Source: an uncultured Alphaproteobacteria bacterium (GTDB taxonomy: Bacteria; Pseudomonadota; Alphaproteobacteria; Methylaequorales; Methylaequoraceae). From it: 64,000 nucleotides of DNA. Positions 1 to 64,000 of this stretch are shown piece by piece. The stretch lies in contig CACJRF010000003.1 in assembly GCA_902595755.1 (NCBI GenBank), positions 56,580-120,579 on the forward strand, written 5' to 3'. The notes below the pieces were generated by a model. The model made no database searches and was not told the origin of the DNA. It saw nothing but the letters and a program-made list of their open reading frames with translations. Numbering within the stretch: the first letter of the stretch is position 1; the number at the start of each line of letters is the position of its first letter. Position numbers and translations under genes: made by a program.

Positions 1-1
1 A

Positions 2-490
2 GACACAACTAATAGTGCTTCAGACACAGCTGCATTAAATGCAGAAGCTGTTGCTGTTAGTGATACGATTGATGATATCGTAACATCATTACGTTTCAAT
101 AACTTAGCTGTACTTGATACTTCTGCAAAAACCTTTAATATCCCAAAAGATGTAGATGGAAATACTACCGCAATTAAAACAACTAATGGAATTACAGCAA
201 CAAATATTACGGATGCTACAGGTTCAAATACTGTAGCAGATACGGCACTAGATGAGATAAAAGAATCCATGGGATTTGTTTCTGGACATTTAAATTCAAT
301 GCTAGCATACAGCGATCTGTCGAGCTCAATAGAAGCAATCGAATTACAGGCAGCTGCACGATTGATGGATACAAAATTTGCTACAGAAACTGCTGAGTTA
401 TTTAAAAATCAATTAATTAGCAAATATGCACATTCAATGATTTCTAAGGGTAATGAGTCTGAAAAAGATAAATTATTAGTAATTATTTAA
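2..490 (+). CDS. Flagellin-family protein, C-terminal portion (5' end lies outside the window)
   Basis: The open frame runs from the window edge to TAA at 488-490. The C-terminal ~80 aa (ALDEIKESMGFVSGHLNSML...DTKFATETAELFKNQLISKYAHSMISKGN) matches the conserved flagellin D1/D0 C-terminal motifs (LGAxQNRLxS ... DADYATEVSNMSKAQIIQQAG..VLAKAN). The upstream part is a Thr/Asn/Asp-rich variable region. Confidence 0.6.
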   Translation, partial: DTTNSASDTAALNAEAVAVSDTIDDIVTSLRFNNLAVLDTSAKTFNIPKDVDGNTTAIKTTNGITATNITDATGSNTVADTALDEIKESMGFVSGHLNSMLAYSDLSSSIEAIELQAAARLMDTKFATETAELFKNQLISKYAHSMISKGNESEKDKLLVII

Positions 491-539
491 CATTTTTTTA
501 TTTGAGACGTTTTAAGTTTAAATTTAAGGAGTTATGGAT

Positions 540-896
540 ATGAATACAAATATTAAAAAAAGCACAGAACAATATGAAATCATTTTGAAACTTTATACTG
601 GACTAAATGATAATCTAAAAAAAATTAACCAAAAATTTGCAAAAAATAAAGAAGATAATAGTATTACACAATTAGCTTATAAAATAGATAAAATTGCAGC
701 AGCTCTTCAGCTTTCATTAGATTTTGAAAATAAAGATGCTAAAAAACTTTCAGAGAATTTAAGAGACATATATAGACATATCAGGCTTGCAATGAAACTA
801 ATTTATGAAAACAAAAATTTTAAGCTTTTGAAGTCAGCATCTGACGTATCATTTAGCCTCAAAGATTCATGGGCAAAAATTAGGCCTAGTATTTAG
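540..896 (+). CDS. fliS: Flagellar export chaperone FliS
   Basis: The ~118 aa helical protein has LKLYTGL and KLSENLRDIYRHIRLAMKLIYENKNFKLLKSASDVSFSLKDSWAKI, matching the FliS signatures (LYdgxL ... NLxxLYDYMxRRLxxAN...EVxxLLxxLRDAWxQI). An AAGGAG Shine-Dalgarno at 526-531 favours the second ATG at 540 over the one at 534. The gene lies immediately downstream of the flagellin ORF. Confidence 0.65.
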   Translation: MNTNIKKSTEQYEIILKLYTGLNDNLKKINQKFAKNKEDNSITQLAYKIDKIAAALQLSLDFENKDAKKLSENLRDIYRHIRLAMKLIYENKNFKLLKSASDVSFSLKDSWAKIRPSI

Positions 897-934
897 TCTT
901 TATAAATTGTTCTCTTTATAATACTATAAGTTTA

Positions 935-2626
935 ATGATAAAGAGAATTACATCAGTTATTATAACTGGGCTATTCGTTGGGACTTTAGTTGCACTCTTG
1001 GTACAATTTTTTTTGTATTCTGTCGATTTTCTTGCAACACTTTTTAGAAAAAACTATGATGAGATAAATTTTGAGGATGATTATTCCTATTTTAGATTTT
1101 TTATTTATTTTTTTGCTATTCCAATATTTATAGGTGTGTTAGTTGGGTTAATAAGAAATCTTAATAAAGATAAGAGATGGCATGGCCCACCTGACGTAAT
1201 CCTTTCAGTCCACCAAGATAATAAAGAACTAAATATAAAATCAGGTTTTTTAACTACAATAGCTTCAATATTATCTATATCCATAGGGAGTTCAGTAGGG
1301 CAATACGGGCCATTGGTTCACTTTGGAGGAACGATTGGTGCAGAAATAAAGAAGCTATTTTCGTTTGCCCCTGATTATAAAATTCTTGTAAGTGCTGGAG
1401 TTGCGTCAGCAATATCTTCAGGGTTCGGTGCTCCACTTGCTGGATTAATTTTTGCTCGTGAAGTAATACTGCGTCATCAGTCTCTTGCCAGTTTCTCCCC
1501 TATACTTTTATCATCAATAATTTCATATGTAATAACAACCAGAGTATTTGATTTCGAACCAGCATTTGAAATTCCTTTTGTGGGAATAAATACATTCGGT
1601 GAAATTATAATTCTAATTTTTGCTGGATTATTTGCAGGAATTTTTGCAAGTTTTTATTCATATCTTTTAACAACTAAAAAACTTAACTTTCTTAACTTTG
1701 GAAATAAGCCTTATTTACTTCCGGCTTATGCAGCTCTTGTATGCGCATTAGTATCAATTAAATTTCCAGAGGTTACAGGGATCGGAGCTGAAACAATTAA
1801 TTCGTTACTAAACTTTGAATTTAATTTAACAACTGCTCTAATATTTTTATTTTTAAAAATCAGTTTAACTACTATGTGCATTAGGATGGGCTTAATTGGA
1901 GGAATATTTGCCCCTGCCCTTTTTATAGGATCTAGTTTAGGAGTTATAACTTTTTACATTGGTTCAGTATTATTTCCGGATATCAATCCAACAATTATTA
2001 TTATTTCTTCAATGGCAGCTTTAGCTAGTTGCATAATAGGAGGTCCAATAGCAAATGTATTAATTGTATTTGAATTGACATCAAATTATGAAGCTGCCTT
2101 ATCATCTGGAATTTGTATCGTAGTGGCAACAATAATTTCATCGCAGCTTATAGGTCAATCAACATTTGATAGACTTCTTAGAGCTAGGTCAATCGATATT
2201 CAAGACGGTAGAGATATCCTTTATCTTAAAAATGTTATGGTTAAGAATATTATAAATAAAGGTTTTCTAAAACTACATGGAAATACAAGCGTTAAAGACG
2301 CTATAGAGATGTTTAAAAAATGTAAATGTAGCGAGGCATACTTTACTAATGAAAAAGATATATTGAAAAATAAAATTTTGTTAATTGATCTGCTTGATTT
2401 GAAAGGTTCTAGTTTGATCAAAGATGTTGCATTGCAGAAATCTATAATTATAAATTCTGATGAAAACCTTATGACTGTGATGGAAAAGTGTAAGGATTTT
2501 GTTGGTGAATCTATACCTGTAACTGACAAAAGTCAAAAATTACTAGGTGTTTTCAGCGAGAATGACCTTTTCATATACTATTCAAAAGCTCAAGAGATTA
2601 GAAAAACTGAAGAAACTAAAGCATAA
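935..2626 (+). CDS. ClC-family voltage-gated chloride channel with C-terminal CBS domain pair
   Basis: The 563 aa polytopic membrane protein carries the ClC selectivity motifs GSSVGQYGP and GGIFAPALFIGSSLG. The C-terminal ~150 aa soluble region is CBS-like. Confidence 0.8.
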   Translation: MIKRITSVIITGLFVGTLVALLVQFFLYSVDFLATLFRKNYDEINFEDDYSYFRFFIYFFAIPIFIGVLVGLIRNLNKDKRWHGPPDVILSVHQDNKELNIKSGFLTTIASILSISIGSSVGQYGPLVHFGGTIGAEIKKLFSFAPDYKILVSAGVASAISSGFGAPLAGLIFAREVILRHQSLASFSPILLSSIISYVITTRVFDFEPAFEIPFVGINTFGEIIILIFAGLFAGIFASFYSYLLTTKKLNFLNFGNKPYLLPAYAALVCALVSIKFPEVTGIGAETINSLLNFEFNLTTALIFLFLKISLTTMCIRMGLIGGIFAPALFIGSSLGVITFYIGSVLFPDINPTIIIISSMAALASCIIGGPIANVLIVFELTSNYEAALSSGICIVVATIISSQLIGQSTFDRLLRARSIDIQDGRDILYLKNVMVKNIINKGFLKLHGNTSVKDAIEMFKKCKCSEAYFTNEKDILKNKILLIDLLDLKGSSLIKDVALQKSIIINSDENLMTVMEKCKDFVGESIPVTDKSQKLLGVFSENDLFIYYSKAQEIRKTEETKA

Positions 2627-2960
2627 AGTCGACGTTGTTTCTTTGACTTGAAGAAGAAGTTTTCAATGTTGATATGAAATAATACCGAGTCATTGCTTCA
2701 TTGTGAATATATCTTGGACCGTTATTTGATCTAGATTTTAAATAGGATTCGGTAGAAACCGCACTTGGGGAAAGTTTGGGACTGTAAAGCTTTTTTTTTA
2801 AAAATTCTGCATTCTCTCTACTATATGGGCTAATATTTTGGGTATTTTCAATTGGTTGTGAAATATTTCGATTAACCGTGTGATGTGGCACACCTTTTGC
2901 TAAATTATCTGTATGTTGGTGAACTATTGGATTAACGTAAGTATAATTAGTATTTAACAT
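2616..2960 (-). CDS. Hypothetical protein, Ser/Asn/Pro/Tyr-rich with atypical composition
   Basis: A 114 aa ORF with no recognisable motif. Local GC (32-35%) is slightly higher than surrounding DNA, and the ORF overlaps the ClC 3' end by 11 nt. Its reality is uncertain. Confidence 0.25.
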   Translation of the reverse strand: MLNTNYTYVNPIVHQHTDNLAKGVPHHTVNRNISQPIENTQNISPYSRENAEFLKKKLYSPKLSPSAVSTESYLKSRSNNGPRYIHNEAMTRYYFISTLKTSSSSQRNNVDFML

Positions 2961-2977
2961 AATTTAAAGATTAACCT

Positions 2978-3352
2978 ATGAAAAAAAATCTTGCAAAGAA
3001 ATTATATAAAAAAATATCAACAGGTGGTATAGAACATGAAAATCCTTTTGATATTTTTAAGAAAGTTAATTACGAGTTGTTGCGTTCTATGAAGATTGTT
3101 GCGGAAAAAATTAAAGATAATAAGGTAGATGAAACAAGACAAACAAACTTTTGTAGAGCACTCATCATTATTTATACAATACAAACTAGCCTAAACTTTG
3201 ACAAAGATGAGCAAACCTCTGCGGACTTATTTAGATTTTATGAATATTGCAGAACCAAACTGATTAATGGTATGTCTAACTTATCTTATAAAGATATTTA
3301 TAAATCTGTCGTTAGTTTAGATAAGATGTTTGATTTTAAATATATTAACTAA
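2978..3352 (+). CDS. FliS-like putative flagellar chaperone paralog
   Basis: The 124 aa helical protein has RALIIIYTIQTSLNFDKDEQTSADLFRFYEYCRTKLINGMSNL, which aligns to the FliS core ([44 protein letters not shown]). The similarity was judged by eye only. Confidence 0.4.
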   Translation: MKKNLAKKLYKKISTGGIEHENPFDIFKKVNYELLRSMKIVAEKIKDNKVDETRQTNFCRALIIIYTIQTSLNFDKDEQTSADLFRFYEYCRTKLINGMSNLSYKDIYKSVVSLDKMFDFKYIN

Positions 3353-3360
3353 GAGGTAAA

Positions 3361-3696
3361 ATGTTATCAGATTTTTTAATAGAAAAAGATGCCAAAAGTG
3401 AATCCCCAGAAATAAGGACTCAAATAAAACGTCTTGAGAATTTAAGCATCTCTATGAGTAATCTTATTGCGAGTGGGAATTCTGATAAAATAATACATTT
3501 AGAGAAAATTAGAAAAAAAATTATAACAGATATAATTAGTACAAAGAGGGTTATTCCAAGTGAACATAAAGACGCATTTAAAAATTTAATTCATTTAAAT
3601 GATAAGATTATTAATGAGATGAAAATGGAAAAAAAAAAAAAACTTCAAAAAATTAATAAACAAATAAAATTTTTCGAATCAACAAAATCTTACTAG
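3361..3696 (+). CDS. Hypothetical Lys-rich coiled-coil protein (possible FliT/FlgN-type chaperone by context)
   Basis: A 111 aa alpha-helical ORF immediately after the FliS-like ORF. It contains an A14 homopolymer at 3629-3642. No diagnostic motif was found. Confidence 0.35.
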   Translation: MLSDFLIEKDAKSESPEIRTQIKRLENLSISMSNLIASGNSDKIIHLEKIRKKIITDIISTKRVIPSEHKDAFKNLIHLNDKIINEMKMEKKKKLQKINKQIKFFESTKSY

Positions 3697-4211
3697 AATT
3701 TATTATTATCGGGATCAATATAATCACCTAATCTACAGTTGATGCTTGATATGCTCTCCCAAGTATCTATTTGAAAGTTTAAACAAATTATTGAAGAAGT
3801 ATTGTACATACTTGGATGTTTTCTTAAACTAGAATTTGCATTACATAAAAAAAAATTCATAATTTCAATTATTATTGGTTCGTGAGTGATAAGTAAAATA
3901 TTCTTAACATCTTTATTTATATACTTTAATTTTAGTAAAATACTTTCCAGATTCCCATCATATAGATTTCTATCTTCTACTATTTTTAGTTTTTTTTTAT
4001 CAAAAGCTTTATTTAATATTTGAAGTGTTTGTTTTGTTCTTTTCGATGGTGAGGTAAAAATTATATCAAAATAAACTTTTTGTTTTAATAATTCTTTAAC
4101 TACCAAATTTGTTTTAAGAATTCCTTTTTTTGAGATTTCTCTACCAAAATCATCTCCTCCATAACCATGTACATGCGAATCAGCATGTCTCATTATAAAT
4201 AATTTTAACAT
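3693..4211 (-). CDS. sixA: Histidine phosphatase superfamily protein, SixA-like phosphohistidine phosphatase
   Basis: The N-terminal LFIMRHADS (the RHG/RHA catalytic motif) and the later LLITHEP (second catalytic His) fit a SixA-like phosphatase. Length is 172 aa. Confidence 0.6.
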   Translation of the reverse strand: MLKLFIMRHADSHVHGYGGDDFGREISKKGILKTNLVVKELLKQKVYFDIIFTSPSKRTKQTLQILNKAFDKKKLKIVEDRNLYDGNLESILLKLKYINKDVKNILLITHEPIIIEIMNFFLCNANSSLRKHPSMYNTSSIICLNFQIDTWESISSINCRLGDYIDPDNNKF

Positions 4212-4235
4212 AAACTATTCAGTAAAAATTAATTA

Positions 4236-5990
4236 TTATTTTAACCATTCATATTTTTTTTTATAAATATCTAAAATTTTATAGTAATCTTTATATTTAC
4301 TTAAATATTTTTTAGAAACAACTTCTTTAATTTGATGTTTAGAAGCTGTAAGAGAAAAAAAGTTTTTTTCTTTCGATTCTGAAGGTTTTTTTTTATTTTT
4401 AATATCTAAAAAATTAAATAATTTGCTAATCTCTATTTTTTCATTTTTTACTAGCTTGGAATGATTAATCTCAAATGTTATATCTTTATATTTTTTTTTC
4501 TGTTTTTTCATCAAAATGAAATACTGCTCAACATATTCTAATATATTTTCAAGATGGAATGACCAAGGTAGTTCGGAAAAATTCTGTTTAAATATTGCTA
4601 TTATATTTTCTTTGATATCTCTTGTAGAATGGATAAATTTTGCCTTAGGAAAAATATCTATTATTAAATCCATATATGTAAAATTAGGTAATGTTTTATC
4701 ACAAAATGTGGGGAATTCATTCAAGCTATTAAAATTTCTACAATATAATTTATAAAGAGATTCCTTAACATCACTTACATCTGTTTTATTTAAAAACATA
4801 TTAATCAAACTAGATTCCTCACAGCAAAAAATAGAATAAGAATTACAAATAATTTTTTGAACAAGTGTAGATCCAGATCTGGGCAAACCTATAATAAAAA
4901 TAGGTGAGACGGTTGAATTTCTAAATTTAGTAAGATTATTTTTACTCATAAACTTAATTTGTTTTTTATATCTATAAAGTGGCATATTATATTTTAAGAT
5001 TCTTGCCTTTGAAGGGGGAGAAAGATACTTTTTTTTAAAGGCCGCATTCTTGATATAATTTAAAATTCTGATTTCCTCCATTATTCTTTTCTCAAACTCC
5101 ATTTTTTTGGATAAAACAAATCCATAACATTGAAAATCATAGTAATGCATTACTCTCTTTTCAAAATCTGCATTTAAATTGTAGTTGAACTCAGCATCTA
5201 TGTATTTTTGTTTTATTTGTTTTAGATCAAGATGATCATTTGATAGCACACCCAAATTGATCTTTGCATATTCCTTATTAATAAAACTACATTTATCTAT
5301 AAATTTTATTATTTTATCCTTATCATACAAAGTTGAAATAAATTTGTATTCGATTGTTTTAAGAAAATTTTTATGATCAGTTTGTTTCTTTAATTTTTTT
5401 AACTCTTTCAACCCTTTTTGTGGATCATCTCTGAGAAATGAGAGTAAATAAGATTCTATCAATGATGGTTCTTTATAATTTGTAATTAATCTTCTTAAAA
5501 TTGAACGTCCCTCATAAAACTCTGCATATAAATACATTTTATTTAATGCTAACCTTTCATAGCCTCTGTAATAATTAGGAAAGTATTCGATGGATAATGA
5601 AGTTAATTTATTCGCGGACTTATAATCTAAAAGAATATTTGACGAAAGTTTTGACAGTTCCACAAAAATATCTTTACATGACTTAAAATCAAATAAACTA
5701 TGCTTTCTTATAAATTCTTGAACAATATTACTAGCTGTTTCCAGTTCCCCTAATAATATATGATTTAAAATTTTATGAAGTATTAATTTACATGAAAAAT
5801 TGTTTATTTTAATACAGGTATCCAGAAATTCTAAGGATAATTTATATTGATGTGTATTTTTAGCAATTAACGCTAAGCTAAATATTGAATTGATATCTTT
5901 TGGATTATCGTTTAACTTTACCTGCAAAATTTGAATATTATTATTTATTTTATTTTCATATGAGTGTTTTAATTGCTCGTAATAATTCAT
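4236..5990 (-). CDS. TPR-like N-terminal domain fused to a C-terminal sulfotransferase domain
   Basis: The C-terminal half carries the sulfotransferase 5'-PSB P-loop IFIIGLPRSGSTLVQ and a downstream STRD (3'-PB-like) motif. The N-terminal ~330 aa is helical-repeat-like. Total length is 584 aa. Confidence 0.6.
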   Translation of the reverse strand: MNYYEQLKHSYENKINNNIQILQVKLNDNPKDINSIFSLALIAKNTHQYKLSLEFLDTCIKINNFSCKLILHKILNHILLGELETASNIVQEFIRKHSLFDFKSCKDIFVELSKLSSNILLDYKSANKLTSLSIEYFPNYYRGYERLALNKMYLYAEFYEGRSILRRLITNYKEPSLIESYLLSFLRDDPQKGLKELKKLKKQTDHKNFLKTIEYKFISTLYDKDKIIKFIDKCSFINKEYAKINLGVLSNDHLDLKQIKQKYIDAEFNYNLNADFEKRVMHYYDFQCYGFVLSKKMEFEKRIMEEIRILNYIKNAAFKKKYLSPPSKARILKYNMPLYRYKKQIKFMSKNNLTKFRNSTVSPIFIIGLPRSGSTLVQKIICNSYSIFCCEESSLINMFLNKTDVSDVKESLYKLYCRNFNSLNEFPTFCDKTLPNFTYMDLIIDIFPKAKFIHSTRDIKENIIAIFKQNFSELPWSFHLENILEYVEQYFILMKKQKKKYKDITFEINHSKLVKNEKIEISKLFNFLDIKNKKKPSESKEKNFFSLTASKHQIKEVVSKKYLSKYKDYYKILDIYKKKYEWLK

Positions 5991-6041
5991 GACTATTATG
6001 TGTTTTAAATTAGTTAAGTTAAATAGTAGAATGCGATTTAT

Positions 6042-6725
6042 ATGCCAAAAGATATCAAAAATATAAAATTAGTAATTTTTGATGTTAATGAGACTATGTT
6101 TTCATTAGCTAATATTAACTACCTATTTAAAAATTTTGGTCTTCCTCCCAATACATCAGATCTCTGGTTCGCAAATGTACTTAAAGAGGGGTTTGCGTGT
6201 TCTTCACATGGTAGCTTCTGTAGCTTTATTGATATTGGTGCAAATGAATTAAAAAAATTATTTTTAAAGTTTGAATTGAAATATAAAAAAACTCATTTTA
6301 ACATGTTACTTAACGAACTTTCTAATTTGAATATTCATCACGATGTAGCAGAGTCTATTAAAATTCTTCATAAATATGGTTTAAAAATTGTAACACTTAC
6401 CAATGGCTCAAAAAGCAATACACTTAAACTAATTAAAAAAAATAATATGTCTAAATATATAAATAGATGTTTTTCTATTGATGAAATTAAATTATGGAAA
6501 CCAAATAAAAAAATTTACCTGCATGTTTGTAATAAGATGAGTTTTTCGTCATCAGATGCTATGATGATAGCTGCGCATGCTTGGGATGTAAGTGGAGCGA
6601 AAAATGCTGGATTGAAAACTGCCTACATTACTAGGTATGAGAAAATACTTGGAAGCATTTACCCAAAACCAGACATAGTTGCACAAGACTGTCTATCTGT
6701 AATTAACAGAATTAAATTTAATTAA
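6042..6725 (+). CDS. HAD-superfamily hydrolase (haloacid dehalogenase-like)
   Basis: The HAD motifs are present: I LVIFDVNET, II VTLTNGS, III the conserved Lys in LWKPNKKIY, and IV AHAWDVSGAKNAG. Confidence 0.6.
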   Translation: MPKDIKNIKLVIFDVNETMFSLANINYLFKNFGLPPNTSDLWFANVLKEGFACSSHGSFCSFIDIGANELKKLFLKFELKYKKTHFNMLLNELSNLNIHHDVAESIKILHKYGLKIVTLTNGSKSNTLKLIKKNNMSKYINRCFSIDEIKLWKPNKKIYLHVCNKMSFSSSDAMMIAAHAWDVSGAKNAGLKTAYITRYEKILGSIYPKPDIVAQDCLSVINRIKFN

Positions 6726-7272
6726 TTTTCCATTTTATACTACAACCTGCACTCGAAGACTGTTCCTTCGGTCCTTCACCAGTTTTGGATATTTTTATCA
6801 TTGCATTAAGTAGGTCATTTGTTTTACCAATAAACTGTAAGTTATTCATTAAGCCTAGTCGCCCCCTGTAGTTGAGTTTATTATCTGAATTAAATCCAAA
6901 AAAGTCTGGGGTACAAACTGCGCCGAAGTTTTTACTTACTTCTTGAGTTTTGTCAATTAGATAAGGAAATTTAAATTGGTGTTTTGTTGAAAAAAAATTC
7001 ATATTTTCAAAGCTATCTTCTGGATATTTTTCTGCGTCATTTGGCATAATTGCTATTGATTTAATATTAAACTTTTCTAATTCATTTGTCGTTTCAACAA
7101 TTTTATCAATTATCGCTTTTACGTAAGGACAGTGATTACAAATAAACATAATTAATGTTCCTGACTTACCAACTAAGTCCCTACTTTTCAAAACTGTTCC
7201 ATCTATATTCATTAACTCAAAGGAAGGCATTACTTTTTCTTGATCACAAATCGGCGAATTTAATAATACCAT
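6718..7272 (-). CDS. Thioredoxin-fold redoxin family protein (CxxC)
   Basis: The motif MFICNHCPYVKAI (C-x-x-C in a thioredoxin-like context) is followed by an AhpC/TSA/TlpA-like spacing of beta strands. Length is 184 aa. Confidence 0.5.
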   Translation of the reverse strand: MVLLNSPICDQEKVMPSFELMNIDGTVLKSRDLVGKSGTLIMFICNHCPYVKAIIDKIVETTNELEKFNIKSIAIMPNDAEKYPEDSFENMNFFSTKHQFKFPYLIDKTQEVSKNFGAVCTPDFFGFNSDNKLNYRGRLGLMNNLQFIGKTNDLLNAMIKISKTGEGPKEQSSSAGCSIKWKIN

Positions 7273-7688
7273 TAGTTTTCTCCTAGTAAATGAACAAGAA
7301 CTTCTCTTTTTTTACTCGATGTTCTATGCTCAAGCAAGTAAATAGCCTGCCATGTTCCTAATATAATCTTTTTATCTTTTAAACTCAAAGAAATATGAGT
7401 TTGTGTTAACAGGGATTTTAAGTGTGCTGGCATATCGTCAGGCCCTTCTGTACTGTGAAAATAATTTCCTTCAGGCGCGATTTTTTTGAGGAAAACTGAA
7501 ATATCTCTTAAAACATTTAGATCCGCATTTTCCTGAATCATTAATGAACAACTTGTGTGAAGTATACTTAAATTGAGAAGTCCATTTTTAATCTCATATC
7601 TATTAATTAAATTGTAAATATCCTGCGTTATATCTATAATTTCACTTGGAGATGTATTAACAATTAATTTTTTTAAAACTTGTAACAT
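7272..7688 (-). CDS. yjbQ: YjbQ/UPF0047 family protein (secondary thiamine-phosphate synthase-like)
   Basis: The 138 aa protein has HTSCSLMIQENADLNVLRD...PEGNYFHSTEGPDDMPAHLKS...LGTWQAIYLLEHR, which aligns closely to E. coli YjbQ (HTSASLTINENADPDVRHD...DDMPAHIKS...LGTWQGIYLCEHR). Confidence 0.7.
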   Translation of the reverse strand: MLQVLKKLIVNTSPSEIIDITQDIYNLINRYEIKNGLLNLSILHTSCSLMIQENADLNVLRDISVFLKKIAPEGNYFHSTEGPDDMPAHLKSLLTQTHISLSLKDKKIILGTWQAIYLLEHRTSSKKREVLVHLLGEN

Positions 7689-7738
7689 TTAGTACACTAT
7701 ATTAATCTATCATACTAGGAAATGAAGGAGAATCTAAA

Positions 7739-7837
7739 ATGGCTAAAGATAAAGTAAAAATCGATCCAAGTAAAGTAAAGCAAGTAGACCTAAAAAGTGT
7801 TTTCTCTAAAGTTTTGGATAAATTAAAATCTAAATAA
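7739..7837 (+). CDS. Small Lys-rich protein (32 aa), hypothetical
   Basis: The ORF is ATG...TAA with a strong GAAGGAG Shine-Dalgarno at 7724-7730, 8 nt upstream, encoding MAKDKVKIDPSKVKQVDLKSVFSKVLDKLKSK. It is not in the supplied ORF track (below its length cutoff). Confidence 0.3.
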   Translation: MAKDKVKIDPSKVKQVDLKSVFSKVLDKLKSK

Positions 7838-7843
7838 TACCCA

Positions 7844-7984
7844 ATGAAAAAGATCTGGATTGAGTGCCAAAAATGTGGCTCAATTTTCTGGGTTTTTTCA
7901 GATGAGGTAAAATCAGTCTACCCAAAAAGTTCGTTGAACTACCAAATATGTTCCGGTTGTGAATCAAAACTAGATGATCGGTGA
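7844..7984 (+). CDS. Small zinc-ribbon protein (46 aa), hypothetical
   Basis: The ORF encodes MKKIWIECQKCGSIFWVF...YQICSGCESKLDDR with two CxxC pairs (C8/C11 and C36/C39). Its stop codon is immediately followed by the next ORF's ATG. Confidence 0.35.
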   Translation: MKKIWIECQKCGSIFWVFSDEVKSVYPKSSLNYQICSGCESKLDDR

Positions 7985-8242
7985 ATGATAATTGAATATT
8001 TTGAGGATCTAAAAAGTCAAATAGGACTTTATTTTATCATAATAAAAATTATTTTTTATTTTATTATTGGTGCCTTAATTATTTATGTCTTAAAGAAAAT
8101 ATCAAATTTATTTAGTTTTTTTTTTAGATTTCTTAAAAAGGATTCATTAAAAAAAAATATTTATTTAATTTTTCAAACTATTATGTTCATAATCATCTCA
8201 ATATTTATTGGCTGGTTTGTAATTTATTTATATTTTAAATGA
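7985..8242 (+). CDS. Small membrane protein (2 predicted TM helices), hypothetical
   Basis: The 85 aa hydrophobic ORF overlaps the downstream Wzy_C gene by ATGA. Confidence 0.35.
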   Translation: MIIEYFEDLKSQIGLYFIIIKIIFYFIIGALIIYVLKKISNLFSFFFRFLKKDSLKKNIYLIFQTIMFIIISIFIGWFVIYLYFK

Positions 8243-9417
8243 AATTTTTTTTTGAATATCTTTCCACTGTTCTTATAGCTTTCTCTTATACTTTTTTAAT
8301 AAGAAATCACGTATATTTTGGAGTCGTATTGGGAACTGGAACTTTAATAATGGTATTATTAAATATAAGTATAATAAAATCAGAGCTACCAAAATATAAT
8401 TTTAAACCATTTTTAATATTGGTCATCAGTTTTTTCATTGCCTCATTGAACTCAATCATGATTGGAAGATCGTTGGCAGTTTTTATTTATTTAGTATTAA
8501 TTATTATATTCAGTTTTTTCATTTATATATCTATCTCTAAAAACCAAGTTATAAAAGAAAGGCTTCTTCATTATTTTGTCATATCTATTTATGTAAATTT
8601 ATTTATCGTCACAGTTTTTAATTTCATTAACTGGGATTTAAAGTTTATAGATACAAGTGAAATTAAAAGGTTTAAGGGTTATCTAAATATTTTGACAATC
8701 CTAGTTTTAATCCTACCTTTTATAAAGAAAACAAAAATAAATATTATTGCTTGTATTTTTTTGATACCTAATTTATGGCTAAGTAATTGTAACTCTGCAA
8801 TTCTAGGTGTCTTAATATCATTGGCAGCTTTATCAATTTTTTATATTTATAAAAATATATTTAGATTTAAGATATTATTTTACTTTTTACTTTTTATTTT
8901 AATAACTTTTTCTTCCCAAATATTATTAAATCTTCCGGAAAATTTAGATAAGGAATCAATTCAAACACAAAAATTTATAGTTCCAACTTTTTTAGTAGAT
9001 GCTCATAGACAATACATTTGGAGTTTTAGTATTAAAAAAATTTCTGAAAAACCATTATTGGGTTACGGACCAGATACTTCTAATTTTATTGAAGGCAGTC
9101 AAGAAATTATAGGATCAAAATATACTGGAACTATGCCATATATCCCTAGTCATCCGCATAACTTTCTACTAGAGATTTTCTTAGACACTGGAATAATTGG
9201 GCTAGTTGTGTTTATAATTTTTATTTTTTATTATAATTTTCAAATCTTTAGAAAATCGAATAGCAACGGGAAGTTTTTACTAATTTTATTTTTTTTTTAT
9301 TTTTGGGGCTCTTCTTTAGTCAATTTTTCTTTCTGGCTTGGATGGTGGCAAGTGAGTTATTTTTTTATAACTGCGCTTATAAGCTCGATTAATTTATCCA
9401 AAAACCAAAAGACTTGA
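8239..9417 (+). CDS. O-antigen ligase (Wzy_C) family polytopic membrane protein; possibly a PglL/PilO-type protein O-oligosaccharyltransferase
   Basis: The 392 aa protein has ~10 hydrophobic segments plus a periplasmic loop with RQYIWSFSIKKISEKPLLGYGPD and a HPHNFLLEIFLDTG block typical of the Wzy_C/O-antigen ligase fold. Confidence 0.55.
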   Translation: MKFFFEYLSTVLIAFSYTFLIRNHVYFGVVLGTGTLIMVLLNISIIKSELPKYNFKPFLILVISFFIASLNSIMIGRSLAVFIYLVLIIIFSFFIYISISKNQVIKERLLHYFVISIYVNLFIVTVFNFINWDLKFIDTSEIKRFKGYLNILTILVLILPFIKKTKINIIACIFLIPNLWLSNCNSAILGVLISLAALSIFYIYKNIFRFKILFYFLLFILITFSSQILLNLPENLDKESIQTQKFIVPTFLVDAHRQYIWSFSIKKISEKPLLGYGPDTSNFIEGSQEIIGSKYTGTMPYIPSHPHNFLLEIFLDTGIIGLVVFIIFIFYYNFQIFRKSNSNGKFLLILFFFYFWGSSLVNFSFWLGWWQVSYFFITALISSINLSKNQKT

Positions 9418-10623
9418 ATTGAATAAACTTTTTTTGTCTATCTTGTCATAAAATTTTAAAATATCTATATTAAAAAGCATTTTAAAATTTTTATCATGAT
9501 GAAAAAAAATTTGATTGCTTCTCTCAACGCTATTAATTATATTAACAAAATCTTCTAACGTTGGTTCTCTGTTCTCCTTTGAACAAATCCCTAATAAAAT
9601 AATTTTTGAAACAGTTGCTAGAAAAATTGACATATAGAAATTATACTTGAGAAATGAATTTGGATTTGTGAGTATATGTGCATAACCTAAAATTTCATTT
9701 AAAAAAAAGTTTCTAAATATATGATTATTCTTTTGTTCAAACCTACAAAAATATTCCTGATTGATCTTTTTCAAATTCTCTATAGCATAATCTATATTAT
9801 CAAACCTACCGACTAGTTCTAGATAACTATTTTCAATTAAGCTAATTAATTTTTGAGTATAAAAGTTACTACAAGTATGTTTTAATTTAATCTGATCAAT
9901 AATGTTGAAAATATCAGTTAAAAATAAAATTTTAAGGTTAGAATTATCAAACGCTATGATATCGATGTCACAAAAATTTTCATAAAAAAATTTGTAAATC
10001 TCGTCAAATTGTTTTGAATTCTGAGAAATATTTAGTTGTTCTTCTAAAAGTTTATTAAAAATAACTAAAGAATTAAGATAACTTATCTTTTCATTTTGAA
10101 GTAATTGATACACCTTATTAATTATTAAGTTCCCAGTATTTGCAAATGGAGTTTCAAATTTCTCTGACACCAAATTAAACTTTTTTTTTTTATAAAATTT
10201 ATCCTCATAAATTTCCATTGAATTTTTATTTGATAAACAAAGTCTTGCAGCTTCTGGACAGGACACACTTAATGTTACAAGTTTATTTTCTTTAAAATTT
10301 ATATTTTTTCTTGGGAAAGTGTAACAGGTATGAGATAAGAAATCCTCTCCATATTTCTTTTGAATACTACATAATCCATCATTTCCTAAAAATGAGCAAT
10401 ACCCATCTTTTCTCGACTTAATAGATGAGAAATGTTTTTCAGTTGGATTATCTTTTTTTTGCAAAAGGTTAGGTATATTCGTGATCCCTTCTATTTTTAT
10501 TTTTTGATATTTAGAATGAGTTTCTTTATCTATGTCAATAGTCATCCCATGACAACATGTCTCAGGGCATTTTGAACCAAGGCATGAGAATTTATTAACA
10601 TATTGTGGAGAATAATTGACCAT
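9394..10623 (-). CDS. fliB: Flagellin lysine-N-methylase FliB-like (YkgJ-type Cys-cluster N-terminus)
   Basis: The N-terminal FSCLGSKCPETCCHGMTIDIDKETH matches the FliB/PF03692 cysteine cluster (C-x2-C-x3-CC-x-GW-I-x-D). The ~400 aa length matches Salmonella FliB. It lies in the same locus as the flagellin and fliS genes. Confidence 0.55.
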   Translation of the reverse strand: MVNYSPQYVNKFSCLGSKCPETCCHGMTIDIDKETHSKYQKIKIEGITNIPNLLQKKDNPTEKHFSSIKSRKDGYCSFLGNDGLCSIQKKYGEDFLSHTCYTFPRKNINFKENKLVTLSVSCPEAARLCLSNKNSMEIYEDKFYKKKKFNLVSEKFETPFANTGNLIINKVYQLLQNEKISYLNSLVIFNKLLEEQLNISQNSKQFDEIYKFFYENFCDIDIIAFDNSNLKILFLTDIFNIIDQIKLKHTCSNFYTQKLISLIENSYLELVGRFDNIDYAIENLKKINQEYFCRFEQKNNHIFRNFFLNEILGYAHILTNPNSFLKYNFYMSIFLATVSKIILLGICSKENREPTLEDFVNIINSVERSNQIFFHHDKNFKMLFNIDILKFYDKIDKKSLFNSSLLVFG

Positions 10624-10717
10624 ACTTTTATGGTCGCAAAATATATGCCAATTTTTTTGAAGATAATAAATTTAATCTGGTCTAAGAATTGCACTAAGAT
10701 TTATCAAAGATTATAAA

Positions 10718-11626
10718 ATGTTAAGAAAAGTAGAAAAATTAGACGTAAATTATCTCAATAATGACTCTTTATTAAGTAAGGAGTTCTGGGTTAATCTTAA
10801 TCCCTATTTGAATATCGAGAATATTTTTTATGATAATCAATCAATAATTTCATATAAAAACCTCGCTCAAGATAAAAATCATCTAATAAAATTAGGATAT
10901 TTACATAAAAAAAAACCAAATTTTAAAGTTCCAATTCTATCAATGAAAAAATCTATAGGCAATATAGTTAATTATAAATTACCTCCTGTTTTTGCATTTG
11001 TTTATGATGAATTCTGGTATACTCAATTTCAATTGCAAATGTTACTTGAGGAATTTCTCGATAAAAATTATAAACAACTTCCTGATTTTTGGGCATGGCA
11101 TGTGAGTAGTGGTCAATCAGGATGGGCGCCTCATAGAGATAAAGGTGAAACATCTTTATTTAAGAATAACAAACCAAAATCTCTTACGGTATGGATTCCC
11201 CTTAGTAAAGCCTCACCAGATAATAGTTGTATGTATATACTTCCAGCGAATAAAGATAATTTTTATAATAAACCTAAATTGAATTCAGATTTACCAGGAG
11301 TCGTTTCTGATATAAAAGCACTTCCTGCTGAAGCTGGTGACGTTTTAATGTGGACACAAGAACTTTATCATTGGGGTTCTAGTTCAGGCCAGGACAGTCT
11401 TAATGATCCAAGAATAAGTATAGCATTTGAGTTTCAAAGATCTGATATTGCACCATTTAATACTTTTTTACTAGAACCTAATCTTCTACCTACATTTAAT
11501 GAACGTTTAGTCCTAATATCTATGCAAATTTTACAATACACACATATGTATGGTTTTAAAAAAGACCTAGTATATTGGGCACAAAGTTATATAGAAAAAT
11601 ATAAAGAGAAATTGTCTTTAGTATAA
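10718..11626 (+). CDS. Phytanoyl-CoA dioxygenase (PhyH) family Fe(II)/2-oxoglutarate oxygenase
   Basis: The HxD...H iron triad is present in APHRDKG ... YHWGSS. The surrounding beta-jellyroll signature is WIPLSKASPDNSCMYILP. Confidence 0.65.
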   Translation: MLRKVEKLDVNYLNNDSLLSKEFWVNLNPYLNIENIFYDNQSIISYKNLAQDKNHLIKLGYLHKKKPNFKVPILSMKKSIGNIVNYKLPPVFAFVYDEFWYTQFQLQMLLEEFLDKNYKQLPDFWAWHVSSGQSGWAPHRDKGETSLFKNNKPKSLTVWIPLSKASPDNSCMYILPANKDNFYNKPKLNSDLPGVVSDIKALPAEAGDVLMWTQELYHWGSSSGQDSLNDPRISIAFEFQRSDIAPFNTFLLEPNLLPTFNERLVLISMQILQYTHMYGFKKDLVYWAQSYIEKYKEKLSLV

Positions 11627-11683
11627 TATTTTTATTTTTAAATAACCTCTTAAATGATAAACAAGTTTGTAAAATAATTAATT

Positions 11684-12400
11684 CTAATAATCAAAATGTA
11701 CTTTTTTATTATTGAACTTTACAAAAAAGTATGTCCATCCGTATATTGATGATAGTTTATAACCATTAGAAGTAAAAAATTTATAGATTTTATTATTAGT
11801 TGGAGGACATTTTTCAGAATGTATTTCAATAGATACAAGCTCCGGAGAATATTTTTTTATAGCAAAGCCATCAAGTACATTTTCTTCATTTCCCTCAACA
11901 TCAATATTTAAATAATCAATTTTATTAATCTCATGATTTTTAAGGATTGTGTTTAGACTAAGCTGCTCTAATCTAAGTACAGTTGGTTCTTTATTTACAC
12001 TTTTTTTTGTATATTCTTTAAATTTTTTATCGACTGTATTCATTGAGCAATTATCATAAAAAATATACGCATCTATCATAGATTCATTTTTTCCTACTGA
12101 AATATTTAAATTTATATCTTTCGATCTAATCAATTTATTAAGTTTTATTGATCTAGGAGATATATCAACTTTGACTCCTTTCCATCCTCTTTTGTATAAA
12201 AGATATGTTAGTGATCTACTTTTTGGAAGATTACAGCCTATGTCCACATAAAATCCTTTTTTTTTTTGCTGAAAAAAATAGTCTACAAAGAGATCTTCTC
12301 CAAAACTTTCAGAATATGATTTTTTGTATTCACCAAAATAATTTTTTATTAATTCATAAAAAAATGAAGATTTAATTTTTTTTCTAATTTTTTTAAGCAT
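11684..12400 (-). CDS. FkbM-family SAM-dependent methyltransferase
   Basis: The motif VDIGCNLPKSRS is a glycine-rich SAM-binding variant typical of FkbM. The C-terminal YLNIDVEGNEENVL matches the FkbM IDVEG(a)E motif. Confidence 0.7.
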   Translation of the reverse strand: MLKKIRKKIKSSFFYELIKNYFGEYKKSYSESFGEDLFVDYFFQQKKKGFYVDIGCNLPKSRSLTYLLYKRGWKGVKVDISPRSIKLNKLIRSKDINLNISVGKNESMIDAYIFYDNCSMNTVDKKFKEYTKKSVNKEPTVLRLEQLSLNTILKNHEINKIDYLNIDVEGNEENVLDGFAIKKYSPELVSIEIHSEKCPPTNNKIYKFFTSNGYKLSSIYGWTYFFVKFNNKKVHFDY

Positions 12401-12408
12401 TCTACTTA

Positions 12409-13956
12409 TTATTCAAATTCAATGGTACCCGGAGGTTTTGAGGTATAATCATAACAGACTCTATTAATTCCTTTGACATTATTAATAATTTCTGTTGAAC
12501 AGTTTTGTAAAAATGATTTATTAAAACTATATGGTTCAGCCGTCATTCCATCAGTAGAAGTTACCGCTCTTATTACACATATTTTTTCATATGTTCTATT
12601 GTCTCCCATGACCCCAACTGTCTTGGTTGGTAATAAAACACAAAAGGCTTGCCATATTTTATCATAAAGTTTTTTTTGTTTTAATAACCTTATAAAAATA
12701 TCATCAGCTTCTCTTAACATCTTCAAGCTTTTTTCATTTACTTCACCTAGAATTCTTATGCCCAGGCCTGGACCTGGGAAAGGATGTCTTCTGATGAATT
12801 CATCAGGAATTTTTAATTCTCTTCCCAAACCTCTGACTTCATCTTTAAACAGCTCACGTAGAGGTTCTACTAACTTAAGTTTCATTTTTTTGGGGAGTCC
12901 ACCTACATTATGATGAGATTTAATTGTTACAGACTTATCACCCATGTTGGAAACAGATTCTATGACATCTGGATAAAGTGTTCCCTGAGCAAGAAATTCA
13001 GTATTCTTATCATTAAGTGAATTTTTTTCAAAAATTCTAATAAAAATTTTTCCAATAATTTTTCTTTTTTTCTCAGGGTTAGTTACTCCCTGTAATTCTT
13101 TAAGGAATATTTTTTTTGCATTAACCACTTTTAAATTTATATCATATACTTTAGTGAATAAGTCTTTAATTGTTTTAACTTCATCTTTTCTCATTAGGCC
13201 TGTATCAACTAATATACATTTTAGATTTTTTCCAATTGCTTTATCTAATAAAATAGCAGTAACCGTTGAATCAACTCCACCCGACAAACCACAAACAACT
13301 TTTTTATCATTGATTGTATCTTTTAATTTTTGAATTATTTCTGTTTTAAAGGATTTCATATTCCATGTTTTTTTACACTTACAAATATCAAAAATAAAAT
13401 TACCTAATATTTTTGTTCCTCCAACTGTATGCGAAACTTCTGGGTGAAACTGTACTCCAAAAATTTTTAGTTTTAAATTTTGTATTATTACTGAACTACA
13501 TGATTGAGTTGAAGCAATTCTCTCAAAATTTTTTGGAAGGTTCTCTACATGATCACTATGACTCATCCAAACCTGTGATTTTTTTTCTTTAACATAAACG
13601 TTTTTAATTAATGGCGAACTTTTAGTAACTGATATTTCTCTTCTTCCAAATTCCCTATCTTCTGATAACCTAATTGTTCCTCCAAAATTTTTAGCTATCA
13701 ATTGAAGTCCATAACATATTCCAAGAATTGGAATCGAACTCTCGTAAACAAAATTAGGCAATTTTGGGGAATCCTTTAAATTTACAGACCTTGGACCTCC
13801 TGAAAAGATAACTCCTTTTATATTATTACTCTTTAAATTATCTTTTTTTACTTTAAAATAAGGCATAACCTCACTGTAAATTCCTAACTCCCTGATTCTT
13901 CTAGCAATAAGTTTGGTTACTTGAGAGCCAAAATCTATAATTAGAACTCTATCCAT
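12409..13956 (-). CDS. guaA: GMP synthase (glutamine-hydrolysing)
   Basis: The N-terminal class-I GATase has a GICYG catalytic Cys. An ATP-PPase SGGVDS motif and the conserved C-terminus KPPGTIEFE follow. Length is 515 aa. Confidence 0.95.
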   Translation of the reverse strand: MDRVLIIDFGSQVTKLIARRIRELGIYSEVMPYFKVKKDNLKSNNIKGVIFSGGPRSVNLKDSPKLPNFVYESSIPILGICYGLQLIAKNFGGTIRLSEDREFGRREISVTKSSPLIKNVYVKEKKSQVWMSHSDHVENLPKNFERIASTQSCSSVIIQNLKLKIFGVQFHPEVSHTVGGTKILGNFIFDICKCKKTWNMKSFKTEIIQKLKDTINDKKVVCGLSGGVDSTVTAILLDKAIGKNLKCILVDTGLMRKDEVKTIKDLFTKVYDINLKVVNAKKIFLKELQGVTNPEKKRKIIGKIFIRIFEKNSLNDKNTEFLAQGTLYPDVIESVSNMGDKSVTIKSHHNVGGLPKKMKLKLVEPLRELFKDEVRGLGRELKIPDEFIRRHPFPGPGLGIRILGEVNEKSLKMLREADDIFIRLLKQKKLYDKIWQAFCVLLPTKTVGVMGDNRTYEKICVIRAVTSTDGMTAEPYSFNKSFLQNCSTEIINNVKGINRVCYDYTSKPPGTIEFE

Positions 13957-15425
13957 TATTTGTTTGTTTGATAATTTGGCGACTCTCTAGTAATTGAAAT
14001 GCTATGTACATGACTTTCACTTAAACCTGAAGATGTGATTTTAACAAATTTCGATTTTTTTCTAAATTCGTTAAGATTTTTATTACCAGTGTAACCAAGT
14101 GACGCCTTAACACCGCCTACAAGTTGTTCTATAATCTTTTCCAAAGCACCTCGATAAGGTACCCTACCCTCTACCCCCTCAGGAACAAACTTATTTGAAT
14201 CTGTTATATCTTCTTGAAAATATCTATCTGCTGAGCCCCTACCCATTGCACCAAGAGACCCCATACCTCTATACGATTTATAGGTTCGACCATTTGAAAG
14301 AAATACTTCTCCAGGCGCTTCATCAGTTCCAGCAAATAACGATCCTATCATTACAACATCTGCACCAAATCCTAAGGCTTTCGCAATATCACCTGAATAT
14401 TTTATTCCTCCATCAGAAATAATTGGAATTTTATTTTTTTTTGCAACACTAAATACCTCAGAAATAGCATGTAATTGTGGTACGCCAACACCAGCTACAA
14501 TTCTAGTCGTACAAATTGAACCTGGACCAATTCCAACTTTCAAAGCATCCGCACCACTTCTAATTAAATCTTTAGCAGCCTCAGCAGTAGCAATATTTCC
14601 GACAATTACAGGTAAGTTAGGATTTGTTTTTTTAATCTTGATTAAAGTATCAATAACATTTTTAGAATGCCCATGCGCTGTATCTATAGCTATAACGTCC
14701 ACACCTGATTTTTTTAGAAAATTAAGTCTTTCTATTCCTTGTTCTTCACCAACACCTATAGCTGCACCCACCCTCAATCTCCCAAAACTATCTTTAGTAG
14801 CTAATGGAAACTTTTTTGCTTTATCAATATCTTTAACTGTAATCAAACCAATACATCTATAGTCATTATCAACAACAAGAAGCTTTTCAATTCTGTGTGT
14901 GTGCAATAATTTTTTAGCATTATCCATGGAGATATTTTTTTTTACTGTTATTAGATTCTCTTTTGTCATTAAAGAATTAACTTTCTGTTCAAGATTATTG
15001 GCAAACCTAATATCTCTATTAGTTAGAATTCCAACCAACTTTTTTGTATTTCTCTCAACTACTGGAATACCTGATATATTATATTTTTCTTTTAATTTGA
15101 TAGCATCCATCAAAGTGCTTTCAGGATAAATAGTAAATGGATCTACGACCATACCCGATTCAAATCTTTTAACCTTAAGAACCTCATTCGCCTGCTTTTT
15201 AAAACTTAAGTTTTTGTGAATAAAACCAAGACCACCCATCTGTGCAATTTTTATTGCCATTGATGATTCTGTAACGGTATCCATTGCAGCTGATACTAAA
15301 GGGATATTCAATTTTATTTTTTTTGTAAGAGATGTATGAAGTTCAGCTTTGTTAGGTTGTATTGACGATTTACCTGGGACTATTAGAACGTCATCGAATG
15401 TTAATGCTTCTTTTAAATATTTCAT
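13956..15425 (-). CDS. guaB: IMP dehydrogenase
   Basis: The LTFDDVLIVP start, a CBS pair, the catalytic loop GIGPGSICTTR and a 489 aa length identify it. Confidence 0.95.
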   Translation of the reverse strand: MKYLKEALTFDDVLIVPGKSSIQPNKAELHTSLTKKIKLNIPLVSAAMDTVTESSMAIKIAQMGGLGFIHKNLSFKKQANEVLKVKRFESGMVVDPFTIYPESTLMDAIKLKEKYNISGIPVVERNTKKLVGILTNRDIRFANNLEQKVNSLMTKENLITVKKNISMDNAKKLLHTHRIEKLLVVDNDYRCIGLITVKDIDKAKKFPLATKDSFGRLRVGAAIGVGEEQGIERLNFLKKSGVDVIAIDTAHGHSKNVIDTLIKIKKTNPNLPVIVGNIATAEAAKDLIRSGADALKVGIGPGSICTTRIVAGVGVPQLHAISEVFSVAKKNKIPIISDGGIKYSGDIAKALGFGADVVMIGSLFAGTDEAPGEVFLSNGRTYKSYRGMGSLGAMGRGSADRYFQEDITDSNKFVPEGVEGRVPYRGALEKIIEQLVGGVKASLGYTGNKNLNEFRKKSKFVKITSSGLSESHVHSISITRESPNYQTNK

Positions 15426-15466
15426 AAAATAATTTAAACGATAATTTAAATTTATTAAATAAATAA

Positions 15467-16105
15467 TTATTTTTTTTTGGCAATTATATACGTTTCAGGC
15501 GATTCCTTTCTTGACGCTTGTGGTTTAAAATATTTAATAGACTTAAAAATTTTAGATATTCTATCCATAAGTTCTCCTTGTGCTCCTCCTTGGAAAATTT
15601 TGCAAACAAAAAATCCATTTTTTTTTAGAAATAATTCAGAAACATCAAGAACACTCTCAATTAATGAAACAATTTTCAAGTGATCCACACTTCTATTTCC
15701 TGAGGTATTTGGTGACATATCACTCAATAAAATATCTATTTTTTCACCAAAAAAATTATTTATTTCCTCTATTGTCTTATTTTCAAAAATATCTCTTTGT
15801 AGAAAATTAATCCCGTTGATATCTTTGATTATGAGTTTGTCTATTCCAAGAATCTTGCTTTTTTTATAGTTAGTTAATCTTTTTATGACTTGGAGCCATC
15901 CTCCAGGAGCACAACCCAGATCAAGAATATTCAATTTATTTTGATTAAAAATTTTAAATTTATTATCAATTTGAATTAGTTTAAATGATGACCTAGATCT
16001 GAAACCTTCTAACTTTGATTTTAGTAAAAACTCATCATTAATATGACGATTAAGCCATAAAGAACTTTTATGGCTATGTTTTTTTATAAGCTTAATTTTT
16101 TTCAA
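15467..16105 (-). CDS. rlmE: 23S rRNA (uridine-2'-O)-methyltransferase RlmE/FtsJ
   Basis: The SAM motif DLGCAPGGW, the RSRSSFKL motif and a 212 aa length fit. Confidence 0.9.
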   Translation of the reverse strand: MKKIKLIKKHSHKSSLWLNRHINDEFLLKSKLEGFRSRSSFKLIQIDNKFKIFNQNKLNILDLGCAPGGWLQVIKRLTNYKKSKILGIDKLIIKDINGINFLQRDIFENKTIEEINNFFGEKIDILLSDMSPNTSGNRSVDHLKIVSLIESVLDVSELFLKKNGFFVCKIFQGGAQGELMDRISKIFKSIKYFKPQASRKESPETYIIAKKK

Positions 16106-17004
16106 TATAAATTCTCAATCATTCCTTCTGTAAGTCCACTCTGACTAACTAAAATTTTTTTTATTTGAAAATTTTCTAAAATTTTCTCTAAAATTTCAAT
16201 TCCATTTAATAACAGTGGATATCTGTTTCTAATACAAGGATGTTTTACCATTTCAGATATTTCTAATTTTTTAAGATTTTTGATAATTTTCATTATTTCA
16301 TCTACATCTAACAAAGAACCTTCAATTTTATTTCTATCAAAAGTTCTCAAATTCTGATAGATAGCAGACAATGTTGATACAGTACTACATGAACCAAGTG
16401 AGAAACTTGGGTCAACATTGTTTGATGAATTTGATTTCAAAGATAGAAAATATCTCTTCATCTGAGATATAATATTACTTTTACCATGAAGGTTAATTCT
16501 TTCTGTTAAGTTAATGACACCTAATGGTATCGAACTTGTTTCAAACTTTTCACCTTTTACATCAAAAAATGATATTTCAGTACTACCACCACCAATATCA
16601 AATAATATTCCTTCATTATTTATTCTCTCAACATATTTCTTACAACTTTGAAAACATAATTGTGCCTCTTCATTGACTGAAATTATTTCAACATATAATC
16701 CAGTTTTTTTTTTTACCTCTCTAGTAAAGAAATCTGAATTTATAACCTGTCGACAAGCTTCAGTCGCAACACATCTATAGTTTGTAACATTATATTCCAA
16801 CATCTTTCTTGAGAACATTGTAAGGCACTTAACAGTCTTTTTAGTGTTTTCATGAGTAAATTCATTACTATATGACAAATTTTTAATTAAATTTGTTGCT
16901 ACAGATATTTTTTTTAAAATCTTTATTTTAGGACTATTATTTACAATTATCATTCTACAATTGTAACTTCCTATATCTATGGCTGCTGTTATTTTATTAA
17001 TCAA
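16102..17004 (-). CDS. ppx: Ppx/GppA family phosphatase (exopolyphosphatase-like)
   Basis: An ASKHA-fold N-terminus AAIDIGSYNCRMIIV and DIGGGSTEISFF are present. The position upstream of rlmE is the common alphaproteobacterial arrangement. Confidence 0.75.
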   Translation of the reverse strand: MINKITAAIDIGSYNCRMIIVNNSPKIKILKKISVATNLIKNLSYSNEFTHENTKKTVKCLTMFSRKMLEYNVTNYRCVATEACRQVINSDFFTREVKKKTGLYVEIISVNEEAQLCFQSCKKYVERINNEGILFDIGGGSTEISFFDVKGEKFETSSIPLGVINLTERINLHGKSNIISQMKRYFLSLKSNSSNNVDPSFSLGSCSTVSTLSAIYQNLRTFDRNKIEGSLLDVDEIMKIIKNLKKLEISEMVKHPCIRNRYPLLLNGIEILEKILENFQIKKILVSQSGLTEGMIENLY

Positions 17005-17082
17005 TTTACTATACTCTGTTCGTATTAGATAATATTGTATAAATAATTAAAAAAATTATCAATTAACCTTATATTTACTGTA

Positions 17083-18120
17083 ATGAGAATTTATATACTT
17101 ATAGCTATACTTTTAATCATATCGATAGGTTTATTTTTTAAGGAGGATAGTCCTAAAAATTCGTCATCCATCGAAAAGATTGAAAAGACTGTGGGTGTAA
17201 AATTATTAGATAAACAAAAATATTCTAAAATCCTTAAGCTTAGAGGTTTTACTGAGGCATCAAGGATTGTTACGATTAAATCTCAAGTTGAAGGAAGAAT
17301 TAGTGCAAAGTTTTTTAATAAAGGAGGATATTACAAAGCAGGGGAGCAACTTCTTTTAATTGATCCTGAGGATAAATTAGCTAAGGTTAAAGAAATGGAG
17401 GCTTTATTAAATCAAAGAAAAAAAGAATATGAAGTAGCTGAGAATTTATTTAAAAAAGGTTTCAGATCTGAACTTAAATTAACGAAATCTAGAACCAATT
17501 TTGAAAATGCTCTTGCGCAATATGAAAAAAGTCAAGTTGATTTAAATAATACAAAAGTCCTCATACCTTTTGATAGCATTATTGATGATAGCTTTGTTGA
17601 GCTTGGAGATTACTTAAAAAAGGGGGATTCAATAGTAAAAATAGTAGATCTCGATCCTCTTCACATTAATCTAACAGCTAATGAAAATGATATAAATAAA
17701 ATCAAGCTTAATCAGAATGCAAAAGTGATTATTGGAGAAAAAGAAATTAATGGTAAAGTTAATTTTATATCAAAAACATCGGATAAGGAAACTAGAAATT
17801 TTAGAATACAGGTGGAAGTAAAGAATCTAAATAATCAAATATTTAGTGGTCTCTCTTCAGAAATTGAAATTAATTTAAATCCATTACCAGCATTTTTTAT
17901 ACCCTCTTCATTAGTCACTTTAAATGACGAGGGAAAACTTGGAATTAAATCTGTGAATAAAAATATAGTAAAATTTCATCCTATTAAGATTTTAAGTGAT
18001 AGTGGGCAAGGTTACTGGATTGATGCAAGGCAATTTTCTTTAGATAAATTACCAATAATAAATAAAGGTCACGAGTTTACCGTGGAAGGTGAAGTGGTAA
18101 AGTTTTTAAAAGATGATTGA
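17083..18120 (+). CDS. RND efflux periplasmic adaptor (membrane fusion protein)
   Basis: A signal-anchor, coiled-coil and beta-barrel HlyD-like organisation is present. It overlaps the downstream RND permease by 8 nt. Confidence 0.75.
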   Translation: MRIYILIAILLIISIGLFFKEDSPKNSSSIEKIEKTVGVKLLDKQKYSKILKLRGFTEASRIVTIKSQVEGRISAKFFNKGGYYKAGEQLLLIDPEDKLAKVKEMEALLNQRKKEYEVAENLFKKGFRSELKLTKSRTNFENALAQYEKSQVDLNNTKVLIPFDSIIDDSFVELGDYLKKGDSIVKIVDLDPLHINLTANENDINKIKLNQNAKVIIGEKEINGKVNFISKTSDKETRNFRIQVEVKNLNNQIFSGLSSEIEINLNPLPAFFIPSSLVTLNDEGKLGIKSVNKNIVKFHPIKILSDSGQGYWIDARQFSLDKLPIINKGHEFTVEGEVVKFLKDD

Positions 18121-21100
18121 GAATTTTTTAGAAAAAAGAAAACTAATTCTTACTTTTTTATTTTTCTTTATATTTTTTGGACTACAAAAATATGTAAGTC
18201 TACCAAAAGAGTCAGATCCTGACATAAGTATACCTATGATTTACATAGTACTTGCACACAAAGGTATATCACCCGATGACTCAGAAAGACTTCTAATTAA
18301 ACCTATGGAGAAAGAATTAAAAAATATTGAGGGTGTAAAAAAAATTTCTTCAAATTCATATAACGGAGGTGGCAATGTAATTCTTGAATTTGATGCAGGT
18401 TTTGATGCAGATAAGGCCTTGTCTGATACTAGAGTAAAAATTGATTTAACTAAAAATAAGCTTCCAGAGGATACCGAAGAACCAGTAGCCTCAGAAATAA
18501 ATTTATCAAGGTTTCCTGTACTAGCTATTGCGATTTCTGGAGATGTTGAGGAAAGAGTAATTAATAAATATGCTAAGATACTAAAAAATAAAATTGAAAG
18601 CATATCTGAAATTCTTGAAGTTCAGACGTTGGGTGATAGAGAGAGGGAAATAGAAATAATCGTAAACCCCAAGATTGTAAAAAATTATGGTCTTACAGAT
18701 AAGGATGTTCTAAATTCGATATCGAAGAGTAACATGATGATTCCTGCTGGTGCACTCACCAATCAAACAGGTAGTTTCAATGTTACTATTCCAAGTCTTA
18801 TTGAAAATAAATCTGACTTATTAAATTTACCAATCAAAAGTAATGATAATTCAGTAGTTTTTTTAAAAGATGTAGCAGATATAAGAGATTCTTTTAAAGA
18901 GCGTGAAGGGTTTGCTAGAAATAATGGCGAAAATGCAGTTATTCTTGAAGTATCTAAAAGGACTGGAGAGAATATTATTGAAACCATTTTTAAAATAAAG
19001 AAACTAATTAATGAAGAAAAAAAATTTCTTCCAGAATTTATTGATATAGACTTTTTCCAGGATGAATCTGATAAAATTAAAAGTCAAATAAATGATCTAG
19101 AAAATAATGTTATATTAGCAAGTTTAATAGTACTTCTAATAATCGTTGTTTTCATGGGTTGGAAATCAGGTTTGTTAGTAAGCATTTCTATACCAGCATC
19201 ATTTTTATGTTCAATGATAATACTTTCGTTTTTTAACGTAACAATTAATGTTGTTGTTCTATTTTCACTTATACTATCAGTTGGAATACTTATAGATGGA
19301 GCAATTATTGTTGTTGAGTATGCCAATCGAAGGGCAAATGAAGGTTTTACTAAAGATAAAGTATTTAAATTATCGGCACAAAAAATGTTTTTACCAGTGC
19401 TTGCCTCAACCTTAACAACTTTGGCTGCTTTTTTTCCACTTATTTTTTGGCCAGGTATTGCCGGAGAATTTATGTTTTTTCTACCTGTTACTCTTTTAGC
19501 AGTTTTAAGTTCATCATTAATTGTAGCATTAGTTTTCATACCAACCTTAGGTAGTATTTTTGGAACCGATAAAAGTTTATCTAATGAATCAAAAAAAAAT
19601 CTGAATTTGTTAGAATCAGGCAATCTTGGAAATGTGGGAGGTATGCAAGGTAAATACATTATTTTGATGAAATATTGTTTAGCAAATCCAAAAAAACTTA
19701 TTCTATTAACTTTAGTATTTCTAGTTTTTATTCAACTATTATACTCAAAGTTAGGAAAAGGGTTTGAATTTTTCCCTCCAATTGAGCCAGATTATGCAGA
19801 AATTGTTATTCATGCTAGAGGTAACCTATCACCAGTTGAAAAGGATCAAATAGTTAAAGATGTTGAAAATGAAATTCTAAAAAATATTTATATACGAAAT
19901 ATCTACTCAAGAAGTGGAACAGTAAAAGGTAACAAAAGGAGTGAGGCTGAAGATGTAGTAGGGTCGATCAAGATAGAATTTACTGATTGGAAGTATAGAC
20001 CTAACTCAAAAAATATAATCGATGATTTAAAGAAAGTTACCCAAAAATTTGTTGGTATTTATATTGAATTTATTGAGAAAAAAGATGGGCCACCAAAAGA
20101 TAAGGATATTGAAATTGAAATTATTAATTTCGATAAACAAAAATTAAAAACAGAGACTGAAATTTTTTATAACTTCCTAAACAACCAGGAATGGGCAAAG
20201 AATATTGACAGCGATTCAATCTCAACTGGTATAGAATGGGAATTATTAATCAATAGAGAAAAAGCTGATAAATATGGTGTGGATCTACTGTCTGTTGGAA
20301 ATTCAATTCAAATGTTAACACATGGACTAAAGGTTTCAGAATTTATGCCAGTTGATAGCGATGAGGAGGTGGATATAGTAGTCAAATATGATAAGAAATT
20401 TAGAACATTAGACGAATTAGATAATATTCTCACTGAAGGAGAGAACGGACCAGTATCAATGAATCTTTTTGTAGAAAGATTACCAAAAAAGAAGGTTAGC
20501 AAAATAACAAGATCAAATTCTATTAGATCTCAAAATATTAAATTTGATGTCAAGGATAATGTAGTTAGTAGTAATAAAATTTTAGAAATTAAAAAATGGC
20601 TAAATGAAGCAGGAATTGAGTCAACAGTAATTTTTCGTGGACAAGAAGAGGATCAAAACGAAGCTAAAGAGTTTCTTACAAAAGCTTTTTTTATTGCGAT
20701 TTTTTTAATAACTATAATTCTTATAGCAATTTTTAATAGTTATTATTATTGTCTTATAATTTTAACAGCAATTATTTTCTCAACTATTGGAGTAATAATT
20801 GGGCTTCTTGTATCTGAGCAACCATTTGGAATAATTATGAGTGGGATAGGGATAATTGCACTTGCAGGTATTGTAGTGAATAATAATATTGTACTTCTAG
20901 ATACATACAAGCAATTAAGAAAAACAGGAGAAGATGTCAAAGATTGTATAATAAGAACTGGGGTTCAAAGACTTAGACCTGTATTATTAACAACCCTAAC
21001 AACTTTCTTTGGACTTGTCCCAATGGCAATAGGTCTAAATATCGATTTTATTAATATGGAAATTAATTTTAATAGCCCTACCTCTCAATGGTGGACTCAG

Positions 21101-21211
21101 CTATCAAATGCAATGGTATTTGGAGTGATGTTTTCATTTATTCTAACTTTAATAATAACACCTTGTCTAATTTTTATTGGGGAAAAATCTAAGTTTTTAA
21201 AGACACTTTAG
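18113..21211 (+). CDS. RND family efflux transporter permease (AcrB/HAE1-like)
   Basis: The 1032 aa protein has a 12-TM architecture with two large periplasmic loops and conserved AcrB-type TM4/TM10 segments. Confidence 0.9.
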   Translation: MIENFLEKRKLILTFLFFFIFFGLQKYVSLPKESDPDISIPMIYIVLAHKGISPDDSERLLIKPMEKELKNIEGVKKISSNSYNGGGNVILEFDAGFDADKALSDTRVKIDLTKNKLPEDTEEPVASEINLSRFPVLAIAISGDVEERVINKYAKILKNKIESISEILEVQTLGDREREIEIIVNPKIVKNYGLTDKDVLNSISKSNMMIPAGALTNQTGSFNVTIPSLIENKSDLLNLPIKSNDNSVVFLKDVADIRDSFKEREGFARNNGENAVILEVSKRTGENIIETIFKIKKLINEEKKFLPEFIDIDFFQDESDKIKSQINDLENNVILASLIVLLIIVVFMGWKSGLLVSISIPASFLCSMIILSFFNVTINVVVLFSLILSVGILIDGAIIVVEYANRRANEGFTKDKVFKLSAQKMFLPVLASTLTTLAAFFPLIFWPGIAGEFMFFLPVTLLAVLSSSLIVALVFIPTLGSIFGTDKSLSNESKKNLNLLESGNLGNVGGMQGKYIILMKYCLANPKKLILLTLVFLVFIQLLYSKLGKGFEFFPPIEPDYAEIVIHARGNLSPVEKDQIVKDVENEILKNIYIRNIYSRSGTVKGNKRSEAEDVVGSIKIEFTDWKYRPNSKNIIDDLKKVTQKFVGIYIEFIEKKDGPPKDKDIEIEIINFDKQKLKTETEIFYNFLNNQEWAKNIDSDSISTGIEWELLINREKADKYGVDLLSVGNSIQMLTHGLKVSEFMPVDSDEEVDIVVKYDKKFRTLDELDNILTEGENGPVSMNLFVERLPKKKVSKITRSNSIRSQNIKFDVKDNVVSSNKILEIKKWLNEAGIESTVIFRGQEEDQNEAKEFLTKAFFIAIFLITIILIAIFNSYYYCLIILTAIIFSTIGVIIGLLVSEQPFGIIMSGIGIIALAGIVVNNNIVLLDTYKQLRKTGEDVKDCIIRTGVQRLRPVLLTTLTTFFGLVPMAIGLNIDFINMEINFNSPTSQWWTQLSNAMVFGVMFSFILTLIITPCLIFIGEKSKFLKTL

Positions 21212-21911
21212 ATTCATAAATTGCAAAAGGAATACTCAAATAATAAATTGAAATTAGGATAATCATAGCAAGCCAAATATCTGTGATTAATAAGTAAATA
21301 AAACTAGCGAAAAGAATAATTAAAAAAGGAATCAATTTTTTTTCAACTTTTATTCCCTTTAAAGAATATGTTGAGAAATTTGAAATCATAAGTACCGATG
21401 GTAAAAAAAGATAAGATTTAATAAAAATTTCATAGTTTAGAATATCAAAATCAAATCTAAAATTTAACATCATTGGAAGAAGCGAAAGGCCTGCTGCTGC
21501 AGGGGTTGATATTCCAGAAAAAAATCTCAAGTTAGCTTTGTTTTTATTGTCATGACTAAGAACATTAAATTTTGCTAATCTTGAAGAAGAACAAATTGCA
21601 TAAAAAATAACTATTGCCCAATTTGTCTCAAAAAAAAATGTTTTTGACCATAGATATATAACAATAGCCGGAGCAACACCAAAACTTATGAAATCTGCAA
21701 GTGAATCTAGTTCAACACCAAAATTAGAGTTTGCTTTAAGTAATCTAGCTAATTTTCCATCAAGATTATCAAGAAATGAAGAAAATACTATTAACATAAC
21801 CGCAATTTCCCATTTTTGATCAATTGCAAATTTTATAGATAAGAGACCAAATGTGAGTGATATAAACGTTATCAAATTGGGAACTAATCTTCTAATAGAT
21901 AACTTTCTCAT
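21189..21911 (-). CDS. pssA: CDP-diacylglycerol--serine O-phosphatidyltransferase
   Basis: The CDP-alcohol phosphatidyltransferase motif DNLDGKLARLL...GVELDSLAD is present. The gene is adjacent to psd. Confidence 0.75.
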   Translation of the reverse strand: MRKLSIRRLVPNLITFISLTFGLLSIKFAIDQKWEIAVMLIVFSSFLDNLDGKLARLLKANSNFGVELDSLADFISFGVAPAIVIYLWSKTFFFETNWAIVIFYAICSSSRLAKFNVLSHDNKNKANLRFFSGISTPAAAGLSLLPMMLNFRFDFDILNYEIFIKSYLFLPSVLMISNFSTYSLKGIKVEKKLIPFLIILFASFIYLLITDIWLAMIILISIYYLSIPFAIYESKVSLKT

Positions 21912-21920
21912 AGCTAAAAT

Positions 21921-22655
21921 TTACTTTTTAGAATTAAGGATATTATTCATCTGGGCAATAATTGTTTCTCCACCAATTACTGTTTGTCCCTCCATTACTT
22001 TTATAGGAGAATTAAGAGGTAAATATAAATCAACTCGACTACCAAATCTTATAATTCCAAAACGTTCTCCAACATTAACATTCTGATTTTCATTCAAATC
22101 ACATTTGATTCTTCTGGCAATCAAACCCGCAATTTGAACAACGTAAATAAAATTATTTTTACTAACTTCAATCTTAATTATCATTCTTTCATTATTCTCA
22201 CTTGCTTTATCTAAAGATGCATTAAAGAAAGTTCCAGGTACATATTTAAGCCAGACAATTTTTCCAGACACCGGAATTCTATTAACATGAACATTAAATA
22301 CGTTCATAAAAATAGAAACTTTTATAAATTTTTGCTTTTTATTATCACTTAGAATATCTGGTGCATCAGTTTCTAAAATCTTTAGTATTTTTCCATCTGC
22401 AGGGGATATAAAAGAATTTTTATCTACTGGCGTTATTCTTTGTGGGTCTCTAAAGAAGTACACACACCAAATTGAAAGAATAAAACCAACCCAACCTAGA
22501 AAGTCAGAGAATGAAAACAATAAAAGTGTTACAAAAATAAAGATTCCTATAAATGGATAACCAGCTTTATTTACTGTAAAAGATATTTTATTAAATAAAT
22601 CTGCTTCTTTAAAAAAATCCCCAAGTTTGTCAAAAAAATCTTTTTTCTGAGTCAT
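21921..22655 (-). CDS. psd: Phosphatidylserine decarboxylase proenzyme
   Basis: The LSPADG motif and the C-terminal FGSRVD-like self-cleavage region (RFGSRVDLYLP) are present. Length is 244 aa. Confidence 0.85.
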   Translation of the reverse strand: MTQKKDFFDKLGDFFKEADLFNKISFTVNKAGYPFIGIFIFVTLLLFSFSDFLGWVGFILSIWCVYFFRDPQRITPVDKNSFISPADGKILKILETDAPDILSDNKKQKFIKVSIFMNVFNVHVNRIPVSGKIVWLKYVPGTFFNASLDKASENNERMIIKIEVSKNNFIYVVQIAGLIARRIKCDLNENQNVNVGERFGIIRFGSRVDLYLPLNSPIKVMEGQTVIGGETIIAQMNNILNSKK

Positions 22656-22658
22656 TTT

Positions 22659-23642
22659 TTAAAATTTATCATTAATGGAATTTATATTTTTTTCAGATTT
22701 AGATAATTGCGAAATTAAAAAAGAATTTGGGTTTGAATTAAAAATCTCAGAATAAAGGTTTGAGTTTCTTATGAAAATTTCAGAATATAAATAAGTCTCA
22801 TCAGAAATTTTTCTAGTTAACTTCCAGGAGTCATTTTCTTTAATAATTTTTGTCGACGAAGTCTTAGGGTTTTTTTGCTCTAATTGACTCAAACTAAGTG
22901 ATAAATTTAATTGAAATTTATTACCAGTGATAGTTGTCAAAAATTTAAGTTTTGAACTTTTAATGTTTACAATCTCCTTAGACGAAAATTTCCAATTACC
23001 ATAAAAATCAGTTAAAACATTACCTAATAAAACATCATTAGCAAATACCCTCACATCTGTGCCTACTGGTGCTCTTCCTGATACAGTAATTTTTTTTTTT
23101 GGGTAATAATTCAATATATCTAATGTTAGGCCATTGTCTATGTAATCTGTGTTGTAAATATCTATATTATCAAAATTACTTGAATCTAGCTTTAAAACTA
23201 TTGGTTTTTTTGAAGACATATTATCGCCTAAAACATATATCTCTTGACTAGACTCAAGCTCTTTACCTGCTTCAAAACACTTAACAGTAAATACTTTCAA
23301 GCCTTGAGTAAGAGGGCTCTCGCTTATCCATACCCACTCTCCATTAGCGTCAGAAAAAAAATCAGCTATTTTTTTGTTGTTTTCAAATAAAAATATTTCC
23401 AAATTTGGTTCAGATTTCCCAGCCATAACCGCATCTCCATCTTGACTTATTCTTATGATATCAAATGTTACAGGTATTCCTAGGTTTTCAGATTTCTTTA
23501 TTTCATTAATACTTTGATTAATAGTTTTTCTCTCGTTCACCTGTTCTTCAATAGATGCGTTTTGCTTTATGTATGGTATGGTATTTAAGAGCAAAAAAGA
23601 GACTCCTAATAAAAACATTATTGATAGTAATTCTTTTTTCAT
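22659..23642 (-). CDS. Secreted/periplasmic hypothetical protein with two Ig-like repeats
   Basis: A signal peptide is followed by two related ~50 aa beta-rich segments ending in DANGEWVW / DFYGNWKF. An internal LYSEIF tandem repeat lies near the C-terminus. There is a T11 run at 23090-23100. Confidence 0.4.
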   Translation of the reverse strand: MKKELLSIMFLLGVSFLLLNTIPYIKQNASIEEQVNERKTINQSINEIKKSENLGIPVTFDIIRISQDGDAVMAGKSEPNLEIFLFENNKKIADFFSDANGEWVWISESPLTQGLKVFTVKCFEAGKELESSQEIYVLGDNMSSKKPIVLKLDSSNFDNIDIYNTDYIDNGLTLDILNYYPKKKITVSGRAPVGTDVRVFANDVLLGNVLTDFYGNWKFSSKEIVNIKSSKLKFLTTITGNKFQLNLSLSLSQLEQKNPKTSSTKIIKENDSWKLTRKISDETYLYSEIFIRNSNLYSEIFNSNPNSFLISQLSKSEKNINSINDKF

Positions 23643-23704
23643 TTTGTTAATCTATTTATATAATATATCTAAAATATCTTTTTCCAATTATTTTTATAAA
23701 ATTA

Positions 23705-24259
23705 ATGAAGTTAAATATAGGTTTTTTTTTAGGGTCAAAGTTTGGTAAGGGAACGAATTTTTCTTATCTTACAAAAAAAGTAGCAAAATGGGTAAATAAA
23801 AATAGTCATAATATAATTTTCGGTGGAACAGAAACAGGTATTATGAAAGATTTAGTAGTTAATTTAGATAAAAATGAATCAACAATAACTGCTATAATTA
23901 CTAAAGGGTTAATAAAGGATCATAATGAATTAAATTATTTCGATGAACTTATAATAGTTGAAGATTTAAGAAAAAGAACAGAACAATTTCTACTAAGATC
24001 CGATGTTTTTTTAGCATTACCTGGAGGAATTGGAACACTATTTGAAATCATAGAAATTTTCAATAAAAGGGTGTTGGGTGAAACATCAAAGAAAATACTG
24101 TTGATAAATGATTTTGATTATTGGGGTCCTTTAAAAAATCTTTTAGAACACATGATAAAAGAAGAATTTTTAGAAGAAAAAATAATGCTTAAAAATATTG
24201 AATTTATAAATTTTTGTGAAATTGATGAAAGGCTAAAAGATGTCAAAAATTCTAGTTAA
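23705..24259 (+). CDS. LOG family protein (TIGR00730 Rossmann-fold nucleotide-binding)
   Basis: The LOG signature GGTETGIM...ALPGGIGTLFE is present. Confidence 0.75.
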   Translation: MKLNIGFFLGSKFGKGTNFSYLTKKVAKWVNKNSHNIIFGGTETGIMKDLVVNLDKNESTITAIITKGLIKDHNELNYFDELIIVEDLRKRTEQFLLRSDVFLALPGGIGTLFEIIEIFNKRVLGETSKKILLINDFDYWGPLKNLLEHMIKEEFLEEKIMLKNIEFINFCEIDERLKDVKNSS

Positions 24260-25445
24260 AAATCCAGTTGTTGAAATAAATGGTGATGAAATGGCCAGAG
24301 TAATGTGGGGGAAAATTAAAAAGCAACTTATTCTTCCCTTCTTAGATATAAAATTACTTGAGTATGATTTAGGAATTGAAAATAGAGATAAAACAAACGA
24401 CAAAGTTACTATTGAAGCTGGTAAGGCTATTAAAAAAAATAAGGTTGGTGTTAAATGTGCAACTATTACTCCAGATGATAAAAGAGTAAAAGAATTTAAC
24501 CTAAAAAAAAAATATCCATCACCTAATGGTACAATACGAAATATTCTAAATGGAACTATTTTTCGTGAGCCTATCATAATAGATAAAATACCAAAATTCA
24601 TCAAACATTGGAGTGAATCTGTAGTTATAGCCAGGCACGCCTCTGGAGATATTTATAAGTCACAAGAAATTAAGATTAAAACTAAAGGTAAGCTTTACCT
24701 TAAATTTGAAAGTGAAGATAAAAAAACACTTATTGAAAAAGAGGTTTGTAACTTTGATTCTGATGGTGTTGGTTTATCTTATTTTAACAATAATAAATCA
24801 ATAGAAGATTTTGCTCATTCATGTTTTAACTTTGGGTTAGGTAGAAAAATACCTGTTTATTTATCAACTAAAAATACAATTTTACAATCTTATGATGAGA
24901 GCTTTAAAGAAATATTTGAGAACGTGTATAATGACCATTATAAAATAAAATATGAAAATCTAGGAATTTTTTATCAACACAGACTTATTGACGATATGAT
25001 CGCTTGTTTAATAAAATGGACAGGGGGGTTTATATGGGCTTGTAAAAATTATGATGGAGACGTAATGTCTGATTTAGTAGCACAAGGTTTTGGATCATTA
25101 GGTTTAATGACATCTGTGTTACAAAGCCCTGATGGACAAATTATCGAGACTGAAGCCGCACACGGAACTGTAACTTCTCATTTTAGGCAACATCAAAATG
25201 GACTAGAAACATCAACTAATCCAATTGCATCAATATTTGCTTGGACTAGAGCACTTCTGCATAGAGGAAAAATTGACAATAATAAGGATTTAGAAAATTT
25301 TTCTCACAAAATTGAATCGATTTGTAAAAATTTACTAAATAAAGGAATAATGACCAAGGATTTAGCCTTAATGGTTGGACCAGATCAAAAATGGTTAACA
25401 ACTCAGGAACTAATCAACTCAATTAGCAATGAATTAAACAATTGA
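24240..25445 (+). CDS. icd: Isocitrate dehydrogenase (NADP), dimeric eukaryotic-like type
   Basis: The 401 aa protein starts MSKILVKNPVVEINGDEMARVMW, as in IDH1/2-type enzymes. Confidence 0.9.
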   Translation: MSKILVKNPVVEINGDEMARVMWGKIKKQLILPFLDIKLLEYDLGIENRDKTNDKVTIEAGKAIKKNKVGVKCATITPDDKRVKEFNLKKKYPSPNGTIRNILNGTIFREPIIIDKIPKFIKHWSESVVIARHASGDIYKSQEIKIKTKGKLYLKFESEDKKTLIEKEVCNFDSDGVGLSYFNNNKSIEDFAHSCFNFGLGRKIPVYLSTKNTILQSYDESFKEIFENVYNDHYKIKYENLGIFYQHRLIDDMIACLIKWTGGFIWACKNYDGDVMSDLVAQGFGSLGLMTSVLQSPDGQIIETEAAHGTVTSHFRQHQNGLETSTNPIASIFAWTRALLHRGKIDNNKDLENFSHKIESICKNLLNKGIMTKDLALMVGPDQKWLTTQELINSISNELNN

Positions 25446-28073
25446 TTTACTAATTATTTCTTTTAGAGAATCTTTCAATTGATAAAATTTCTTACTAAGA
25501 GGTGCTCCACCTTGGGCAAGGTCTTTTCTCCCTCCCCCTCCTTTTCCATCAAGAAAGTTTACAATTCTTTTAACTATTTTATTTGAGTCATATTTTTCAA
25601 TTAAATCATTTGTAATACTAGTAACAACTGAAACTTTATTATCTAATACACAAGTTAAAACTACTATCCCAGAATTTAATTTCAATTTAACACTATCAGA
25701 ATTATTTTTTAAATCTTTAGGTCCTGAATCTAAATTTTGGTAATAAATTTTTGTATCACCAAAATCAATATTGTTTTTATCAGAAAAAAAATCCTTATTA
25801 TCTACGTGTTTTTTTTTAAGACTAGTATGCTCTGCTATTAAAGTTTTCAGCTTTTCTATAATATTTTTATCATTAGCTTTTAAAAGTACTTTTATATCAT
25901 TTAATAAATGAATCTTATCATCTACAAATTTTTCTGCTTGGTTTCCAGTTATCGCCTCAATTCTTCTAACTCCTGAAGAAATAGAGGTCTCATTAATTAT
26001 CTTAAAAAAGCCAATTTCTCCAGTAGACTTTACATGAGTTCCGCCACATAACTCAACTGAGCCAAAAGAATTCATTTGATTATCATTTTTTATTGAAAGA
26101 ACCCTAACATTTTCAGGATATTTTTCTCCAAATAAAGCTATAGCACCACCTTGGATTGCATCTTTTAATGACATATATTTAATTTCTGACACAATATTTG
26201 ATCTTATTGAAGAATTAACTATAAACTCAATTTCTCTTATTTTACCCTCAGACAAAGGTTCGTTAGACGTATAATCGAAACGTAGTTTGTGGTCATTAAC
26301 TAAAGATCCTTTTTGAGAGACATGATTGCCAACAATTTCTCTTAATGCTTGATGAAGTAGATGGGTAGCTGAATGATTATTCCTAATTTTTTCTCTTCTT
26401 GCTACATCAATTAGTAATTTATAATTTTTTTCAGAATGTAAATTCGAGTGAAGCCTTCCAATATAGTGAACATAAATTTTGTTAAATATTTTAGTATCAG
26501 AAATCTCTGCTAATAATTGATCCGTTTCGTCATAAATGAATCCACAATCTCCAACTTGTCCTCCTGATTCTGCATAAAAGGGGGTTTTTTCAAATACTAA
26601 ACTTATATTAGTATCTTTATTATTTGTTTTGTTCTTAAATTTTTCATCGATAATTATTTTATTCAATTTTGATTTACATTCATAATAATCATATCCACAG
26701 AATTCAGTAGGACTACAGATTTCTTGGAGTTCACTAAAAAATTTATTTGTCTTGTGTATCATTTCATTCGAGACAAAATTCTTTTGCTGATTTTTACTTT
26801 CTTCTACAATTTTTTCGTATCTTTTACTATCAAGATGAATTTTCTTTTCCAATAAAATAGCTTTTGTCATATCAAAAGGAAATCCATAGGTATCATATAA
26901 TTTAAAAGCTATTTTAGGTGAAAACTCGTTACCTTGAATAGCATTAATTTCTTTATTGAGAAGTTGAAGTCCATTTGATAAAGTTTCTGAAAATTTTATT
27001 TCTTCATTTTTGAGATTCTTTTCAATAAAACTTAACGCTTCAGGTAAATTAAAATAAACTTTAGAATATTCATTTATTACACTTTTTAGTAATTTACTTA
27101 AAATAATCTCATTATCATTTAATTTATGACAATGTAAAGATGCCCTTCTAATGATTCTTCTTAAAACATAGCCCCTACCCTCGTTCGAAGGAAGAATACC
27201 TTCTGACATTAAAAATGTAATTGACTTTATGTGGTCTGAGATAATTCTGAAAGATGATATATTTTTTCTATCTACATTTTTTTTTGTTAACTTTTTTATT
27301 TCTTCTATAATATTTAAATATAAGTCTGTCTCATAATTATTAACCTTATTATTTAGAACGGCAGTCAAACGCTCTAAACCCATTCCAGTATCAACAAATT
27401 TTCCTGGAAGTTTTTTTAAATCAGATTTAGTTTTCTCAAATTCCATGAATACCAAATTCCAAATTTCAATATATCTCTCACCATCCTGTTTTTTTGTTCC
27501 AGGAAGACCACCAGATAAACCAGAACCATTATCAAAAAATATCTCACTGCATGGTCCACAAGGGCCTAAGTCACCCATTGACCAGAAATTATCTTCCGTA
27601 GATATTTTCAAGATTTGTGAGTCTGAAAATCCAGTCATTTTTTTCCATAAATTAAAAGATTCACTATCTTCTTTGAATACTGTAATAATAATTTTAGACT
27701 TATCTAAATTAAATTCTTTTGTTAGTAGATGCCACGCATGAAATATTGCCTCTTCTTTAAAATACCCCCCAAATGAAAAGTTACCCAACATCTCAAAAAA
27801 AGTGTGATGTCTTGGTGTGAACCCAACATTATCTAAATCATTATGCTTACCACCTGCTCTTAAACACTTTTGAACAGTTGCCACATTCTTATATTTCGGC
27901 TTAACCTCACCCGTAAACCATTTTTTAAACTGAACCATACCTGCATTAGTGAATAATAGTGTGTTATCATTTTCTGGAGCAATAGATGAGGAGTCTAAGA
28001 TTTTATGAGAATTATTATGAAAATAATTTATGAATGTATCTCTGATTTTACTAGATTTAGAGTAGTTTGACAT
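25434..28073 (-). CDS. alaS: Alanine--tRNA ligase
   Basis: The 879 aa protein has a class II catalytic core, the editing-domain HxxxH...CGGTH motif (HSATHLLH / CGGTHV) and a C-terminal DHHA1 domain. Confidence 0.95.
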   Translation of the reverse strand: MSNYSKSSKIRDTFINYFHNNSHKILDSSSIAPENDNTLLFTNAGMVQFKKWFTGEVKPKYKNVATVQKCLRAGGKHNDLDNVGFTPRHHTFFEMLGNFSFGGYFKEEAIFHAWHLLTKEFNLDKSKIIITVFKEDSESFNLWKKMTGFSDSQILKISTEDNFWSMGDLGPCGPCSEIFFDNGSGLSGGLPGTKKQDGERYIEIWNLVFMEFEKTKSDLKKLPGKFVDTGMGLERLTAVLNNKVNNYETDLYLNIIEEIKKLTKKNVDRKNISSFRIISDHIKSITFLMSEGILPSNEGRGYVLRRIIRRASLHCHKLNDNEIILSKLLKSVINEYSKVYFNLPEALSFIEKNLKNEEIKFSETLSNGLQLLNKEINAIQGNEFSPKIAFKLYDTYGFPFDMTKAILLEKKIHLDSKRYEKIVEESKNQQKNFVSNEMIHKTNKFFSELQEICSPTEFCGYDYYECKSKLNKIIIDEKFKNKTNNKDTNISLVFEKTPFYAESGGQVGDCGFIYDETDQLLAEISDTKIFNKIYVHYIGRLHSNLHSEKNYKLLIDVARREKIRNNHSATHLLHQALREIVGNHVSQKGSLVNDHKLRFDYTSNEPLSEGKIREIEFIVNSSIRSNIVSEIKYMSLKDAIQGGAIALFGEKYPENVRVLSIKNDNQMNSFGSVELCGGTHVKSTGEIGFFKIINETSISSGVRRIEAITGNQAEKFVDDKIHLLNDIKVLLKANDKNIIEKLKTLIAEHTSLKKKHVDNKDFFSDKNNIDFGDTKIYYQNLDSGPKDLKNNSDSVKLKLNSGIVVLTCVLDNKVSVVTSITNDLIEKYDSNKIVKRIVNFLDGKGGGGRKDLAQGGAPLSKKFYQLKDSLKEIISKSIV

Positions 28074-28099
28074 AATGAATATTTTTATTTTTATTCATT
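28074..28099 (-). other. AT-rich inverted repeat (8-bp stem AATGAATA / TATTCATT, 10-nt loop) abutting the alaS start codon
   Basis: The stem was read directly at 28074-28081 and 28092-28099. It is weak (2 GC pairs) and its function is unknown. Confidence 0.2.
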
Positions 28100-28118
28100 A
28101 TAATTAAAAAAATAACAA

Positions 28119-29186
28119 TCAATCAACATTGATTTCTTTATTTCCTTTTTGATTATCAGTAATGTCGTTTAAATCACTTCCATTATCCTCTTGAACTTCT
28201 TCATCTTTTTCATCTTTTTCAGATCTAATCTTACTTTCAATCTCTGATGCTGTTTCAGGGTTTTCTTTTAAATAAATTTTTGCATTTTCTCTACCCTGTC
28301 CAATTCTTTCTCCATCATATGAATACCAAGCACCTGATTTTTCAACTATTCCAATCTTTACAGCTAAATCTAAAATCTCTCCAGTTTTAGATATACCTTC
28401 ATCATACATTATATCAAACTCTACAATTTTAAATGGAGGTGCAAGTTTATTTTTTACAACCTTGACTCGTGTTTGATTACCGACAATTTCGTCCTTATCT
28501 TTGATAGGTCCAATTCTTCTAATATCCATTCTTATTGATGAATAAAATTTAAGTGCGTTACCTCCAGTTGTTGTTTCTGGGTTTCCAAACATTACACCAA
28601 TTTTTTGTCTAATTTGATTAATGAAGATCACTAATGCCTTTGACCTTGAGATAGATCCCGTAAGCTTTCTCAAAGCCTGACTCATAAGTCTCGCATGAAG
28701 TCCCATGTGTGAGTCTCCCATATCCCCTTCAATCTCAGCTCTTGGCACTAGAGCTGCAACTGAATCTACAACTAAAACATCAATTGCATTAGAGTTTACC
28801 AATGTGTCTGCAATCTCAAGTGCTTGCTCGCCGTTATCTGGTTGGGAAATTAACATTTCATCTGTATTAACACCTAATTTTTTAGCGTATATTGGATCTA
28901 GAGCATGCTCTGCATCTATAAATGCACAGGTTCCACCACTTTTTTGGGCCTCAGCAACAACGTGGAGTGATAATGTTGTTTTACCTGAACTTTCAGGACC
29001 GTAAATCTCAACAATTCTTCCTTTTGGCAATCCACCAATTCCAAGAGCTATATCTAAACTAAGTGAACCAGATGGGATCGTATCTATTTGGACGACCCCT
29101 CTTTCTCCAAGTTTCATGACCGATCCTTTACCGAAATTTCTTTCGATTTGGCTGATTGTCGACTCTAATGTTTTTAATTTATCCAT
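28119..29186 (-). CDS. recA: Recombinase RecA
   Basis: The Walker [10 protein letters not shown], the L1/L2 loops and a 355 aa length with an acidic C-terminal tail identify it. Confidence 0.97.
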
Positions 29187-29189
29187 TTT

Positions 29190-29204
29190 GTTCTATTAAT
29201 GTTC
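29190..29204 (-). promoter_or_regulatory. Putative alphaproteobacterial SOS (LexA) box GTTC-N7-GTTC immediately upstream of recA
   Basis: The sequence GTTCtattaatGTTC begins 4 nt upstream of the recA start codon (read on the opposite strand). It matches the alphaproteobacterial LexA direct-repeat consensus GTTCN7GTTC. Confidence 0.4.
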
Positions 29205-29242
29205 TCATTCTATCATCACAATTTGAAATTACAACTAAGAAA

Positions 29243-29698
29243 TTAATATTCCTTTTCTTTATAAATTTTTTCTGATTTTTCGTGCATTTCTTGAGCTTCT
29301 ACTGAAAGTGTTGCTATCGGCCTAGCAACTAACCTTTTAATTGAAATTGGTTGCATAGTTTCTTCGCAGTAACCGTAAGAACCATCTTCTAGTTTTTTTA
29401 ATGCTTTATTTATTTTACTTAATAATTTTCTTTCTCTATCTCTAGTTCTAAGTTCAAGACTTCTTTCGGATTCAATAGTTGCTCTGTCGGTTGAGTCTGG
29501 CTTGTTAGAAGATTCTTCTTTTAAATGATCAATTGTGCTAGATGAACCTTGTATTATTTCATTTCTCCAGCTTGTGAGAACTTTTTTAAAATATTCTATT
29601 TGCTTAGAACACATGAACTCTTCTTTTTCTGAAGGAGTGTATGACTGTGATATTTGAGGTTTTTTCTGTTTCATTGATTTAATAATCGAATTATGCAT
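29243..29698 (-). CDS. dksA: RNA polymerase-binding transcription factor DksA, zinc-finger-less variant
   Basis: A coiled-coil with acidic tip region is followed by a C-terminal GYCEETMQPISIKRLVARPIATLSVEAQ. This aligns to the DksA C4 finger but retains only 1 of its 4 Cys. The ORF track start at 29728 is a TTG, so the first ATG at 29698 is used. Confidence 0.7.
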   Translation of the reverse strand: MHNSIIKSMKQKKPQISQSYTPSEKEEFMCSKQIEYFKKVLTSWRNEIIQGSSSTIDHLKEESSNKPDSTDRATIESERSLELRTRDRERKLLSKINKALKKLEDGSYGYCEETMQPISIKRLVARPIATLSVEAQEMHEKSEKIYKEKEY

Positions 29699-29719
29699 TA
29701 TATTTATATTCGAAAAAAA

Positions 29720-30238
29720 ATGAATCAAGTTAAATTTAAAAAAAAAAATAAAGCGTGTTTTTTAGATAGAGATGGAGTTCTTAATGAAGATATTGGTTAT
29801 CTTTATAAAAAAGAAGATTTCCAATGGATTGAAGGTGCTATAGAATGTATAAGTCTTTTGAAAAAAATGAAGTACAAAGTTATTGTTATTACAAACCAGT
29901 CTGGAATAAGTAGAGGTTTTTATAGTCATGAGGATGTCGAAAAACTCCATTTATGGATTAATAAGCAACTAAAAAAAACTATTAACACGAGTATTGATCA
30001 ATTTTACTATTCTGACGAAATGCCAAATACTAAAGTTAAATCTAGAAGAAAACCCTCACCAAATATGATTCTTGAAGCTTTTCAAGATCACAATTTGGAT
30101 CCTAAACAATGCTTTTTGATAGGAGATAAAAAAACTGATTTGCAAGCTGCAAAAAATGCTAAGATAAAGGGGTTTTTATTTGAAGGTGGGAATTTATTGG
30201 TTAATATAGAAAAAATTTTAAAAGTTCTTAACTTTTAG
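29720..30238 (+). CDS. gmhB: D-glycero-beta-D-manno-heptose-1,7-bisphosphate 7-phosphatase-like HAD phosphatase
   Basis: The HAD motif I ACFLDRDGVLN is followed by ITNQSG and GDKKTD. The start was chosen at the ATG at 29720 (MNQVKF...). Confidence 0.7.
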   Translation: MNQVKFKKKNKACFLDRDGVLNEDIGYLYKKEDFQWIEGAIECISLLKKMKYKVIVITNQSGISRGFYSHEDVEKLHLWINKQLKKTINTSIDQFYYSDEMPNTKVKSRRKPSPNMILEAFQDHNLDPKQCFLIGDKKTDLQAAKNAKIKGFLFEGGNLLVNIEKILKVLNF

Positions 30239-30263
30239 TTAAGTTAATCACTATATATAAAAT

Positions 30264-31931
30264 ATGCTTGATAAAACAAAAAAAAAAAACTTCTATCCCA
30301 AGGGAAGAAATATAGATGAAAACGCTATAATTGAGGTTAGAAATTTAATTAACAAACTTCCTATCAGAAGAGATCTGCTTATTGAATATCTTCATCTTAT
30401 CCAAGATAAACATAAACAAATAAGAAAGAAATATTTGGGTGCTTTATCGCATATTCTAAAGATTCCATTTGCTGAGGCTTATGAGGTTGCCTCTTTTTAC
30501 GCTCACTTTGATGTAATTGAAGATGATGCTCCCTCTTTGCAAGACATTACAATAAGAGTTTGTGATAGTATTACATGTGAAATGTTTGGGTCAGAAAGAT
30601 TAATAAGCGATCTTTCTAATGGCCTTGACAATTCAAAAGTGAGAGTTTTAAGAGCTCCATGTATGGGGTTGTGCGATAAAGCTCCAGCTTGTGAGGTAGG
30701 TCACCGGCATGTAACAAAGGCGTCATTAGATTCCGTGAAGACTGTTATTGAGTCAAAAGATCTTCATCCTCAGAAAGTACCGGGAAAATCAATAGAGGAA
30801 TATATCAGTGATGGTGGATACGAAATTCTTCAAAAATGTTACAAAGGCGAAATGGATGTTGATAAAGTTATTGAAGAAATTAACTTGTCAGGCCTTAAAG
30901 GAATGGGTGGGGCTGGGTTTCCGTCCGGTCAAAAATGGAAATTTGTTCGTTTGGAAAAGTCACCGAGACTTATGACTATTAATGGTGATGAAGGAGAACC
31001 AGGTACTTTTAAGGATAAATTATATTTAGAAAATAATATTCATCAATTTTTTGAGGGGATGCTAATTGCAGCATGGGCAGTTGATGCTAAGGATATATAC
31101 GTATATATGAGAGATGAATATCCTGAAATCAGAATTAGGATGTTTGAGGAGCTCGAAATAATTAAATCAAAAAAGTTAATTGATTCTGAGACAAATGTTC
31201 ACATAAGAAGAGGTGCAGGTGCATATATATGTGGTGAAGAGTCGGCTATGATTGAATCAATTGAGGGAAAAAGAGGGCTTCCAAGACACAAACCTCCATT
31301 TGTATCGAAAGTTGGACTTTTTGGTAGACCTACCTTGAACCACAATATTGAAACAGTATTTTGGGTTCCAAGAATTCTGTCTAAGGGTCATGAATGGTTC
31401 AATAAACAGGGTAAAGAGGGTCACAAAGGTCCGCATAGTTATTCAGTATCTGGAAGAGTTAAAGAACCTGGAGTTAAACTTGCGCCAGCCGGAATTTCTA
31501 TGAATGAGTTACTTAACGATTATTGTGGAGGCATGCTAGATGGTCATAAATTTCTAGGTTATTTACCTGGAGGAGCGTCTGGAGGAATCTTACCTGCTGA
31601 AATGGCAGATATACCACTTGATTTCGGAACCTTAGATAAATACGGATGTTTCATTGGGTCGGGTGCTGTTGTTGTATTTTCTGACAAAGATGATATAAAA
31701 AAAGTAGCTATTAATCTTTTGAAGTTTTTCAATGATGAAAGCTGTGGACAATGCACTCCATGTAGGGTTGGAACTGAAAAAGCTGTAAAGCTTATGGAAA
31801 AAAACGTGTGGAATAAAGATCTAATGGATGATTTGGTTAAAACTATGAGCGACGCATCAATTTGTGGTCTTGGACAAGCAGCTGGAAACCCTATCTCTTG
31901 TGTTCTTAAGTATTTTAAGGATAAACTATAA
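30264..31931 (+). CDS. fdsB: NAD-dependent formate dehydrogenase beta subunit with fused N-terminal NuoE-like (FdsG-like) domain
   Basis: The N-terminal ~120 aa thioredoxin-like 2Fe-2S segment carries the cysteine-containing stretch VCDSITCEMFG ... RAPCMGLCDKAPACEV. A NuoF-like NAD/FMN/4Fe-4S module follows (GLKGMGGAGFPSGQKW, ESCGQCTPCR). Confidence 0.85.
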   Translation: MLDKTKKKNFYPKGRNIDENAIIEVRNLINKLPIRRDLLIEYLHLIQDKHKQIRKKYLGALSHILKIPFAEAYEVASFYAHFDVIEDDAPSLQDITIRVCDSITCEMFGSERLISDLSNGLDNSKVRVLRAPCMGLCDKAPACEVGHRHVTKASLDSVKTVIESKDLHPQKVPGKSIEEYISDGGYEILQKCYKGEMDVDKVIEEINLSGLKGMGGAGFPSGQKWKFVRLEKSPRLMTINGDEGEPGTFKDKLYLENNIHQFFEGMLIAAWAVDAKDIYVYMRDEYPEIRIRMFEELEIIKSKKLIDSETNVHIRRGAGAYICGEESAMIESIEGKRGLPRHKPPFVSKVGLFGRPTLNHNIETVFWVPRILSKGHEWFNKQGKEGHKGPHSYSVSGRVKEPGVKLAPAGISMNELLNDYCGGMLDGHKFLGYLPGGASGGILPAEMADIPLDFGTLDKYGCFIGSGAVVVFSDKDDIKKVAINLLKFFNDESCGQCTPCRVGTEKAVKLMEKNVWNKDLMDDLVKTMSDASICGLGQAAGNPISCVLKYFKDKL

Positions 31932-31932
31932 T

Positions 31933-34689
31933 ATGGTTGATTTTTTCATTAATGACAAAAAGGTTAAAGCAAACGCTGACGACACAATCTGGACGGTGGC
32001 AAAAAAACAAGGTATAACCCTTCCCCACCTATGTTTTGCAGATAAACCTGGCTACAGGGCTGATGGAAACTGCAGAGCATGTATGGTTTCAATTGAAGGA
32101 GAAAGAGTCCTTGCAGCATCATGTATAAGAAAACCTTCCGAAGGAATGAAGGTTTACACTGATGACGAAAAATCTTCAAAATCCAGACAAATGGTTTTAG
32201 AACTCTTGGTTACTGACCAGCCTGAAAAAAGTGATTGTCACGACCCAGATTCTCACTTTTGGAAAATGGCTGAAAAAGTAGATGTATCAGATAGTAGGTT
32301 TGATAAACGCCAAACAAATGAAGTTCCTCTAGCAGATAACTCGCATGTAGCTATGGCAGTGAATCTTGATGCCTGTATTCATTGTAACCTATGTGTTAGA
32401 GCTTGCAGAGAAGTTCAATCAAATGATGTTATTGGAATGAGCAATAGAGGGCACTCATCACAGGTAATTTTTGATTTTAACGATCCAATGGGTGACTCAA
32501 CTTGTGTCAGTTGTGGTGAATGTGTTCAAGCTTGTCCAACTGGAGCACTTATGGAATCAAGTCTACTTGATGAATATGGAAAAAAAGTAGTTAAACCAGA
32601 AAGAAAAGTAGATTCATTATGTCCATATTGTGGAGTTGGCTGTCAATTAACTTACAATATTAAAGATGAAAAGATCGTATCAGTTGACGGACGTGAAGGA
32701 CCAGCAAATCTCAATAGACTTTGTGTTAAAGGACGTTTTGGATTTGATTATGTACATAACCCACAAAGGCTAACAAAACCTCTTATCAGAAAAGACGAAG
32801 TACCCAAAAATCCAAAAGAAAGAGTTAACCCTGATGACCCATTAACTCATTTCAGAGAGGCTACATGGGAAGAGGCATTAGACCTAGCAGCAAAAAAACT
32901 TGCTAAAATTAGAGATGAAGACGGAAGTAAATCCCTAGCTGGTTTTGGTTGTGCAAAAGGATCAAATGAAGAAGCGTATTTATTTCAGAAGTTAGTTAGG
33001 ACTGGTTTCAAAAATAATAACGTAGATCATTGTACGAGAATGTGTCATGCATCATCAGTTGCCGCGTTGATGGAAACTATTGGTTCCGGTGCAGTAACAG
33101 CACCTGTATCAGAGGTTAAAAATGCTGATGTAGCAATTATAATTGGAGCAAGACCGACACAAAACCACCCTGTTGCCGCAACTTTTATAAAAAATGCGAT
33201 TAAAAATAACAATTTGAAACTTATCATTATGGATCCAAGAGGACAAGACTTATCAAGACTAGCAGAAAAAAGTTTGCAATTCAAACCAGGAACAGATGTA
33301 GCTCTTTTGAATGGTATGATAAACACAATTATAGAGGAGGGTCTGGTAGATAGACAATATATTGAAAAGAATACAGACGGATATTTGGAGCTTGTTAAAC
33401 ACATTAAAGATTTCACTCCTGAGGAAATGAGTAAGATTTGTGAAATCTCTCCCAATGAAATTAGGGAGACTGCAAGACTTTTTGCAAATGCTAAATCAGC
33501 AATGATTTTCTGGGGTATGGGAATCTCCCAACATATACACGGTACAGATAATTCAAGGTGTTTAATTTCATTAGCACTGATAACTGGTAATGTTGGAAGA
33601 TCTGGAACCGGCCTTCATCCCTTAAGAGGTCAAAATAATGTTCAAGGTGCCTCAGATGTTGGTTTAATACCAATGGTTCTGCCAGATTATCTTCCTATTT
33701 CAAACCAAGAGAATGTGAAGTTTTTCAATGATTATTGGAAAACTGAAATTGATCCTACTCCAGGTTTGACAGTTGTTGAAATTATGGAGTCAATTTACAA
33801 TAGACAAATTAAAGGGCTTTATATAATGGGAGAAAATCCAGCAATGTCAGATCCAAACGCAAATCACGCAAGAGAGGCTCTTGCTAGGCTAGATACCTTA
33901 GTTGTTCAAGATATATTCCTAACGGAGACGGCTTATTTAGCAGATATAGTACTTCCAGCTTCTGCTTTTCCTGAGAAAACCGGTACTTTTACTAATACTG
34001 ACAGAAGAGTACAACTAGCAAGAAAGGCAATCAACCCTCCTGGTGAGGCAAAACAAGATTTATGGATAATTCAAGAGCTTGCAAAAAGACTTGGGTTAGA
34101 TTGGAATTATAAAGGACCAGATGAAGTTTATGAAGAATTAAGAAATTGTATGGAATCTATGAAAAATATCTCCTGGGAAAGACTTGTAAATGAAGGTGCA
34201 GTTACATATCCATGCGATGGAGATGATAAACCTGGTAATGAAGTTATATTTGGTGAGGGTTTTCCAACAAGTAATAAAAAAGGTAAATTAGTACCAGCTA
34301 AAATAGTATCACCAGATGAAACTCCAGATCATAACTATCCGTTAGTATTGACAACAGGAAGATTGTTAGAACATTGGCACACAGGGTCAATGACAGCACG
34401 TTCTAATGTATTAAATACAATTGAACCTCAACCCTATGTCCATATATCCAAAAATGAAATGAAAAAGTATGATTTTGATCAAAATGAAACAGTGGAACTT
34501 TCAACTAGAAGAGGAAAAGTTAAAGTTAAGGTTAGATTTGATAAAATGATACCTGACGGAATGGTGTTCCTACCCTTTTGCTTCGAAAACGCACCAGCCA
34601 ATCTACTAACCAATCAGGCATTGGACCCCGATGGTAAAATTCCAGAGTTGAAATACTGTGCTGCAAAGATAGAAAAGCTTACTGCTTAA
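31933..34689 (+). CDS. fdsA: NAD-dependent formate dehydrogenase alpha subunit (molybdopterin; Cys active site, no Sec)
   Basis: The N-terminal 2Fe-2S/4Fe-4S ferredoxin-like domains (CRACMV, CIHCNLCVRACRE, CVSCGECVQACPTG), the MopB CPYCGVGC cluster and the active-site CHASS are present. There is no in-frame TGA. The start is 1 nt after the fdsB stop. Confidence 0.9.
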   Translation: MVDFFINDKKVKANADDTIWTVAKKQGITLPHLCFADKPGYRADGNCRACMVSIEGERVLAASCIRKPSEGMKVYTDDEKSSKSRQMVLELLVTDQPEKSDCHDPDSHFWKMAEKVDVSDSRFDKRQTNEVPLADNSHVAMAVNLDACIHCNLCVRACREVQSNDVIGMSNRGHSSQVIFDFNDPMGDSTCVSCGECVQACPTGALMESSLLDEYGKKVVKPERKVDSLCPYCGVGCQLTYNIKDEKIVSVDGREGPANLNRLCVKGRFGFDYVHNPQRLTKPLIRKDEVPKNPKERVNPDDPLTHFREATWEEALDLAAKKLAKIRDEDGSKSLAGFGCAKGSNEEAYLFQKLVRTGFKNNNVDHCTRMCHASSVAALMETIGSGAVTAPVSEVKNADVAIIIGARPTQNHPVAATFIKNAIKNNNLKLIIMDPRGQDLSRLAEKSLQFKPGTDVALLNGMINTIIEEGLVDRQYIEKNTDGYLELVKHIKDFTPEEMSKICEISPNEIRETARLFANAKSAMIFWGMGISQHIHGTDNSRCLISLALITGNVGRSGTGLHPLRGQNNVQGASDVGLIPMVLPDYLPISNQENVKFFNDYWKTEIDPTPGLTVVEIMESIYNRQIKGLYIMGENPAMSDPNANHAREALARLDTLVVQDIFLTETAYLADIVLPASAFPEKTGTFTNTDRRVQLARKAINPPGEAKQDLWIIQELAKRLGLDWNYKGPDEVYEELRNCMESMKNISWERLVNEGAVTYPCDGDDKPGNEVIFGEGFPTSNKKGKLVPAKIVSPDETPDHNYPLVLTTGRLLEHWHTGSMTARSNVLNTIEPQPYVHISKNEMKKYDFDQNETVELSTRRGKVKVKVRFDKMIPDGMVFLPFCFENAPANLLTNQALDPDGKIPELKYCAAKIEKLTA

Positions 34690-34699
34690 TTAAATCTTT

Positions 34700-36454
34700 T
34701 TAATTTTTCATATGATGTTTTTTGTCAACAGGACCTATAAGCCAGTTTGAAATCCACGCAACTGCTAATAGTCCGGCCATAGCAAACATTGTAGTATTAT
34801 AAAGAGTAGCTGATGGGTTAACAGTACCTTCGGGCATATGTTGCATTAAATTTGAAATTGTAACTGTCTTCTGCTTGACTAAATTTGCTAAATTATCAAC
34901 TGAATCGCCATAGATTTCCATAAATTTTTCTGGACTAATTTTATTAGCCAAGTCAAAAATAGCACTTTCAAGAGAGTTCTGGCGTAACTGAGTGATAGCA
35001 ACTGGCCCAAGAACACCCGCAGTTGCCCATGCCGTAAGTAATCTTCCATGTATTCCACCAACATATCTTGTCCCAAAAATATCTGCTAAATAAGCAGGAA
35101 TAGTAGCAAAACCTCCACCATACATTGTAAATATTATCATTGAAGCACCATAAAACATTAAAAGATAAGTGACAGTAGGGTCAATACTAACAGCTTTAGC
35201 ACTAAAAGGAATTGAAAGGTAAAGTATTATACCTAAAGTGAAGAAAATAAAATATGTTGTTTTTCTTCCAATGTAGTCAGACATTGAAGCCCAAAAAATC
35301 CTTCCAATCATGTTAAAAACGCTAATCATTAAAACGTAAGTACCTGCAAAACTTGCTGTAACAATACTTGGAAGACTAGGAGTAAAGATTTCTATCATCA
35401 TCGTTTTTGCAACACCAATTACTCCAATTCCTGCTGTAACATTAAAACATAGTACGATCCAAAGAAAATAGAATTGAGGTGTTTTTAAAGCTTGATCAAT
35501 GTGCACATGATTTTGTGTTATCATTGACTTTGTTGCATCTTTTGGTGGAGTCCAACCTTCAGGTTTCCAATTTTCTGCAGGTACTCTATAGGAAAATGCA
35601 GCAATCGTCATTACGATAAAATATACAATTCCAAGGAATAAAAAAGTTTCTGAGGCACCACTTGATCCAGTTCCAACTATATAAACTCCAGGGTCACTTG
35701 GTACAATCATCTTAGCAATATCATTAGCAGTTACAACAACAACCTCAGTCAAAGTTCCAGAAATTTCAACAAATCTTCTGCCAGCTTCTGTAATTAATTC
35801 TAAAGAATTAGCTTCACCTAGATATTCAGGTGCCTTGTAAAATTTTTCCAATAACTTATCGATAGAAAGCTTTGCTATCATTGCTCCACCTCCAAATCCC
35901 ATTATGGCCATTCCAGTTGCCATTCCTCTTCTATCGGGAAACCATCTGATAAGTGTGGAGACAGGCGATACATAACCTAAGCCTAAACCAATACCCCCAA
36001 TGACACCATACCCAAGATATAGTAAATATAATCCCAATTGAAGAACTATTGGTTCGCTACTAAACATCGGTAAAGATAGAGATATCTGCACGCCTAATTC
36101 TTGTAAATATATTCCTAGTGCTCCAATTAAGAATCCTCCGCCCCAACAACATGCTGAGACAAAACCTACCATTCTTGGTCCCACTTCCTCTAACCACTTT
36201 CCTGCGTAGGCAGCCGCAAGGCCTAAACAAACAATTGCAACTGAAAAAATCCAAACAACTTGACCAAGTGACCAATCATCACCAGAAGAAGTAACAACAC
36301 CTAAAATTTTAACAAGAGCAGGATTAAACATACTCCAAGCGTAAACAGATCCAATACACAGATGTATAGCTATCGATGCCGGTGGAACTAACCATCTGTT
36401 AAAACCTGGTTTTGCAATAATATTTTTTTTATGCAACGTGTCGTAAAAGCTCAT
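34700..36454 (-). CDS. MFS transporter, oxalate/formate antiporter (OFA) family, unusually long (584 aa)
   Basis: 12-TM MFS halves show OFA-type similarity. A ~90 aa central soluble insertion and a ~100 aa extra C-terminal region are present. Context (fdsBA, fdhD, mobA) suggests formate transport. Confidence 0.7.
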   Translation of the reverse strand: MSFYDTLHKKNIIAKPGFNRWLVPPASIAIHLCIGSVYAWSMFNPALVKILGVVTSSGDDWSLGQVVWIFSVAIVCLGLAAAYAGKWLEEVGPRMVGFVSACCWGGGFLIGALGIYLQELGVQISLSLPMFSSEPIVLQLGLYLLYLGYGVIGGIGLGLGYVSPVSTLIRWFPDRRGMATGMAIMGFGGGAMIAKLSIDKLLEKFYKAPEYLGEANSLELITEAGRRFVEISGTLTEVVVVTANDIAKMIVPSDPGVYIVGTGSSGASETFLFLGIVYFIVMTIAAFSYRVPAENWKPEGWTPPKDATKSMITQNHVHIDQALKTPQFYFLWIVLCFNVTAGIGVIGVAKTMMIEIFTPSLPSIVTASFAGTYVLMISVFNMIGRIFWASMSDYIGRKTTYFIFFTLGIILYLSIPFSAKAVSIDPTVTYLLMFYGASMIIFTMYGGGFATIPAYLADIFGTRYVGGIHGRLLTAWATAGVLGPVAITQLRQNSLESAIFDLANKISPEKFMEIYGDSVDNLANLVKQKTVTISNLMQHMPEGTVNPSATLYNTTMFAMAGLLAVAWISNWLIGPVDKKHHMKN

Positions 36455-37056
36455 TCATCTCTCTCTAATACCCTAGATTCAGCTATACTCAAATCTTCTT
36501 CTGTGTTTATGTTAAAGAACGGATCATATCCAAAATTTTTAAACTTTACTACCTTAGTTTTTTTTTTTCTCGTAAATTCATCTATTTTTCTTGTACCATT
36601 TTTTATACAAATCTCTAATTCTTCCTCAAGTTTAAGATCCCATAACGAAAATACTGGATGATTTCTATTTCCACTATTAGCAGAAATTATTTCATATTTA
36701 TCTTTATGAACTAAAAATTTTGAAACCAAATTATTTGGAAAAAAAGGAGAATCGATTGGAAAACTCATTAAATGTGTAAAATTATTATTTTTGTTTTTTA
36801 ACCATTTCATTCCCGTTAGAATCCCTGCCAAAGGTCCTAAGTAACCTCTTATACAATCTTTAACTACATCAATTTTCTTGCCCTTAAAATTATAATTCTC
36901 ATGATTGTTAGAATTAATAAAAATATAATCAAGTTGTTTCATTGATTTTTCTATAACTATCTCAAGTAAAGGTCTATTATTAATTTTCTTAAAAGATTTG
37001 TCAGATTTCATCCTTCTTGATTTACCTCCAGATAATATAATTCCACCTATTTTCAT
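36451..37056 (-). CDS. mobA: Molybdenum cofactor guanylyltransferase
   Basis: The motif GIILSGGKSRRM and a ~200 aa length fit. The start was placed at an internal ATG (MKIGG...) to abut the fdhD stop. Confidence 0.8.
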   Translation of the reverse strand: MKIGGIILSGGKSRRMKSDKSFKKINNRPLLEIVIEKSMKQLDYIFINSNNHENYNFKGKKIDVVKDCIRGYLGPLAGILTGMKWLKNKNNNFTHLMSFPIDSPFFPNNLVSKFLVHKDKYEIISANSGNRNHPVFSLWDLKLEEELEICIKNGTRKIDEFTRKKKTKVVKFKNFGYDPFFNINTEEDLSIAESRVLERDE

Positions 37057-37057
37057 T

Positions 37058-37852
37058 TTATCTGATTCTTTTTTCACCACTTAATACCGTAAACCTTTTT
37101 CCTTTTGCCCTTCCAATTAGAGTAAGGTTAGCTCTTCGTGCTAATTCAACACCAGATGCAGTAAATCCAGATCTTGATATTACAATAGGAATTCTCATGT
37201 TAACTGATTTGATAATCATTTCACTTGTTAATCTTCCGGTTGTGTAAAAAATTTTATCATTTGGTTTAATTTTATTTAAGAACATATATCCAGCAATTTT
37301 ATCAATTGCATTATGACGACCCACATCCTCCATATAGAGTAATGGTGTATTTTTATGGCATAAAACACACCCATGTATAGCCCCAGCTTTCAAATAAAGA
37401 CTTGGTGTATTATTAATTTTTTTTGAAAGATCATAAATCCAATCTTTCTTAATAAATGTTCTTTTACTTAGCTTAATCTTATCGAAATTCTCCATTACAT
37501 CACCAAATAGAGTTCCTTGTGCACACCCAGAAGTAATTGTTTTTTTTCTAAGTTTAATTTCAAAATTTGTCTTTTTCTTAGTTCTAATAACTATTACCCT
37601 CAAGTCAGCCTCATAATCTATGGCCTCTATTTTAGTCTTATTGGAGATCATATTTTGATTTAATAAATAACCTATAGATAAAAATTTAGGGAAGTCATTA
37701 ATTGTCATCATTGTTACAATTTCTTGGTTATTTAAATATAAAGTAAGAGGTTTCTCTTCAATAACATTAATTAATGTTTTTTTTAGATTTTCATCATATC
37801 CAAAAATCCTTTTTGTAAGATTTGTGTCATTAATTTTTGGTTTTATTATCAT
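37058..37852 (-). CDS. fdhD: Formate dehydrogenase accessory sulfurtransferase FdhD
   Basis: The 264 aa protein has the conserved catalytic Cys region TSGCAQGT and the FdhD C-terminal GRLTSEMIIKSV block. Confidence 0.85.
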   Translation of the reverse strand: MIIKPKINDTNLTKRIFGYDENLKKTLINVIEEKPLTLYLNNQEIVTMMTINDFPKFLSIGYLLNQNMISNKTKIEAIDYEADLRVIVIRTKKKTNFEIKLRKKTITSGCAQGTLFGDVMENFDKIKLSKRTFIKKDWIYDLSKKINNTPSLYLKAGAIHGCVLCHKNTPLLYMEDVGRHNAIDKIAGYMFLNKIKPNDKIFYTTGRLTSEMIIKSVNMRIPIVISRSGFTASGVELARRANLTLIGRAKGKRFTVLSGEKRIR

Positions 37853-37926
37853 TTTTTTGTATTTTAACTTATTATGGAATAAATATATTAATTAATCAGT
37901 AATATTAATAGTGATTTTATAAAGTT

Positions 37927-38910
37927 ATGCTTGATAGTTTTGGTAGAAAAATTAATTATGTAAGAGTTTCTGTAACTGACAGATGTGATCTGAGATGCGA
38001 CTATTGCATGCCTTTAGATAATAAAAACTTTATAAAAAAAAAAGAAATTCTAACGATTCAAAATCTTATAACTATTTCTAAAGGTCTTATTTATCTAGGT
38101 ATAAAAAAGTTTAGAATAACAGGAGGAGAACCATTGATTAGAAAAGGTATAAGAGATTATATTGAGTTTCTTAATACTCAAAAAAATAAAAAAAATTTGG
38201 AAGAAATTTTATTGACAACTAATGGAACTCAACTTTCAAACTATGCTGAATTTCTATTTAAAAATAATGTGAAGAGAATAAATGTGTCATTAGATTCACT
38301 TGACTCAAACAAATTTAGTTTAATTACCAACGGTGGTCTTTTGACAAATGTATTGAAGGGGATAAAAAAAGCAAGTGATTTGGGTATAAAAATAAAAATT
38401 AATACAGTTTTGTTAAAAGATGTTAATGATGACGAAATCATTGATATGGTAAAATGGTGTTCCTCGAATAATTTTAAACTTAGTTTTATAGAAGTTATGC
38501 CTATAGGTGATACTTTGAAAAAAAGAAAAGATCAATATCTCTCAGTTGAGTTTGCAAAAAAAATCATAAATCAAAATTTCGGTCTAATTAAGTCCAATCA
38601 TAAAACATCTGGCCCATCAAAATATTTTGAATGTAAAGATGTTAAATTAATAGTGGGATTTATTTCACCAATTTCAAATCATTTTTGCTCTACTTGCAAT
38701 AGATTGAGAGTTACTTCCAATGGTAAAGTTTTTCCTTGCCTTGGAGATAATGGCTCAAAGGATTTAGTACCCTATTTAAAAGCAGGTCAAGAAATACAAT
38801 TAAGAAAAATTCTATCTAATGTAATTTTTAACAAGCCTGAAAAACATTATTTTGATATTAATAAAAAAAGCTATATCAAAGAAAGATTCATGAATACAAC
38901 TGGAGGGTAA
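37927..38910 (+). CDS. moaA: GTP 3',8-cyclase (molybdenum cofactor biosynthesis protein A)
   Basis: The radical-SAM CDLRCDYC motif, the C-terminal second cluster CSTCNRLRVTSNGKVFPC and a 327 aa length fit. Confidence 0.9.
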   Translation: MLDSFGRKINYVRVSVTDRCDLRCDYCMPLDNKNFIKKKEILTIQNLITISKGLIYLGIKKFRITGGEPLIRKGIRDYIEFLNTQKNKKNLEEILLTTNGTQLSNYAEFLFKNNVKRINVSLDSLDSNKFSLITNGGLLTNVLKGIKKASDLGIKIKINTVLLKDVNDDEIIDMVKWCSSNNFKLSFIEVMPIGDTLKKRKDQYLSVEFAKKIINQNFGLIKSNHKTSGPSKYFECKDVKLIVGFISPISNHFCSTCNRLRVTSNGKVFPCLGDNGSKDLVPYLKAGQEIQLRKILSNVIFNKPEKHYFDINKKSYIKERFMNTTGG

Positions 38911-38911
38911 A

Positions 38912-39673
38912 ATGACCAATATTGCCTTTGTTTCCTCAGAAAAACCAGAAGCTAAAAATTCCTTAAAGGTACTAAAAAGGATTTATACAAATGTTTCTCC
39001 TGATAAAGCTGATGTTATCGTAGCACTTGGTGGTGACGGAACTATATTAAAATCATTACATAGTTTCTTAAAAAGTAAAAAACCAATTTATGGTATGAAC
39101 AGAGGTAATGTTGGTTTTTTGATGAATCAATATTCCGAAAAAAACTTACATAAAAGGTTATCTGAAGCTATATCATATAAACTGCATCCACTTAAAATAA
39201 AAAGTTTTCACGAAGATGGTAGCATTCAAAATTCATTAGCATTTAACGACATATCAATGATTAGAAATAGTTCTAAAATCGCAAAAATTAAAATACAAAT
39301 AAATAATAAAATTAGAATTAAAGAGTTTTTAGGTGATGGATGTTTAATTTCAACACCTGCAGGAAGTTCAGCTTACAATTTATCCTTAAGAGGACCTGTT
39401 ATACCAGTTGGCGCTCAAGTTTTAGCTTTAACTCCAATAAGTCCATATAGACCAAGAAGATGGAGAGGTGCGTTATTAAAAAATGATGTTAAAATAATTC
39501 TTTCAGCAATTGACTCAAAAAGAAGACCAGTTAGAGCAGAAGCGGATTTCATGCAACTAAAAGATATAATAAAACTTGAAATCACACTTGAAAAAAAATT
39601 ATTTATGAATCTTCTATTTGACCCTGGACACAATCTTGAAGAAAGAATTATTACTGAACAATTTGATAATTAA
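38912..39673 (+). CDS. nadK: NAD kinase
   Basis: The GGDGT motif, the NDISM/ISTPAGSSAYNLSLRGP region and a 253 aa length fit. Confidence 0.85.
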   Translation: MTNIAFVSSEKPEAKNSLKVLKRIYTNVSPDKADVIVALGGDGTILKSLHSFLKSKKPIYGMNRGNVGFLMNQYSEKNLHKRLSEAISYKLHPLKIKSFHEDGSIQNSLAFNDISMIRNSSKIAKIKIQINNKIRIKEFLGDGCLISTPAGSSAYNLSLRGPVIPVGAQVLALTPISPYRPRRWRGALLKNDVKIILSAIDSKRRPVRAEADFMQLKDIIKLEITLEKKLFMNLLFDPGHNLEERIITEQFDN

Positions 39674-39681
39674 AATTTGAT

Positions 39682-40812
39682 ATGGAAGATATTCTAAAAA
39701 AATTAATTGAGTACCCAACAATTAGTGAATCTAGCAACATAAATTTAATGAGTTATATAGATATTTATCTGAAAAAGTTTGGTATTAAAGGAAAATTGAT
39801 TCAAGGCGAAAAAAATCAATTTAATTATCATTGTATGATAGGCCCAAATAAGGATGGCGGTATAATATTCTCTGGACATACAGATGTTGTTCCTGTTGTA
39901 GGACAGGATTGGAAGTCAAATCCATTTAAATTATTAAAAAAAAATAATAAATATTATGGTAGAGGTACATGTGACATGAAAGGCTTTATCGCTGTATGTT
40001 TATCGATAGTTCCTCAAATAAAAATAAAAAAATTAAAAAAGCCAATTCACCTTATTTTTTCATATGATGAAGAAATTGGGTGCATAGGTATAAGAAAACT
40101 AATCCCATTCCTTAAAAAATTAAAACCCAAGCCAAAATTTTGTTTAGTTGGAGAACCAACTGAAATGAAAATTGTCAATCAACACAAAGGTAAAAAAAAC
40201 TTTTTAGTTTCCTTTCAGGGACATGAGGCCCATTCATCACTTACTGAAGATGGAGTTAACGCTATAAATTATTGTAGTAAATTTATTAACTATTTATCAA
40301 ATATTCAGATCGAGCTAGTTGATAAATATAAAAATAACAAATATTATCCTCCCTACCCAACCATAAATGTTGGGAAAATAAATGGAGGTTTAGCCGTAAA
40401 TATAATTCCAAATAAATGTGTAATAGAATTTGAAATTAGAGATACACCAGAAATGGAAAGTGAGTTATTTATAAGTAAAATAAAAAAATTTCTAAAAAAA
40501 TTAGAAACAAATATGAAAAAGAAATTTAAAAATTGTAGTATTAAATTTGAGGTTAAAAATAATTTTCCACCTCTTTTAACAATGAACTCATCTAATTTAA
40601 TATCATTATGTTTACAAGCTCTAAAGACAAACTCAACAGGTGCAGTGAGTTTTGGAACTGAAGCTGGTATTTTTAATGAAATGGGATTTGAAACAATTGT
40701 ATGTGGACCTGGAAGTATTAAGCAAGCACATAAACCTAACGAATTTATAGAAATTAAAGAAATGAATAAATGTAGAAAATTTCTTCTCAAATTGATTGAA
40801 CTCCAATATTAA
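39682..40812 (+). CDS. M20 family metallohydrolase (acetylornithine deacetylase / succinyl-DAP desuccinylase-like)
   Basis: The motifs SGHTDVVP, GRGTCDMKG and a 376 aa length fit. ArgE versus DapE cannot be resolved by eye. Confidence 0.7.
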   Translation: MEDILKKLIEYPTISESSNINLMSYIDIYLKKFGIKGKLIQGEKNQFNYHCMIGPNKDGGIIFSGHTDVVPVVGQDWKSNPFKLLKKNNKYYGRGTCDMKGFIAVCLSIVPQIKIKKLKKPIHLIFSYDEEIGCIGIRKLIPFLKKLKPKPKFCLVGEPTEMKIVNQHKGKKNFLVSFQGHEAHSSLTEDGVNAINYCSKFINYLSNIQIELVDKYKNNKYYPPYPTINVGKINGGLAVNIIPNKCVIEFEIRDTPEMESELFISKIKKFLKKLETNMKKKFKNCSIKFEVKNNFPPLLTMNSSNLISLCLQALKTNSTGAVSFGTEAGIFNEMGFETIVCGPGSIKQAHKPNEFIEIKEMNKCRKFLLKLIELQY

Positions 40813-40813
40813 T

Positions 40814-41863
40814 ATGAAATTAAAGGAGTTAGACTACGAGATAAATAGTGATTTAATTGCACTTAGGCCTAAGCAACCAAGGGATGAATCAAAATTATTA
40901 ATTTCTGAAAACCCTTTAAAAATTATTAGATTTAAGAATATAATTGAAATTTTAAATCCAGGAGACGTTTTAATAATTAATGACACTAAAGTTATTAGAT
41001 CAGATGTTACAGGATATGTTAATAAATCAAAAGTCTCAATTAATCTAAACAAGATAATTGATAAAAAAAAAAATTTATGGTCAATTTTTATAAAGTCTAA
41101 TAAAAAAATACAACCAAATCAAAATATTAATTTAAGCGATAAGGTTTACTGTAAAATAATTGAGATCAGAGAAGACAAAAACTATCTAAGCTATATTGTA
41201 AAGTTTAGTCTTATATACTCAGAACTAATTGAATTTTTAGATTCGTACGGAAATATGCCATTACCAGCTTATATTAAAAAAAAAAGATTACTCAATCAAT
41301 CCGATTATAAAAATTATCAAGCAATTTTTGCTGATAGGATTGGAGCAGTTGCCGCACCAACTGCAAGTTTGCATTTCACAAAAAGATTGATAGACAAAAT
41401 TAAAAAAAAGGGAGTTAATATTATTAAACTCACATTGCATGTAAACGGAGGTACATTTATACCAATTAAGTCAAACGATATTGAAGATCATCTAATGCAT
41501 TATGAAAAAGGACTTATTACAAAAGAATCAGCTAATAAAATAAATTATTTAAAAAAAAAGGGCGGAAGAGTTTTTGCTGTTGGAACAACAGTACTGAGAC
41601 TTCTTGAATCATCCAAGGATCATAAAGGTAAAGTCAAAGCATTTGATGGTGAAACAAATATTTACATAAAGCCAGGTTGGAAGATTAATACTATTGATGC
41701 ATTAATAACAAATTTTCATACGCCTAAATCAACACTTCTACTTCTTATTTATGCTATTTTGGGTAAAAAAAAAACCCAAGAAGTTTATAAATTTGCAATT
41801 AAAAACAAACTGAGATTCTTCTCCTACGGCGATGCTTGCCTGATTTGGAATAGGAATGAGTAA
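40814..41863 (+). CDS. queA: S-adenosylmethionine:tRNA ribosyltransferase-isomerase
   Basis: MKLKELDYEI...DLIALRP is a typical QueA N-terminus. A conserved C-terminal FHTPKSTLLLL block is present. The start was moved to the ATG at 40814 to avoid overlapping the upstream gene. Confidence 0.9.
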   Translation: MKLKELDYEINSDLIALRPKQPRDESKLLISENPLKIIRFKNIIEILNPGDVLIINDTKVIRSDVTGYVNKSKVSINLNKIIDKKKNLWSIFIKSNKKIQPNQNINLSDKVYCKIIEIREDKNYLSYIVKFSLIYSELIEFLDSYGNMPLPAYIKKKRLLNQSDYKNYQAIFADRIGAVAAPTASLHFTKRLIDKIKKKGVNIIKLTLHVNGGTFIPIKSNDIEDHLMHYEKGLITKESANKINYLKKKGGRVFAVGTTVLRLLESSKDHKGKVKAFDGETNIYIKPGWKINTIDALITNFHTPKSTLLLLIYAILGKKKTQEVYKFAIKNKLRFFSYGDACLIWNRNE

Positions 41864-42977
41864 TTTAAAATTTTCAATCCTCGCAACTCAGAAAAAAGCT
41901 AGAGCAGGTGAAATATCAACCCATCACGGAATAATTAAAACCCCTGTTTTTATGCCAGTCGGGACTATTGGCTCGGTAAAAGCTATTTTTCCGCAAGAAT
42001 TAAAAAATCTTGATATTGACATTATTCTTGCGAATACTTACCACTTAATGCAAAGGCCAGGAGATAAGTTAATAAAAAAAATGGGAGGCTTGCAAAACTT
42101 TATTAATTGGGAAAAACCTATACTTACTGACTCCGGTGGTTTTCAAGTATGGTCATTGTCAAAGCTAAAAAAGATAAGTAAAAATGGAATTAATTTTAAA
42201 TCTCATATTGACGGTAGCCAAATTTTTCTTAGTCCTGAAAAAGCAATTGATATCCAATATAATTTAAATTCTAATATTTCTATGGTTTTAGATGAATGTA
42301 CTGAATTTCCAGTTTCATTTAAAAGAGCACAGGAGTCTATGGAACTATCAATGTATTGGGCTGAAAGATGTAAAAATATTTTTAAACCTAGAGAAGGGTA
42401 TGGGTGTTTTGGTATTGTTCAAGGTGGCATGTTTGAAGAACTCAGAAAAAGAAGTGCTGGTGAATTGAGTGAAATAGGTTTTGACGGTTATGCACTTGGT
42501 GGACTATCTGTAGGGGAAACGCACGATCAAATGGTAAATGTTATTAAGTCTGTTATTGATTACTTAGATGAAAAAAAACCAAGATACGTAATGGGAGTTG
42601 GAAGGCCGGTCGATATAATAAGGTCGGTTGAACAAGGTATAGATATGTTCGACTGCGTCCTTCCGACAAGATTTGGAAGGAACGGTAGAGCATTTACAAT
42701 GGCAGGTGAACTAAACCTAAGAAATTCTAAATATTCAGATGACGACTCCCCTTTAGATGAAAATCTTAATTGTTTTGCGTCTAATGAGTTCTCAAAATCC
42801 TATATACATCATTTAGTTAAAAATAATGAAATACTCTCTTCGATGATTCTGAGTTTACATAACATAGCATTTTATAAAAGAATGATGTGTGATATTAGAG
42901 AATCAATATTGACAAATACTTTTGAAGAAACTAAAAATTTATATTTATATGAAAATGAAAAATTCAAAAAAACCTAA
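41856..42977 (+). CDS. tgt: Queuine tRNA-ribosyltransferase
   Basis: The motifs FMPVGT, LTDSGGFQV and the zinc-site region CxC..C..H near the C-terminus are present. Length is 373 aa. Confidence 0.95.
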   Translation: MSNLKFSILATQKKARAGEISTHHGIIKTPVFMPVGTIGSVKAIFPQELKNLDIDIILANTYHLMQRPGDKLIKKMGGLQNFINWEKPILTDSGGFQVWSLSKLKKISKNGINFKSHIDGSQIFLSPEKAIDIQYNLNSNISMVLDECTEFPVSFKRAQESMELSMYWAERCKNIFKPREGYGCFGIVQGGMFEELRKRSAGELSEIGFDGYALGGLSVGETHDQMVNVIKSVIDYLDEKKPRYVMGVGRPVDIIRSVEQGIDMFDCVLPTRFGRNGRAFTMAGELNLRNSKYSDDDSPLDENLNCFASNEFSKSYIHHLVKNNEILSSMILSLHNIAFYKRMMCDIRESILTNTFEETKNLYLYENEKFKKT

Positions 42978-43413
42978 GTATCTAGGTAAGAAAGTAAAAT
43001 TAAATCAAGATAATCCTGACAAATTTGTCTTAGATCCAATAGATAACCCTCATCCTGACAAAGATTATTCTATTAGATTTTCTTCACCAGAGTTTACTAG
43101 TATATGCCCAATTACTTCACAACCTGACTTTGGAAATATCATTATTGATTACGTACCTAATAAACTCTTATTAGAGAGTAAGTCTCTGAAGTTATTTCTT
43201 TTCTCATTCAGAAACTATGGTGGTTTTCATGAGGATTGTACAATAAAGATTGCAAAAAAAATTATTCACTATGTAAAACCGAAGTGGATACGGATTGTAT
43301 CAGTCTGGAATCCAAGAGGTGGAATCCCAATTGATGTTTTTTTTGAGGAAGGTATAGCTCCAAAAAAAGTTCACATTCAAGATTTAAATATGAATATTTA
43401 TAAACCAAGATAA
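42949..43413 (+). CDS. queF: NADPH-dependent 7-cyano-7-deazaguanine reductase (type I QueF)
   Basis: The catalytic Cys context SICPITSQPDF and the QueF motif ESKSLKLFL are present. Length is ~155 aa. Confidence 0.85.
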   Translation: MKMKNSKKPKYLGKKVKLNQDNPDKFVLDPIDNPHPDKDYSIRFSSPEFTSICPITSQPDFGNIIIDYVPNKLLLESKSLKLFLFSFRNYGGFHEDCTIKIAKKIIHYVKPKWIRIVSVWNPRGGIPIDVFFEEGIAPKKVHIQDLNMNIYKPR

Positions 43414-43417
43414 GAGC

Positions 43418-43771
43418 TCAACCTGAATAAACACAACCCCCAACTCTTGGTCTATAAATTTCTATGCTGTGAAGGTTTTTAATTTTGTTTTTCAACATTT
43501 TCCATATCCATTTAGCAATATTTTCACATGTTGGGTTTTCTAAACCATGAATGTCGTTAAGTAAAGAATGATCTAATTGTTTTAAAATACTTTCAAGATA
43601 AGGATCTAACCCGTCAAGATCCATAACCCACCCACTTTTTTTTTTTACTTTACCATACAGAAAAATCTTTAATTCATAGCTATGACCGTGAATTCTTCTA
43701 TTTTTATGCCCATCCTCAAAATTTGGTATATAGTGAGCTGCATCAAAATAATATTTTTTATATATTATCAT
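43418..43771 (-). CDS. queD: 6-carboxy-5,6,7,8-tetrahydropterin synthase
   Basis: The 117 aa protein has the zinc-binding His triad (HYIPNF...RIHGHSYEL) and CxxxHGH-like motifs of the PTPS/QueD fold. Its ATG overlaps the queE stop. Confidence 0.85.
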   Translation of the reverse strand: MIIYKKYYFDAAHYIPNFEDGHKNRRIHGHSYELKIFLYGKVKKKSGWVMDLDGLDPYLESILKQLDHSLLNDIHGLENPTCENIAKWIWKMLKNKIKNLHSIEIYRPRVGGCVYSG

Positions 43772-44406
43772 TAGTTTATTCTAAGTACTTTATGAATCTG
43801 AAAACTTGGAAACCAATTTTCGTTTAATTTACAATAATTCAATGTTTTAACCAGATTTAACCTTTTTAAAGAATCATATTTTGGTTGTAGAAAAAAATAT
43901 TTAAAGTCTAATTTTTCTAAGGCCTTTAGATTAAATTTGTGTTGGGGATATACCACTTTAAGTTCATCACCATTTTTTAGTTTCCATAATGAATTTTCTT
44001 TTGGACTAACGCAGATCCAATCAAACTTAATATTTGTATTTATAGTTCCATTGGTTTCCAATGCAACATAAAAATTTAAACTTTTAAGCGCATTTATTAG
44101 TTTCTCGTTTACTTGAAGTAAAGGCTCACCCCCCGTTAAAACAACAAACTTTTTCTCTCTAGAAAACGTTGAATTCCAAACCATGTGAATTTTTTTTACT
44201 AACTGATCTAAATTATATTTACCACCGTTTAAACCATCAGTACCAGCAAAATCTGTATCACAAAAATTACATATAGCATTTTTCCTCATATTAATATTTC
44301 CATTCCATAAATTACAACCTGTAAATCTTACAAACACAGCTTTTCGTCCAACATGATAACCTTCACCTTGAATTGATTTAAATATCTCTTTAATTTTATA
44401 TAACAA
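43771..44406 (-). CDS. queE: 7-carboxy-7-deazaguanine synthase (radical SAM)
   Basis: The N-terminal EIFKSIQGEG and the cluster region CNLWNG...C..C identify it. The probable TTG start lies immediately after the queC stop (TGATTG). Confidence 0.85.
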   Translation of the reverse strand: MLYKIKEIFKSIQGEGYHVGRKAVFVRFTGCNLWNGNINMRKNAICNFCDTDFAGTDGLNGGKYNLDQLVKKIHMVWNSTFSREKKFVVLTGGEPLLQVNEKLINALKSLNFYVALETNGTINTNIKFDWICVSPKENSLWKLKNGDELKVVYPQHKFNLKALEKLDFKYFFLQPKYDSLKRLNLVKTLNYCKLNENWFPSFQIHKVLRIN

Positions 44407-45090
44407 TCACTTTCTCCATAAAGGGTCCTCAATTCCGGCTTCGTCAAATCCTTTTTTCCTCAACAAACATGCATCACACCTTCTACAAATTTTTTCCTTA
44501 CTTGGGTCATAACAACTAGATGTCTTAGAAAAATCCACTCCATTTTTAAATCCAATCTGAATTATATCCTTTTTTTTTAAATTTATAAGTGGAGTCTCAA
44601 TTTTAAACTTTTTATTACATAAACCTTTTTTTGTTGAAAAGTTTATTAATTTTTCAAATCCATCAATAAATTCTTTTCTACAATCTGGGTAGCCGGAATA
44701 GTCGACAGCATTAACCCCAAGAAAAATTTTATCTATATTTTTATACTCTGCATAACCCGAAGCAAAGGACAAAAAGATTATATTTCTACTTGGAACATAG
44801 GTGTTAGGGATTCCATTATCGATATTTTTAATATTTTCATTCTTTGGGACATCAATATTGTCTGTTAATGATGAGCCTCCAAAAAAATCAAGTTTAAATA
44901 TCCTATGTGATAAGCATTTAAAATTGTCAGCTTGCCATTTTGCACAATTTAATTCAACCTTATGTCTTTGATTATAGTCAAATGTGATTGCAATAACCTC
45001 ATATCCAAGCTTTTTACAAATTGATAATACGACAGCAGAATCTAACCCGCCACTAAGTAGTAGTACTACTTTATTTGATTTTTTAATCAT
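44407..45090 (-). CDS. queC: 7-cyano-7-deazaguanine synthase
   Basis: The PP-loop LLSGGLDS and the C-terminal zinc Cys cluster C..C..C..C are present. The first ATG (MIKKSNK...) was used because the ORF track start is a TTG. Confidence 0.9.
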   Translation of the reverse strand: MIKKSNKVVLLLSGGLDSAVVLSICKKLGYEVIAITFDYNQRHKVELNCAKWQADNFKCLSHRIFKLDFFGGSSLTDNIDVPKNENIKNIDNGIPNTYVPSRNIIFLSFASGYAEYKNIDKIFLGVNAVDYSGYPDCRKEFIDGFEKLINFSTKKGLCNKKFKIETPLINLKKKDIIQIGFKNGVDFSKTSSCYDPSKEKICRRCDACLLRKKGFDEAGIEDPLWRK

Positions 45091-45122
45091 CTTAGATTTA
45101 TAATATTTATAAAATAACAAAA

Positions 45123-46229
45123 ATGAATAATTTAAAAAATAAAGTTTGTTTAAAACTAAAAAGCTTTGGTTTTAATGTTGTTGGTATAACAAAACCAAAA
45201 GTAAACAAGGATACAATAAATAATTACAATTTATTTTTAAAAAAAAAATATCATGGCGATATGTATTGGTTAGAAAATCATGAGAATGCTAAAAAAGATC
45301 CCTCTAAAATATGGAAAGAAGTAAAAACTATAATAGTTTTGGGCCTTAATTATTCTCCAGGTTATAATCCACTTATAAATAATGATAAGAGAAACTTTGG
45401 AAATATTAGTGTTTATGCACAAAATGAAGATTACCACACAGTTATTAAAGATAAACTAAAGATCTTTAAAAAATGGTTATCAAATGAATATAACCTTGAT
45501 TCAAAGATATTTGTCGATACTTCTCCAATTTTTGAAAAGCAATTAGCTCAATCAGCTGGTCTAGGTTGGCAAGGGAAACATACAAATTTAGTTTCAAAGA
45601 AATATGGATCATGGTTATTTCTTTCAGAAATATTTCTCCCTATTGATATTCCAAATGATAACAAAGAATATAATCATTGCGGAATTTGTAACGACTGTAT
45701 TAAGGTCTGTCCAACTGATGCAATACTAAAAGAAAATGTCATAGATGCAAGAAAATGTATATCATACCTAACTATTGAGCATAAAGGACCTTTTCCAGTA
45801 AGTTTACGAAAAAAAATAGGTAACAAAATATATGGATGTGACGACTGTCTTTCAATATGTCCATGGAATAAGTTTTCTTCTGAATCCAAGGAAAAAAAAT
45901 TGATTGGAAAAGACCTCAAGGAACTCTCTTTTTATTTGAATTTAAATGAAAATGAGTTTTATAATTTTTTTAATAATTCTCCAATCAAAAGAATTGGTTG
46001 GATTAGATTTTTACGAAATGTCATAATAAGCGTCGGAAATAGTGACAATCAAGATTTAAAAGAAGATTTAATAAAATATGTATACCATCCTGAACCAATA
46101 ATTAGAGGTGCTTCCATTTGGTCCTTAAGTCAAATTCTTTCAAAAAATGATTTTAAAATTCTAAAAAAAGAATTACTTAAAACAGAAAATAATTCCTATG
46201 TTATTTTTGAATTAAACATTAAGAATTAA
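45123..46229 (+). CDS. queG: Epoxyqueuosine reductase
   Basis: The two 4Fe-4S ferredoxin motifs CGICNDCIKVCPT and CDDCLSICP plus a HEAT-like C-terminus fit QueG. Confidence 0.85.
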   Translation: MNNLKNKVCLKLKSFGFNVVGITKPKVNKDTINNYNLFLKKKYHGDMYWLENHENAKKDPSKIWKEVKTIIVLGLNYSPGYNPLINNDKRNFGNISVYAQNEDYHTVIKDKLKIFKKWLSNEYNLDSKIFVDTSPIFEKQLAQSAGLGWQGKHTNLVSKKYGSWLFLSEIFLPIDIPNDNKEYNHCGICNDCIKVCPTDAILKENVIDARKCISYLTIEHKGPFPVSLRKKIGNKIYGCDDCLSICPWNKFSSESKEKKLIGKDLKELSFYLNLNENEFYNFFNNSPIKRIGWIRFLRNVIISVGNSDNQDLKEDLIKYVYHPEPIIRGASIWSLSQILSKNDFKILKKELLKTENNSYVIFELNIKN

Positions 46230-47156
46230 TTTATTTAATCCCTTAAGCATGGTATTTATTATTCCTTCATCTGAAGATGAGTGACCTGCTGTATTGACAA
46301 AAACTAACTCAGAGCATTTCCAATTCTTAGACAAATTGTAAGCATTTATTGGTGGACAAATTAAGTCATACCTTCCTTGAACAATGTATGACGGGATATT
46401 AGATATAGTGTTTATATTCTTAAGAATCTCATTGTCTTCCATAAAAAAATTATTTTTTATATAATATAATTCCATAAAAGGAGAATTTGGCAACCCACTT
46501 CTTCTCATTATTTCTTCATCATTGTCAAAAAGATATTTTTCTGGATTGATTTGAGATAATATTCTTTCGTAGTCATGCCAAATCCATGAATGAAGCTTGG
46601 AATTTTCAATTACTACCTTTTCATAATATGATTCAATAATGTTTTTTCCTTCTCTAAACAAGCCACTAAATCTTTCATAAAGGTTCGGTGCAAATGTTTT
46701 TGGACCATCAATAAATGCCCAATTTATTTCATTCATAGTTCCAAGAAAGACAGATCTTAAAAGGATTCCAATAATATTATTTGGAAACTTTTGTGCATAC
46801 TTAATTGACAGAGTTGATCCCCATGAGCCTCCAACTATTAAGAATTTTTCAATATTAAAAAAAACTCTAATTTTTTCAATGTCATCTACAATAGATTCAG
46901 TATTATTATTTTCTAGTACTCTATACGGAGTACTCTTTCCACAACCACGTTGATCAAAGATTATTGATCTAAATATATTTGGATCAAATAAAGAATGATG
47001 CTCACTTCTACAATGTCCACCTGGTCCTCCATGAACAAAAATAACAGGTATACCATCTTTTTTTCCACTCACTTCAACATATATTTTGTTGTGTTTATCT
47101 ACTTCAATGTGATACATTTCAGGAAGAGATTTATGAATAAATAGTTTGTGGTTCAT
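46212..47156 (-). CDS. pip: Proline iminopeptidase (alpha/beta hydrolase)
   Basis: The motif HGGPGG and the nucleophile elbow GGSWGSTL are present. Length is 314 aa. Confidence 0.8.
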   Translation of the reverse strand: MNHKLFIHKSLPEMYHIEVDKHNKIYVEVSGKKDGIPVIFVHGGPGGHCRSEHHSLFDPNIFRSIIFDQRGCGKSTPYRVLENNNTESIVDDIEKIRVFFNIEKFLIVGGSWGSTLSIKYAQKFPNNIIGILLRSVFLGTMNEINWAFIDGPKTFAPNLYERFSGLFREGKNIIESYYEKVVIENSKLHSWIWHDYERILSQINPEKYLFDNDEEIMRRSGLPNSPFMELYYIKNNFFMEDNEILKNINTISNIPSYIVQGRYDLICPPINAYNLSKNWKCSELVFVNTAGHSSSDEGIINTMLKGLNKLILNV

Positions 47157-47618
47157 TTGATAAACACCATTATGGATAAGTTCGAAAATATAAATGAGTT
47201 AATAGTAGCATTACTTTTCTGGATAACAAGTCATACTGACTACAAAAATCCAATTAAATACCCAGCTATCGAATTTATTGAGCAAAAAGAACTTTCTCAG
47301 TTAGCATGTAAAACTGAATGTGAAATTCTGGCATATACACCTTTAGAGCCAAAATATAAAATCTTCTTATCAAAAAAGCTTGACCCTTTAAATGATATTT
47401 GTCACAGAGGGATTTTAATGCATGAGATAATTCATGTTTTACAGGAAGAACAGGGTGTTTTTTCAGATTATGAATTAAGAACAAAAAAGCATATGAGAGA
47501 GATGGATGCTCTTGTAAACCATAATATTTTTCTGAGTCAATATGGAAAGAAAATATTATATAGTAATGGTTTCGCCGCAAAATTTAAAACAAATACAAAA
47601 AATAATTTATATTGTTAA
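47148..47618 (+). CDS. Hypothetical protein with HExxH metallopeptidase-like motif
   Basis: GILMHEIIHVLQEEQG is the only recognisable motif. The ORF overlaps the pip start by 9 nt. Confidence 0.35.
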   Translation: MVHLINTIMDKFENINELIVALLFWITSHTDYKNPIKYPAIEFIEQKELSQLACKTECEILAYTPLEPKYKIFLSKKLDPLNDICHRGILMHEIIHVLQEEQGVFSDYELRTKKHMREMDALVNHNIFLSQYGKKILYSNGFAAKFKTNTKNNLYC

Positions 47619-48310
47619 TTTATTTTATTTAGCAATTCATCAGCTGGCACATAACCAAATATTATTTCATTACCCACCACAAAGGCTGGAGTTCCTCTAA
47701 GTCCTAGCTTATTCGCTAAATCAACATCCTCTTTAAGTTTTTTTTCTAACCTACTGTTAACTTGCTCATTATTGAGTTCATCTAAATTCACACCAAGTTT
47801 TTTAGTAATTTCGGATAATTTTTCTTTACTTACACGCCCTTTATTTTCATTAATCATTTTATAAAAACTATTAAAGCTATCAATATCCTTTTCAGCAATA
47901 AATATTCCTAATTTAGCTAAAAAAACTGAATTCTCTGATAATATAGGAAAATTTTTATATATAACTTTTACATCTTCTTTTTTAAGTAACTTTTGAATAT
48001 CATTGTGAGCTTTTTTACAATATGAACAATTAAAGTCAAAAAATTTAACAACTATTTTCTTAGAATTTATATTTCCGTCAAACAATCCATTACTACTATC
48101 CGTTAAACTTTCTAAATTTTCATTGATTATCTTTTGATTAGTTACTTCCTGTTCTTTAGCTTTTTTTTCCTCAAAATTTTGTAAAGATTTTAAAATAACT
48201 TCTGGATTTTCGAGTAAAAAATTTTCTATCTTTTCTTCAAGTGCCTGTGAGAAAACATTTAGAGAAAAAAACATAAAAGTAGCAACTGATAAAATTTTAA
48301 TTCTAATCAT
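47615..48310 (-). CDS. dsbA: DsbA-family periplasmic thiol:disulfide oxidoreductase
   Basis: A signal peptide is followed by the thioredoxin CxxC motif CSYCKK. The start was trimmed to the ATG at 48310 because the longer ORF would overlap the tRNA gene. Confidence 0.7.
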   Translation of the reverse strand: MIRIKILSVATFMFFSLNVFSQALEEKIENFLLENPEVILKSLQNFEEKKAKEQEVTNQKIINENLESLTDSSNGLFDGNINSKKIVVKFFDFNCSYCKKAHNDIQKLLKKEDVKVIYKNFPILSENSVFLAKLGIFIAEKDIDSFNSFYKMINENKGRVSKEKLSEITKKLGVNLDELNNEQVNSRLEKKLKEDVDLANKLGLRGTPAFVVGNEIIFGYVPADELLNKIN

Positions 48311-48318
48311 AACAATAA

Positions 48319-48407
48319 TGGTGCGAGCGGTGGGACTTGAACCCACAAGGGTGTTACCACCCGCAGGATTTTAAGTCCTGTCTGTTTACCAATTTCAGCA
48401 CGCTCGC
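48319..48407 (-). tRNA. tRNA-Leu (anticodon TAA)
   Basis: Cloverleaf by hand: 7-bp acceptor GCGAGCG/CGCTCGC with discriminator A and encoded CCA. The anticodon stem CAGGA/TCCTG has loop cTTAAaa. A long variable arm GGGTGGTAACACCC is typical of class II tRNA-Leu. The T-arm is GTGGGTTCAAGTCCCAC. Confidence 0.8.
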
Positions 48408-48584
48408 AAGTCCTCCTAGCTGGGAATTACAGACAATTTTTGAACTTATAAATATGATTGAATTCAAAATCATTTTGTCGGTTCTACCCTAGTCATTTTA
48501 TTAATATTAAATCCTTTATATCATAATGAATAATGAATTAAACAAGAAACACAACTGCCTTTTAGAAATTTTTATTGATGAAAT

Positions 48585-49886
48585 CTAGGGTTTGTATAGA
48601 TAATTTTCAAATAATATAGAAAGGCATTTAGGAGAAAGGTGAATTTTATCGCACATATGTTTATTATTATTTTCTCCATTCAAGTTAGAAGTCAAATCAT
48701 AAACATTTAAGAAATATGCCCCTCTAGATAAAACTTCTTTTTTTAGAATTAAATTGTATATTTTGATTATCTCAATTCTTTTTTTATCAAGTTTATCCTG
48801 TGATTCTTCTTTAATTGTTGGCGCTGGAACACCAAAGTAAAATCTTTTTGGGTATTGGAGAGATAAGGTTAACTCCATATGATTTAAATAACCATTTATA
48901 GTGTTCTTGCACACTTCAGAGATATCTTTGTCTTCCTTGATTACGTAAGGTAATATTCCTTCATTTTTTCTACAATCTATTTCTCCAAAAGAAATAAACA
49001 CTTCATCAGAATAAGTATGATTTTTAATCTGTTGAGTTAAAGACTCTTTCCAGTTGTTATTCTTACTTTTAGAAAAATGCCATGCCTTCCCTCCTGTTAT
49101 CATAACTGGTTGAATTTTTTTTACTTTTGATGACATAGATAGAGTTTGATGAGCAAAAGAAAGACAATGACTTTCTCCAATATGAGGTATTTTTTCTGAA
49201 TAAGAATTATGACTGTTTTTCTCAAGCTCATTATATATTGAGGAAATAAATTGGGTTAAGAACCATGCATGCTGCCTAGTTTTTACTTCTTTAATAATAT
49301 AGAGAACACCTTGCTCTATTAATTCATTAATTTTATTTAGGTATAATGAGGTTTCTGAAAAATCTCCTTTTTGTAAATTAGCGCAGGTTATCTGTAGTAA
49401 AGCTCTTAGTTTATCCTCGGGTGCGATTGATTTTGATTCAAGTTTAGATTTTGATAAAAGAATAACCTCTCTCAATTTACCAACGTCTAACAATATGTCT
49501 CCAAGTGCATTTAGCGCCTCTTTGAAGTCTGGATTAAGCTCAATTGCTTTACGCTGTGATATTTCTGCTTCTTCCAATCTACCAAGTTCTCTCAGTATGT
49601 TTCCCAGATTAAAATGTACGTGTGCTACATTTGGTTTTAGATCAACTGCTTTGCGTGATAATATTGCTGCCTCTTCTAATTTGCCAAGTTGCTGCAATAT
49701 ATTTCCAAAATTAGAAAAGACTCTATAATCATTAAAATCTTTATTGATGCAGAATTGATAATGTTTTACCGCCTCTGTGATATTACCCTCTTTATGAAAA
49801 TTTATTGCTTTACCAATTATTTGCTCCTCAGCTGGATTAATAATATTTGCATATTTAGTGGAAGAGTGATTTTGAAAATTTGTCAT
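48585..49886 (-). CDS. TPR repeat protein with uncharacterised ~250 aa C-terminal domain
   Basis: The N-terminal ~170 aa holds 4-5 TPR units (NFGNILQQLGKLEEA, HFNLGNILRELGRLEEAE, etc.). The C-terminal domain has no recognised motif; a DxxH near the end could hint at an SGNH-like fold, which is speculative. Confidence 0.5.
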   Translation of the reverse strand: MTNFQNHSSTKYANIINPAEEQIIGKAINFHKEGNITEAVKHYQFCINKDFNDYRVFSNFGNILQQLGKLEEAAILSRKAVDLKPNVAHVHFNLGNILRELGRLEEAEISQRKAIELNPDFKEALNALGDILLDVGKLREVILLSKSKLESKSIAPEDKLRALLQITCANLQKGDFSETSLYLNKINELIEQGVLYIIKEVKTRQHAWFLTQFISSIYNELEKNSHNSYSEKIPHIGESHCLSFAHQTLSMSSKVKKIQPVMITGGKAWHFSKSKNNNWKESLTQQIKNHTYSDEVFISFGEIDCRKNEGILPYVIKEDKDISEVCKNTINGYLNHMELTLSLQYPKRFYFGVPAPTIKEESQDKLDKKRIEIIKIYNLILKKEVLSRGAYFLNVYDLTSNLNGENNNKHMCDKIHLSPKCLSILFENYLYKP

Positions 49887-50165
49887 TACAAATCATTAGC
49901 AAAAATCGTTCCAATTTAGCTCTGTATATTAACTATTAATTGATTTAGTTTATAACTTTTTTTTAAGATAATCTTAGGGTGATGAAATTTACAAACTAAA
50001 GATTCAAAAAATTTTTATTTTGGGTGAGTTGATAATCAACTTTATAAAAATTTTATTAATTCAATAACGATTTTAATACCTTTTTGGACGCAAATCTAAA
50101 AGCTCGAAAAAAATTGATATTCAACATGAATGATATCTTACAATTAAATTTATGAATAACGAACT

Positions 50166-50369
50166 TTACTTAAATAAGTTTTTAATTTCTTTTTGAAGAA
50201 TTTCTCTCGTAATTTCCTTAGCATTTTTATCAAGCCATTCTTCAACTATTGATTTTATCAAATCCTTATCTTCAAAATTTGCTGAAGATTCTTTCTCACT
50301 TACTTTTCTAACTTTCGGTCCTACAGACTTTCTTACTTCATCAATAATATCAGAATTTTCTTTTTTCAT
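50166..50369 (-). CDS. Small protein resembling the DUF2497 (PopZ C-terminal) domain
   Basis: The 67 aa ORF has SIVEEWLDKNAKEITREILQKEIKNLF, comparable to the DUF2497 consensus (EWLDaNLP.lVErlVraEIeRv). This was judged from memory of the motif. Confidence 0.3.
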   Translation of the reverse strand: MKKENSDIIDEVRKSVGPKVRKVSEKESSANFEDKDLIKSIVEEWLDKNAKEITREILQKEIKNLFK

Positions 50370-50818
50370 ATTTTTTTACTTCTATCAATTTTTTTATCAA
50401 CAGCATCAATTAAGCTGTCTATACTTTTTTCGTCAATAACTTCCGAATGTAATTTTACTTTTGATTTTATATCTTTTTTGAGTGAATCCATAACTATTTT
50501 TTGCTGAAATCTTGGAAATGTATTAAAGTCTTTTCCATATATATCCCCTACCCTTTTTACTATTAATTCAATTTTCTTTTTATATAAATTTGAATCAATT
50601 AATTCTTGTTTATATAAATCTTTAAGAACTATTAATTTCTCTTCGTACTTTTCTAGAGCATCAATATCAATCTTAATAGCTTCCTCTTTGTCAACTAGTT
50701 CAATTGGTTTTTTATTTGTATACTTTTTTGAACCTAATAAAAAAACAACAAAGATAGCTATTATAGCTAAATAAGATTGGTTATCTTCAAAAATTTTTAA
50801 AATATCCATAAAAGTCAA
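50366..50818 (-). CDS. Hypothetical membrane-anchored protein (N-terminal MDIL motif, one TM, SHOCT-like helical C-terminus)
   Basis: The 150 aa protein starts MTFMDILKIFED, has a hydrophobic segment YLAIIAIFVVFLLG and then Lys/Glu-rich helices. It is ATGA-coupled to the next ORF. Confidence 0.35.
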   Translation of the reverse strand: MTFMDILKIFEDNQSYLAIIAIFVVFLLGSKKYTNKKPIELVDKEEAIKIDIDALEKYEEKLIVLKDLYKQELIDSNLYKKKIELIVKRVGDIYGKDFNTFPRFQQKIVMDSLKKDIKSKVKLHSEVIDEKSIDSLIDAVDKKIDRSKKI

Positions 50819-50886
50819 AATAAACTAAGATTGTGAATTGTTAAAATTTAAGGTTATTATATATTAAATTTTTAAAAAATAATAAG

Positions 50887-51312
50887 ATGAATAAAAAAAG
50901 AAAAGTCGATGATGTTCTTGAATCCATTTTTAATTTAATTCAAGAAGCACATAAAGAATTAAAAGAATCAAAAAAAAATGGTCAAAATCATAACAACCTT
51001 TTAATTGAAAAAGAAAAATCAATTAACGTTCATAAAAGTTTAATAGAGGAAAAGAAAGTAAGTAATTCAAAAAGTAGGGATGATGACTGGTCTAATCTTA
51101 ATTTCAAAAGGATTGAATTTACCAAGTATCAAAATACTACTTATAACGGTGAATCTACGAAAATCACCCAAGGACATTGGCTTTCTGATGATAATATAAA
51201 AAAAGTTTTTTTTGATTCACTTAAAGATTGGAATAAAAAAAATCTAAAAAATTTAACAGAAAATACCTATCAAGAAATTATAAAAGAGAGCTTAAAAAAA
51301 AAACTAAAATAA
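50887..51312 (+). CDS. Hypothetical Lys-rich protein
   Basis: A 141 aa ORF with no motif recognised. Confidence 0.3.
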   Translation: MNKKRKVDDVLESIFNLIQEAHKELKESKKNGQNHNNLLIEKEKSINVHKSLIEEKKVSNSKSRDDDWSNLNFKRIEFTKYQNTTYNGESTKITQGHWLSDDNIKKVFFDSLKDWNKKNLKNLTENTYQEIIKESLKKKLK

Positions 51313-52050
51313 TTTAGGCTTACCATTCTTAATTTTTAAATACTCAAAAACCTCAAGGGACGAAATATTTATTAGCTCTTCATTATCACCAACAAATACT
51401 ATAGAGACACCAAATGAATTTTTTTTAAAATATGGATAACTTCCAATCTCTAAATCCTTATATTTTTTTTGAATATCACTCAAATAACTGCCGATAATAC
51501 CTTCAGACAAGATAGTTGAAATTGTTTTTTTATAAAATAAAACTTCGTTATCAATTTTTTTAAAGAATTCATCTATCATTACTTCTAAAATCTTTGGAAC
51601 TCCAGGAAAAACATATATATTTTCAATTATAAATCCTGGAGCTATACTTACTGGATTGTCAATTAGCTCCGACCCTTTTGGCATATATGCCATTTTTTGT
51701 CTTGCTTCTGTATATTCTTCGTCTAAATAATGTTTTTCTAACCTTTTCCATGCTTCAGCATTTATTTCGAATGGTAATTTTAAAGCTTTAGAAATAGATT
51801 TTGAAGTTATATCGTCGTGGGTCGGACCAATTCCTCCAGTTGTAAATATATAATCGCTAGATTTTCTAAACTCATTTACTTTTTGGATTATATTTTTTTC
51901 ATCATCTGGTACTACACTTATTGAATTACATTTAATACCTTTCAGCCTAAGTTTTTTAGCAATATAGTTAGAATTAGTGTCAAGTGTTTTACCCGAAAGA
52001 ATTTCATTTCCTATAATAATTATACTCGCGATTTTTCTTTTTATTTTCAT
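51304..52050 (-). CDS. CinA-like molybdopterin-binding (MoCF_biosynth) domain protein
   Basis: The motif IIGNEILSGKTLDTNS...TTGGIGPTHDDIT and a 248 aa length fit. No C-terminal CinA deamidase domain is present. Confidence 0.7.
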   Translation of the reverse strand: MKIKRKIASIIIIGNEILSGKTLDTNSNYIAKKLRLKGIKCNSISVVPDDEKNIIQKVNEFRKSSDYIFTTGGIGPTHDDITSKSISKALKLPFEINAEAWKRLEKHYLDEEYTEARQKMAYMPKGSELIDNPVSIAPGFIIENIYVFPGVPKILEVMIDEFFKKIDNEVLFYKKTISTILSEGIIGSYLSDIQKKYKDLEIGSYPYFKKNSFGVSIVFVGDNEELINISSLEVFEYLKIKNGKPKLF

Positions 52051-52101
52051 TAAAATTTTTACTGTAAGTTTTAATCATTATATTATAAATTAACATCTTG
52101 A

Positions 52102-52893
52102 ATGACAAATAATATTAAATTACATACCAAATCAGACTTTGAAAATATGAGAAGAGCAGGCAGCTTAGCAGCAGATTGCCTAGACTATATTACAAAATAT
52201 GTAAGACCAGGTGTTTCAACTTTAAAGTTAGATCAACTTTGTCATGAATTCCAAGTATCTAAAGGAGCTGTACCTGCCCCACTTAATTACAAAGGTTTCC
52301 CTAAATCTATTTGCACCTCAGTAAATCATGTTGTTTGCCATGGTATCCCGAGTGAAAAAGTTCTAAGCGAAGGAGATATTATAAACATTGATGTTACGCC
52401 CAAATTAGATGGCTGGCATGGTGACACAAGTAGAATGTTTTATGTAGGTGAAGTTAAATTGAAAGCTAGAAAATTAGTTGAAACAACATATGAAGCGATG
52501 ATGAGAGGAATAGAAATTATAAAACCTGGGATTACAACTGGTGATATTGGACATGCCATACAGTCATTTGCAGAAAGAAAAAATTACTCAGTTGTTCGTG
52601 ATTTCTGTGGACATGGTCTAGGAAAAGTTTTTCATGATCAACCAAGTATTCTTCACTTTGGTAATCCAGGAGAGGGTGTAGAATTAATTGAGGGTATGTT
52701 TTTTACAGTTGAACCAATGATTAATATTGGAAACTACAATGTTAAAGTTCTATCCGATGGTTGGACTGCTGTAACATCGGATAAGTCACTATCTGCTCAG
52801 TTTGAACATTCAGTGGGGGTAACCTCCAATGGGTTTGAAATTTTCACAACATCAAAAAAAAAGTTTAATTATCCACCCTATATTTTATTATGA
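52102..52893 (+). CDS. map: Methionine aminopeptidase type I
   Basis: The metal ligands are in context (DVTPKLDGWHGD, HGLG, FTVEPM, EHSV). Length is 263 aa. Confidence 0.9.
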   Translation: MTNNIKLHTKSDFENMRRAGSLAADCLDYITKYVRPGVSTLKLDQLCHEFQVSKGAVPAPLNYKGFPKSICTSVNHVVCHGIPSEKVLSEGDIINIDVTPKLDGWHGDTSRMFYVGEVKLKARKLVETTYEAMMRGIEIIKPGITTGDIGHAIQSFAERKNYSVVRDFCGHGLGKVFHDQPSILHFGNPGEGVELIEGMFFTVEPMINIGNYNVKVLSDGWTAVTSDKSLSAQFEHSVGVTSNGFEIFTTSKKKFNYPPYILL

Positions 52894-54191
52894 TTCCACG
52901 TTATTCAAGAAAAGAAATAAGAAAAATTTGGGAACCAGAAAATAAATTTAAAATCTGGTTAGATATAGAGATTGCCATATGCGAAGCTTTAGAAAAGATA
53001 GGGTTCATTCCAAAAAGTGCACTCAAAAATATAAAAACTAATTCAAGTTTCAACGTTAATAGAATCGATCAAATAGAAAAAGAAGTAAAGCACGATGTTA
53101 TTGCATTTTTGACAAATATTGCTGAGAATGTAGGTGCTGATTCTAAGTTCATACATATGGGAGTTACTTCTTCAGATATAATTGACACAGCATTATCTAT
53201 ACAATTAAAACAATCTTCAAAAATTATAAAAAAAGAACTAAAAAATCTCATAGAAATGCTTAAAACAAGAGCAAATGAACATAAATTAACTCCATGTATT
53301 GGTCGAAGTCATGGAATTTTTGCTGAGCCCACCACATTTGGTTTAAAATTATTAGCTAAATATTGTGAATTCAAAAGACATCTAAAAAGATTAAATTTTG
53401 TAGAAAAAGAAATATCTATTTGTTCTATTTCTGGGGCAGTTGGAACTTTTGCTAATATTGCACCAAATGTTGAATCCTATGTTGCTAAAAAACTCAAATT
53501 ACAAATTGAGTCAATTTCAACCCAAATAATACCTAGAGATAGACATGCATCTTTTTTTTCATGTTTAGCTTTAATCGCTTCATCAATAGAAAATTTAGCT
53601 ATTGAAATTAGGCATCTTCAACGTAGTGAAGTAAGAGAAGTTGAAGAGTATTTTTCTCAAAATCAAAAAGGATCCTCGGCGATGCCCCATAAAAGAAATC
53701 CTATTTTAAGTGAAAATCTTACAGGTTTAGCTCGAATAATAAGGTCGAGCGCAATTCCTTTCATGGAAAATATTGCCTTGTGGCATGAAAGAGATATTTC
53801 ACATTCCTCGGTAGAAAGAACAATTGGACCCGATTCTATAGTTTTAACAGACTTTGCTCTTAGTAGATTATCATCGGTGGTAAAAAATTTGGTGGTTGAC
53901 AAGAAAATGATGCTGAAAAATCTAGAAAAAACAAATGGTCTTTATAACTCCCAGAGATTAATGTTAAAATTAATAGAAAAAGGTGAGTTCTCCAGAGAGG
54001 AAGCTTATAAAATTGTTCAGAATTTAGCAATGGAATCTTGGAAAAAAGATAAAAATTTCAAGAATATCGTAAAAAATAATAAAAAAATATCTATGACGTT
54101 AAATAAAAAAGAAATTGAAAATATTTTTGATATACAATATCACCTTAAGAATATAGATGAGATGTTTGAAAGAGTTTTAAATGAAAAATAA
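52890..54191 (+). CDS. purB: Adenylosuccinate lyase
   Basis: A fumarate-lyase fold, the signature [11 protein letters not shown] and a 433 aa length fit. Confidence 0.9.
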
Positions 54192-54939
54192 AGAAAAAAT
54201 TTATGAAGGAAAAGCTAAAATTATTTATAAAGGAACAAAACCAAATACTCTGATTCAATATTTTAAGGATGATGCTACAGCATTTAATAATAAAAAAAAA
54301 TCAATAATCCCTGGAAAAGGAGTTTTGAATAACTTTATTTCTGAATTATTAATGTCAAGATTATCAGAAATCAATGTGCCAAATCATTTTATAAAAAGAC
54401 TGAATATGAGAGAACAATTAGTAAGGAAACTAGAAATTATTCCAGTAGAGGTTGTAGTGAGAAATGTTGCTACCGGATCTTTAGTGAAAAGACTTGGTAT
54501 TAAAGATGGAAAGGTTTTATCAAGACCCATTATTGAATTTTATTTAAAAAATGATGATTTAAATGATCCTATTATATCAGATGAACATATAATAGTTTTT
54601 GAATGGGCTACCCACCAAGAACTTGAAGAAATAATATCAATTGCGTCTAGAGTAAATGATTTTCTAACTGGTTATTTTTTCTCGCAAAGCATTAGATTAG
54701 TTGACTTTAAGATAGAATTTGGAAGATTCTGGGACAGCGACGAATCTATATTAATGTTAGCAGATGAAATAAGTCCTGATAATTGTAGATTATGGGATAT
54801 AAAGACTAACAAGAAACTTGATAAAGATCGTTTCAGACAAGACCTTGGTGACGTTGATAAAGCTTACCAGGAGGTTGCTTATAGGCTTGGAGTTTTATCT
54901 GAGAATGAATTTAAGAAAGTTATAAAAAATGATTTATAG
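54181..54939 (+). CDS. purC: Phosphoribosylaminoimidazole-succinocarboxamide synthase
   Basis: The SAICAR synthetase N-terminus [11 protein letters not shown] and a 252 aa length fit. Confidence 0.9.
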
Positions 54940-55159
54940 AGTGTATGTTGAATTTAAACCTGGAATACTCGACCCTGAGTCAGAGGCTATAAAAAGAACA
55001 GTGAATCAGCTAGGATTTTCAAATGTAGAAAATATTTCAAAAGGTAAGTTTTTTGATATCGAACTTTCGTCAAACAACTGTTTATCTGATATCGAAAAAA
55101 TAAGCAAAGAGCTTTTGTCTAACCCTGTAATTGAAAACTTTAAAGTAGTAAAAAAATAA
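54929..55159 (+). CDS. purS: Phosphoribosylformylglycinamidine synthase subunit PurS
   Basis: A 76 aa protein that starts [17 protein letters not shown]..., typical of PurS. Confidence 0.85.
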
Positions 55160-55163
55160 ATTT

Positions 55164-55850
55164 GTGAATAAGGAAGTATCTATAATTCATTTCCCAGGAT
55201 CTAATTGTGATAGAGACCTAGCTGTTGCAATTAAATATTGCCTTAAATTAAAGCCTAAATTTTTGTGGCACAACGAAAGTCACATAAAAGATCCAGGCAT
55301 AATTTTTATTCCTGGTGGCTTTTCTTTTGGAGATTATTTAAGAGCCGGAATATTAGCCACAAAGTCTCCAGCTATCAAAGAGGTTATTAGACACGCAAAA
55401 AAAGGGGTACCAATAATTGGGATATGTAACGGTTTTCAAATCTTAACCGAATGCAAATTATTAGAGGGAGCATTAATAAAAAACTCAAGCCAATTATTTA
55501 GTTGTAAAAAAGTTTTTTTAAGAATTGAAAATAAAAAAAATTATTTCACTAAAAATATTAAAAAGGGGGTTGTACAATATCCAATTGCACACTCACAAGG
55601 TAAATTTTATGTGGATGATTATAACTTAAAAAAACTTCAAGATAATGATCAAATTATGTTTAAATATTCCTCTAAAACTGGTGATATAAGTGATAAATAT
55701 AATCCAAATGGTTCTGTTCAAAATATTGCAGGAATTGTAAATAAAAAAAAAAATGTTCTTGGTTTAATGCCTCACCCTGAAAGAGCAATTGACAGTTTTA
55801 GTGGTAGAGATGGTATAGTTTTTTTTAACGGGCTAAATGAGTTGATATGA
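55164..55850 (+). CDS. purQ: Phosphoribosylformylglycinamidine synthase glutaminase subunit PurQ
   Basis: The catalytic Cys is in GICNGFQIL, and the MPHPER His motif is present. Length is 228 aa. Confidence 0.9.
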
Positions 55851-58036
55851 ATTTAGAAAATAATTTAATAAATGCTAAAACTATTATTGATCATGGAATT
55901 AGTAAATCCGAATATAATCGGATTTTAAAAATTCTAAAAAGGGAACCTAATTTACTTGAATTAGGTATTTTCTCAGTAATGTGGAGCGAACACTGTTCAT
56001 ATAAATCTACCAAAAAATGGTTAAAAACTTTACCAACAAATGGGGAGCATGTAATTTGTGGTCCAGGAGAAAATGCTGGAATAATTGATATTGGAGGAAA
56101 TGATGCAATTGTGTTTAAAATGGAAAGTCACAATCACCCCTCTTTTATTGAACCTTATCAAGGTGCTGCAACTGGAGTTGGAGGTATTATGAGGGATGTC
56201 TTTACAATGGGAGCTCGTCCAATTGCAAATTTAAATTCGTTACGCTTTGGCGAACCATCCAATATTAAAACTAAAAACCTACTCCAAGGTGTTGTTAAAG
56301 GTATTGGTGATTATGGAAATTGTGTTGGGATTCCAACAGTTGGAGGAGAGTGCTCTTTTCATAAGTCCTATAATAATAATATTTTAGTTAATGCTATGTG
56401 TGTTGGTTTAGTTAAAAAAAATAAAATTTTTTATTCTAAGGCAAAAGGGATTGGAAATCCTATTATTTATGTTGGCTCTAAAACTGGTAGAGATGGAATA
56501 CATGGGGCAACAATGGCATCAGCTGAATTTGATGATACTTCAATTGATCAAAGACCTCAAGTTCAAGTTGGAGACCCTTTCATGGAAAAACTCTTGCTTG
56601 AATCTTGTCAGGAACTTATGAAAGAAGACGCTATAATTGCTATTCAGGATATGGGAGCAGCTGGACTAACATCCTCTTCATTTGAAATGGCATCAAAAGG
56701 AAATTGTGGAGTTAAGTTATTCCTGAACGAAGTTCCTTGTAGAGAAAGTAAAATGACACCTTATGAGATGATGTTATCGGAAACACAAGAAAGGATGTTA
56801 ATGGTCATTAAACCCGATAAAAAAAAAATTACTTTTGATATTTTTAAAAAGTGGGGGTTAGAAGCAATAGAAATTGGTCATCTTACAGATACGGGAAAAA
56901 TGCAAATGTACTTTAATAATCGTCTTGTAGGAGAACTACCTATAAAACCTTTGGCTGATTCAGCACCAGAATATGATAGACCAAGGAAGAAAAAAGCATT
57001 TAAAACAATCAAAGTTAAAAAGAGAAATTTACAAATTGAAAATGTCTTCTTGGAAATGATTTCTAGCCCTAATCATTCATCAAAAGAATGGTTATTTCGT
57101 CAATATGATAATATGGTTATGTGCGATACTATTTTTTCTTCTGAAGAGTCTGATGCGGCAATTGTAAGAATCCATAAAACAAAAAAAGCAGTGGCAATTA
57201 CCTGTGATTGCAACCCTATTTTTTGTTATACTGATCCCAAACTTGGCGCAAAGCTTGCCGTCGCTGAATCATGGAGAAATTTAATTGCTTCTGGAGCTAA
57301 ACCCTTAGCAGTCACTGATAATCTTAACTTTGGTAATCCTGAAAAAAAAGATGTGATGTATCAAATAAAAAAGGCAATCGAGGGCATTAAGGTTGCCTGT
57401 ACAAAACTATCATTTCCTGTTGTTTCAGGTAATGTCTCTCTTTATAATGAGACAAAAGGTAAATCTATACTTCCGACACCTGTAATTGGTGGTGTAGGCT
57501 TAATTGAGGATCTAAAGTTTGTTACAGGAATTAATATGAAAATGGATGATTCTATTTTTATAATTGGATATACAAAAGGGCATCTTGGTCTATCGGTATA
57601 TAATCAGATTTGTGGATATAAATATGGAAAACCTCCATCTATCGATTTTGATAATGAAATTAAAAATGGTAATTTTGTTTATAATGCTATCAGAGAAGTT
57701 GGTATTTCAGGCTGTCATGATGTTTCTGAAGGTGGAATTATAATGTCGTTAGCTGAACTATGTATCAAAAATAAACTTGGTATACAAATTAGTATTCCTG
57801 ATGAAATTAAAAAGGAAAATTGGCTTTTTGGTGAAGATTCGTCGAGATATATTATAATAACAAATAATGAAAAAAAATTACTTAAATATGCAAAAAAAAT
57901 GAACGTATTTGTTAAAAATATAGGTAAAGTTAAAGGAAGTTCATTTAAAATTATAAATGAGTTTGAAATTTCATTAAAAGATCTTATAACATATAATAAA
58001 CAATGGTTTAAAAATTATATAGATATTGAAAAATGA
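55847..58036 (+). CDS. purL: Phosphoribosylformylglycinamidine synthase subunit PurL
   Basis: The 729 aa protein has PurM-like duplicated domains and the conserved SHNHPS-type segment [11 protein letters not shown]. Confidence 0.95.
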
Positions 58037-58269
58037 CCTTAACTCCTGATGAAGTAACAAGCCTTATTAAAAAAGACCTACCAGATGCAGAAATAGATAT
58101 TACTGATTTAAAAGGTGATAACAATCATTATCATGCAAAAATTGTATCTTCAAGGTTTAATGGACTTTCAAAAATCAATCAACATAAACTTGTTTACCAA
58201 GCTTTAGGTAAACATATGGGTACAACATTACATGCATTAATGCTTACCACAAAAGCAAATAATGATTAG
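58033..58269 (+). CDS. bolA: BolA family protein
   Basis: The 78 aa protein has ...[24 protein letters not shown], the BolA H-x-H/KH-like motif. Its position after purL and before grxD is the conserved alphaproteobacterial arrangement. Confidence 0.8.
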
Positions 58270-58283
58270 AGAAAGGAAAGTAA

Positions 58284-58619
58284 ATGGAAAAGATTAAAAA
58301 TAAAATACAAAAATTCGTAGACACAGATAATGTTGTTCTTTTTATGAAAGGAACTCCAGACTTCCCGCAATGTGGTTTTTCTGCTAATGCAGTTGCAATT
58401 CTAAATTATTTTAATGTAGAATTTAAAAGCTATAATGTATTAGAAAATGATGAATTAAGACAAGGAATAAAGCAATTTTCGGATTGGCCCACTATCCCCC
58501 AAATTTATATCAATCAAGAGTTTATAGGAGGGTTTGACATTCTAAAAGATATGGCCGAAAGCGGGGATTTTGAGAAGGTTCTAAAAGAAAAAAAAATAAG
58601 CTTTAAGATTCAAAACTAG
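58284..58619 (+). CDS. grxD: Monothiol glutaredoxin (Grx4/GrxD family)
   Basis: The CGFS active site (PQCGFS), the WPTIPQIYI glutathione-binding region and a 111 aa length fit. Confidence 0.9.
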   Translation: MEKIKNKIQKFVDTDNVVLFMKGTPDFPQCGFSANAVAILNYFNVEFKSYNVLENDELRQGIKQFSDWPTIPQIYINQEFIGGFDILKDMAESGDFEKVLKEKKISFKIQN

Positions 58620-59365
58620 TGTTTATCATACTTTGCTTTCATTGCTGAAACTAATGGATAAATTGCACTTAACAGGCTAATAGTTAGGCCCTCATTTCCA
58701 GATAAAAAACCCTTTCTTGCTACATAACATTTTAGAAATCTTGATACTACTTTCCTAATAGAAAATAATTTCTCTAATTTGTGATTTTGCTCTACCAGAT
58801 CAATTGCATTAAATGATGTATTTCTATTAAATTTTTTTAATAAATCTGAAATATTATCTGACATATTATGAATTATATAATTTTCTAGTCCCTTACCTTT
58901 TCTGCCATGAATTTTATAACTTGGGTGAACTCTCCCGTTGAGCCAATACTTATTTTTCTTTTTAAATAAACAAAATTTTCCATCAGGTGCCATACACGCC
59001 ATCCATCCAAATTTTATTGCTTTCGTTCCAACATAATTTACTAACCTTATGTAATAATAATCAGACGATTTGCTTTTAATTGCATTACTAATTTCTACCG
59101 ATAGGTCTTGATTTATTATTTCATCCGCATCAATCTCTAAAATCCAGGTAAAATTACAATTTTTAATACCAAAATTTCTTCTTTCACCCTCTGAATGCCA
59201 ACTACCCTTAAATATTTTTTTTGTATATTTTCTACATATTGACTCAGTTTTATCAGTAGTTCTATCTAGAATAACAATTATCTCATCAGCAAAGTTAAGT
59301 GATTTAAGAGTACTTTCAATTTTTTTTTCCTCATTACGAGCTACTATTAAAGCACTAATTTTCAT
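58616..59365 (-). CDS. Glycosyltransferase family 2
   Basis: The N-terminal ISALIVARNEE and the DxD motif LEIDADEII are present. Length is 249 aa. Confidence 0.75.
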   Translation of the reverse strand: MKISALIVARNEEKKIESTLKSLNFADEIIVILDRTTDKTESICRKYTKKIFKGSWHSEGERRNFGIKNCNFTWILEIDADEIINQDLSVEISNAIKSKSSDYYYIRLVNYVGTKAIKFGWMACMAPDGKFCLFKKKNKYWLNGRVHPSYKIHGRKGKGLENYIIHNMSDNISDLLKKFNRNTSFNAIDLVEQNHKLEKLFSIRKVVSRFLKCYVARKGFLSGNEGLTISLLSAIYPLVSAMKAKYDKH

Positions 59366-59427
59366 AACTATATTATAATTTTAAATTTTTTTTTTTAAAT
59401 AGGCATGGACATAATTATGTTTTTTAT

Positions 59428-59464
59428 TTAGAACTATTCTGATATATATTATTAGAACTATTCT
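59428..59464. promoter_or_regulatory. 13-bp direct repeat TTAGAACTATTCT x2 (24-bp spacing) upstream of the peroxiredoxin gene; candidate operator
   Basis: The copies were read at 59428-59440 and 59452-59464. They lie 20-56 nt upstream of the prx ATG at 59484. Confidence 0.3.
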
Positions 59465-59483
59465 ATTTAAGAAAGGATTTTTA

Positions 59484-60011
59484 ATGTTTAAAACCATACC
59501 TGATGTAATATTTCAAACAAGAGTGAGAGATGATTCCTTAGGAGGAGACAACCCATTTAAATGGGAAAAAAAGAGCTCACACGATTACTTTTTAAACAAA
59601 AGAGTAATACTATTTTCCTTACCAGGCGCATTTACTCCAACTTGTTCCACATTTCAACTTCCTGATTTTAACAAGTTATATGACGATTTTAAAAATTTTG
59701 GAATTGACGAGATATACTGTATTTCTGTAAATGATGCATTTGTAATGAATGCATGGGCTAAACATCATGAAATAGGTAAAGTTAAAGTTATACCGGATGG
59801 TAGTGCAGAATTTACTAGAAAGATGGGAATGCTTGTTAAGAAAGATAATCTAGGTTTTGGTCTAAGATCTTGGAGATATGCCATGATAATTGACAATAAC
59901 GAAGTAGTGCAAACCTTTATTGAACCTGGTTTCAAAGATAACGCTGAAGATGATCCTTACGGGGAGACTTCTCCACAAAATATATTGAAATATTTAAAGC
60001 AGGAATCTTAA
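59484..60011 (+). CDS. Peroxiredoxin, Prx5 (glutathione/glutaredoxin-dependent) subfamily
   Basis: The peroxidatic Cys motif PGAFTPTCS and a 175 aa length fit. Confidence 0.8.
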   Translation: MFKTIPDVIFQTRVRDDSLGGDNPFKWEKKSSHDYFLNKRVILFSLPGAFTPTCSTFQLPDFNKLYDDFKNFGIDEIYCISVNDAFVMNAWAKHHEIGKVKVIPDGSAEFTRKMGMLVKKDNLGFGLRSWRYAMIIDNNEVVQTFIEPGFKDNAEDDPYGETSPQNILKYLKQES

Positions 60012-60024
60012 GTTGCAGTTAACT

Positions 60025-60642
60025 TTACCTTGAATAATATTCAATTACTAGATTAGGCTCCATTATGACAGGGTATGGAACCTCATCTAATTTTGGACCT
60101 TTTAAAAATGTACCTTTAAGCTTATCATAGTCTACTGATAAATATTCTGGGGTATCTCTTTCAGTTGAGCTAATAGCTTCAAGAACTATAGGAATTTCCT
60201 TACTTGATTCTTTAATCTCAATAACATCACCGTCTTTAACTGAGTAAGATGGGATAGTTAATTTTTTTCCATTCACTAAAACATGGCCATGACTAACAAA
60301 TTGTCTGGCTGCAAAAACCGTAGTTACAAACTTCATTCTATATACAGCGGCGTCTAATCTTCTTTCTAGTAATTGTATAAGATTCTCACTTGTATTGCCC
60401 TTAAGGTTAGAGGCTTTAAAAAAAATGTTTCTAAATTGTTTTTCAGTTATATAACCATAATGACCTTTAAGTTTTTGTTTTGCCATCAGCTGGATGCCAA
60501 AGTCTGATGGTTTTTTCTTTCTTGTTTGACCATTTAAGCCTGGGGGATAATCTCTCTTATTAAATGGACTTTTAGGCCTCCCCCATAAATTACATTTTAA
60601 TCTTCTATCTATTTTATATTTTGATTTTAGAATTCTAGTCAT
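60025..60642 (-). CDS. rpsD: 30S ribosomal protein S4
   Basis: The S4 N-terminus [15 protein letters not shown]...PPGLNGQ and the S4 domain [12 protein letters not shown] are present. The ORF track's longer N-terminal extension was trimmed to the conserved start. Confidence 0.9.
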
Positions 60643-60682
60643 ATTGTAGGTGAATATACTTATTAAATTACTTATGTCAAAT

Positions 60683-61402
60683 TTATTTACCTCTTTTTTT
60701 AAGGGCTTTAAAAATACCAATCAGAATTTTTATATCGTCACTTGTTAAATCAATTTTATTAAATATATTCATGATTTTTTGCGTCATTATTTTTTTTCTT
60801 TCTTTTATTAAAAAGAATTCTTTTTCATCAAGATCATTTATTAAAAGCTTCATAAAGTTTATAAGTTCAGACTTTTTTGCTTTATGGGGGTGGGTATTTA
60901 TATTATTTGTTTTATTTCCAATTCTTGAAATTTCATAACAAATCAAGTTTACGGCATGCGATAAGTTTAAAGATGAAAACTTTTTATTAGTGTTAATCTT
61001 TAACACATAATCGCATAAAACAATCTTATCATTATCTAAACCACACCTTTCCGGACCGAATACAATCCCAATTTTATTTTTATTATTTTTTAAAATATTT
61101 GAAAGATGACTAAAGCTAATAACCTTCTGTTTTATAGACCTTGTCCTATTAGTGGTTGCAATAATTACATTAAAATGTTTAATGGCTTCATCAAAATTTT
61201 CATATACCCTTGTTTTATCTATAACAATATCTGCACCTGCACAAACTGGTCTAATTTTTTCATGGTTTAAATTAAACTCTGGTGAAACTAGTTTCAATTT
61301 TTTAAAATTAAAGTTCAACATTGATCTAGCCACCGCACCAAGATTTTCAGGAAGTTGTGTATTTACCAATATAATTTCTGGCAAGTTCTTCAATTTTTCC
61401 AT
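60683..61402 (-). CDS. SpoU/TrmH-family RNA 2'-O-methyltransferase
   Basis: The SPOUT knot motifs VFGPERCGL and [14 protein letters not shown] are present. Length is 239 aa. Confidence 0.75.
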
Positions 61403-61406
61403 ATGT

Positions 61407-62984
61407 TTACTTAAATTTTAGAAGGTGGTAAGTAATACTATCATGCAGTGCTATATACGATGCATCGATAACATTATAAGAAACACCTATAGTAGACCAT
61501 TTCTCATTTTTATTAGATGATTCAATTCTTACCCTTACTAAAGCATTAGTTCCATCTTGAGGCGTTAAAATTCTTACTTTATAATCAATTAGATTTAAAC
61601 TTTTTATTGAAGGGTAAAATTTTATTAAAGCTTTTCTTAAAGCTATATCTAAAGCATGAATTGGACCATTACCCTCTGCTGCACTATAAAATTCTTTTTT
61701 TTCAACAAATATTTTGATTCTAGCTTCTGAAATTGGGACAAATTTACTATCAGAATTTTTTCTTTTTTCATCAGAAACTTTAAAGCTTTCAAGACTATAA
61801 AACTCTTTAAATTTTTGAAGTGATCTTCTCGCTAAAAGTTCAAAACTTGCCTCTGCACCATCATATGCATAACCTAAAAATTCCTGATTTTTGACAATTT
61901 CTAAAAACTTTTTGACTCTTATATCATTTTTTTTTACTTTAATTTTGAATTTTTTTAATCTATTAATTATATTTCCTACACCTGACTGATTTGAGACAAC
62001 TAACACTCTGGTATTCCCAACTTTTTCTGGATCTACATGTTCATAAGATTTAGGATCTTTTTCAACTGCAGAAATATGTAAGCCACCCTTATGCGCAAAT
62101 GCAGCAGAACCTACGAAAGGAAGGTTTCTTGGAGATTGTCTGTTTAATGTTTCATCAATAAATCTACTTGCGTTGGTAATCTTATTTAATTTATTACTTA
62201 ATTTACATTTTATGTTCATTTTGAGGATTAAATTTGAAGCTACATTAACTAAATTTGCATTTCCACACCTTTCTCCTAAACCATTAAAAGTCCCCTGAAC
62301 CTGCCTAACACCTAACCTTACAGATTCAATAGAGTTATAGGTAGCATTGTCTGTATCATTATGGAAATGAACTCCTAATGATCTTTCTGGAATGATCTCC
62401 TTAACTTTATTTAAAATATTTTTTAATTCAAAAGGCAAAGTACCTCCGTTTGTGTCACATAAAACTATCCATTTTGCACCACTTTGATATGCTTGTTTTA
62501 TTGATTCTAATGCATAATCCTGATTATTTTTAAAACCGTCAAAAAAATGTTCAGCATCAAACATTACTTCATCCAATCTTCTTGAGGCATACGAAATAGT
62601 GTCATCAATCATCTCAAGATTTTGCTTAAGTGAAATTCTTAATGCGTTTTTAACGTGAAAATCCCATGTTTTTCCTACAAGACATGCTGTTCCAACGCCG
62701 GAATTTAAAACTGCATTCAAATTAGGATCATTTGCAGCACTCTTTCCGTGTTTTCTCATCATACCAAATGCAACAACTTTTGTATTTCTTGACTTAGGTA
62801 GAGACTTAAAAAATTTATCATCTGTTGGGTTTGCTCCTGGCCAACCACCCTCGATATAGTCTAGACCCATATCATATAAAATTTCTAAAATTTTAAGTTT
62901 ATCATTAAAACTAAAATTTACACCTTTACTTTGAGCTCCATCTCGAAGAGTACTATCATACAATTTAACAATGCTACTATTCAC
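61407..62984 (-). CDS. Citramalate synthase / 2-isopropylmalate synthase family (LeuA/CimA)
   Basis: The N-terminal LYDSTLRDGAQS, the HMGL-like TIM barrel motifs (HFHNDTDNAT) and a C-terminal LeuA dimerisation-like domain are present. Length is 525 aa. Confidence 0.85.
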   Translation of the reverse strand: MNSSIVKLYDSTLRDGAQSKGVNFSFNDKLKILEILYDMGLDYIEGGWPGANPTDDKFFKSLPKSRNTKVVAFGMMRKHGKSAANDPNLNAVLNSGVGTACLVGKTWDFHVKNALRISLKQNLEMIDDTISYASRRLDEVMFDAEHFFDGFKNNQDYALESIKQAYQSGAKWIVLCDTNGGTLPFELKNILNKVKEIIPERSLGVHFHNDTDNATYNSIESVRLGVRQVQGTFNGLGERCGNANLVNVASNLILKMNIKCKLSNKLNKITNASRFIDETLNRQSPRNLPFVGSAAFAHKGGLHISAVEKDPKSYEHVDPEKVGNTRVLVVSNQSGVGNIINRLKKFKIKVKKNDIRVKKFLEIVKNQEFLGYAYDGAEASFELLARRSLQKFKEFYSLESFKVSDEKRKNSDSKFVPISEARIKIFVEKKEFYSAAEGNGPIHALDIALRKALIKFYPSIKSLNLIDYKVRILTPQDGTNALVRVRIESSNKNEKWSTIGVSYNVIDASYIALHDSITYHLLKFK

Positions 62985-64000
62985 TATTAACCTTTATTCT
63001 ATTAACTATTTCTCTAGTATTTAGTAAAGTTAGAAGATTATTCATACTTGGCCCAAACTGTTTACCTGTCAAAATAATTCTAAGCTTAGTGTAAAGTTCT
63101 TTTGGTTTAATGTCACATTTTTCTAATATTTTTTTTGTCCACTCTACCCATGTTTTGGAGTTAATCTTTTCTGGCAATTCATCTAAAATAATTTTTTTTA
63201 AATCATTACTTAATACAACTTTATCTTCTAATATTAACTCGGAATTAGTTATTTCATACCAATCTTCAGCCTCTTTGATATTATCAATATTAGATTTAAC
63301 AATTTCCCAAAAACTTTGATTAAAGATGGGGTTAGTTATTTTTTTTAAATCCTGAAAACTTAGTTCTTTTAAGTATTTAGAATTCAGTCTATGAAGATCA
63401 TTTGGATCATAAAATATAGAATTCTTAGAAAAAATTTTTAGGTCAAACTCCTGAACCAATTTATCTATACCTATTATCCTTTCTACAGAACTACTTGTAC
63501 CTATTTTACTTAAATAATTTATTATTATTATAGGAAGAACTTGTTCAGACCTAAGTTGATTAATAGAATCTTTTCCTGTTCTTTTTGAAAGACCCTCTCC
63601 TGAAATTGACTTAATTAAAGGGAAGTGTCCGAACTCTGGTACTTTTGAATCAAGCATTTTAAATAACTGAATCTGTGCTGCCGTATTTGTTAAATGATCA
63701 TCCCCTCTCATTATATGAGTTACATTTAAATCAGCATCATCAACTACAGATGTAATTGTAAATAAGGGGAGTTCATCTGAACGAAAAATAACTGGATCAG
63801 ATATTGATAAGTTTTTAAAAGTTACTTTATCATGAATTTTATCTTCCCAAGTAATTACCTCGTCATTTAATTTAAGACGCCAGTGTGGTTTTTTTCCTGA
63901 AGAAATTAGTGAACTAATTTCCGATTTTTTTAATTTGAGTGATCCTCTATCATATATTGGAGGTCTCCCCTGTTTTAATAAAATCTTCCTTTTTAAGGAG
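62977..64000 (-). CDS. gltX: Glutamate--tRNA ligase, C-terminal ~340 aa (N-terminus outside window)
   Basis: The open frame continues to the window edge. It has IMRGDDHLTNTAAQI (the conserved GltX block), KLSKRTG (the KMSKS-class motif) and a downstream anticodon-binding region. Confidence 0.85.
   Translation of the reverse strand, partial: SLKRKILLKQGRPPIYDRGSLKLKKSEISSLISSGKKPHWRLKLNDEVITWEDKIHDKVTFKNLSISDPVIFRSDELPLFTITSVVDDADLNVTHIMRGDDHLTNTAAQIQLFKMLDSKVPEFGHFPLIKSISGEGLSKRTGKDSINQLRSEQVLPIIIINYLSKIGTSSSVERIIGIDKLVQEFDLKIFSKNSIFYDPNDLHRLNSKYLKELSFQDLKKITNPIFNQSFWEIVKSNIDNIKEAEDWYEITNSELILEDKVVLSNDLKKIILDELPEKINSKTWVEWTKKILEKCDIKPKELYTKLRIILTGKQFGPSMNNLLTLLNTREIVNRIKVNSE

Follow-up and report, generated by a model that had tools for sequence, protein, structure and literature searches.

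Polar flagella, e.g., those of Vibrio, Pseudomonas, Campylobacter, and Caulobacter, are controlled by two-tier sigma-54/sigma-28 hierarchies. Among the Alphaproteobacteria, Caulobacter crescentus has a multi-flagellin system with FlmG and a pseudaminic acid pathway (PMC7591256). In Salmonella enterica, the flagellin lysine-N-methylase FliB carries an N-terminal CX4CX3CC motif, which is its [4Fe-4S] motif (PMC8598068), and FliB is given as conserved in Enterobacteriaceae (PMC8598068, PMC7181671). The TMED127 lineage ("Methylaequorales") consists of streamlined (~1.5 Mb) marine methylotrophs. It is reported to be one of the most transcriptionally active groups of methanol oxidisers in oligotrophic surface ocean water, and the description given is of a free-living, streamlined, obligately methylotrophic lineage, with motility unmentioned (PMC12542740). 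Flagella are likewise unmentioned in that paper, the only one dedicated to TMED127, and surfaced in no literature search, which makes the locus described here modestly interesting although it is an ordinary kind of genetic system.

The DNA analysed (the window, i.e., the whole stretch of 64 kb) comes from an uncultured methanol user of this lineage. Its first 3.7 kb are interpreted as the downstream end of a ~21-kb TMED127 flagellar cluster, and 3.7-12.4 kb as a conserved flanking block with genus-specific inserts (Table 1); the probability of this reading is put at roughly 80%. The initial annotation had described an orphan flagellin locus in a genome typical of non-motile, streamlined marine alphaproteobacteria. 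The orphan appearance arises because the window begins inside the conserved cluster, which continues upstream. SAR11/Pelagibacterales is rejected as the taxon, as the genomes that carry the cluster belong to TMED127/Methylaequorales. The low-GC subclade of SAR116 and HIMB59/AEGEAN-169 were considered too: 12 genome names do not occur in Table S1 of the SAR116 study and six do not occur in the supplements of the HIMB59/AEGEAN-169 study, and flagella go unmentioned in both HIMB59 papers.

Table 1. Features of the first 12.4 kb, numbered from the start of the window.
Feature	Position	Strand	Evidence
fliC254, 3' part (162 codons), divergent 254-aa flagellin paralog	2..490	+	Frame 2 open; Flagellin_C and NCBIfam flagellin models
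Sigma-28-like promoter candidate TTAAC-N14-GACGTT ahead of fliS2	487..511	+	Read from sequence; weaker copy
fliS2, putative flagellin export chaperone paralog	534..896	+	PF02561 31.1 bits (cut-off 26.7); position kept in all loci
ClC-type channel/antiporter with CBS domain, inside flagellar cluster	935..2626	+	Voltage_CLC E 6e-67, plus CBS
Conserved 114-aa protein, no family	2616..2960	-	Position kept in related loci; 0 Pfam/NCBIfam matches
Sigma-54 candidate promoter TGGCAC-N5-TTGC ahead of fliS3	2886..2900	+	Identical 15-mer in L014 and L026; variant in L039
fliS3, third FliS paralog	2978..3352	+	PF02561 32.7 bits; 18-26% identical to the other two FliS
Conserved 111-aa lysine-rich protein, no family	3361..3696	+	Last gene of conserved cluster; no Pfam/NCBIfam match
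SixA-like histidine phosphatase, first gene of flanking block	3693..4211	-	His_Phos_1; TIGR00249 sixA 70.7 bits, just below cut-off 74.5
584-aa sulfotransferase, long helical N-terminal half	4236..5990	-	Sulfotransfer_3 E 3e-24, residues 363-531; seen only in the window's genus
HAD hydrolase (+), AhpC/TSA-like protein (-), YjbQ/UPF0047 (-)	6042..7688	mixed	Pfam; flanking block common to other genera
85-aa membrane protein and Wzy_C (O-antigen ligase family) membrane protein	7985..9417	+	Wzy_C E 3e-17; conserved in other genera
fliB, predicted flagellin lysine-N-methylase	9394..10623	-	NF038110 201.1 bits (cut-off 85); precomputed PF27117 FliB_C
Sigma-54 candidate promoter TGGCAT-N5-TTGC, ends 12 nt before fliB start codon	10636..10650	-	Conserved in relatives
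PhyH-family dioxygenase (+) and FkbM-family methyltransferase (-)	10718..12400	mixed	Pfam; specific to the window's genus

Metagenome contigs that are 99.7-100% identical to the window extend beyond its left edge and carry a giant flgK, flgL, three more flagellins, fliD, and a third fliS. In L047, a locus from the same genus as the window, flgG, flgH, flgI, and flgJ lie upstream of flgK, as they do in other genera. The cluster reads flgG-H-I-J-K-L, three further flagellins, fliD, fliS, fliC254, fliS, ClC, fliS, and this order is kept in 20 GTDB species representatives. These representatives were found by a FliD alignment query (a single FliD sequence as query against the reference genomes gave 0 matches), and those that were traced belong to at least six genera of TMED127. 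FlgG is at least 89% identical among the matches listed, FliD only ~61% between genera. Every cluster ORF inside the window is intact, as it is in the short-read contigs. No hook, rod, motor, or export-apparatus gene had been noted in the 64 kb, and the scan agrees: among all ORFs of at least 90 aa from 12.4 to 64 kb, 0 are flagellar. GC3 and codon usage do not differ between positions 1-12,400 and the rest of the window, so the compositional comparison that had been proposed gives no horizontal-transfer signal.

The fragment opening the window was rightly recognised at the outset as the C-terminus of a flagellin-family protein. Its frame is open, and all 162 residues match the end of a complete 254-aa flagellin in L011 with 100% identity. 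Several NCBIfam flagellin models match it (best E 6e-9, far under their full-length cut-offs), and Flagellin_C (PF00700) scores 19.2 bits here and 16.7-19.2 bits across copies, under the Pfam cut-off of 23. The full-length 254-aa copy in L001 (99.2% nucleotide identity to the window over the overlap) reaches 41.5 bits with Flagellin_N (PF00669), above the cut-off of 26.6, in the N-terminal part that lies outside the window. The fliS gene and second FliS-like ORF of the initial annotation both pass PF02561; with the paralog encoded upstream, the three score 31.1, 32.7, and 32.9 bits, all above the gathering score, and are well under the cut-off of TIGR00208. The ClC gene starts after a gap of 38 nt from fliS2 and occupies the same place in L026-L045, two of which stop within it. 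The gene for the 111-aa protein comes after fliS3 in each locus reaching that far.

Rod, L/P-ring, junction, cap, and filament genes are present at the locus, counting the window and related contigs. Their products would be the distal rod protein FlgG, the L and P rings FlgH and FlgI, FlgJ, a giant hook-filament junction protein FlgK, FlgL, and the FliD cap, together with four flagellin types and three FliS chaperones. Each FliS paralog would hold the C-terminus of its own flagellins, presumably the D0 segment, and then pass them to the flagellar export apparatus.

Two types of candidate promoter motif are found along the cluster. The sigma-54 motif has only two matches in the 64 kb (0.13 expected), namely, ahead of fliS3 and ahead of fliB, and it is kept upstream of flgG, the long flagellin, fliS3, and fliB. 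At fliB, relatives with FliB 78-94% identical keep the -24 and -12 elements unchanged, and the spacer varies among them; however, hardly any leader remains between this element and the fliB ATG, which counts against the explanation proposed here. The stricter sigma-28-like form, CTAAA-N15-16-GTCGTT, stands at the place of the fliS2 candidate in L014, L026, L039, and L044. If these motifs function as promoters, sigma-54 would drive flgG-L, the long flagellin, fliS3, and fliB, and the sigma-28-like sites would drive the short flagellins and fliS1-fliC254-fliS2. The arrangement resembles the polar-flagella hierarchies, in that GG-N10-GC motifs precede rod/ring genes and one flagellin, and TAAA-N15-xxCGxx motifs precede the other flagellins and the chaperones. 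It differs from them in its -10-like element, which here is GTCGTT and not GCCGATAA; furthermore, the promoters here are predicted from sequence, and the regulators themselves were not found in the sequence covered. As a separate observation, a loose sigma-28-like motif occurs at 3289-3313.

FliB is the only candidate modifier that is linked to the flagellum beyond adjacency. The initial designation as a FliB-like lysine-N-methylase holds by the equivalog model NF038110 (residues 6-369 aligned to model positions 1-362 of 373), whereas PF03692, the domain proposed as a check, was not detected in this protein. The motif CX4CX3CC is present as CLGSKCPETCC at residues 14-24. Its most likely role is methylation of flagellin lysines in the cytoplasm as a member of the sigma-54 regulon, a reaction that would depend on SAM. 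It shares with Salmonella FliB the near full-length equivalog match, the cysteine motif near the N-terminus, and a gene close to flagellin genes (PMC8598068, PMC7181671). Unlike that enterobacterial protein, it belongs to an alphaproteobacterium, and its gene has Wzy_C and PhyH as neighbours, the nearest flagellin being ~9 kb away, and a sigma-54-type candidate promoter in front. The flagellins at the TMED127 locus contain few lysines (2-6%), and both activity and targets of FliB are predictions here.

The remaining candidates of the initial annotation, i.e., HAD hydrolase, Wzy_C, PhyH, and FkbM, each score above their Pfam cut-offs. The HAD, AhpC-like, and YjbQ genes flank the cluster in six other loci as well, the genes for the 85-aa membrane protein and Wzy_C overlap by 4 nt, and the order guaA-FkbM-PhyH-FliB is kept in four further loci. 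Beyond Wzy_C, gene content depends on the lineage: the window's genus has FliB, PhyH, FkbM, and the sulfotransferase, and other TMED127 genera have an FlmG-like TPR-glycosyltransferase and nonulosonic-acid sugar genes. The view that this is a flagellin-modification island with its regulon elsewhere is partly right, in that modification candidates adjoin flagellar genes and other flagellar genes lie outside the window, but not in taking the locus for an orphan. For the sulfotransferase, PhyH, and FkbM, a part in flagellin or glycan decoration is suggested solely by where their genes lie.

It is quite possible, though held to be somewhat doubtful, that the 3.7-12.4 kb region, fliB excepted, is a general cell-envelope (O-antigen/LPS) flexible island with flagellar neighbours by chance, in which the sulfotransferase, PhyH, FkbM, HAD, and Wzy_C act on envelope glycans. 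Wzy_C belongs to the O-antigen ligase family, the sulfotransferase, PhyH, and FkbM genes have neither a sigma-54 nor a strict sigma-28-like motif upstream, and HIMB59, another streamlined marine lineage, is reported to have flexible glycosylation islands (PMC10734472). Moreover, all genera share the flanking blocks and differ in the orientation of the flagellar cluster, which is merely inverted; adjacency is therefore a product of inherited synteny and does not count as independent evidence of linkage. A flagellar connection is favoured, in contrast, by the sigma-54 motif ahead of fliB and ahead of the GT2/NulO operon that genus GCA-2691245 has in the corresponding position, and by the FlmG-like and sugar genes that other genera carry inserted within the flagellin cluster.

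TMED127 is comparable to Caulobacter crescentus in having several flagellin paralogs, one of them divergent, in an alphaproteobacterium. In other TMED127 genera, genes for NeuB, DegT, and a CMP-sugar synthetase adjoin one for a protein of 540-557 aa, TPR at its N-terminus and GT-B-like at its C-terminus, which is labelled FlmG-like by this architecture and a weak heptosyltransferase match. The window's genus differs in lacking the FlmG-like and sugar genes at the locus and having FliB, the sulfotransferase, PhyH, and FkbM instead. A flagellin-decoration module may have been swapped among the genera, with FlmG-like nonulosonic-acid glycosylation in most of them, and in the window's genus FliB lysine methylation plus a tyrosylprotein-sulfotransferase-like enzyme whose helical N-terminal half would target flagellin as the TPR domain of FlmG does; this is considered unlikely. 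The closest solved structures of the 584-aa protein are tyrosylprotein sulfotransferases, which match it non-significantly (E 0.2-0.6) but include PAPS-motif matches, and its structure model, predicted without an alignment, has a pLDDT of 37.7, too low to be of use. It had initially been called a TPR-sulfotransferase, of which the sulfotransferase part stands (Sulfotransfer_3 above cut-off); Pfam finds no TPR in it, and it does not resemble the FlmG-like proteins that other TMED127 genera encode (hhalign probability 2%). It was also considered as an FlmG-type O-glycosyltransferase and rejected, its C-terminal domain being Sulfotransfer_3 and not GT-B. If such a swap were true, flagellin or its glycan would be a sulfation substrate; to our knowledge, there is no report of flagellin sulfation. 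The lineage-variable modification genes, and FliB in a free-living alphaproteobacterium, offer concrete starting points for work on how flagellar surfaces vary in the open ocean, where phage or grazer pressure may be a driver.

The cluster as read here, conserved and apparently under selection, suggests that 1.5-Mb TMED127 cells assemble a complete, working flagellum and can swim, which would change the view of how patchy methanol sources, e.g., phytoplankton, are found. That it is instead non-functional, left over in a lineage whose motility has gone or is going as the genome is streamlined, is very improbable. Hook, MS-ring, C-ring, export-gate, motor, rpoN, and fliA genes were not seen in the 64-kb window or in the ~35 kb that surround the cluster on a contig of 1.48 Mb, the first ~473 genes (about a third) of the AG-892-F10 gene table hold no flagellar or chemotaxis annotation, and the silence of the TMED127 paper on motility points the same way; these observations also weigh against the explanation proposed here. 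Against this, the intact ORFs, the order kept in 20 species, the conserved FlgG, and promoter motifs kept while spacers vary all argue for function, and a 1.5-Mb genome is not expected to retain ~21 kb of dead genes.

A flagellin-like protein acting outside a canonical flagellum, the other initial proposal, is scarcely credible: FliC254 does diverge (24-34% identity with the other flagellin paralogs, a non-canonical C-terminal end, and Flagellin_C under its cut-off), but its gene sits between two fliS genes just 3' of fliD in the context flgK-flgL-flagellins-fliD-fliS-fliC254-fliS, amid rod, L-ring, P-ring, junction, and cap genes, with sigma-28-like motifs upstream of fliS1 and, in L039, of fliC254 itself. 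Elsewhere in the window, gltX at the right edge was considered as a truncated gene, which was a false alarm as its frame runs off the window, and an Rfam scan returned one tRNA only.

The flagellin locus at the start of the window belongs to an ordinary late-flagellar cluster that the window truncates; flagella have gone undiscussed in this lineage, and a lineage-variable modification island lies beside the cluster. The initial annotation had called it an orphan, which does not hold: near-identical contigs (L003 and L010-L013, overlapping at 99.7-100% nucleotide identity) extend upstream and carry, in order, FlgK (1,789 aa), FlgL (TIGR02550, 240 bits for the L009 ortholog), an unknown protein of 164 aa, flagellins of 250, 249, and 515 aa, FliD, FliS (130 aa), and, last, the flagellin that the window cuts. 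On a same-genus 635-kb contig (87.5% nucleotide identity), flgG, flgH, flgI, and the rod-binding flgJ lie ahead of flgK, and past these come unrelated genes (ferritin, SBF, ABC). Because these contigs together continue upstream through flgK to flgG, the conserved cluster measures ~21 kb, with its last 3.7 kb inside the window. The 64 kb was rightly described as free of hook, rod, motor, and export-apparatus genes; all ORFs of at least 90 aa at 12.4-64 kb are housekeeping or without family match, and none is flagellar. A complete flagellum is very likely present in this lineage. FlgK usually measures ~450-700 aa; in the giant FlgK called in the window's population, a long insertion separates the usual rod-type domains of the N- and C-terminus.

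The cluster is present in 20 GTDB species representatives (FliD alignment search), and the checked names of genomes bearing it are those of TMED127 ("Methylaequorales") in Glass et al. 2025 (PMC12542740), namely of the genera GCA-2691245, GCA-2711515, SP4073, MED-G10, TMED211, and CACBWF01. SAR116 and HIMB59 were rejected as host lineages, as the checked names are missing from both groups' genome lists. TMED127 members have genomes of ~1.5 Mb and are described as obligate lanthanide-dependent methylotrophs, and the same paper makes no mention of flagella (PMC12542740). The window's formate dehydrogenase, fdhD, mobA, and moaA fit this methylotrophy. Across the loci examined, to each contig's end, the order flgK-flgL-unk164-flagellins-fliD-fliS1-fliC254-fliS2-ClC-unk114-fliS3-cc111 is kept, with insertions between fliD/fliS1 and fliC254 in some genera. 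FlgG is at least 89% identical among the hits listed, versus ~61% for FliD between genera, and one FlgG sequence can recur on up to 392 contigs. Several TMED127 single-cell assemblies have contigs that end inside flagellin paralogs (L027, L032, L035), and automated gene inventories of such assemblies may therefore under-count flagellar genes. A full TMED127 cluster has also been deposited under the MAG name Flavobacteriales bacterium SP47 (L033, PBAP01000021.1), probably a binning error.

Coordinates of features in the window and in related loci (L011, overlapping metagenome contig; L047, locus of the window's genus)
Feature	Location	Strand	Remark
FliC254, C-terminal part	window 2..490		frame 2, open
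fliS2	window 534..896		
ClC gene	window 935-2626		
114-aa protein	window 2616-2960	-	no family match; conserved across genera
sigma-54 motif ahead of fliS3	window 2886-2900		same 15-mer in GCA-2691245
fliS3	window 2978..3352		
111-aa protein (cc111)	window 3361-3696		no family match; conserved across genera
85-aa membrane protein	window 7985-8242		
fliB	window 9394..10623	-	
sigma-54 motif ahead of fliB	window 10636-10650	-	
tRNA	window 48322-48407		
low-GC patch	window 48585-51312		
giant FlgK	L011:1-952		runs off locus
giant FlgK	L047:6195-11566		
164-aa protein	L011:2279-2773	-	no family match; conserved across genera
105-aa protein	L047:2866-3183		no family match

That the window opens in a flagellin C-terminus is borne out by L011, whose complete flagellin of 254 aa (FliC254) is identical to the opening frame over its last 162 residues; this frame is matched by several flagellin models of NCBIfam (E 6e-9 at best) and scores 19.2 bits against Flagellin_C, below the cut-off of 23, while the L001 copy of FliC254 scores 41.5 bits against Flagellin_N. 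The four flagellin types share 27-52% pairwise identity, and FliC254 is the outlier, with a non-canonical C-terminal end and 6.3% lysine versus 2-2.8% in the other three. Both FliS ORFs proposed for the window exceed the Pfam FliS cut-off. Since the three FliS paralogs share just 18-26% identity, dedicated chaperone-flagellin pairs are suggested.

TGGCAY-N5-TTGC, a sigma-54 motif, is found upstream of flgG in three genera and of the long flagellin in every locus examined; in the 64 kb it matches only at fliS3 and fliB (0.13 expected). Among metagenome relatives whose FliB is 78-94% identical, the -24/-12 elements of the fliB site are constant and the spacer varies; as a caveat, the element ends 12 nt ahead of the ATG, which would leave hardly any leader. 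A second motif, CTWAA-N14-16-GTCGTT, laid out like a sigma-28 promoter, is kept upstream of Fla250 and fliS1, and of fliS2 in several loci, with looser forms preceding fliD. From these footprints, RpoN and a FliA-like factor would be expected elsewhere in the genome; neither was found in the window, in ~35 kb around the cluster on a 1.48-Mb contig, or among the first ~473 AG-892-F10 genes.

FliB is the only enzyme at 3.7-12.4 kb for which family membership and promoter evidence point to a flagellar tie. Its assignment as a FliB-like lysine-N-methylase stands despite the lack of a Pfam match, with 201 bits against the NCBIfam equivalog (cut-off 85) and a CX4CX3CC motif as in Salmonella FliB, where it binds a [4Fe-4S] cluster (PMC8598068). 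The other enzymes are modification candidates by position. Pfam confirmed the HAD hydrolase, Wzy_C, PhyH, and FkbM assignments; of the supposed TPR-sulfotransferase, the sulfotransferase part (Sulfotransfer_3) was upheld and the TPR part was not (no Pfam TPR; hhalign probability of 2% against TPR-bearing relatives; unusable structure model), although its N-terminal 233 residues are predicted to be a run of ~13 short helices. These genes have native GC3 and codon usage.

A block of SixA-like, HAD, AhpC-like, YjbQ, small membrane protein, and Wzy_C genes flanks the cluster in other genera too: in GCA-2691245 it precedes flgG, and in the window's genus, as in MED-G10 and related loci, it follows cc111. 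The ~21-kb cluster from flgG to cc111 is inverted in place in GCA-2691245 (L048/L014) compared with the window's genus (L047), between unchanged flanks (the ferritin/SBF/ABC and SixA-Wzy_C blocks); the adjacency is therefore inherited and by itself no proof of a functional link. Past Wzy_C, content differs between lineages: GCA-2691245 has a 546-aa TPR/GT-B-like protein, GT2 (preceded by a sigma-54 motif), DegT, CMP-sugar synthetase, and NeuB, whereas the window's genus instead has FliB, PhyH, FkbM, and the sulfotransferase. Inside its flagellin cluster, CACBWF01 (L044) carries a Polysacc_synt_2-family (PseB-like) dehydratase, DegT, formyltransferase, 2-epimerase, and GT2. The TPR/GT-B-like proteins of TMED127 (540-557 aa) are mutually homologous (E 3e-52 for one pair compared) and have the same architecture as Caulobacter FlmG (PMC7591256). 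Upstream of Wzy_C and overlapping it by 4 nt, the 85-aa membrane protein is conserved in relatives and has a GC content of 15.9% (z = -4.5 versus housekeeping genes).

Four small proteins encoded within the cluster or at its edge (164, 114, 111, and 105 aa) may be chaperones or regulators of the FliT/FlgN/FlgM/FlaG type that have escaped recognition. In all species examined, a ClC-type chloride channel/antiporter carrying a CBS domain is encoded past fliS2 and ahead of fliS3 (same position in L026-L045). It is probably co-transcribed with fliS2, as the gap is just 38 nt; we are aware of no flagellar role for proteins of this kind. Elsewhere, a low-GC patch (~0.25) adjoining the window's only tRNA encodes a TPR protein of 433 aa and contains two ORFs (150 and 141 aa) without family match.
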